Positions 1 to 33,447 are shown, numbered from the stretch's first letter. The stretch is DNA of 33,447 bases from a virus (IMGVR_UViG_2734482556_000012); one strand, 5' to 3'. The notes: a model not told the origin generated them from the letters alone. Translations and numbers: made by a program.

Positions 1-573
1 ATGTTTTGCGAAGAAAAAGTAGCTCAAATGGCTGCATACCTACTTCTTAAGCGAGGTGGGCGCATGGCATATCTGAAATTGATGAAGCTGCTCTATCTGT
101 CTAACCGCAAGTCGATTTTGAAGCATGGCAGGATGATCGGCGAAGATAGCCTTTACTCTATGAAATTTGGTCCAGTCATGTCGAATACGCTGAACTTGAT
201 TCGTGGTAAGGCTGAAGGCATTGGTGACTACTGGTACAACTTGATAGAGACGAACGGGCATGATGTGTTGTTGCGTTCAGATCCGAGGGAAATGGATGCA
301 GACGAGGTCTTTGATGAGTTGAGCCGTGCAGATATCCGGATTTTAGATGAAATCTATTCTCTGTATGGGCATATGAACCGATTTGATCTCGCAAACATGA
401 CGCATTTAGAAAGCGTTTGTCCAGAGTGGCACAATCCTGGCAATTCTCGTAAGCCTATAGACCTGAAAGAAATGCTGATCAGTGAGGGTAAAAGCGAGGA
501 TGAGGCTAATCGTATAATTGGCAAAATGGAAGAATCTCAGAAACTTAAGGAATTTTCTTTGCAATTATCATGA
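1..573 (+). CDS. Panacea (DUF4065) domain protein, SocA/PanA-like putative antitoxin; 5' end may lie outside the window
   Basis: 190-aa ORF; blocks KLMKLLYLS...FGPV and YSLYG...MTHLESVCPEW fit the DUF4065/Panacea pattern; stop overlaps next start (ATGA at 570-573). Confidence 0.6.
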   Translation: MFCEEKVAQMAAYLLLKRGGRMAYLKLMKLLYLSNRKSILKHGRMIGEDSLYSMKFGPVMSNTLNLIRGKAEGIGDYWYNLIETNGHDVLLRSDPREMDADEVFDELSRADIRILDEIYSLYGHMNRFDLANMTHLESVCPEWHNPGNSRKPIDLKEMLISEGKSEDEANRIIGKMEESQKLKEFSLQLS

Positions 574-989
574 CGGATTATCAGCCATACAGGAAAGGAA
601 CTGTGCTTGCCCCAACTGGGCCATGCAATCATCTTCATGTGATTTGTAATGATCCTGTTTATTACCCCGTTAACGATTGTTATTGTGTTTTAGTTGTTAA
701 TATTTCTAGTATCAAGGATGGTGTCCCCCACGATCCGTCTTGCGTCTTGAATTCTGGTGATCATCGCTTTATCAAGCATCCAAGTTATGTTGTTTACGCT
801 GAAGCTATAATTTGGCGAGTGGATAACATGGTTAGAAAGCAGCGATCGGGTGAGATTTCTGTTCATGATGATATGCCAGAAGCTACATTCAATAGAATTC
901 TGGACGGTTTTGATATATCTGATGAAGTTACGCCAAAGAACCTTAAATTTAAAAATAAATATTGCGTATCATCTATTGATGATGAGTAA
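570..989 (+). CDS. hypothetical 139-aa protein, candidate toxin/effector partner of the Panacea protein
   Basis: ORF translationally coupled to the upstream gene; Cys/His-rich N-terminal third; no family recognised; AT-rich. Confidence 0.45.
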   Translation: MTDYQPYRKGTVLAPTGPCNHLHVICNDPVYYPVNDCYCVLVVNISSIKDGVPHDPSCVLNSGDHRFIKHPSYVVYAEAIIWRVDNMVRKQRSGEISVHDDMPEATFNRILDGFDISDEVTPKNLKFKNKYCVSSIDDE

Positions 990-1028
990 ACAACAGGAAT
1001 TTTTTCGGTATAGCTTCTGGAGTTTTCT

Positions 1029-1202
1029 ATGGAAGATCAAAAAGCAACCAAGCCACAGGTTAAGTTCGACACAATGAAAGCATTCGCAGGTATGGGGGCT
1101 GCTGTTGAAGTTCTGATGAAGGCTGTTCCTAATGCGTTCACTCACGCTACTGTCTCTGGTAAAGAGCAGCAGGGTAAGCTTCGTCGTCGCAAAGCAGCAT
1201 GA
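1029..1202 (+). CDS. small hypothetical protein (57 aa)
   Basis: ATG at 1029 preceded by GGAG (1017-1020); ends just before a strong terminator; below the 60-aa cutoff of the ORF track. Confidence 0.25.
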   Translation: MEDQKATKPQVKFDTMKAFAGMGAAVEVLMKAVPNAFTHATVSGKEQQGKLRRRKAA

Positions 1203-1220
1203 TCATAGCTGGTGCTTTTT

Positions 1221-1247
1221 GAAAACCCGCCTTCAGGCGGGTTTTTT
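1221..1247. terminator. bidirectional rho-independent terminator
   Basis: 8-bp GC-rich stem AACCCGCC/GGCGGGTT (1224-1231 with 1236-1243), loop TTCA, A-run upstream and T6 downstream; sits between convergent genes. Confidence 0.6.
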
Positions 1248-1249
1248 CT

Positions 1250-1531
1250 TTAGTGATGTTCTTTGCCCTTCTGTTTGACTGTTCTGACCTGTTCCCACTC
1301 GATACGTCCTTCTTCTCGCCTTTTGTCTATGTATTCCGCAAGATCCTGAATATTGATGCAACGTTTTGCTTTTTGTGATGTGCCGATGCGATATGTTGGA
1401 ACGGGCAACTTACAAGCGTTTGCTTTTGCTTCTGCCGTGGCTGGACTCATACCAAAGTACTTTTGGCTAATTGCTGAGAGTTCAATGTTTGGGGTATTGA
1501 ATTCAGCCATCAGTAAAAACAAGGTGTTCAT
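1250..1531 (-). CDS. excisionase-like small DNA-binding protein (PrtN/AlpA-like)
   Basis: ATG at 1531 with GGAG 6 nt upstream; terminal position in the early-left operon as for lambda xis; family assignment by pattern only. Confidence 0.35.
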   Translation of the reverse strand: MNTLFLLMAEFNTPNIELSAISQKYFGMSPATAEAKANACKLPVPTYRIGTSQKAKRCINIQDLAEYIDKRREEGRIEWEQVRTVKQKGKEHH

Positions 1532-1567
1532 AATTTTCTCCATCAAAACCGGCTGCACCCGGGAAAA

Positions 1568-2140
1568 TCATAATTCTGTGCTGGTGGCAGGAATTAATTT
1601 CTGCCAGATAGCGGAAACATATTTTGCCTGATGACGGGCATCAGCTATGGCGTTGTGCCGTTCGCCATCGAAAGGCATGTCCATTTTGGGGTCGAATCCG
1701 ATGGAACGCCCAAGTGTAACGATCGTGCGTACATCGTGGTCATTCCAGTACGCCCACGGGCAGATTTGTCCTGCTCGCTCATAAGCTCCACGTAAAATTA
1801 CGTTGTCGAAGGTGGCTCCGTTACCCCAGACTTTTAAATATTTCGTATTGTCTGCGTGCCGGTTAATGAAATGGTTTAGTTCTGAGAGAGCATCGCTGAT
1901 CGACAAAGTATCATCAATACAGATTGCAGCTCGCGCTTCAGGGCTTTGTTTCAACCACCACAGGATGGTATCGCCGTCAGGTGTAGCTCCTTGCTTCATA
2001 GCACTGTCTAGGCTGACAACCGCATAGAATTCTTGTCCGATGTCTCCGGTTTCTGGAGTGAAGAACACCGCGCCAATGGAAACGATCGGTGCATCCTTAT
2101 TTTTCCCCATCGTCTCAAGGTCGATCATTAAGTTGTTCAT
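1568..2140 (-). CDS. DnaQ-like 3'-5' exonuclease (DEDDh)
   Basis: Exo motifs MIDLET, WGNGATFD and HNAIADARHQAKY; ATG overlaps upstream stop (ATGA). Confidence 0.7.
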   Translation of the reverse strand: MNNLMIDLETMGKNKDAPIVSIGAVFFTPETGDIGQEFYAVVSLDSAMKQGATPDGDTILWWLKQSPEARAAICIDDTLSISDALSELNHFINRHADNTKYLKVWGNGATFDNVILRGAYERAGQICPWAYWNDHDVRTIVTLGRSIGFDPKMDMPFDGERHNAIADARHQAKYVSAIWQKLIPATSTEL

Positions 2141-2658
2141 CACTTCACCTCCTGCGGCGGTTCTGGTAGAGGCATCCAATTGATTACATCGCATTTAGGG
2201 ATGCTGATATCATCACCAAGCCACCCTTGACCTTCAGACCAGCATTGCACGTAATACCCGTATTCTGTGTTCACTACGCACCACTGCGCGTCGTTCGGCA
2301 TTCGATCACTACAGCTTATCCAACTATCCGGAGTTCCCGGATAGTTGCCATTTACATCGAAGTTTGGCTCTGCGTCCTGAACCAGGAGGATGTAACCATT
2401 CTTGGCAGTATCAAGTTCTAACGCCTCGGTGACGGTGCCGAAATAGCGATTACCTAAATCAGCATCACAAGTGCTTACATCAATGGAAACCTCCATGCCT
2501 TCGATTAATTCTGGCAAGTTGTAAGTTTGGCTTACAGGTTCTGCTCCCAGCGATGCCAGTGCAATCCGTGCCAGTTCCATTTGTTCGCCACGGGTAAGCC
2601 CGTTATCAAGCGGATTTTTAATGAATAATTCGATACGTTCTTTGGTAATAGTGGTCAT
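2140..2658 (-). CDS. DUF551 domain protein
   Basis: C-terminal Trp-rich block WISCSDRMP...WCVV...INWMPLPEPP typical of DUF551; AGGTG RBS upstream of ATG 2658. Confidence 0.5.
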   Translation of the reverse strand: MTTITKERIELFIKNPLDNGLTRGEQMELARIALASLGAEPVSQTYNLPELIEGMEVSIDVSTCDADLGNRYFGTVTEALELDTAKNGYILLVQDAEPNFDVNGNYPGTPDSWISCSDRMPNDAQWCVVNTEYGYYVQCWSEGQGWLGDDISIPKCDVINWMPLPEPPQEVK

Positions 2659-2660
2659 AG

Positions 2661-2852
2661 CTATTTCACCTTAATCTCAACATTTCGCAGCTTTAGCTCT
2701 ACTGGCAGGTCTGACTTTCCTGTTAATGCTAATGCGAGATTTTCTGGGGTAATGAGAGCAGTTATTGCTTTCCCCATTGCCAGACGAATAATTATTCGTA
2801 TTTCGCGATCGTCACATGCTCCTGGTCGAACAATTGATATCTGTCCGTTCAT
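2661..2852 (-). CDS. hypothetical small protein (63 aa)
   Basis: ATG 2852 one nt after the upstream stop, with AAGGAAAG upstream; start chosen over the longer track ORF. Confidence 0.35.
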   Translation of the reverse strand: MNGQISIVRPGACDDREIRIIIRLAMGKAITALITPENLALALTGKSDLPVELKLRNVEIKVK

Positions 2853-2853
2853 C

Positions 2854-3576
2854 TCACTTTCCTTTGATGCGAATGCCAGCGGCACGGGAATCATTCCATC
2901 GCTTTACTTCTTCACGAATTACGTCAATGCATTCTTTCGAATCCATTAGGTAATCTTCATCAAAAAGCCTTTCCTGTTCGTTTTCTATCGCAACAATGAT
3001 TGCTTCAACTAACTTTTGTGCCTGAGAACCACTTTCTAACTCTGCAATGCGCTTCTCTGCGGCTTCCAGCTTCTCGCGCATATCGTCAACGTACTCGACC
3101 AGAGATCCGCCAGCAGGAATTTCGCACTCCTCGACCAGTTGGAAGTAGATATCAGCTGCGGCCCGTGTGTTGCTATGCCTAGCGTCGCCCATCTCACCTT
3201 CACGAAGAGCATCGCGTTCGGCGGTAAGATTGGCTATTTTGCTGTCTTTGCCTTCAAGCTCAACGCGCAGCTTCCCTACCGTTAGCGCAATATCCTCGTT
3301 CTCCTGGTCACGGCGTTTGATGTATTGCTGGTTTCTTTCCCGTTCATCCAGCAGCGCCTGCACTACTTCAGGGTTGAAAGCTGCGATATAACGAGCGTTG
3401 TTCTCTGCGTTGTTCTGTCCATCAAAGCCGGTCCATTTGATAACGTCTTCACATCGTTTATCACCAGGTGTATGCACCGCATATGTACCAGTACCAGACG
3501 AAATAAATGCGACCCATTCACCCTGTGTTGCCAGTTGCGCCGCTTTACGCAGTGCCTGATAGTCAATCTTGCTCAC
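2854..3576 (-). CDS. Ead/Ea22-like coiled-coil protein
   Basis: Long heptad-rich acidic region; GTG start 3576 preceded by AAGGAGG and overlapping upstream stop (GTGA). Confidence 0.45.
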   Translation of the reverse strand: MSKIDYQALRKAAQLATQGEWVAFISSGTGTYAVHTPGDKRCEDVIKWTGFDGQNNAENNARYIAAFNPEVVQALLDERERNQQYIKRRDQENEDIALTVGKLRVELEGKDSKIANLTAERDALREGEMGDARHSNTRAAADIYFQLVEECEIPAGGSLVEYVDDMREKLEAAEKRIAELESGSQAQKLVEAIIVAIENEQERLFDEDYLMDSKECIDVIREEVKRWNDSRAAGIRIKGK

Positions 3577-3812
3577 TGGTTGCCTCCTTTGCGGATCTGC
3601 GCTGCGATGCACGAAAAAAAAGACTCCCGCGTATGACTGTTAAGAGCTGGCGCGAACGCTGCGTTAAGAACGGCAGCATCACAGCCGTCATCGATATAGA
3701 GCGCAATTTTTTTCTCCAGGCGTGCTTTGGCTTCCTGCAACTGCATACCCCGGCACGCACGTGGGATATACTCAGCAATTTGAGCGATAGATTTTTCGTT
3801 CTGTTTAAACAT
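3573..3812 (-). CDS. hypothetical protein (79 aa)
   Basis: ORF with GAGGTG RBS; start overlaps stop of the upstream gene. Confidence 0.4.
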   Translation of the reverse strand: MFKQNEKSIAQIAEYIPRACRGMQLQEAKARLEKKIALYIDDGCDAAVLNAAFAPALNSHTRESFFSCIAAQIRKGGNQ

Positions 3813-4008
3813 GCTTCACCTCGATCGGCTTGATGGTATCGATCAGCAGTCGGCGGCGAGTATTTTCTGCAAAGTGGCGGCGTCCGGTTTCTTTGTGGTA
3901 AAACTCGTTTTTTCCGACGACCCACATCCGCTTTGTCTGGTGCAGTTTTTTTACCTGCGGACCGTCTCGGGTGATAACAATTCCTGTATGAGTTTTTATC
4001 ACGCTCAT
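3805..4008 (-). CDS. hypothetical protein (67 aa)
   Basis: ORF with GGAG RBS 8 nt upstream; ATGA overlap with the upstream gene. Confidence 0.4.
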   Translation of the reverse strand: MSVIKTHTGIVITRDGPQVKKLHQTKRMWVVGKNEFYHKETGRRHFAENTRRRLLIDTIKPIEVKHV

Positions 4009-4367
4009 TTCTTATTCTCCGGTGCTTTTGGCATTACTGCCCAGTGAGTGATATTGACGTTTTCAAGGTCCCCGACCTGAAATGTCCACTGCCATTCTCC
4101 GGTTTCTTTTTGTCCCCAGGTGTACCAGAGGGAACGCCAGCCAATCAGCCAGCCTTCTCCGTTAGCATCAAATAACAGAACACTTTCATTTGCTGGCGGC
4201 AGTTCAGCTGACACTGGTATTATTTTGTTTTCCAGTGCCGCACATTTAGCTTCAAGCGCGTCGAATTTACGTACCAGGTACTCGGCATTTGTTTCGTTCA
4301 CTTTCAGATCTCGCGGTACACATTTTCCGCGAAGAAACCCTTCCATTTCGAAAACATTCATGCGCAT
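4005..4367 (-). CDS. DUF551-like protein (YfdS-like)
   Basis: C-terminal GEGWLIGW...THWAVMPKAPE Trp motif; 120 aa; overlaps the HD gene stop. Confidence 0.45.
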   Translation of the reverse strand: MRMNVFEMEGFLRGKCVPRDLKVNETNAEYLVRKFDALEAKCAALENKIIPVSAELPPANESVLLFDANGEGWLIGWRSLWYTWGQKETGEWQWTFQVGDLENVNITHWAVMPKAPENKK

Positions 4368-4894
4368 TTGCGTAACTCCGATAACTCGTTAAAACGTTCC
4401 ATAAACATCCCGTAGGCATGGCCCGGTGCCAGTGGAATCACGTTGAACATCTCTGTTGCCGGGATGCCTTCCAGTACAGGCCAGAAAGAGCCATCATCAA
4501 GCCCGAGATCGCGGCGTTCGGTTGCCAGCATGATGAGATCGGCATATTTCACAGGTGTGCTCATAACCGGGGGTAACCCGTATTTCTCACGGATTACGGC
4601 ATCTATTTTTTCTTCCATCCGTTTATAGTCAGGAAGAAGGCGTTTCAGTGGAGCGGGGATGTCCTGGCAATATGCTTCTGTTGCATCATGCATTAACGCT
4701 TCAAAAGCAAATTCCTGCGGTACCAGCTGGCTGCAAAGCACCGCATGCTGGGCGACACTGTAGAAGTGTGAAAGATGTCCTGCAAAGCGACAGATATTTG
4801 AAAGGGAAACAGCGATATCGTTAATAACGATGTCATCTTTATTTATCTTGTCATAATAAAAATGCTTCCCGGAAAAAGTTTTAATAAATGACAT
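4358..4894 (-). CDS. HD-domain phosphohydrolase (YfdR-like 5'-deoxynucleotidase)
   Basis: H...HD metal motif (SVAQHAV...ALMHDATEAY); ATG 4894 with GGAG 6 nt upstream; 178 aa. Confidence 0.6.
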   Translation of the reverse strand: MSFIKTFSGKHFYYDKINKDDIVINDIAVSLSNICRFAGHLSHFYSVAQHAVLCSQLVPQEFAFEALMHDATEAYCQDIPAPLKRLLPDYKRMEEKIDAVIREKYGLPPVMSTPVKYADLIMLATERRDLGLDDGSFWPVLEGIPATEMFNVIPLAPGHAYGMFMERFNELSELRKCA

Positions 4895-5021
4895 TTTGTT
4901 CTCCACGTATATGCGCTGCACCGCGCTGAATTCTGGTAAAAGGAAGCCCTCACCATCCGGTGATTATTGAGTTAATTACGTTTCCATAAATGCCCCCGCA
5001 GGGGCATTTGCAGTAATGAAA

Positions 5022-5846
5022 TCAGGCGGTGAAAGTACCAATAAAGGTTTCTACTTTGCTGTCTTTGAATTTCTCAACAAGCAGATCACGAAATTCGTTA
5101 GCCATTTCTTCCTGCACCGCTTCCAGCTGAATAATGCGCAGAACCAGTACAGGACGATCGCCAGTGATAATGCTGAGGCGTAATTTAAATGGACGTTCTT
5201 CCAGACCTTCAAACGGAACGCATTTAAATTCAAATGCCACTGGCATAATATCTTTGGTCTTCGCTTCGACAGACTCCATCAGGGAGCGTTTGCCGCTGAA
5301 GTCATTATCTTCAAAATCAGCGGTCTGGTTTGCTTCAATCGTGATTTTACGGACAGCCGCAGCCGCTTTTGTTGCCTGAATAGCGTCACCATTAGCATCA
5401 AAGCCTACAAGGTAGTCGGCCCAGTCTTCAATCCATTCTGCCAGTGACTTCTGGGAGTTACGCTCGCCGTTAACAGACAACAGAGCAGAGAACGGTGCTG
5501 TCTTTTTCAGTTTGAGAGTGGCGGTGTTATCTGCGTGACCTGGTTCATCAATAGTACCCAGGTTAAGCACACTGACGGCACGCATATTATCAGCATCGAT
5601 AAAGCAGCGGGTGCCTTCATCTGCAAGATCTTTAGAATAACGGGTAAAGTCATCGATGCTGGCAGTGGAAAGCGCACCACGGAAACGGAAGCGATTTAAA
5701 TTAAATTTTTCCAGATCATGAATGCGGAAGTTCTCAGGCAATGCCACAGCATCGGCACCAATCTTACTGATAATTTCATTAACACCCTGAGCAGAAATAA
5801 GGGCATGGATTTGATTAATTGCGGTTGCGTCTAAGTTCTGAGACAT
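5022..5846 (-). CDS. YfdQ-like (DUF2303) protein
   Basis: 274-aa ORF with GAGGA RBS; size and neighbourhood match the CPS-53-type yfdP-Q-R-S block (recalled, not searched). Confidence 0.45.
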
Positions 5847-5911
5847 AATAAGTCCTCACTATATTAAGATATTCAGTGATGAGATAAATAATCAGTTAAT
5901 TAAGAACGATA

Positions 5912-6274
5912 TTAATGACCTGCTGCGCGGAGTTTTCCGTCAGGCTCACCGGCAAGAGTCAGTAATTGTCCCTGGTCTTCCTGCAGAATAGTCAGGCGAC
6001 CACCGCGATTGACATACATCGGCGTTTCGGTGGTGTCTTCTTCGGAAATTTTCCCGCGGTTAGTCGGGCGAACATATGAGAGTTTGTGTTTGATTTTCAC
6101 ACGGTTCTCATCAAACGGTTCGATTTCCAGGTTGAGCGAGACCTTACCTTTGGTTTTCGTGTTCATCACACCGGAAGCGACTTCACTGAGAACTGCGCCG
6201 ATTTTGGTTTCAAATACGCCGCCGTCCAGCTCCCCGATAAATGCCTGCACATCAGTACTGCGTTCGCTAGCCAT
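5912..6274 (-). CDS. hypothetical protein (YfdP-like, 120 aa)
   Basis: ATG 6274 with GAGGAG upstream chosen over the longer track ORF; first gene of the leftward operon. Confidence 0.4.
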   Translation of the reverse strand: MASERSTDVQAFIGELDGGVFETKIGAVLSEVASGVMNTKTKGKVSLNLEIEPFDENRVKIKHKLSYVRPTNRGKISEEDTTETPMYVNRGGRLTILQEDQGQLLTLAGEPDGKLRAAGH

Positions 6275-6321
6275 TTGCTGCTCCTCATCATATCGACCCT
6301 GCAAGGTCGGTTGGTTTCTCC

Positions 6322-6409
6322 ACAAAACAGAGAAGAACACCTGCGGTGCAGCCGCCCGGATGGATTGGGTTATGAGCCCGTCGTCCGGTGATGCTCTTCT
6401 CTGTTTTGT
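6322..6409. repeat. 15-bp perfect inverted repeat (ACAAAACAGAGAAGA / TCTTCTCTGTTTTGT) enclosing a 58-bp GC-rich spacer with internal hairpins
   Basis: Arms at 6322-6336 and 6395-6409 are exact reverse complements; lies in the pL leader 48 nt upstream of the first early-left gene. Confidence 0.85.
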
Positions 6410-6867
6410 AAAAAGAGCGGTACCAGCCGGAAGCAAGTGTACAAACTGGTACCGCCAAAGCAGTGGCTGTTGTGGTGGGGTTGTCACTCAGGCGTATGGT
6501 CAACCTGACAATCCGGTGTCCTCAACGGGGAAAGAGTAACCCCGCCATACTTACCGCCGCGCCATTTCGCGGATTACCACAACGCTGAGAGCACTTAGCC
6601 AGTTACGGCACCACACTTTGTCGCGGTTCCATAAATGCCATCATCGTTGCACCCTGGTCTCTTCCCAGGCGTCAAACCGAATCGCCACGCTGGTTAGGCG
6701 TCTTATCAGCATCCTCATTGACTTGCACATTCCGGCTACCTGGTTTGTTTGCCCGAGCAAGGAGTGGATTGTCCCCTTTAACGTCCCCAGACCGCTAACG
6801 ACGCATGTGCCATACGCCGTGTTACAACCAAATTTTGTTTGAATCTTGCCTGCGGCATGTTTCTTTT

Positions 6868-6884
6868 AGATACATTATGTATCT
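6868..6884. promoter_or_regulatory. 17-bp perfect palindrome AGATACATTATGTATCT, candidate operator
   Basis: Exact palindrome overlapping the -10 of the candidate pL. Confidence 0.4.
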
Positions 6885-6901
6885 CAAGGGTACATTGTCA
6901 A
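6874..6901 (-). promoter_or_regulatory. candidate pL promoter (-35 TTGACA, 16-bp spacer, -10 CATAAT)
   Basis: Read on the minus strand: TTGACA at 6901-6896 and CATAAT at 6879-6874, directed leftward away from the repressor gene. Confidence 0.45.
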
Positions 6902-6903
6902 GT

Positions 6904-6928
6904 ATAAAAAAACCTGCCGAAGCAGGTT
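6904..6928 (-). terminator. rho-independent terminator downstream of the repressor gene
   Basis: Minus-strand hairpin (AACCTGC/GCAGGTT, loop of 4) followed by U7; 12 nt past the repressor stop. Confidence 0.55.
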
Positions 6929-6939
6929 ATAAATATTGA

Positions 6940-7614
6940 TTAGGCCTTTATTTTGTATCTTCTTGGTTTTCCTGAGAAAATTACTGTACCAATTATAGAG
7001 CAATTACCGTTAATCTTAATGTAAGGCTCAGGCCAGTTTGGGTTTAATGCTTTGAGATAACGCTGTGTTCCATCTTCTATCAATCGCTTGAAGGTGGTTT
7101 CGCCTGTATCGTGCATCAATGCAATAACGTCGTCACCGTGGCAGGCAGGGACTTCGGGATCAACAAAAATCATGTCTCCCGGGCGGTACTCATCAATCAT
7201 TGAATCACCAATCACCCGCAAGATATAAGTCATTTCGCCACAGGGTACAGGGCAGGGATAAGTTTCTGCTGTGCTCAAATCAACCTCAGAATAGCCAACT
7301 TCTTTCCATGCTCCGGCCTGTACCCATGATATGACAGGGACTAACGTTATTTGTTTGTTAGTGATTGAAACATCAGGTTTTTTTGTGATGTTCGTGGTCT
7401 GGTGTTCTTGATCAAGCCATCCGACAGGCAGGTCGAAACATTTTTCGATGTGCCGTGCCATGCTGTCACCGATATTTTTAGTAGCACCATCTCCCATAAA
7501 CCTGCTGGTCTGGGTTGGCTCGCGATCAATCATGGTGGCAAAGGAAGAATTCCCGCCAACACCATCTCTCAGTTTTCTGGCGTTAGACCGCCGGATGTCA
7601 TGGACTGTTTTCAT
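6940..7614 (-). CDS. cI: CI-type prophage repressor (N-terminal DNA-binding domain + S24 LexA-like peptidase domain)
   Basis: C-terminal half aligns by eye with lambda CI (VISWVQAGAW Ala-Gly site, GDSM Ser, FKRLIEDG...LNPNWP Lys); no RBS before ATG 7614, suggesting a leaderless mRNA. Confidence 0.85.
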   Translation of the reverse strand: MKTVHDIRRSNARKLRDGVGGNSSFATMIDREPTQTSRFMGDGATKNIGDSMARHIEKCFDLPVGWLDQEHQTTNITKKPDVSITNKQITLVPVISWVQAGAWKEVGYSEVDLSTAETYPCPVPCGEMTYILRVIGDSMIDEYRPGDMIFVDPEVPACHGDDVIALMHDTGETTFKRLIEDGTQRYLKALNPNWPEPYIKINGNCSIIGTVIFSGKPRRYKIKA

Positions 7615-7630
7615 AAAGAAATTAAAACCT

Positions 7631-7649
7631 TTGTACCGATAAGGTACAA
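7631..7649. promoter_or_regulatory. 19-bp inverted repeat TTGTACC-GATAA-GGTACAA, candidate oR operator
   Basis: Perfect 7-bp arms between the divergent cI and cro starts; overlaps candidate pRM -35 (minus strand 7649-7644, -10 at 7626-7621). Confidence 0.45.
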
Positions 7650-7654
7650 GTATC

Positions 7655-7682
7655 TTGAAGGTTCATATTAATCATGTAATAT
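7655..7682 (+). promoter_or_regulatory. candidate pR promoter (-35 TTGAAG, -10 TAATAT)
   Basis: Hexamers at 7655-7660 and 7677-7682, 16-bp spacer, about 20 nt upstream of the cro RBS. Confidence 0.3.
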
Positions 7683-7704
7683 GTATATCGGAGGTACATA
7701 TTGT

Positions 7705-7905
7705 ATGAAAGCGTATTGGGACTCTTTAACCAAAGAACAGCAGGGCGAGTTGGCCGGAAAAGTTGGCTCAACACCAGGCTACTTACGGCTGGTTTTCAAT
7801 GGTTATAAAAAGGCCAGTTTTGTGCTGGCTAAAAAACTTGAGCAATGCACGTCAGGTGCAATTACGAAATCTGACTTAAGACCGGATATCTATCCGAAAG
7901 ATTAA
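7705..7905 (+). CDS. cro: Cro-like small HTH regulator
   Basis: 66-aa ORF divergent from cI; GGAGG RBS 9 nt upstream of ATG 7705; HTH-like segment. Confidence 0.55.
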   Translation: MKAYWDSLTKEQQGELAGKVGSTPGYLRLVFNGYKKASFVLAKKLEQCTSGAITKSDLRPDIYPKD

Positions 7906-7936
7906 CAGAACACCTTCAATTTTTAACCACAGAACG

Positions 7937-8500
7937 ATGAGGCTAACCGTGGGTAAGCATCACTGGAAAGTAGAAAAACAGCCTGAGTGGTACGTGAAAG
8001 CTGTGAGAAAAACTATCGCGGCGTTGCCGGGGGGGTACGCTGAAGCTGCTGAGTGGCTGGATGTAACAGAGAACGCTTTATTCAATCGCCTTCGTGCAGA
8101 TGGCGATCAGATTTTCCCGCTGGGATGGGCAATGATTTTACAGCGCGCGGCTGGCACTCACTACATTGCGGATGCTGTCGCACAGTCTGCTGGTGGAGTG
8201 TTTGTATCGCTTCCTGAAATTGAGGAAGTAGAGAACGCCGATATAAACCAGCGCCTGCTGGAAGTCATCGAACAGATCGGGAGTTACTCAAAGCAGATTC
8301 GTTCGGCAATCGAAGATGGGGTAGTGGAGCCACACGAGCAGACAGCAATTAATGATGAGTTGTATCTGTCAATTTCGAAGCTCCAGGAGCATGCAGCACT
8401 GGTCTACAAAATCTTTTGCGCTCCAGAAAAGAGTGACGCCCGCGAGTGTGCAGCTCCGGGCGTCGTGGCGTTTTGTGTCTGTGGAGAAACTAACGCATGA
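7937..8500 (+). CDS. CII-like regulatory protein (HTH + coiled coil; YdaT/CII position)
   Basis: Position directly after cro; N-terminal HTH-like segment and C-terminal heptad region; start 7937 or GTG 7949. Confidence 0.35.
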   Translation: MRLTVGKHHWKVEKQPEWYVKAVRKTIAALPGGYAEAAEWLDVTENALFNRLRADGDQIFPLGWAMILQRAAGTHYIADAVAQSAGGVFVSLPEIEEVENADINQRLLEVIEQIGSYSKQIRSAIEDGVVEPHEQTAINDELYLSISKLQEHAALVYKIFCAPEKSDARECAAPGVVAFCVCGETNA

Positions 8501-9333
8501 ACAGTTTAACGGCAAATAACCGTTTGTCGCAACAGCTGGTGGTCAGTGTCGCTGAACACCTGTTGTTACGGCATGAATGCAGATTACCAAATCACCTGGC
8601 TGTAAGTAACCACAGAGAACTTTACCTGACTGTGGGGGGCGAGTTGTGCAGGAACTTAACCGCTGGTTTCGTGACGGAAGAGGGCTTTATGTCCATGTTA
8701 TTCGTTGGGAGCCAGAAACACAGCGCGTTATCTATCTTCGCAAAGACTACCCGCATGAGTGCTTTAGTCCTTTGTGGAAATTCAGGCGTGATTTTGTTGA
8801 GTGTGAAGGACCACCAGCACATTGATTCTGCCATTCCGGGACGTTACACTGTTCAGGCACCTTATAAAGCGGGTGCCGGGATTGGCGTCCTGGAAATGTT
8901 ATCGGCGATATATGACGCGCCAGCGTCTTTTTTATCGTTTGCGTCTGTGCACACCCAAATTATGGTGGGCTGGACGGGGGCACCGAAAGGTGCGCCGGTT
9001 TCCGATAACGCCGGTTACGCCAACCCCGTTCAGTTCACCACCAGCGAAATTGGCGTTTCCGGTGGTGAAGGTAATTCACTGTTATCGGAGGCTGCCATCA
9101 TGGCTACTGTCCCAGCCCTCACTCGTCTGAATGATGAAGACTTACATAAACTCAGTTATGTAACAACTGCACTACGTGCTCTGCGCAAGGTAACTCTTTC
9201 GGATCCGCAGGCGCATCAGGTTCTGGTAGAAACCCTTCTTAACTTGCAGGCTGAACGTATTCGTCTGGCGGATAAGGCTAATTTTCATATTCACCGTCTC
9301 CTGAATATCAGCGGAGGGCATCGTCATGCTTAA
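8497..9333 (+). CDS. hypothetical protein; reading frame of the 5' third uncertain
   Basis: Only long ORF here, ATGA-coupled at both ends; a second protein-like frame is open over 8610-8825. Confidence 0.35.
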   Translation: MNSLTANNRLSQQLVVSVAEHLLLRHECRLPNHLAVSNHRELYLTVGGELCRNLTAGFVTEEGFMSMLFVGSQKHSALSIFAKTTRMSALVLCGNSGVILLSVKDHQHIDSAIPGRYTVQAPYKAGAGIGVLEMLSAIYDAPASFLSFASVHTQIMVGWTGAPKGAPVSDNAGYANPVQFTTSEIGVSGGEGNSLLSEAAIMATVPALTRLNDEDLHKLSYVTTALRALRKVTLSDPQAHQVLVETLLNLQAERIRLADKANFHIHRLLNISGGHRHA

Positions 9334-9562
9334 TCCGTTGATCCTCAACATTTACCGTTTATTTCAGCGTAAAAAAACATCAATTCCTACAGTTGGGCAG
9401 TGGTACACCACGCCTGCAGGGCATGTTCTACGTGTTAGCCTGGTTGACCGTGAATGTCAGAAGGTGATTTGTGAACCGCTGGGCCGTAATTACCGCGTCA
9501 GTATGCCGCTTATAGCCTTTCGCTCCGGAAAAAACATGAAGCATCTCGGAGGTGCAGCATGA
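9326..9562 (+). CDS. hypothetical small protein (78 aa)
   Basis: GGAGGG RBS 7 nt upstream; start and stop overlap neighbours. Confidence 0.45.
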   Translation: MLNPLILNIYRLFQRKKTSIPTVGQWYTTPAGHVLRVSLVDRECQKVICEPLGRNYRVSMPLIAFRSGKNMKHLGGAA

Positions 9563-10377
9563 GTATGGAGCTGATGGTTAAAGCGATGAAAATTCGAGTG
9601 GGTAATCCATTGCGAAAACTGGTTCTGATCAAGCTGGCTGATAATGCCAGCGATCAGGGTGAGTGCTGGCCCAGCTACCAGCATATTGCTGACCAGTGCG
9701 AGATTAGCAAACGTTCTGTGATGAATCATATTGCGGTCCTTTGTGAGTCCGGGCTGGTAAAAAAAGTCACCCGGAAAGGTGAAAAAGGTAACTCAAGTAA
9801 TATCTATCTCCTTCATCTGGATGGTGCAGGAGATTCACTAGGGGGTAGTGCAAATAATTCACTATCTGGTGCAGCAAATTCACCAGGTAGTGCAGGAGTT
9901 GCACCAGGGGGTAGTGCAGGAGATTCACCCAGAACCAGTCACTCTTTTGAACCAGTCAAAGAACCAGTCAATGAACCAATAGCTGTTGGTGCATCTGCTG
10001 ATGAGTCTGTGCGAGTTCGTTCAAACCGACCGGAATACTCTCCGGAGTTTGAGCAGGCATGGCTGGCATACCCCAAACGTGCTGGTGGCAATTCAAAATC
10101 AGCAGCCTTCAAAGCCTGGAAAGCCCGTTTGAATGAGGGGGTAAACCCCGAAACCATGCTGGAAGGTGTGAAACGCTACTCGTGCTGGGTATCTGCGATG
10201 GGTAACAGCGGCACACAATTTGTGAAACAGGCTGTCACGTTCTTTGGTCCGGATCGTCATTTCGAAGAATCCTGGGAAGTTCCTGCGGTATCTGCAGCCA
10301 GACGCGAGGACCCGTACTTCAAAGCCAGTTACGACAACGTGGACTACAGCCAGATCCCGGCAGGATTCAGGGGGTGA
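9559..10377 (+). CDS. replication initiation protein (O-like; N-terminal wHTH, repeat-encoded Gly/Ser/Ala linker, conserved C-terminal domain)
   Basis: N-terminal HTH block (QHIADQCEISKRSVMNHIAVL); low-complexity linker encoded by iteron-like repeats, as in lambda O; GGAGGTG RBS. Confidence 0.6.
   Translation: MSMELMVKAMKIRVGNPLRKLVLIKLADNASDQGECWPSYQHIADQCEISKRSVMNHIAVLCESGLVKKVTRKGEKGNSSNIYLLHLDGAGDSLGGSANNSLSGAANSPGSAGVAPGGSAGDSPRTSHSFEPVKEPVNEPIAVGASADESVRVRSNRPEYSPEFEQAWLAYPKRAGGNSKSAAFKAWKARLNEGVNPETMLEGVKRYSCWVSAMGNSGTQFVKQAVTFFGPDRHFEESWEVPAVSAARREDPYFKASYDNVDYSQIPAGFRG
9823..9928. repeat. five iteron-like ~16-bp direct repeats (consensus rGTGCAnnAnnTTCAC) at 21-24-bp spacing; candidate replication origin
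   Basis: Copies at 9823-9838, 9847-9862, 9868-9883, 9889-9904, 9913-9928; further GAACCAGTCA repeats at 9931-9975. Confidence 0.5.
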
Positions 10378-10379
10378 TT

Positions 10380-10868
10380 ATGAGTCTTTTGAATGAAGTT
10401 CAGAAATTCATTGAAGCCCATCCGGGGTGTACTTCCGGAGACATTGCGGATGCTTTTGCAGGTTACTCACGGCAGCGCGTTCTGCAGTCAGCAAGCAAGT
10501 TACGTCAGAGTGGGCGTGTGGATCACCGTTGTGAAGGAGATACACGCAGACATTTCCCGCGCCTGACTGAGAGAGCGCAGGAACCGGAACCACAACCAGT
10601 TCGAGAAACCAGACCTGTGCGCAATTTCTATGTCGGCACTAACGATCCCCGTGTGATTTTGTGCCTGACCCGCCAGGCTGAAGAACTGGAGTCCAGGGGC
10701 TTATACCGTCGTGCTGCAACGGTGTGGATGGCGGCATTCCGAGAAAGCCACTCCCAGCCAGAACGAAACAATTTTCTGGCGCGTCGTGAGCAGTGCTTAC
10801 GGAAAAGCAGCAAGCGAGCTGTATCGGGTGATGAGTGGTATCTGTCAGGGAATTACGTGGGGGCTTAA
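10380..10868 (+). CDS. PerC-like transcriptional regulator with extra N-terminal domain
   Basis: C-terminal AEELESRGLYRRAATVWM...RREQCLRK resembles the PerC/Pch signature (recalled); ATG 10380 preferred over GTG 10374. Confidence 0.4.
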   Translation: MSLLNEVQKFIEAHPGCTSGDIADAFAGYSRQRVLQSASKLRQSGRVDHRCEGDTRRHFPRLTERAQEPEPQPVRETRPVRNFYVGTNDPRVILCLTRQAEELESRGLYRRAATVWMAAFRESHSQPERNNFLARREQCLRKSSKRAVSGDEWYLSGNYVGA

Positions 10869-11521
10869 TGAGTAATAAATATTGCCAGGAGCTGGTGGAA
10901 CTGCGGAACAAACCAGCCCATGAACTGAAGGAAGTGGGTGATCAGTGGTGCACGCCGGACAACATTTTCTGGGGAATTAACACCCTGTTTGGCCCGTTTG
11001 TTCTGGATCTGTTCACTGACGGTGATAACGCCAAATGTGCCGCGTATTACACGGCGGAAGACAACGCGCTGGCGCATGACTGGTCAGAACGCCTTGCGGG
11101 GCTTAAAGGTGCTGCCTTTGGTAATCCTCCATACAGCCGCGCCAGTCAACATGAGGGGCAATACATCACCGGCATGCGTTACATCATGAAACATGCCAGT
11201 GCCATGCGTGATAAGGGCGGGCGCTATGTTTTCCTGATCAAAGCTGCCACCAGCGAAGTGTGGTGGCCGGAAGATGCAGATCATATTGCTTTTATTCGCG
11301 GGCGTATTGGTTTTGAACTGCCTGTCTGGTTTATCCCGAAAGACGAGAAGCAGGTACCGACAGGAGCTTTTTTCGCTGGTGCTATTGCTGTTTTTGACAA
11401 GACCTGGAAGGGACCGGCAATCAGCTACATCGGGCGCGATGAACTTGAGGCATGTGGTGAGGCGTTTCTGGCGCAGGTTCGCCAGCAGGCGGAAAAACTG
11501 GTCAGGGAGATGGCGGCATGA
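10868..11521 (+). CDS. phage Dam-family DNA N6-adenine methyltransferase
   Basis: GNPPY catalytic motif with upstream WCTPDNIF...FVLDLFTDGDN block; ATG overlaps upstream stop (TAATG). Confidence 0.8.
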   Translation: MSNKYCQELVELRNKPAHELKEVGDQWCTPDNIFWGINTLFGPFVLDLFTDGDNAKCAAYYTAEDNALAHDWSERLAGLKGAAFGNPPYSRASQHEGQYITGMRYIMKHASAMRDKGGRYVFLIKAATSEVWWPEDADHIAFIRGRIGFELPVWFIPKDEKQVPTGAFFAGAIAVFDKTWKGPAISYIGRDELEACGEAFLAQVRQQAEKLVREMAA

Positions 11522-11844
11522 CGACGTTAACTCAATGCCAGCAGCAGGTGCTGGATATGCTGATTTCTTATCAGAAAGAACGTGGCTTCCCGCCAACCAA
11601 TCAGGAGGTGGCAACCATGCTGGGATACCGTTCAGTGAATGCAGCGGTGGAGCATCTTCGCGCACTGGAGAAAAAAGGCGTCATCACGATAAAGCGTGGC
11701 GTGGCCCGGGGTATCACTCTTCATACCGCGGTGAAGGACGACGACAGCGAGGCGGTCGGGATTATCCGCTCACTGCTTGCCGGTGAGGAAAACGCCAGGC
11801 TGCGTGCAACCCACTGGTTACATGAGAGAGGCCTGAAAGTATGA
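11518..11844 (+). CDS. LexA N-terminal DNA-binding-domain-like protein (no peptidase domain)
   Basis: First ~70 aa align by eye with LexA wHTH (LTxxQQxVLDxI, GFPPT, EVAxxLGYRS.NAA.EHL.AL..KGVI); only 108 aa, no Ser/Lys peptidase motifs. Confidence 0.6.
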   Translation: MTTLTQCQQQVLDMLISYQKERGFPPTNQEVATMLGYRSVNAAVEHLRALEKKGVITIKRGVARGITLHTAVKDDDSEAVGIIRSLLAGEENARLRATHWLHERGLKV

Positions 11845-12230
11845 AGCTGATCCTGCCTTTCCCGCCCAGCGTGAACACGTACTGGCGACACCCCAACAAA
11901 GGGGCATTTGCTGGTAAGAGCCTGATAAGCGCGGCGGGGCGAAAATTTCAGAGCGCGGCGTGCGCAGCAATAGTTGAGCAGTTACGTCGTCTGCCAAAAC
12001 CAACGTCGGCACCTGCTGCAGTGGAGATCGTGTTGTTTCCTCCGGATAACCGGATCCGCGATCTGGACAACTATAACAAGGCGCTGTTTGACGCGTTGAC
12101 CCACGCGGGTGTGTGGGAAGACGACAGACAGGTGAAAAGAATGCTGGTGGAGTGGGGACCGGTTATCCCGAAAGGGAAGGTCGAGATCACCATCAGTAAG
12201 TACGAGAAAACGGCGGGTGCAGCCGCCTGA
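11841..12230 (+). CDS. rusA: RusA Holliday junction resolvase
   Basis: PPSVNTYWRH and RDLDNYNKALFDALT motifs match RusA; ATGA coupling. Confidence 0.85.
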   Translation: MKLILPFPPSVNTYWRHPNKGAFAGKSLISAAGRKFQSAACAAIVEQLRRLPKPTSAPAAVEIVLFPPDNRIRDLDNYNKALFDALTHAGVWEDDRQVKRMLVEWGPVIPKGKVEITISKYEKTAGAAA

Positions 12231-12249
12231 TTAAGAGGAGAAACGAAGT

Positions 12250-13059
12250 ATGAATAATCTGATGGTCATTGATGGTATTGAAGTTCGTCGTGATGCTTAT
12301 GGGCGTTACAGCCTGAACGATCTGCACAGGGCTGCCGGGGGAGAACAAAAAAACCGCCCGAAATACTGGCTCTCCAATAAGCAAACCTGTGAATTGATTG
12401 AACAACTTTTCACCGAGGGTGGAATTCCGCCTCTGGAACAAAATCAACCAGTTAGCGTCATTAATGGCGGAAATAACCAGGGGACGTATGTCTGCAAAGA
12501 ACTGGTGTATGCCTATGCAATGTGGATCAGCCCGTCATTCCATCTGAAGGTGATCCGTACTTTCGACATGGTAACCAGCGCACCGGAAAAATTATCCGGA
12601 CAGGCTGCTGACAAGATGCAGGCTGGCGTGATCCTGCTGGACTTTATGCGCCGGGAATTAAATCTGTCTAACTCATCAGTGCTTGGAGCCTGTCAGAAGC
12701 TTCAGGAGGCTGTTGGCTTACCGAATCTGGCACCGCGCTATGCCATTGATGCTCCTGCTGACGCGCCTGATGGCTCAAGTCGCCCCACGCTGTCGCTGAG
12801 TGCACTGCTGAAACAGTATGGTATCCGCCTGACGGCTAATCAGGCATATCACCAGATGGTGAAGCTAGGGATCGTTGAACAACGCGAACGATACAGCCGT
12901 ACCGCGATTAACAACATCAAAAAATTCTGGTCGCTGACGGCGAAAGGCTGCATGTTCGGCAAGAACATCACCAGTCCCGCAAATCCGCGCGAGACGCAGC
13001 CGCATTTCTTCGAATCCCGATTCCCTGAGCTGTTAAAGTTGCTCGATACCGTTCATTGA
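12250..13059 (+). CDS. KilA-N domain protein (antirepressor-like)
   Basis: N-terminal YSLNDLHRAAGG...RPKYWL...ELIEQL KilA-N signature; AAGAGGAG RBS. Confidence 0.6.
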   Translation: MNNLMVIDGIEVRRDAYGRYSLNDLHRAAGGEQKNRPKYWLSNKQTCELIEQLFTEGGIPPLEQNQPVSVINGGNNQGTYVCKELVYAYAMWISPSFHLKVIRTFDMVTSAPEKLSGQAADKMQAGVILLDFMRRELNLSNSSVLGACQKLQEAVGLPNLAPRYAIDAPADAPDGSSRPTLSLSALLKQYGIRLTANQAYHQMVKLGIVEQRERYSRTAINNIKKFWSLTAKGCMFGKNITSPANPRETQPHFFESRFPELLKLLDTVH

Positions 13060-13060
13060 G

Positions 13061-14056
13061 GTGACCGTGAGAGCACTACTGACCCCTGAAATTGCCCCGC
13101 GTATGGGGATCGTATTGTTCAGGCCAGGTTCAGAGCTGATGCCCCTGTTTATGCAGGGGCGTGTCCTGCTGGAGCCTGAGCCGGAACGTTATTCATCTTT
13201 CGCCAGTGGTGCCGTTCCGGCGGCATCACAACCGCTGGCGGATGATCCTGCCGTTCGGGCCGTGTTCCGCAATGAGGCAGTGATCCGTCGTGCTGGTGGC
13301 GTGGAATGTCTTGAAAGCTGGTTACTTCGTGAAAAAGGCTGCCAGTGGCCTCATTCCGACTGGCACAGCGAGAACATGACAACAATGCGACACGCGCCGG
13401 GCGCAATCCGTCTGTGCTGGCACTGCGATAACCAGCTGCGCGATCAGTTCACGGAACGGCTGGAATCAATGGCAACGGATAACTGTGCCCGCTGGGTGTT
13501 GTCTGTTGTGCGTCGGGATCTCGGTTTTGATGATAGTCACGTTGTGACAATGCCGGAACTGTGCTGGTGGCTGATTCGGAATGACCTGGCGGATGCCTTA
13601 CCGGAAAGTGCAGCCCGTAAGGCACTGAGATTACCGAAGCCTGTTGTGCCGTCTGTCACCCGGGAAAGTGACCTTGTGCCTTCGGTTCCTGCCACCAGCA
13701 TCATCCAGGATAAGGCGAAAAAGGTGCTGGCGCTGAAAGTGGATCCGGAGTCGCCGGAGTCTTTTATGTTACGCCCAAAACGTCGCCGCTGGGTTAATGA
13801 AAAGTACACGCGCTGGGTTAAGACACAGCCGTGTGCATGTTGTGGAAAGCCCGCTGATGATCCCCACCACCTGATAGGTCACGGTCAGGGTGGAATGGGA
13901 ACAAAAGCGCATGACCTTTTTGTGTTGCCTTTGTGCAGAAAGCATCACGACGAGCTGCATGCGGATACCGTGGCATTTGAAGAGAAGTATGGCTCCCAGC
14001 TGGAGCTGATATTTCGTTTTATCGATCGTGCGCTGGCAATTGGCGTGCTGGCCTGA
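13061..14056 (+). CDS. DUF968-like protein with C-terminal HNH-like Cys/His motif
   Basis: C-terminus CACCGKP..DDPHHL...[12 protein letters not shown] resembles a zinc-binding HNH-type motif; GTG start. Confidence 0.4.
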
Positions 14057-14073
14057 TTTTGTGGAGAAAGTTG

Positions 14074-14439
14074 ATGCGTGATATTCAAATGGTTCTTGAA
14101 CGTTGGGGGGCATGGGTGGCAAATAATCACGAGGATGTCACTTGGTCGTCTATTGCTGCAGGATTTAAAGGACTAATCCCTTCAAAAGTAAAATCCCGCC
14201 CGCAATGTTGTGACGATGACGCGATGATCATTTGTGGATGCATGGCTCGCCTGAAAAAGAACAACAGCGATTTGCACGATTTATTAGTGGATTATTATGT
14301 AGGTGGTATGACGTTTATGGCGCTTGCCCGTAAACATGGGCGTTCTGATTGCTGGGTTGGGCGTTTATTGCAAAAGGCTGAAGGTGTAGTTGATGGCATG
14401 TTAATGATGTTAGAAATTGAGCTAGAGATGGATCGTTAG
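14074..14439 (+). CDS. antitermination protein Q-like (small Q family with Cys cluster)
   Basis: [14 protein letters not shown]...[16 protein letters not shown] resembles small prophage Q proteins (recalled); GGAG RBS 7 nt before ATG 14074; sits before the lysis genes. Confidence 0.6.
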
Positions 14440-14450
14440 AAGACCTCTTA

Positions 14451-14479
14451 TTGAGAGGGTAATTGAATCAGTTTAATGT
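14451..14479 (+). promoter_or_regulatory. candidate sigma-70 promoter (TTGAGA-17-TAATGT); possible late promoter pR'
   Basis: Hexamers at 14451-14456 and 14474-14479 just downstream of the Q stop. Confidence 0.3.
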
Positions 14480-14482
14480 GTG

Positions 14483-14512
14483 GGGAGTCGATTTATTCTC
14501 CCCATTTTATTT
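14483..14512 (+). terminator. rho-independent terminator-like hairpin (candidate tR')
   Basis: GGGGAG...CTCCCC stem (14483-14488 with 14499-14504) followed by ATTTTATTT. Confidence 0.5.
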
Positions 14513-14523
14513 AATTAATTTAC

Positions 14524-14970
14524 TTAAGGTTTTAATTCATCAAGACGTTGTTGGATAGTGTTTTTGCTTGCGTTGTCTGTTATAGCCATTTGTTGTACTT
14601 GCCCCATTGCCATTTGAGTTTCCATCCACATATCGGCCCACACTTTTGTATCGTTATTAACTTGAGCGATAGTAAATCTGACTTTTGATACCGGGGTTGT
14701 TGAATAGGCATTGCCGATTAACATTTGTCCAAAAACAGCAGACCCGCCTTCCAGTTCTTTACCACATATAACACTGCTGTTATCCGCGTTGTAAATTATC
14801 AACCCTCTACTATTGCAGTAATTCACAAGGGCATCTTTGACTTTATCTTTTGTCGTATTTTGATAAACCCCCTCAGGTTTTCCTGATTGAGTTTTCTTTA
14901 TCAATGGTACGGAAGAAGTACAACCTGAAATGATAGTTGCGCTAAGTAATAGTACAGTCATTTTATTCAT
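14524..14970 (-). CDS. predicted outer-membrane lipoprotein (moron)
   Basis: Signal peptide with lipobox ISGC (MNKMTVLLLSATIISG-C), Thr at +2; AT-rich gene antisense to the late operon. Confidence 0.6.
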   Translation of the reverse strand: MNKMTVLLLSATIISGCTSSVPLIKKTQSGKPEGVYQNTTKDKVKDALVNYCNSRGLIIYNADNSSVICGKELEGGSAVFGQMLIGNAYSTTPVSKVRFTIAQVNNDTKVWADMWMETQMAMGQVQQMAITDNASKNTIQQRLDELKP

Positions 14971-15093
14971 GTTTCTTATCCATTGTTAAGGGCATACCTA
15001 CACAATTATTTTTATTGGAGATGAATAATCAACCGTTTACAATCGTAAAAAATCAAATATGCTGTTAAGAGTGGTTACTTCGCCACACAACTT

Positions 15094-15118
15094 AAACCCG
15101 CCGCTGAGCGGTTTTTTT
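15094..15118 (+). terminator. rho-independent terminator-like hairpin
   Basis: Short GC stem (ACCCGC...GCGGT) followed by T7 at 15112-15118. Confidence 0.4.
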
Positions 15119-15216
15119 GTACCTGTAAACTTGGTGCAGTACAGTAAACACGCTGGTGGTCGTGAATACTGACTTTTTATCTTGCTGGCTTTTTAGACAA
15201 GAGTTATTGGTATGTC

Positions 15217-15444
15217 ATGTTAACCAGAAGGGAAAAAGACATGCTAAAACAGCAAGATATGACAGAAACCGCCGCCGCAGTCCTTCATTTCTTACCTGCT
15301 GACAAGTGGGTAACGCCACGCATGATGACGAGAACTACCGGAGTAAGCGAAGCCCGGTGCCAGTTAATACTGACTCAGTTAGTTCTGGCGGGTCTGGCGA
15401 AGGATAACGGTGGGTACGGGAATAAATTCAGACGCTGCCAGTAA
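15217..15444 (+). CDS. small wHTH protein, FaeA/PapI-like
   Basis: About 70 aa with AAVLHFL...TGVSEARCQLILTQLVLAGL, architecture like PapI/FaeA; alternative start ATG 15241 has a better RBS. Confidence 0.4.
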   Translation: MLTRREKDMLKQQDMTETAAAVLHFLPADKWVTPRMMTRTTGVSEARCQLILTQLVLAGLAKDNGGYGNKFRRCQ

Positions 15445-15594
15445 TGGCGGTTTCCTGCTGTGAAAATGGGCGGCTGGTGGGTGTTGGTAGCACCTGCCAG
15501 CCATTCGCTCATGCTTACTGGTCACAAGCGAACCACGGCCCACTGCTTTAGCGCAAAAGCAGAGTGAGCCTACCAGAGTTACGCTTACTGATCC

Positions 15595-16647
15595 ATGAAA
15601 AATACTGTAAAAATAAACAGTGTTGATTTAATCAACGCTGATTGCCTGCATTTTATTCAGTCCCTGCCTGATGATTCCATTGACCTGATTGTTACCGATC
15701 CGCCTTACTTCAAGGTGAAACCCAACGGTTGGGACAATCAGTGGAAAGGGGACGAAGATTACCTTAAGTGGCTGGACCACTGTCTGGCCCAGTTCTGGCG
15801 GGTGTTAAAACCTGCCGGAAGCCTTTACCTGTTCTGTGGGCATCGTCTGGCATCTGATATTGAGATCATGATGCGTGAACGTTTCAACGTGCTTAACCAT
15901 ATCATCTGGGCGAAGCCGTCCGGACGTTGGAATGGGTGTAATAAAGAAAGTCTGCGCGCATATTTTCCTGCCACAGAGCGCGTTCTGTTTGCTGAACATT
16001 ACCAGGGGCCATATCGCGGCAAAAGTGACGGCTATGCGGCAAAAGAAAGGGAACTCAAACAGCACATAATGGCACCGCTGATATCGTATTTCAGGGATGC
16101 TCGTGCCGAACTGGGTATAACGGCAAAACAAATTGCCGAAGCCACAGGTAAGAAAAATATGGTTTCCCACTGGTTTGGTGCCAGTCAGTGGCAGTTGCCG
16201 AATGAGGCTGACTATCGGAAGTTACAGGCACTGTTTTCCCGTATAGCGGCAGAGAAGTTTCAGGAACAACAACTGGAACAACCACACCACCAGCTGGTGG
16301 CATCTTATGATTCACTGAATCGCAAATATTCTGAATTGCTGGATGAGTTTAAATCTCTCCGGCGCTATTTCTCCGTATCAGTCTCCGTGCCTTATACCGA
16401 TGTCTGGATGCATAAACCCGTTCAGTTCTACCCGGGTAAACATCCGTGTGAGAAACCTGCGGATATGCTCCGGCAAATAATCAATGCCAGTAGTCGACCT
16501 GGTGATCTGGTTGCTGATTTTTTTATGGGATCCGGTTCCACAATAAAAGCAGCAATGGCGCTGGGGCGTCGGGCCTTAGGTGTTGAGCTTGAGTCAGAGC
16601 GGTTTAACCAGACAGTGAAAGAGATAAACGAGCTGGTGGGGAAATAA
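15595..16647 (+). CDS. beta-class DNA methyltransferase (N6A or N4C), orphan
   Basis: Motif IV VTDPPYF near the N-terminus and motif I FFMGSGST near the C-terminus, with a ~130-aa insert between; no adjacent restriction gene. Confidence 0.8.
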   Translation: MKNTVKINSVDLINADCLHFIQSLPDDSIDLIVTDPPYFKVKPNGWDNQWKGDEDYLKWLDHCLAQFWRVLKPAGSLYLFCGHRLASDIEIMMRERFNVLNHIIWAKPSGRWNGCNKESLRAYFPATERVLFAEHYQGPYRGKSDGYAAKERELKQHIMAPLISYFRDARAELGITAKQIAEATGKKNMVSHWFGASQWQLPNEADYRKLQALFSRIAAEKFQEQQLEQPHHQLVASYDSLNRKYSELLDEFKSLRRYFSVSVSVPYTDVWMHKPVQFYPGKHPCEKPADMLRQIINASSRPGDLVADFFMGSGSTIKAAMALGRRALGVELESERFNQTVKEINELVGK

Positions 16648-16653
16648 TCTGGT

Positions 16654-16676
16654 GGCCACGTAGGTGGCCTTTTTAT
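16654..16676 (+). terminator. rho-independent terminator after the MTase gene
   Basis: GGCCAC/GTGGCC stem with 4-nt loop, then CTTTTTATTT. Confidence 0.5.
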
Positions 16677-16713
16677 TTCCATTACACAGCACCCGCATCT
16701 GCGAGGTGGGGTT

Positions 16714-16929
16714 ATGAAATCCATGGATAAGTTAACAACGGGTGTCGCCTATGGCACCTCAGCAGGTAGTGCCGGGTACTGGTTTTTACAGTTGCTCGAT
16801 AAAGTCACGCCCTCACAGTGGGCGGCAATAGGTGTGCTGGGTAGTCTGGTATTTGGCTTGCTGACGTATCTGACAAACCTTTATTTCAAGATTAAAGAAG
16901 ATAAGCGTAAGGCTGCACGGGGAGAGTAA
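16714..16929 (+). CDS. S: class II holin, phage-21 S-type pinholin with dual start (MKSM)
   Basis: 71 aa, two TMDs, near-identical by eye to S21 ([17 protein letters not shown]...[10 protein letters not shown]...[18 protein letters not shown]); GAGGTGGGG RBS. Confidence 0.85.
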
Positions 16930-16933
16930 TTCA

Positions 16934-17278
16934 ATGACTCAAAACTATGAACTGATTGTGAAAGGGATCCGCAATTTTGAGAATAAAGTTACGGTAACTT
17001 TAGCGTTACGGGACAAAAAACGCTTTGACGGTGAAATTTTAGACCTGGACATCTCGCTGGACCGTGTTGAAGGTGCCGCGCTGGAGTTTTATGAGGCAGC
17101 AGCCAGAAGGAGCATCAGACAGGTCTTCCTGGATGTTGCTGCCGGGTTATGTGAAGGGGATGAGCAGTCACCGGAAAAGCGCCCCATAATTTTAGAGGCG
17201 CAGGGTGTGTGGATAACCTACAAAGGAAAACTGCCGGGAAGAATTACTGGTTCACTGAAGACTCCGCCGAAATGGTAA
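16934..17278 (+). CDS. hypothetical soluble protein (114 aa) inserted between holin and endolysin
   Basis: ATG 16934 with GGGGAGAG RBS; no TM segment; no family recognised. Confidence 0.4.
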   Translation: MTQNYELIVKGIRNFENKVTVTLALRDKKRFDGEILDLDISLDRVEGAALEFYEAAARRSIRQVFLDVAAGLCEGDEQSPEKRPIILEAQGVWITYKGKLPGRITGSLKTPPKW

Positions 17279-17516
17279 TTTCACCAGCATATTTTTCTTC
17301 CAGTAATACCGCCAGCCACTTGAAAGAATTTTGTTGTTGCTGGGACCATTTGGGGTTGAGTGATTCAAGCTGGAGCGATGCCAGTGTTGGTTGCATTTGT
17401 TCCTTGGGAATTGAGAATGCCAGATATGAAAATGCGACAGTAAGGGCATTTACATCATCCCGAAGCTTGGAAATGCAGTCGAGCAACTCCTGTAGAGAAA
17501 TGGTGCTATTGTCCAT
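17244..17516 (-). CDS. hypothetical protein (90 aa), antisense to the late operon
   Basis: ATG 17516 with GAGAGGA 6 nt upstream; 3' end overlaps the convergent gene by 35 nt. Confidence 0.4.
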   Translation of the reverse strand: MDNSTISLQELLDCISKLRDDVNALTVAFSYLAFSIPKEQMQPTLASLQLESLNPKWSQQQQNSFKWLAVLLEEKYAGEITISAESSVNQ

Positions 17517-17621
17517 AAACAATCCTCTCTATTGTATTTAACTATTCCTTGCCTGATTCAACAGGCCGGGACAGATAAACATATCCAGGGTTCAGAAACC
17601 GATAAATCCTGATAAATATCC

Positions 17622-18155
17622 ATGAACGCAAAAATCAGATACGGCCTGTCGGCTGCCGTTCTGGCACTGATTGCCGTCGGTGCGCCTGCGCCTGATATTC
17701 TCGACCAGTTTCTGGATGAAAAAGAAGGTAACCACACAACGGCATACCGCGATGGTTCCGGCATCTGGACCATCTGTCGTGGTGCCACAATGGTGGATGG
17801 TAAGCCCGTCATACCGGGAATGAGGCTGTCGAAGGAAAAATGCGACCAGGTTAACGCTATTGAACGTGATAAGGCGCTGGCATGGGTGGAGCGCAATATT
17901 AAAGTACCACTGACCGAACCACAGAAAGCGGGTATAGCGTCATTTTGTCCCTATAACATTGGCCCCGGTAAGTGTTTCCCGTCGACGTTTTATAAGCGGC
18001 TGAATGCCGGTGATCGTAAAGGTGCATGCGAGGCGATTCGCTGGTGGATAAAAGATGGTGGGCGCGATTGCCGCATACGTTCAAATAACTGCTATGGACA
18101 GGTTATTCGTCGTGACCAGGAAAGCGCATTAGCCTGTTGGGGGATAGATCAGTGA
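17622..18155 (+). CDS. R: SAR endolysin, T4-lysozyme-like muramidase (GH24)
   Basis: N-terminal Gly/Ala-rich SAR segment [17 protein letters not shown], then E...D...T catalytic spacing ([22 protein letters not shown]). Confidence 0.85.
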
Positions 18156-18619
18156 GCAGAGTCGCCGCGATTATTTATGCTCTGGTTATCTGCATCATCG
18201 TCTGCCTGTCATGGGCTGTTAATCATTACCGTGATAACGCCACCGCCTACAAAGAGCAGCGCGACAAAAATGCCAGAGAACTGAAGCTGGCGAACGCGGC
18301 AATTACTGACATGCAGATGCGTCAGCGTGATGTTGCTGCGATCGATGCAAAATACACGAAGGAGTTAGCCGATGCGAAAACTGAAAATGAAACTCTGCAC
18401 GCTGATGTTGCCGCTGGTCGTAAGCGCCTGCGGGTCAATGCCAGTTGCTCCGCAGCCGTGCGTGAAGCCACCGGACCCACCAGCATGGATAATGCAACCA
18501 GCCCCCGACTGGCAGACACCGCTGAACGGGATTATTTCACCCTCAGAGAACGGTTGATGACGATGCAGAAGCAACTGGAAGGGGCGCAGGAATATATCCG
18601 CACCCAGCGCATTAAGTAG
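18152..18619 (+). CDS. Rz: i-spanin Rz
   Basis: Near-identical by eye to lambda Rz ([29 protein letters not shown]...); GTG start overlapping the endolysin stop. Confidence 0.85.
18372..18557 (+). CDS. Rz1: o-spanin Rz1 lipoprotein, embedded in Rz in the +1 frame
   Basis: Lipobox VSAC and proline-rich [30 protein letters not shown] matching lambda Rz1. Confidence 0.8.
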
Positions 18620-18640
18620 CTGGAGAAAAAACACGAATCT

Positions 18641-19003
18641 GTGGTTTTTACTGAGCGCGGTGTACACGGTGGAACATATGGCGGGAAGTTTGTTGCTTAT
18701 GATTATGCAGCATGGCTAAACCCCGGATTTAAATATGCAGCCTATAAAGTCCTGGATGACTACTTCACCGGAGAACTTCAGCATCGCAACAGCTTAAGTG
18801 CGCAGCTCAATATGAAGTGTCATGAGTTTGATCAGAAAAAAGATATGGCGAGCTTCTGTGGACAAGGGCTGGCGGCATGGCGCTATACGAAGCCAGTGTT
18901 GGTCGCTGAGATTAACTCCCTGGCTAACCAGCTGCAGATAACGATCCCCGGGCTGTCCGGTATTTGCCGGTATGAAATTACCGGAAGGCGCGGTCGTTAC
19001 TGA
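18641..19003 (+). CDS. hypothetical ORF with KilA-N-like motif; non-ATG start, possibly a remnant
   Basis: YDYAAWLNPGFKYAAYKVLDDYF resembles the KilA-N/ORF6N core; no in-frame ATG near the 5' end. Confidence 0.25.
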   Translation: MVFTERGVHGGTYGGKFVAYDYAAWLNPGFKYAAYKVLDDYFTGELQHRNSLSAQLNMKCHEFDQKKDMASFCGQGLAAWRYTKPVLVAEINSLANQLQITIPGLSGICRYEITGRRGRY

Positions 19004-19266
19004 GTAACAGCAGGCATTACAGCAGCCCTTCACTGAGGGGCTGCGATAATGTGAGGAATAAAAAACCGGCAGGGGAAATCCATTGAAGATTTGCCGGTGG
19101 CAAAAGATGGCCATGCTTTTAACCTTAGTAGCAGAGTTACGGAGTTCAACAACGACCGTCGCCGTTATCTTGCTGAAAGGCGTTTCAATGATTTTCATCA
19201 ATTTATTCATCAGCAATGGTGATAATCACTCTCATTTTGGCGGGTCCTTCCGGTGGGGTGGCCTGC

Positions 19267-19287
19267 CACGGGGCGGGAGCGTCGCGG
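19267..19287. other. candidate cosN cohesive-end site
   Basis: CACG-GGGCGGGAGCGT-CGCGG resembles the recalled lambda cos junction ACG-GGGCGGCGACCT-CGCGGG; about 190 bp upstream of the Nu1-like gene, followed by an AT-rich cosB-like region. Confidence 0.45.
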
Positions 19288-19466
19288 AAAAAGGCTAGTT
19301 TTTGCATTTCCATGGCGGCGGCAGCATGTTAGGTAATTTATTGATAATTAAAAGTTATTTCTCTTTTCACCTGTACAATATTTTTTTCTCCCTGTCATTA
19401 GACCAGTTTTCAATTAATTGAAATATATAAATAAACCTGATTTTCACCTGCCAGATGGAGTTGCTT

Positions 19467-20003
19467 ATGTCAAATGTGAGCGGGATCGGTGATGCTTATT
19501 ACTGGAGTGTTTTTAAAATCGCCGAGGCCTTTGGGCTTCACCGGGACACAGTAAAAAAACGGCTCCTCGCGGCCAACACTCCTGTGGCAGCGACTGTCAG
19601 GGGGAACCCCGTTTACGCCCTGCAGCATGTCGGGCCTGCCCTGTTTAGTGTGAAGCATGAGGCAGCAGACTCTGTTCATGATCCATCCCGTATGGAGCCG
19701 AAAGAGAGAAAGGATTGGTACCAGTCTGAAAATGAAAGGATCAAGCTGGAAAAGGAGCAGCGAAAACTCATCCCCGTTGATGAAGTAGTCATCGTCTATT
19801 CGTCCATGAGAAAGGCTGTCGTCCAGGTTCTGGAGACAATTCCGGATGTTCTTGAACGCGATTGCGCCCTGACTCCTCAGGCCGTCGGCGTTGTACAGCA
19901 GGCCATTGATGACCTGCGATACACTCTTCAGGAAAAATCCTACGAGGCTTGTGCTGCTGAATTAATTCCTGATGAGGAAGGAGAGAGTCTCCAGGAGGAA
20001 TAA
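19467..20003 (+). CDS. terminase small subunit, Nu1-like
   Basis: N-terminal wHTH (IAEAFGLHRDTVKKRL) and acidic C-terminus; GGAG RBS 6 nt before ATG 19467 (alternative ATG 19455). Confidence 0.6.
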   Translation: MSNVSGIGDAYYWSVFKIAEAFGLHRDTVKKRLLAANTPVAATVRGNPVYALQHVGPALFSVKHEAADSVHDPSRMEPKERKDWYQSENERIKLEKEQRKLIPVDEVVIVYSSMRKAVVQVLETIPDVLERDCALTPQAVGVVQQAIDDLRYTLQEKSYEACAAELIPDEEGESLQEE

Positions 20004-22102
20004 TGGGTTTTTCATCAGCCCGAAATTTGGGAAGGGACATATCGGCAGGATTTTCCCCACCACGTCGCATGCCGATTTCGGAGGCTGTTAAAAAATTCAT
20101 GCGTGTTCCCAAGGGGGCTGGTAACTCGGTGCCATGGGATCCTGAACTGACACCCTACATCATTGAGCCCATGAACTGCCTGGCATCGCGTGAATACGAT
20201 GCGGTGATTTTTGTTGGTCCTGCGCGAACAGGGAAGACCATTGGTCTGATCGATGGATGGATTGTCTATACCATCGTTTGCGATCCTTCGGACATGCTCG
20301 TTGTGCAGATGACCGAAGATAAGGCCCGCGAGCATTCTAAAAAGCGCCTCGACAGAACGTTCAGAAGCAGTGCGGCGGTAAAGAAAAGAATGAGTCCACG
20401 TCGTAACGACAATAATGTTCATGATAAGACGTTCAGGGATGGCTCGTTCCTTAAAATTGGTTGGCCCTCGGTCAACATTATGTCGTCGTCGGATTACCGG
20501 TTTGTCGCCTTAACCGATTACGACCGTTTTCCGGAGAATATCGACAGCGAGGGTGATGGTTTCTCCCTGGCCTCAAAACGTACCACCACATTTATGTCCG
20601 CCGGGATGACTCTGGTGGAGAGCTCGCCGGGACGTGACATCTGCGACAGCAAATGGCGACGTAAGTCGCCTCATGAAGCGCCACCGACGACTGGTATTCT
20701 TTCCCTTTACAATCGTGGTGACCGCCGCCGCTGGTACTGGCCATGTCCGCACTGCGGTGAATATTTTCAGCCAGCCATGGATGCCATGACCGGCTACCGT
20801 AATGAACCGGATCCCTTTAAAGCCAGTGAGGCGGCGTATCTACTTTGCCCGCACTGCAGCGGCATTATCACTGCGGAGAAAAAGCGTGAGCTCAATAGTG
20901 CAGGAGTCTGGTTGCGTGAAGGTCAGGTCATTGATCGTAACGGCAACGTTTCCGGTGAACCGCGCCGCTCCCGTATCGCCAGTTTCTGGATGGAAGGGCC
21001 AGCTGCTGCGTATCAGACCTGGGCGCAACTGGTTTACAAATTACTGACTGCAGAACAGGAGTATGAAGCGACAGGAAGCGAAGAAACACTCAGGGCGGTT
21101 ATCAACACCGACTGGGGATTGCCTTATCTTCCTCGTGCCAGCATGGAGCAACGAAAAAGTGAACTGCTTGAGCAGCGGGCAGAGCCAGTTCCTTCCCGCA
21201 GTGTGCCGGATGGCGTTAATTTCCTTGTGGCGACAGTGGATGTGCAGGCGGGACGTCATCGCCGTTTTGTGGTTCAGGTAACAGGCTATGGCAGTCGTGG
21301 CGAACGCTGGATTATTGATCGTTACAACATCACGCAGTCATTGCGCAGTGACTGCGACGGGGAGAGCCAGCGAATTGATCCGGCCAGCTATCCGGAAGAC
21401 TGGGATGTCCTGCTGACAGATGTTTTTCATAAAAGCTGGCCGCTGGCCTCCGATCCTTCTCAACAAATGCGACTTATGGCAATGGCGGTGGACTCCGGCG
21501 GTGAAGACGGGGTCACTGATAATGCCTATAAATTCTGGCGTCGTTGCCGTCGTGATGGCCTTGGTAAACGTATTTACCTGTTTAAGGGCGACAGCATCCG
21601 GCGCGCAAAACTGATCAGCCGTACATTCCCTGATAACACCGGACGAACGGGCCGACGGGCGCAGGCCGCAGGTGATGTGCCGCTCTGGCTTCTTCAGACG
21701 GATGCCCTGAAAGACCGGGTGAATAACGCGTTATGGCGTAACTCGCCAGGTCCTGGCTATGTGCATTTCCCTGACTGGCTGGGGAGCTGGTTTTACGACG
21801 AACTGACGTATGAAGAGCGGAGCAGTGACGGGAAATGGAGTAAGCCGGGTCGCGGTGCCAACGAAGCTTTTGACCTGATGGTGTATGCCGAGGCTCTGGT
21901 CATTCTGCATGGATACGAAAAGATCCGCTGGCCGGATGCACCGGAGTGGGCGAGCCGGGAAACCTGGCTGGAGTGTGTCCCGGACAGTACCGAACCGTCA
22001 CCCTCACCGGAACCGGTATCCACGCCTGTTAAAAAACAAAAACGGAAGAAAACAGTAACTGACGATGTTAACCCCTGGCTGACTTCCGGAGGATGGTTAT
22101 GA
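20003..22102 (+). CDS. terminase large subunit, lambda gpA family
   Basis: 699-aa ORF directly after the small subunit; GPARTGKT P-loop-like motif and HCGEYF...CPHC Cys cluster; GGAGGA RBS. Confidence 0.85.
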   Translation: MGFSSARNLGRDISAGFSPPRRMPISEAVKKFMRVPKGAGNSVPWDPELTPYIIEPMNCLASREYDAVIFVGPARTGKTIGLIDGWIVYTIVCDPSDMLVVQMTEDKAREHSKKRLDRTFRSSAAVKKRMSPRRNDNNVHDKTFRDGSFLKIGWPSVNIMSSSDYRFVALTDYDRFPENIDSEGDGFSLASKRTTTFMSAGMTLVESSPGRDICDSKWRRKSPHEAPPTTGILSLYNRGDRRRWYWPCPHCGEYFQPAMDAMTGYRNEPDPFKASEAAYLLCPHCSGIITAEKKRELNSAGVWLREGQVIDRNGNVSGEPRRSRIASFWMEGPAAAYQTWAQLVYKLLTAEQEYEATGSEETLRAVINTDWGLPYLPRASMEQRKSELLEQRAEPVPSRSVPDGVNFLVATVDVQAGRHRRFVVQVTGYGSRGERWIIDRYNITQSLRSDCDGESQRIDPASYPEDWDVLLTDVFHKSWPLASDPSQQMRLMAMAVDSGGEDGVTDNAYKFWRRCRRDGLGKRIYLFKGDSIRRAKLISRTFPDNTGRTGRRAQAAGDVPLWLLQTDALKDRVNNALWRNSPGPGYVHFPDWLGSWFYDELTYEERSSDGKWSKPGRGANEAFDLMVYAEALVILHGYEKIRWPDAPEWASRETWLECVPDSTEPSPSPEPVSTPVKKQKRKKTVTDDVNPWLTSGGWL

Positions 22103-22311
22103 ATCAGAATGATATTGAAGCCATGATTCAGCGTTATACGGAAGCTGAAATGGCGGTGCTGGACGGAAAATCCGTCACTTTTAATGGTCAGCAGATGACC
22201 ATGGAAAACTTATCTGAGATCCGGCAGGGGCGGCAGGAGTGGGAGCGCCGCCTTGCGGCTCTGATTACACGACGACGTGGGCATCCCGGGTACCGGCTGG
22301 CGAGGTTCTGA
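22099..22311 (+). CDS. W: head-tail joining protein gpW-like
   Basis: 70 aa ending RRRGHPGYRLARF (lambda W ends RRRGPAGF..); overlaps the terminase stop. Confidence 0.65.
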   Translation: MNQNDIEAMIQRYTEAEMAVLDGKSVTFNGQQMTMENLSEIRQGRQEWERRLAALITRRRGHPGYRLARF

Positions 22312-23786
22312 TGGCAATTCTTGATGATGTGATTGGCGTTTTTTCACCAGGATGGAAAGCGGCAAGGCTGCGTTCCCGTGCGGTGATCCAGGCTTATGAG
22401 GCCGTAAAAACGACGCGGACACACAAAGCCCGACGGGAGAACCGAACTGCCGACCAGTTAAGCCAGTACGGGGCCGTGTCGTTACGTGAGCAGGCCCGTT
22501 ACCTTGATAACAACCACGATCTGGTCATTGGTGTATTTGACAAGCTGGAAGAACGGGTGGTGGGGAAAAACGGGATTATTGTCGAGCCACATCCGGTATT
22601 ACGCAATGGGGCCATTGCCCGTGATCTGGCAGCGGAGATACGTACCCGATGGAGTGAATGGTCTGTCAGTCCGGAGGTCACCGGGCAGTTTACCCGTCCG
22701 ATGCTGGAACGTCTGATGCTGCGTACCTGGCTGCGCGATGGTGAGGTGTTTGCCCAGATGGTTTCCGGGCGCATAAACAGCCTGACGCCTTCTGCCGGTG
22801 TTCATTTCTGGCTGGAGGCGCTCGAGCCGGACTTTATTCCCATGACCAGTGATGAGAGTAACAGGCTGAATCAGGGCGTGTTTGTTGATGACTGGGGGCG
22901 TCCCGAAAAATATCTGGTGTATAAAAGTCGTCCTGTATCCGGACGGCAGATGGAAACCAAAGAAGTGGATGCAGAGCGAATGCTGCATCTTAAATTTGTT
23001 CGCCGTCTGCACCAGATGCGCGGGACGTCTTTATTGTCCGGTGTGCTGATCCGCCTCAGCGCCCTGAAAGAGTATGAAGATTCTGAGCTGACTGCAGCAA
23101 GGGTCGCCGCTGCTCTGGGGATGTACATCCGCAAAGGCGACGGACAGAGCTATGAAACGGATGGTAATTACAGCAAGGAGAATGAACGCGAGCTTACCAT
23201 TCAGCCAGGCATTATTTACGACGATCTGAAACCCGGCGAAGAAATCGGAATGGTGAAGTCGGATCGCCCAAATCCTAACCTTGAAACTTTTCGTAATGCT
23301 CAGTTGCGTGCCGTGGCGGCGGGCAGTCGTCTGAGTTTTTCCAGTACAGCGCGCAACTATAACGGCACTTACAGCGCCCAGCGTCAGGAGCTGGTTGAAT
23401 CCACTGATGGCTACCTGATCCTGCAGGACTGGTTTATTGGTGCCGTCACCCGCCCGATGTATCGTGCCTGGCTGAAACAGGCTGTGGCATCCGGTGTTAT
23501 CAGGCTACCCCGCGATCTTGACCGTTCTTCACTGTATACCGCGGTGTATTCCGGACCGGTGATGCCGTGGATTGATCCTGTTAAGGAGGCTGAGGCCTGG
23601 AAAATCCAGATTCGTGGTGGAGCGGCGACAGAATCAGACTGGGTACGTGCAGGTGGTCGTAATCCGGATGATGTCAAACGTCGGCGCAAGGCCGAAATTG
23701 ATGAAAACCGCAAGCTGGACCTGGTATTTGATACCGATCCGGCCAGTGATAAAGGAGGCAGCAGTGCCGCAACGAAACGACAGTAG
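22311..23786 (+). CDS. portal protein
   Basis: 491-aa ORF between W and the head protease, start overlapping the W stop; assignment by position and size. Confidence 0.7.
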   Translation: MAILDDVIGVFSPGWKAARLRSRAVIQAYEAVKTTRTHKARRENRTADQLSQYGAVSLREQARYLDNNHDLVIGVFDKLEERVVGKNGIIVEPHPVLRNGAIARDLAAEIRTRWSEWSVSPEVTGQFTRPMLERLMLRTWLRDGEVFAQMVSGRINSLTPSAGVHFWLEALEPDFIPMTSDESNRLNQGVFVDDWGRPEKYLVYKSRPVSGRQMETKEVDAERMLHLKFVRRLHQMRGTSLLSGVLIRLSALKEYEDSELTAARVAAALGMYIRKGDGQSYETDGNYSKENERELTIQPGIIYDDLKPGEEIGMVKSDRPNPNLETFRNAQLRAVAAGSRLSFSSTARNYNGTYSAQRQELVESTDGYLILQDWFIGAVTRPMYRAWLKQAVASGVIRLPRDLDRSSLYTAVYSGPVMPWIDPVKEAEAWKIQIRGGAATESDWVRAGGRNPDDVKRRRKAEIDENRKLDLVFDTDPASDKGGSSAATKRQ

Positions 23787-25791
23787 CCGCAGTACACCGA
23801 CGACCAGTCCGAAGAATAATTCCTGGTTCAGGATGCAGGCTGGTCACCAGAGTGACGCGGATATTTATATTTATGACGAGATTGGTTTCTGGGGTGTTAC
23901 AGCGAAGCAGTTTATCAGTGATCTGAATGCACTGGGCGATATCACCCACATTAATCTCCATATCAATTCACCGGGTGGCGATGTCTTTGAAGGCATCGCC
24001 ATTTTTAATGCGCTGAAAACACATGGTGCGTCCATTACCGTTTATGTCGACGGTGTGGCGGCATCAATGGCGTCGGTCATTGCGATGGTGGGAAGCCCGG
24101 TCATTATGCCGGAAAACACCTTCATGATGATTCATAAACCATTTGGCTTTACGGGCGGTGATGCGGAGGACATGCGCACCTATGCCGACCTGCTCGATAA
24201 AGTTGAGGCGGTTCTGTTACCCGCTTATGCACAGAAAACCGGGAAAACCACCGATGAAATTGCTGCCATGCTGGCGGATGAGACCTGGATGTCCGGTGCC
24301 GAATGTCTGGCACAGGGATTTGCTGATCAGGTGACGCCAGCCGTTAAGGCAATGGCATGTATTCAGTCAAAACGTACAGAGGAATTTAAAAAGATGCCGG
24401 AATCCATTCGAAACATGATTACTCCGCCACGCAACAGTGCTCCACGCGTACAGGATAATGAACCTGCAGCTTCCCGGACGCCAGTGCAGGCAGCAGCACC
24501 CGTGGTGGATGAAAACAGTATCCGTGCGCAGGTACTGGCAGAGCAAAAAGCGCGTGTAAACGGTATTAATGATCTGTTTGCCATGTTTGGCGGGCGTTAT
24601 CAGACGCTGCAGGCTCAGTGTCTTGCCGATCCTGAATGTTCGCTGGAGCAGGCCCGCGAAAAGCTGTTGAACGAGATGGGGCGCGAGTCCACGCCATCCA
24701 ATAAAAATACCCCGGCTCATATTTATGCCGGTAACGGTAATTTTGTGGGGGACGGGATCCGCCAGGCGCTGATGGCGCGTGCCGGATTTGAAAAAACCGA
24801 ACGTGATAATGTCTACAACGGGATGACCCTGCGTGAATATGCCCGTATGTCACTGACTGAACGGGGTATTGGGGTTTCCAGTTATAACCCGATGCAGATG
24901 GTCGGTGCGGCGTTCACACACAGTACGTCTGACTTCGGTAATATTCTGCTGGATGTTGCGAACAAAGCCATTCTGCAGGGCTGGGAAGATGCCCCTGAAA
25001 CCTATGAACAGTGGACGCGGAAAGGTCAGTTGTCTGATTTTAAAATTGCCCATCGTGTGGGTATGGGGGGCTTCAGTGCTCTGCGTCAGGTGCGTGAAGG
25101 GGCGGAATATAAATACGTCACCACCGGAGATAAACAGGCCACTATTGCACTGGCGACCTATGGCGAGCTGTTCAGTATCACCCGTCAGGCCATTATCAAT
25201 GATGATCTGAATATGCTGACCGATGTCCCGATGAAACTGGGCCGTGCGGCGAAATCCACCATTGCCGATCTGGTTTATGCCATTCTGACGTCTAACCCGA
25301 AAATCTCCACAGATAATGTAAGTCTGTTCGATAAAGCGAAACATGCAAACGTACTGGAGAGCGCTGCAATGGACGTGGCATCGCTGGATAAAGCCCGCCA
25401 GTTGATGCGCGTTCAGAAAGAGGGTGAGCGTCATCTGAATATTCGTCCTGCGTTCGTACTGGTACCGACGGCGATGGAGTCTGTTGCTAACCAGGTCATT
25501 CGCTCCTCAAGTGTCAAGGGGGCTGACATTAACGCCGGTATTATTAACCCGGTGAAAGATTTTGCGACCGTTATTGCAGAGCCTCGTCTTGATGATAACA
25601 GCCAGACCACCTTCTACCTGGCTGCGTCCAAAGGCTCCGATACGATTGAAGTGGCTTATCTCAACGGTGTGGATACGCCATATATTGATCAGATGGAGGG
25701 CTTCAGTGTGGATGGCGTGACAACGAAAGTGCGTATTGACGCCGGTGTCGCGCCAGTTGATCACCGCGGTCTGGTGAAATGTACGGCGTAA
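23764..25791 (+). CDS. fused prohead protease (ClpP/S14-like), scaffold and major capsid protein
   Basis: GTG 23764 with AGGAGG 5 nt upstream; N-terminal NSPGGDVFEG...VDGVAASMASVI...MIHKP ClpP-like block, central coiled-coil, large C-terminal capsid-like domain. Confidence 0.7.
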   Translation: MPQRNDSSRSTPTTSPKNNSWFRMQAGHQSDADIYIYDEIGFWGVTAKQFISDLNALGDITHINLHINSPGGDVFEGIAIFNALKTHGASITVYVDGVAASMASVIAMVGSPVIMPENTFMMIHKPFGFTGGDAEDMRTYADLLDKVEAVLLPAYAQKTGKTTDEIAAMLADETWMSGAECLAQGFADQVTPAVKAMACIQSKRTEEFKKMPESIRNMITPPRNSAPRVQDNEPAASRTPVQAAAPVVDENSIRAQVLAEQKARVNGINDLFAMFGGRYQTLQAQCLADPECSLEQAREKLLNEMGRESTPSNKNTPAHIYAGNGNFVGDGIRQALMARAGFEKTERDNVYNGMTLREYARMSLTERGIGVSSYNPMQMVGAAFTHSTSDFGNILLDVANKAILQGWEDAPETYEQWTRKGQLSDFKIAHRVGMGGFSALRQVREGAEYKYVTTGDKQATIALATYGELFSITRQAIINDDLNMLTDVPMKLGRAAKSTIADLVYAILTSNPKISTDNVSLFDKAKHANVLESAAMDVASLDKARQLMRVQKEGERHLNIRPAFVLVPTAMESVANQVIRSSSVKGADINAGIINPVKDFATVIAEPRLDDNSQTTFYLAASKGSDTIEVAYLNGVDTPYIDQMEGFSVDGVTTKVRIDAGVAPVDHRGLVKCTA

Positions 25792-25877
25792 ACGTCGCAG
25801 ACAACAACTCTGATGGCCCGTAAGGGCTTTTTTTGTACCTGAAATCAGCCCCTGAACGGGGCTGTGCGGAGACAGTT

Positions 25878-26201
25878 ATGGCAAAGAATTTTGTAGAAGA
25901 AGGAAAAACGGTGGCGATTGTTGCCAGTGCAGCCATCAGCAGCGGAGATCTGGTGCAGGTGGGTGATGTTTTTGCGGTAGCGCTGACCGATATTCCACAG
26001 GGTGAAACAGGCGACGGCCTGACCGAAGGTGTGTTTATGCTGCCTAAGCTGAAAACGGATGACATGAAAACGGGTAAGAAGGTTTATCTGAAGTCCGGAA
26101 AAGTTCAGTTGACTAACAGCGGCTCTGATCCGCTGGTCGGGGTTGTCTGGGCAGATGCCGGAACCAGTGCAGAAGAAGTGCCGGTAAAACTCAATGTCTG
26201 A
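25878..26201 (+). CDS. small head protein (DUF2190-like; possible decoration protein)
   Basis: 107-aa Gly/Val-rich beta-type protein directly after the capsid gene. Confidence 0.4.
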   Translation: MAKNFVEEGKTVAIVASAAISSGDLVQVGDVFAVALTDIPQGETGDGLTEGVFMLPKLKTDDMKTGKKVYLKSGKVQLTNSGSDPLVGVVWADAGTSAEEVPVKLNV

Positions 26202-26469
26202 TCCCTTTTCCCGGCTGGCAGCGCGTATGGATGCGACCACGGTCAGAAAGATGGGAAAGACAGCCTCGATTAATGATGTCGATATGACTGTGATCCCGGG
26301 AGAAACACTGGCAGAGCTGAATGCTCTGTCCGGACCTGCGGTCTCTCTGGTGGTGTTTTCTTCGGGATACCGCCCACGGCGCGGGGATCGCGTTGTTTAT
26401 GACGGACAACAATGGACGGTCACACGGCATGAACGCTTTAACGGTAAGCCAATGATCTTTATTGAGTAA
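26194..26469 (+). CDS. head-tail joining protein, FII-like
   Basis: MSDPFSRLAARMDATTVRKMG...RRGDRVVYDGQQWTV resembles lambda FII (MADFDNLFDAAIARADETIRGYMG...RRGD...W.V). Confidence 0.5.
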   Translation: MSDPFSRLAARMDATTVRKMGKTASINDVDMTVIPGETLAELNALSGPAVSLVVFSSGYRPRRGDRVVYDGQQWTVTRHERFNGKPMIFIE

Positions 26470-26480
26470 AGAGGTGTGGG

Positions 26481-27071
26481 ATGAAGGGGCTTGAGAATGC
26501 TATCCGCAATCTGAACAGCCTTGATACCCGTATGGTGCCACAGGCCAGCGCATGGGCGATAAACCGTGTGGCACAGAAAGCGGTCTCGGTTGCCACCCGG
26601 CAGGTTGCCGGGAATACCGTTGCGGGAGATAACCAGGTGAAAGGGATCCCCCTGAAACTGGTACGTCAGCGTGTCCGGGTGTTTAAAGCCAGTCCGTCAG
26701 GAAAAATGACGGCCAGGATCCGCGTTAACCGGGGCAATCTGCCCGCCATCAAACTGAACACAACACGGCGGCGTGCTGGTGAAGGATTGAGAGTGGGAAA
26801 ATACTTTTTCCGGGGGGCATTTATTCAGCAACTGGCGAATGGCCGCTGGCATGTTCTGAGGCGTCTTCCTGAAGCGCGTTTTGCAACAGGGCATGACCAT
26901 CAGGGCAGGCCAAGAAAAAATCGTCTTCCTGTGGAGGTAGTGAAAGTCCCGCTGTCCGGACCGCTGACACAGGCATTTGAAGATGCCCGCGACCGCATTA
27001 TTGCTGCGGAAATGCCGAAACAGCTGGGGTATGCACTGAAACAACAACTGAGGTTATGGCTGACCCGATGA
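26481..27071 (+). CDS. Z: tail completion protein Z-like
   Basis: 196 aa beginning MKGLENAIRNLNSLD with NLPAIKL...GAFIQQLANGRWHV...LGYALKQQLR; position before U. Confidence 0.6.
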   Translation: MKGLENAIRNLNSLDTRMVPQASAWAINRVAQKAVSVATRQVAGNTVAGDNQVKGIPLKLVRQRVRVFKASPSGKMTARIRVNRGNLPAIKLNTTRRRAGEGLRVGKYFFRGAFIQQLANGRWHVLRRLPEARFATGHDHQGRPRKNRLPVEVVKVPLSGPLTQAFEDARDRIIAAEMPKQLGYALKQQLRLWLTR

Positions 27072-27469
27072 ACCGACATACACAAATCCGCCAGGCCGTA
27101 CTGGCACGCCTTCGGGAACAGTGTGGAGACAGCGCCACGTTTTTTGACGGGCTTCCGGCATTTATTGATGCGCAGGAACTGCCTGCCGTGGCGGTGTGGC
27201 TGAGTGATGCTCAGTACACCGGAAAAATGACGGATGAAGATGACTGGCAGGCTGTTCTGCATATTGCTGTCTTCATCCGGGCACAGGCACCGGATTCAGA
27301 GCTGGATATGTGGATGGAGAGCACCATTTTCCCGGCCCTGAATGATATACCGGCACTTTCCGGACTCATCGACACCCTGATCCCTCTCGGTTTTAACTAT
27401 CAACGTGATAATGAGATGGCCACCTGGGCGATGGCGGAAATCACGTACCAGATCACGTACACGAATTAA
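27068..27469 (+). CDS. U: tail terminator protein U
   Basis: Aligns by eye with lambda U (ATFFDG.PA..D...PAVAV.L..A.YTG...D.D.WQA.LHI.VF..AQ.PDSELD.WMES). Confidence 0.8.
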   Translation: MNRHTQIRQAVLARLREQCGDSATFFDGLPAFIDAQELPAVAVWLSDAQYTGKMTDEDDWQAVLHIAVFIRAQAPDSELDMWMESTIFPALNDIPALSGLIDTLIPLGFNYQRDNEMATWAMAEITYQITYTN

Positions 27470-27480
27470 AGGAGGTGGCA

Positions 27481-28224
27481 ATGACCACACCAAATCCACT
27501 GGCAAAAACGAAAGGTGCGGGAACGACGTTCTGGATGTACACCGGCAAGGGCGATGCGTTTGCGAACCCTTTATCGGACACTGACTGGCTGCGTCTTGCG
27601 ATGGTGAAGGATCTGCAACCTGGCGAAATGACCGCTGATGCAGAAGATGACACTTATCTCGATGATGAAGATGCAGACTGGAAAACGACAACCCAGGGGC
27701 AGAAATCCGTCGGTGATACTTCGGCGACGCTGGCCTGGCGTCCGGGTGACAGCGGGCAGAAAAAACTGGTTCAGTTGTTCGACTCCGGTGAAGTCTGCGC
27801 GTTTCGTATCAAATATCCCAACGGTACTGTTGATGTTTTCCGTGGCTGGCTGAGTTCACTGGGTAAAACCATTGCCTCAAAAGACGTGATGACCCGCACA
27901 GTGAAAATCAGCGGTGTGGGGCGTCCGTATCTGGCAGAAGAAGGCACTGAAACCGTGGGCGTTACCGGGCTGACGGTGGCACCGGCATCTGCCAGTGTAA
28001 AAGTGGGAGCAACCACCACGCTGACCTTTACAGTAAAACCTGACGGAGCCAGTGACAAAGCGATCAGTGTGCATTCGACAGATCCACAGACTGCCACGGT
28101 GACCCTGAACGGGCTTGTGGCCACGGTGAAAGGCGTGAAGCAGGGCAGTGTCAGCATTGTGGGCATGACTTCTGACGGCGATTTTGTGGCAGTGGCTACG
28201 GTGGCCGTCAGCGCCGCAGGTTAA
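27481..28224 (+). CDS. V: major tail protein V with C-terminal Ig-like domain
   Basis: Aligns along its length with lambda V (KGAGTT.W.Y.G.GD..ANPLSD.DW.RLA.VKDL.PGE.TA...DD.YLDDEDADW); AGGAGG RBS. Confidence 0.85.
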   Translation: MTTPNPLAKTKGAGTTFWMYTGKGDAFANPLSDTDWLRLAMVKDLQPGEMTADAEDDTYLDDEDADWKTTTQGQKSVGDTSATLAWRPGDSGQKKLVQLFDSGEVCAFRIKYPNGTVDVFRGWLSSLGKTIASKDVMTRTVKISGVGRPYLAEEGTETVGVTGLTVAPASASVKVGATTTLTFTVKPDGASDKAISVHSTDPQTATVTLNGLVATVKGVKQGSVSIVGMTSDGDFVAVATVAVSAAG

Positions 28225-28244
28225 CAGGACGATACTCATCATTT

Positions 28245-28268
28245 GCCCCGATTATCCGGGGCTTTTTT
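28245..28268 (+). terminator. intrinsic terminator/attenuator between V and G
   Basis: GCCCCG-ATTAT-CGGGGC hairpin followed by TTTTTT. Confidence 0.5.
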
Positions 28269-28284
28269 GCAGGTGGAGAACATG

Positions 28285-28671
28285 ATGTTTCTGAAACAGG
28301 GCACGTTTAATTATGAAAAGCAGTCCGTGGTGCTCAGTGAGCTGTCCGGGCTGCAGAGAATTGAATATCTGGCGTTTGTTCAGCAGCGAACGGCAAAGTT
28401 TGATGCCGAAGAGGGAGAACTGCCGGAGGCTGAACGACAGATTGCTTTTCTGCGGATGGGGATGGATATCAATGCCTGGCTGGTTTCCCGCTCACTGTGG
28501 AATGCGGAACAGTCTCAGGATGTTGAGACGCTTTGCGCATCCGTTATTACAACATGGTCGTATGATGCCCTGGGAGCGGGGGCGGAGATGGTTCTGTCGC
28601 TGAGCGGTATGGGAGCCATTGAGAATGCCGGGGATTTGGAGCATGAGGTGCTGACGCCGGAAAAGTCCTGA
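28285..28671 (+). CDS. G: tail assembly chaperone G
   Basis: MFLKQ...VVLSELSGLQRIEYLAF matches the lambda G N-terminus (MFLKTESFEHNGVTVTLSELSALQRIEHLAL); GGTGGAG RBS. Confidence 0.8.
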   Translation: MFLKQGTFNYEKQSVVLSELSGLQRIEYLAFVQQRTAKFDAEEGELPEAERQIAFLRMGMDINAWLVSRSLWNAEQSQDVETLCASVITTWSYDALGAGAEMVLSLSGMGAIENAGDLEHEVLTPEKS

Positions 28672-29009
28672 CGCGGGAAATGCAGTTTGTCATGCGGCTT
28701 GCCCGGGAGTTCCGGCGGGCAGACTGGCGGCGGATGCTGTCGGAAATGTCGGCCACTGAGCTTGGTGAGTGGGGCGATTATTTCCGGATGCAGAGCTTCA
28801 GTGATGTGTGGATGGATGCGCAGTTTGCCTCGCTGAAGGCATTGATCGTGAGAATGGTGTCCGGCAGCAGTGATGCTGCGGTGGCTGATTTCAGCCTTTT
28901 ACCGGAAGAGAACGGGATACCGGAGCGAACGGACGAAGAACTGATGCATCTTGGGGAAGGTATTTCCGGAGGTGTGCGTTATGGACCAGATAGCCAACCT
29001 GGTCATTGA
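28285..29009 (+). CDS. T: G-T fusion made by a -1 programmed ribosomal frameshift near 28659-28665
   Basis: The -1 frame opens after TGA 28644-28646, 22 nt before the G stop, and encodes a lambda-T-like sequence (DWRRMLSEMSATE...GGVRYGPD); candidate slippery heptamer GGAAAAG. Confidence 0.6.
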
Positions 29010-32000
29010 TTTGGGGATTGATGCGGCAGAGTTTAAAAATGAAATTCCCCGTATCAAAAACCTTCTGAATGGTGCAGCCAGCGATGCAGAACGGTCTTCT
29101 GCCCGTATGCAGCGTTTTATGGAGCGTCAGACTCAGGCCGCCCGGCAGACAATGCAGGCGGCTTCTTCGGCTGCAACAGCCGCATCCGTCCATGCGCAGA
29201 CGGTGGAGAAGAGCGCACAGGCTCATGAACGCATGGCCCGCGAGGTGGAGCAAACCCGCCAGCGTATGGAGGCACTGAGCCAGAAAATGCGCGAGGAACA
29301 GGCACAGGCCATGGCTCTGGCGGAGGCTCAGGATAAAGCGGCTGCCGCGTTTTATCGTCAGATTGACAGTGTGAAACAGGCCAGTGCGGGGTTGCAGGAA
29401 TTACAGCGTATTCAGCAGCAGATCCGACAGGCCAGAAACAGTGGCGGGATTGGTCAGCAGGATTATCTGGCGCTGATTTCTGAGGTTACGGCGAAAACCC
29501 GTGTTCTTACGCAGGCTGAGGCAGAGGCTACCCGACAGAAAGTGGCGTTTATCCGTCAGCTTAAAGAGCAGGCAACCCGCCAGAATCTTTCTTCTTCTGA
29601 GTTGCTTCGTGCCAGGGCTGCCCAGCTGGGGGTAAGCAGTGCTGCAGAAGTGTATATCCGCAAAATGGAGCGGGCAGGAAAAGCCACGCATTCGCTGGGT
29701 CTGAAAAGTGCAGCGGCCCGCCAGGAGATAGGCGTTCTGATAGGTGAACTGGCCCGCGGCAATTTAGGGGCGCTGAGGGGATCCGGGATAACGCTGGCTA
29801 ACCGTGCCGGATGGATAGACACACTGATGTCACCGAAAGGCATGATGCTGGGCGGGGTTATTGGCGGTATTACCGCGGCCGTCTATGGTCTGGGTAAAGC
29901 CTGGTATGACGGTCAGAAGGAGGGGGAAGAATTTAACCGCCAGCTGTCGCTGACGGGGCATTATGCCGGAGTCACTGCTGGGCAGCTGTGGACGCTCAGT
30001 CGTGCTATTTCCGGGAATGGTATCACGCAACATGCTGCAGCCGGTGCGCTGGCTCAGGTGGTGGGGAGTGGTGCATTTCGTGGAAACGATATCGGTATGG
30101 TGGCGAGAGCTGCCGCACAGATGGAGCGATCGGTTGGCCAGTCGATCAGCGATACCATAAATCAGTTTAAGCGGCTGAAGGATGATCCTGTAAACGCCGC
30201 GAAGGCTCTGGACAATGAGCTGCATTTTCTTACTGCCACTCAGCTTGAGCAGATACGCATCCTTGGAGAGCAGGGGCGGTCCAGTGATGCGGCACGGATA
30301 GCCATGTCTGCACTGGCAGAGGAAACCGGTCGGCGTACTGCGGATATTGATAATAACCTCAATGCGCTGGGTAGTACGCTGCAAACCTTGTCTGACTGGT
30401 GGAAGCAGTTCTGGGATGCGGCCATGAATATTGGTCGTGAAGATTCGCTGGATGCGCAGATTGCCACTTTGCAGGAGAAAGTATCGCGGGCGAAAAGACT
30501 CCCCTGGACGGCATCATCTTCTCAGGTTGAATACGATCAGCAGCGTCTTAACGAGCTTCAGGAGAAAAAACGCCAGAAGGATTTGCAGGATGCAAAAGAG
30601 CAGGCAGAGCGGAATTATCAGGAGCAACAGAAACGACGTAATGCTGAAAATGCTGCACTGAACCGGATGAATGAAACGGAAGCAGCACGACATCAGCGTG
30701 AAATTGCGCGTATTAATGCCATGCAGTACGCCGACCAGGCTGTCAGGGATGCGGCGATACAACGTGAAAATGAACGTTACGAGAAAGCCCTGGCATCCGG
30801 TAAGAAAAAAACACGCGAAACCCGTAATGATGAGGCCACCCGGTTATTGCTGCAGTACAGTCAGCAACAGGCACAGGTGGAAGGACAGATTGCTGCTGCA
30901 AGACAGTCAGCAGGCATTGCCACTGACAGGATGACAGAAGCGCATAAACAGCTTCTGGCTCTGCAGCAGCGCATCAGCGACCTGGACGGGAAAAAACTGA
31001 CGGCAGATGAAAAGAGTGTGCTGGCCCGTAAAGATGAACTGATTCAGGCACTGACGCTGCTGGATGTAAAACAGCAGGAGCTTCAGAAACAGACGGCACT
31101 CAACGATCTGAAGAAAAAAACAATTCAGCTGACCAGTCAACTGGCTGAAGAAGAGCGCGCTCAGCGTCAGCAACATGACCTGGATATCGCCACGGTGGGT
31201 ATGGGTGATCAGCAGCGGCAGCGATATCAGGTACAACTGAGCCTTCGCCAGAAATACCAGCAACAGCTGGAGCAGTTGAGGCGGGATAGTGAGCAGAAAG
31301 GGACATATAACACGGATGACTACAGAAAGGCCGAGCAGGCGCTGACGGAGAGCCTGAACAGGCAACTGAATGAGAATCGCCGTTACTGGCAACAGCTTGA
31401 AATTGCTCAGGGTAACTGGAAAAACGGTGCCATGCGGGCGTTTCAGAATTTCACGGCAGATGCGGATAATGCGGCAGGCACTGCGGAGCAGATGCTTACA
31501 GCGGCATTTAATAGTGCAGGTAATGCACTGGCTACATTCTGTACCACCGGAAAACTGAACTTCAAATCTTTTACCGCCTCGCTCCTTTCTGATCTGGCAA
31601 AAATCATGGCTCAGATGTCCATGATGCAGGCAGTTAAGGGGATTGGTTCGGCGTTTGGCTGGGGGAGTGCAGCAACTGCCAGTGTGACGCCCAATGCTGA
31701 TGGTGGTGTTTATCAGTCTGCTGATTTGAGTCGCTACAGTGGCACGGTGGTTAACCGTCCGACGTTTTTTGCTTTTGCAAAAGGTGCAGGTGTGATGGGG
31801 GAAGCTGGGCCTGAAGCCATTCTGCCTCTGCGTCGTGGTGCTGACGGTAAGCTGGGGGTTGTGGCGGATATTGGTGGTTCAGGTATGGCGATGTTTGCCC
31901 CGCAGTACAACATCGAGATCAATAACGATGGCACGAACGGGCAGATAGGTCCGGCTGCCCTGAAGGTGGTTTATGACCTCGGGAAAAAAGCAGCAGCGGA

Positions 32001-32055
32001 CTTTATGCAACAGCAGTCCCGTGATGGTGGTCTGTTCTCCGGAGGTGGACGATGA
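28981..32055 (+). CDS. H: tail tape measure protein H
   Basis: 1024-aa coiled-coil-rich ORF with lambda H-like C-terminus; start overlaps the T frame. Confidence 0.85.
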   Translation: MDQIANLVIDLGIDAAEFKNEIPRIKNLLNGAASDAERSSARMQRFMERQTQAARQTMQAASSAATAASVHAQTVEKSAQAHERMAREVEQTRQRMEALSQKMREEQAQAMALAEAQDKAAAAFYRQIDSVKQASAGLQELQRIQQQIRQARNSGGIGQQDYLALISEVTAKTRVLTQAEAEATRQKVAFIRQLKEQATRQNLSSSELLRARAAQLGVSSAAEVYIRKMERAGKATHSLGLKSAAARQEIGVLIGELARGNLGALRGSGITLANRAGWIDTLMSPKGMMLGGVIGGITAAVYGLGKAWYDGQKEGEEFNRQLSLTGHYAGVTAGQLWTLSRAISGNGITQHAAAGALAQVVGSGAFRGNDIGMVARAAAQMERSVGQSISDTINQFKRLKDDPVNAAKALDNELHFLTATQLEQIRILGEQGRSSDAARIAMSALAEETGRRTADIDNNLNALGSTLQTLSDWWKQFWDAAMNIGREDSLDAQIATLQEKVSRAKRLPWTASSSQVEYDQQRLNELQEKKRQKDLQDAKEQAERNYQEQQKRRNAENAALNRMNETEAARHQREIARINAMQYADQAVRDAAIQRENERYEKALASGKKKTRETRNDEATRLLLQYSQQQAQVEGQIAAARQSAGIATDRMTEAHKQLLALQQRISDLDGKKLTADEKSVLARKDELIQALTLLDVKQQELQKQTALNDLKKKTIQLTSQLAEEERAQRQQHDLDIATVGMGDQQRQRYQVQLSLRQKYQQQLEQLRRDSEQKGTYNTDDYRKAEQALTESLNRQLNENRRYWQQLEIAQGNWKNGAMRAFQNFTADADNAAGTAEQMLTAAFNSAGNALATFCTTGKLNFKSFTASLLSDLAKIMAQMSMMQAVKGIGSAFGWGSAATASVTPNADGGVYQSADLSRYSGTVVNRPTFFAFAKGAGVMGEAGPEAILPLRRGADGKLGVVADIGGSGMAMFAPQYNIEINNDGTNGQIGPAALKVVYDLGKKAAADFMQQQSRDGGLFSGGGR

Positions 32056-32381
32056 AAACCTTCCGCTGGAAAGTGAAACCCGGTATGGATGTGGCTTCGG
32101 CCCCTTCCGTAATAAAGGTGCGCTTTGGTGATGGCTATTCTCAGCGTGCGCCTGCCGGGCTGAACGCTGACCTGAAAACGTACAGCGTGACGCTTTCTGT
32201 TCCCCGCGAGGAGGCCACGGCACTGGAATCGTTTCTGGCTGAGCACGGGGGCTGGAAGGCCTTTCTGTGGACGCCGCCTTATGGCTACCGGCAGATAAAG
32301 GTGACCTGCGCAAAATGGTCGTCGCGGGTCAGTATGTTGCGTGTTGAGTTCAGCGCAGAGTTTGAACAGGTGGTGAACTGA
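32052..32381 (+). CDS. M: minor tail protein M
   Basis: 109 aa, nearly identical by eye to lambda M (MKTFRWKVKPGMDVAS.PSV.KVRFGDGYSQRAPAGLNA.LKTYSVTLSVPREEAT). Confidence 0.9.
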   Translation: MKTFRWKVKPGMDVASAPSVIKVRFGDGYSQRAPAGLNADLKTYSVTLSVPREEATALESFLAEHGGWKAFLWTPPYGYRQIKVTCAKWSSRVSMLRVEFSAEFEQVVN

Positions 32382-33074
32382 TGCAGAATATCCGACAGGA
32401 AACACTGAATGAATGCACCCGTGCGGAGCAGTCTGCCAGCGTGGTGCTCTGGGAAATCGATCTGACAGAGGTCGGCGGAGATCGTTATTTCTTCTGTAAT
32501 GAGCAGAACGAAAAAGGTGAACCAGTCACCTGGCAGGGGCGGCANNNNNNNNNNNNNNNNNNNNNNNNNNNNNNNNNNNNNNNNNNNNNNNNNNNNNNNN
32601 NNNNNNNNNNNNNNNNNNNNNNNNNNNNNNNNNNNNNNNNNNNNNNNNNNNNNNNNNNNNNNNNNNNNNNNNNNNNNNNNNNNNNNNNNNNNNNNNNNNN
32701 NNNNNNNNNNNNNNNNNNNNNNNNNNNNNNNNNNNNNNNNNNNNNNNNNNNNNNNNNNNNNNNNNNNNNNNNNNNNNNNNNNNNNNNNNNNNNNCAGCGA
32801 ACTGAGCGCGGTGAGCGCCTCTTTTGTACTGTCCACGCCGACGGAAACGGATGGCGCTGTTTTTCCGGGGCGCATCATGCTGGCCAACACCTGTACCTGG
32901 ACCTATCGCGGTGATGAGTGCGGTTATAGCGGTCCGGCTGTCGCGGATGAATATGACCAGCCGACGTCCGATATCACGAAAGATAAATGCAGTAAATGCC
33001 TGAGTGGCTGTAAGTTTCGCAATAATGTCGGCAACTTTGGCGGCTTCCTTTCCATTAACAAACTTTCGCAGTAA
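32381..33074 (+). CDS. L: minor tail protein L, interrupted by a 250-N assembly gap
   Basis: N-terminus (MQNIRQETLNECTRAEQSASVVLWEIDLTEVGG) and C-terminus (...KCSKCLSGCKFRNNVGNFGGFLSINKLSQ) match lambda L either side of the gap; span not a multiple of 3, so the gap size is nominal. Confidence 0.8.
32545..32794. other. assembly gap (250 N)
   Basis: Uninterrupted N run; technical, not biological. Confidence 0.98.
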
Positions 33075-33078
33075 TCCC

Positions 33079-33447
33079 ATGACAGAGACAGAATCAGCGA
33101 TTCTGGCGCACGCCCGGCGATGTGCGCCAGCGGAGTCGTGCGGCTTCGTGGTGAGAACGCCGGAGGGGGAAAGATATTTTCCCTGCGTGAATATCTCCGG
33201 TGAGCCGGAGGAGTATTTCCGGATGTCGCCGGAGGACTGGCTGCAGGCAGAAATGCAGGGTGAGATTGTGGCGCTGGTCCACAGTCACCCCGGTGGTCTG
33301 CCCTGGCTGAGTGAGGCCGATCGGCGGCTGCAGGTGCAGAGTGATTTGCCGTGGTGGCTGGTCTGCCGGGGGGCGATTTACAAGTTCCGCTGTGTGCCAC
33401 ATCTTACCGGGCGGCGCTTTGAGCACGGGGTGACGGACTGTTACACG
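33079..33447 (+). CDS. K: tail assembly protein K (NlpC/P60 + JAB/MPN-like), 3' partial
   Basis: MTETESAILAHARRCAPAESCGFVV...HSHPGG nearly identical by eye to lambda K; ORF runs off the window end. Confidence 0.85.
   Translation, partial: MTETESAILAHARRCAPAESCGFVVRTPEGERYFPCVNISGEPEEYFRMSPEDWLQAEMQGEIVALVHSHPGGLPWLSEADRRLQVQSDLPWWLVCRGAIYKFRCVPHLTGRRFEHGVTDCYT

What the first reader, a model, noticed from the sequence alone, without database searches (positions are those of the whole stretch)
16934..17621. Two unknown convergent genes inserted between holin and endolysin
In phage-21-type lysis cassettes S and R are normally adjacent. Here about 700 bp separate the pinholin from the SAR endolysin. 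It holds a 114-aa ORF on the late strand with a strong RBS and a 90-aa ORF on the opposite strand with its own RBS and a possible promoter (TTGAAT ... TACAAT) in 17523-17620. The two overlap by 35 nt at their 3' ends. An antisense gene inside the late operon is the classic arrangement for a lysogen-expressed moron (as bor in lambda), so this could be a two-component accessory system such as lysis control, superinfection exclusion or defence.
Basis: partly seen in the sequence, partly recalled or inferred. Interest (0 to 1): 0.65.

Follow-up and report, generated by a model that had tools for sequence, protein, structure and literature searches.

The report
Known YdfR gene plus backward moron
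Between the holin and endolysin genes of this E. coli prophage lie an ordinary, widespread late gene (ydfR) and a small catalogued but unstudied gene that reads backwards through the lysis operon; both are real and common, neither has a proven function, and the backward gene looks like an optional add-on ("moron") that travels with a short tail motif of its convergent neighbour.

Summary
A 114-aa ORF (16934-17278, +) and a 90-aa ORF (17244-17516, -) overlap by 35 nt between a phage-21-type holin and a SAR lysozyme.

Neither gene is unknown to the databases. The + gene is YdfR (Pfam DUF1327, E 8e-42). It matches 4349 of 5426 complete E. coli genomes, and holin-ydfR-lysozyme is the usual order, including K-12 Qin (essQ-ydfR-rrrQ). 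So ydfR is not an insert.

The - gene is PHROG 2411 (UniRef name "Ybl58", RefSeq WP_000370546.1, "hypothetical protein"). It is in 1221 of 5426 genomes, including REL606, CFT073 and EC958.
- It is a true gene: dN/dS is 0.16-0.41, and the frame is open in 18 homologues across several genera.
- It encodes an acidic, soluble, predicted three-helix protein with no informative fold or family match.
- It is optional (absent from PhiR40_1-type cassettes), low in GC, and always points against its host operon. That is moron-like.

New here:
- In about eight different phage contexts it converges on a small ORF ending in KGxLxxx[KR]ITGSLxxP.
- It carries a leader hairpin with compensatory changes.

Function is unproven, and there is no match to known defence or toxin-antitoxin families. 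Interest is modest.

The parts
16714..16929 (+). Class II (phage 21 S-type) holin, 71 aa. This is the upstream flank, not part of the insert.
   Evidence: PF04971, E 2e-35. Annotated as holin/EssD in matching records.
16934..17278 (+). ydfR, a YdfR-family (DUF1327) late gene of 114 aa. Residues 1-74 form a predicted beta-beta-beta-alpha domain. Residues 75-114 form a predicted disordered tail.
   Evidence: PF07041, E 8e-42; phrog_406, E 2.5e-67. RefSeq calls it 'YdfR family protein'. AF2 model mf0e298ed6376: pLDDT mostly 67-86 over 1-70 and below 50 over 74-114.
17222..17269 (+). Codons for the conserved tail motif KGKLPGRITGSLKTPP (YdfR residues 97-112). Part of it lies opposite the 3' end of the antisense gene.
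   Evidence: Motif [KR]I[TF]G[SD]L..P ends the convergent partner ORFs in Citrobacter, Yersinia, L096/L097 and L107. Codons differ synonymously between genera.
17244..17516 (-). Antisense gene for a 90-aa acidic soluble protein. It is PHROG 2411, UniRef name 'Ybl58', identical to RefSeq WP_000370546.1.
   Evidence: phrog_2411, E 4e-59. Present in 1221 of 5426 E. coli genomes. Identical CDS annotated in REL606 and CFT073. dN/dS 0.16-0.41. AF2 three-helix model, pLDDT 77. pI 4.4 with no transmembrane segment.
17271..17565 (.). The about 295-bp segment present here, in phage Chlobot and in vB_EcoS-783R2, but missing from PhiR40_1-type cassettes. This is the true insert (or the deleted segment).
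   Evidence: Alignment A1. Two-piece matches covering 72-81% of the cassette in many phages and genomes. GC 41.8%.
17517..17585 (-). Leader of the antisense gene.
- Shine-Dalgarno GAGAGG at 17524-17529.
- -10 candidate TACAAT at 17531-17536.
- Hairpin GCCTG-TTGAAT-CAGGC at 17551-17566.
- A second -10 candidate, TATGTT, at 17578-17583, which is the one conserved across genera.
   Evidence: Fold z-score -2.57. Cross-genus alignment A9. Homologous leaders in other genera form a hairpin with compensatory changes.
17622..18155 (+). SAR-type lysozyme R, 177 aa. This is the downstream flank.
   Evidence: PF00959, E 1.3e-24. Annotated as lysozyme R / rrrQ in matching records.

Best explanation
SHOWN
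- The segment holds two real genes from catalogued but functionally uncharacterised families.
- ydfR is a standard late gene of S21-type lysis cassettes.
- The antisense gene ('X', PHROG 2411 / Ybl58) is an optional, lower-GC unit. It encodes a small acidic cytoplasmic protein predicted to form a three-helix bundle.
- In phages, X always points against the operon it sits in.
- In phages, X always converges on, and overlaps by 7-47 nt, a small ORF. That ORF ends in the motif KGxLxxx[KR]ITGSLxxP, though the motif is degenerate in the Serratia-type partners.
- X is preceded by a leader hairpin that keeps its pairing through compensatory changes.

INFERRED
- X is a moron-type gene transcribed on its own from a weak promoter, outside the late programme (in the lysogen or early in infection).
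- It acts by protein-protein binding. My committed guess is that it binds the disordered, motif-bearing C-terminal tail of its convergent late partner, here YdfR.
- That would keep the partner inert until Q-dependent late transcription runs head-on through X and shuts it off.
- YdfR itself most likely acts on RNA or RNase E. The K-12 homologue binds the RNase E catalytic half and pulls down RNA (PMC13232886).
For: Identity:
- DUF1327 and phrog_2411 hits.
- Identical annotated genes in REL606 and CFT073. UniRef name Ybl58.

X is a real gene:
- dN/dS 0.16-0.41.
- Sense frame open in 18 of 18 homologues, against stops in the shadow frame in 17 of 18.
- 19 of 21 unique E. coli-type alleles are intact.
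- Homologues reach down to about 25-40% identity across Enterobacterales.

X is moron-like:
- Indel against PhiR40_1.
- GC 41.8%.
- A different antisense gene (phrog_21218) occupies the same slot in 103 genomes.
- X is intact in a decayed cassette remnant next to iha.
- X points against the operon between tail genes M and L, between I and J, upstream of holins, and between N and cI.

Pairing with the partner:
- The motif ends the partners in Citrobacter, Yersinia, L096/L097 and L107.
- Codons differ synonymously: ATT ACT GGT TCA CTG, ATT ACT GGT TCG TTA, ATT ACG GGA TCG TTA.
- The YdfR tail is predicted disordered.
- Both X-type and phrog_21218-type cassettes swap the YdfR tail together with the antisense gene.

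Leader:
- 6 of 14 pairs show changes on both sides. Cells paired are 90.8% against 79.3% in shuffles, with 0 of 500 shuffles reaching the observed value. Pairing falls to 20-41% when the partners are slid.
Against: - No expression data exist for X. Both promoter candidates are weak and the consensus scan called none.
- No terminator follows X.
- Many ITGSL-type ydfR genes lack X. About 1906 genomes carry the tail type against about 1200 with X, so YdfR does not need X.
- X also lives without any partner. It sits on the chromosome between dinI and bssS in Serratia and Chimaeribacter, in Sodalis, on an IncF plasmid, and next to iha. So X has a function of its own.
- The Serratia-prophage partners carry only a degenerate motif (...NGKRAGLTQSSV).
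- No physical-interaction or co-folding test was possible.
- Fold searches gave only non-specific helical matches.
- Frameshifted 94-aa alleles exist.
Confidence: 0.4

Rival explanations
1. X is a stand-alone lysogenic-conversion or anti-host protein. It could act on a host protein or on an incoming phage, for example in exclusion, anti-defence or stress-response tuning. On this view the convergent partner motif is only the piece of flanking DNA that travels with the mobile unit.
For: - X homologues exist without any partner on the Serratia and Chimaeribacter chromosome between dinI and bssS, and in Sodalis.
- X is also alone on a plasmid and next to iha.
- In Serratia-type lambdoid prophages it lies between N and cI, the classic place for lysogen-expressed exclusion genes.
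- It is small, acidic and helical, like many phage inhibitor proteins.
Against: - The partner motif is kept at the protein level, with synonymous codon changes, and it extends beyond the overlap.
- Pure hitch-hiking of flanking DNA does not explain that.
- No similarity to any known exclusion, anti-defence or defence family.
Confidence: 0.3
2. What matters is the act of antisense transcription, not the protein. A - strand transcript starting upstream of X runs into ydfR and the holin gene. It would damp leaky late or lysis expression in the lysogen by collision or RNA duplex formation.
For: - No intrinsic terminator follows X, so read-through into ydfR and S is plausible.
- The convergent overlap is kept in every phage context.
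- The leader is structured.
Against: - There is clear purifying selection on the protein.
- The protein is conserved in chromosomal contexts with no gene opposite it, and there it has its own terminator.
- In other phages the gene opposite is not a lysis gene.
Confidence: 0.1
3. The pair is a lysis-timing device, with antiholin-like or endolysin-control function, as its position between S and R suggests.
For: - Position inside the lysis cassette.
- Extra regulators inside lysis cassettes are known in other phages, for example P1 lydB and P2 lysA/lysB. This rests on my own knowledge and was not tested here.
Against: - Neither protein has a transmembrane segment or signal peptide.
- X and its partner occur between tail genes and next to cI in other phages.
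- K-12 YdfR binds RNase E and RNA rather than envelope proteins (PMC13232886).
- Cassettes work without X.
Confidence: 0.07
4. The 90-aa ORF is a chance or decaying reading frame, and the segment is a spacer.
For: - Some alleles are frameshifted to 94-aa forms or truncated.
- Promoter signals are weak.
Against: - dN/dS is well below 1.
- A full-length profile match.
- Homologues of conserved length in several genera.
- A confident helical model.
- The ORF is intact even in a decayed remnant.
Confidence: 0.03

Closest known systems
essQ-ydfR-rrrQ-rzpQ lysis cassette of the E. coli K-12 Qin prophage
   Same: - Same gene order: S21-type holin, YdfR-family gene, lysozyme, Rz.
- The N-terminal 69 residues of YdfR are nearly identical.
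   Different: - K-12 YdfR (103 aa) has a different tail (...EKLSEKVESYLQHQYSFKIENPANKHERPHHKYL) without the ITGSL motif.
- It overlaps the start of rrrQ.
- There is no antisense gene.
Lambdoid morons such as lambda bor (antisense to the late operon) and lom, or HK97 gene 15 (from my own knowledge)
   Same: - Optional small gene set into a late operon, with lower GC and a present/absent pattern among related phages.
- Like bor, it points against late transcription.
   Different: - bor and lom encode envelope proteins with signal sequences. X is cytoplasmic and acidic.
- Own promoter and terminator are not demonstrable for X.
- X comes with a conserved convergent partner motif and a structured leader, which are not known features of those morons.
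Host and prophage small proteins that bind the catalytic half of RNase E (K-12 YdfR, SlyX; PMC13232886)
   Same: - The + gene here is a close relative of K-12 YdfR.
- The reported binding surface lies in residues 1-72, and that region is conserved here.
   Different: - The interaction was shown only for the K-12 protein.
- Over-expression changed few transcripts.
- Nothing is known for the ITGSL-tail form or for X.
Convergent, overlapping antisense pairs of type I toxin-antitoxin systems (from my own knowledge)
   Same: Two convergent units overlap at their 3' ends, and one is likely made in the resting state.
   Different: - Both units here encode conserved proteins.
- Neither resembles a membrane toxin.
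- The K-12 ydfR over-expressor was sampled during exponential growth (PMC13232886). Its growth curve was not read here, so the absence of toxicity is only presumed.
- No hit in PADLOC or Pfam toxin families.

Membership tests
YdfR family / Pfam DUF1327 (PF07041) | Profile match above the curated gathering score | tested here: met
   141.8 bits against a cut-off of 25, covering profile positions 1-92 of 93. phrog_406 matched 1-114 of 114.
YdfR family / Pfam DUF1327 (PF07041) | Sits between an S21-type holin and the lysozyme in lambdoid prophages | tested here: met
   Same order in K-12 Qin, REL606, CFT073, NU14, EC958, O55:H7 and many phages.
YdfR family / Pfam DUF1327 (PF07041) | Binds the RNase E N-terminal half and RNA, as reported for K-12 YdfR | not testable with these tools
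   Known only from PMC13232886 for the K-12 protein. The reported interaction region (residues 1-72) is conserved here.
PHROG 2411 ('Ybl58') | Full-length profile match | tested here: met
   E 4.3e-59, 1-90 of 90. Citrobacter, Yersinia and L096 homologues also match.
Moron (autonomous accessory gene in a phage operon) | Present or absent between otherwise collinear phages | tested here: met
   PhiR40_1 and many other cassettes lack about 295 bp here. Alternative cargo occupies the same slot.
Moron (autonomous accessory gene in a phage operon) | Base composition differs from the neighbours | tested here: met
   Insert GC is 41.8%, against 47.8% for ydfR and 51.9% for R.
Moron (autonomous accessory gene in a phage operon) | Own promoter and own terminator | tested here: inconclusive
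   The consensus scan calls neither a promoter nor a terminator. There are two weak -10 candidates. The TATGTT-like one is conserved across genera. No structure stands out at the 3' end.
Moron (autonomous accessory gene in a phage operon) | Expressed from the repressed prophage | not testable with these tools
   Needs RNA-seq or TSS mapping in a lysogen.
Known anti-phage defence systems (PADLOC-DB v2) | A match of either protein to a defence-system model | tested here: not met
   0 families for both proteins at E up to 1.
Antiholin or other membrane-acting lysis regulators | A transmembrane segment or export signal | tested here: not met
   The highest 19-residue Kyte-Doolittle mean is 0.88 for X and 0.69 for YdfR, against 1.72 for the holin.
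Toxin-antitoxin modules | Similarity to a toxin or antitoxin family, and a toxic component | tested here: not met
   No Pfam, NCBIfam or PADLOC hit for either protein. Toxicity itself was not tested.

The most novel reading that the evidence does not exclude
X and the ITGSL-tail ORF form a previously undescribed mobile two-gene cassette of Enterobacterales phages.
- The late-strand member is a small coiled-coil or DUF1327 protein ending in KGxLxxx[KR]ITGSLxxP.
- The convergent member is a three-helix protein made from a structured leader.
- The cassette drops 'backwards' into lysis, tail or immunity operons.
- X would bind the partner's disordered tail, giving a lysogen-versus-late switch. This could be a safety catch on an RNA/RNase E-directed late protein, or a way for a lysogen to sabotage related superinfecting phages.
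Probability: 0.2. Interest if true: 0.6.

Novelty: already known. Interest (0 to 1): 0.33.

Why it matters
As found, the locus is ordinary. The same two genes are annotated in more than a thousand complete E. coli genomes, including laboratory strains of the B lineage (REL606, Rosetta2-DE3) and CFT073. One belongs to a named family.

The value of this check is mainly corrective. Holin-ydfR-lysozyme is the norm, and only about 295 bp is optional.

What could matter is that neither gene has a function, although both sit in the best-studied lysis cassette type and in workhorse strains.
- YdfR was recently tied to RNase E.
- The antisense gene turns out to be a conserved, orientation-locked unit with a covarying leader and a recurring partner motif.
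- Together these give a concrete, cheap hypothesis to test in strains every laboratory owns.

Tried and rejected
- Pfam, NCBIfam and PADLOC scans of X gave nothing.
- The AFDB50 library was not available.
- Profile searches against PDB sequences found nothing for either family.
- Rfam found no family in 15000-19500 beyond a sub-threshold STnc130 hit elsewhere.
- hhalign of X against the alternative cargo protein of strain NGF1 showed no relationship.
- The Citrobacter and Yersinia partners are not DUF1327 proteins. Only the tail motif is shared.
- A weak SlyX/FlxA coiled-coil resemblance of the small partners is below any threshold.
- I looked by eye for a LexA box upstream of X, here and in Serratia, and saw none.
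- Codon-position variation (16/13/35) cannot by itself tell X from the + strand shadow ORF 17209-17541, because their wobble positions coincide. The shadow ORF was rejected because it is interrupted in 17 of 18 homologues.
- Literature searches for WP_000370546, ybl58, DUF1327 and ydfR with holin found nothing on function.
- A metagenome scan and two viral-contig scans for distant members found nothing.

Full report
**What is there**

The window is an E. coli lambdoid prophage. The gene order in the region is as follows:
- a DNA methylase at 15595-16647;
- a terminator-like hairpin at 16654-16669;
- a 71-aa phage-21-type holin at 16714-16929 (PF04971, E 2e-35);
- a 114-aa ORF at 16934-17278 (+);
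- a 90-aa ORF at 17244-17516 (-);
- a SAR-type lysozyme at 17622-18155 (PF00959);
- Rz at 18137-18619.

The two ORFs overlap by 35 nt and each has a Shine-Dalgarno sequence.

**The + gene is YdfR and is not an insert**

It scores 141.8 bits against Pfam DUF1327 (cut-off 25) and matches phrog_406 end to end. RefSeq names it "YdfR family protein".

Its DNA matches 4349 of 5426 complete E. coli genomes, with up to 10 copies per genome. Holin-ydfR-lysozyme is the usual order:
- in the listed Stx-phage records and in mEp460 and related temperate phages;
- in K-12 Qin, as essQ-ydfR-rrrQ-rzpQ.

The premise that S and R are normally adjacent may hold for phage 21 itself. That rests on my memory and was not tested. 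It does not hold for this cassette type in E. coli.

The only functional report I found is for K-12 YdfR (PMC13232886, read):
- it binds the catalytic half of RNase E, through residues 1-72;
- it co-purifies with RNA;
- over-expression changes few transcripts.

My AF2 model gives a beta-beta-beta-alpha domain for residues 1-74 and a disordered tail for 75-114. Fold matches are weak and generic.

**The - gene is a real, catalogued, unstudied gene**

It matches phrog_2411 over its full length (E 4e-59). It is identical to RefSeq WP_000370546.1 ("hypothetical protein") in REL606 (in the Rac prophage) and in CFT073. UniRef carries the name Ybl58. Its DNA is in 1221 of 5426 genomes.

Evidence that it codes for protein:
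- dN/dS is 0.16-0.41 in all informative pairs.
- 19 of 21 distinct E. coli-type alleles are intact.
- The frame is open in all 18 homologues from Escherichia, Citrobacter, Yersinia, Serratia, Sodalis and metagenomic phages.
- The + strand shadow ORF (17209-17541) shares its wobble positions, so it could mimic the codon-position signal. It is interrupted in 17 of 18 homologues.

The protein is acidic (pI 4.4) and has no membrane segment. It is predicted to be a three-helix bundle (pLDDT 77). No Pfam, NCBIfam, PADLOC, PDB or BFVD match is informative.

An exhaustive profile search of 1.84 billion representative proteins found only 20 clusters. A second search with distant members extended the family across Enterobacterales, and every member is "hypothetical".

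**Only about 295 bp is optional**

Phage PhiR40_1 and many other cassettes go from ...GSLKTPP-ESQP-stop to the lysozyme in 63 bp. The window, phage Chlobot and vB_EcoS-783R2 carry an extra segment at about 17271-17565.
- The insert has 41.8% GC, against 47.8% for ydfR and 51.9% for R.
- In 79 of 80 close IMG/VR relatives the order is R, X, ydfR. The one exception is cut by a contig end.
- The slot is a swapping point. 103 genomes carry a different antisense gene there (phrog_21218), together with a different YdfR tail.
- Other alleles extend YdfR by a coiled coil to 176-183 aa.

**Where else the family lives**

- A 75%-identical copy is intact in a decayed cassette remnant next to iha in strain F11. 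Another sits IS-flanked on an IncF plasmid.
- In Citrobacter it lies just upstream of two different holin types.
- In Yersinia it lies after tail gene I, or between I and J.
- In two metagenomic phages, whose X protein is close to one from Atlantibacter hermannii, it lies between tail genes M and L.
- In Serratia ficaria-type lambdoid prophages it lies between N and cI.
- In Serratia and Chimaeribacter it is a chromosomal gene between dinI and bssS, co-oriented with them and with its own terminator.

In every phage context it points against the surrounding operon. That is what one expects of an autonomously transcribed moron. It argues against a lysis-specific role.

**A recurring partner**

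In all phage contexts X converges on, and overlaps by 7-47 nt, a small ORF on the operon strand. The partner endings are:

| Source | Partner ending |
|---|---|
| E. coli (YdfR) | ...YKGKLPGRITGSLKTPPKW |
| Citrobacter | ...IEGKIRNEKITGSLRVPMKL and ...INGETRNEKITGSLRAPIKL |
| Yersinia | ...GELYSE[KR]ITGSLFAPLSAHPSE |
| L096 | ...IKGNIFSDQIFGDLKKPPSY |
| L107 | ...IKGGQLRYKRLTGDILIPLES |
| Serratia-type prophages | ...NGKRAGLTQSSV (degenerate) |

- Apart from this tail, the partners are unrelated to DUF1327. They are short coiled coils.
- Their coiled coil resembles, by eye, the C-terminal extension of long YdfR forms.
- The motif is kept with synonymous codon differences and reaches beyond the overlap. 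So it is selected as a peptide.
- In YdfR it lies in the predicted disordered tail, as a short linear binding motif would.

Against a strict dependence between the two:
- Many ITGSL-type ydfR genes lack X: about 1906 genomes against about 1200.
- X exists alone on chromosomes.

**The leader**

Across genera the conserved features are a -10-like TAT[GT][GT]T about 60-85 nt upstream and a stem-loop. In seven non-E. coli leaders:
- RNAalifold finds an outer stem, TCAGCC/GGCTGA, around a hairpin, and 6 of 14 pairs show changes on both sides.
- 90.8% of cells pair, against 79.3% in shuffles, and 0 of 500 shuffles reach the observed value.
- Pairing drops to 20-41% when the partners are slid.

G-U and A-C counts do not tell which strand the hairpin serves. 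No terminator follows X in the window. A - strand transcript could therefore run antisense into ydfR and the holin gene.

**Verdict**

The finding is real but mostly ordinary. It is a named late gene plus a catalogued hypothetical gene, in an arrangement present in about a fifth of E. coli genomes.
- The moron reading of the antisense gene is well supported by comparative evidence, but it lacks expression data.
- Defence, exclusion and lysis control are unsupported.
- The best mechanistic guess is that X binds the motif-bearing tail of its convergent late partner and is switched off by late transcription. This is an inference with low confidence.
- The modestly new points are the conserved partner motif, the orientation rule and the covarying leader.

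Noticed in passing
window 17517-17585 (- strand); L014 2915-3003, L111, L015, L114, L096, L097, L107: The leader of the antisense gene holds a hairpin. In other genera this hairpin keeps its pairing through compensatory changes (CAGTG/CACTG, CAGCG/CGCTG, CTGTG/CACAG, CCATG/CATGG), inside an outer TCAGCC/GGCTGA stem. No Rfam family matched in the window region scanned (15000-19500).
   Followed up: yes
L099 3001-3282 (Serratia marcescens); L101 and L102 3001-3270 (Chimaeribacter-type): Distant homologues of the antisense protein (about 35-40% identity) are chromosomal genes between dinI and bssS. The surrounding synteny is pyrC-dinI-X-bssS-solA. They have their own terminator and no convergent partner.
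   Followed up: partly
L103, L104, L109, L110, L115, L116 (Serratia ficaria-type lambdoid prophages): Here the homologue sits between the N antiterminator and the cI repressor. It points against the pL operon and converges on a 59-aa ORF.
   Followed up: partly
L010 2446-2718 (strain F11, next to iha); L009 2460-2738 (IncF plasmid pCeylon31IncF, next to an autotransporter): Diverged but intact copies of the antisense gene survive outside functional prophages. The F11 copy still carries recognisable remnants of the lysozyme start and of the ydfR 3' end on either side.
   Followed up: partly
L012 521-1071 (strain NGF1); 103 of 5426 E. coli genomes: The same slot between ydfR and the lysozyme can hold a different antisense gene (79 aa, phrog_21218). 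It comes with a different YdfR tail (...CSEARYTIKINSSDNSITGC). Tail and antisense gene are therefore swapped as one unit.
   Followed up: partly
L011 521-1071 (strain H7); proteins P0183, P0187, P0267: Long YdfR forms (176-183 aa) add a coiled coil after the ITGSLKTPP motif. By eye, that coiled coil resembles the small partner ORFs of Citrobacter (MTLEQRVEILERTISGLKKST...). This resemblance was not tested statistically.
   Followed up: partly
L004 5439-7338 (REL606 chromosome 1416625-1418524): In E. coli B the identical essD-ydfR-X-lysozyme-Rz block lies inside the Rac prophage, between sieB/ydaF and trkG.
   Followed up: no
window 17209-17541 (+ strand): A 110-aa 'shadow' ORF lies opposite the antisense gene, in the frame whose wobble positions coincide with it. 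It is open in 17 of 21 E. coli-type alleles but interrupted in 17 of 18 homologues across the family, so it is not a gene.
   Followed up: yes
proteins P0045, P0049, P0051, P0058: Several genomes carry 94-aa alleles of the antisense gene with a frameshifted C-terminal third. The N-terminal 58 residues stay conserved.
   Followed up: no
window 16654-16669 (+ strand): A terminator-like hairpin (GGCCACGTAGGTGGCC followed by a T run) lies between the DNA methylase gene and the holin gene. Late transcription would have to read through it.
   Followed up: no
window 15086-15222 (- strand): A sub-threshold Rfam match to the enterobacterial sRNA STnc130 (26 bits against a gathering score of 55, E 0.82). 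It is probably chance.
   Followed up: no
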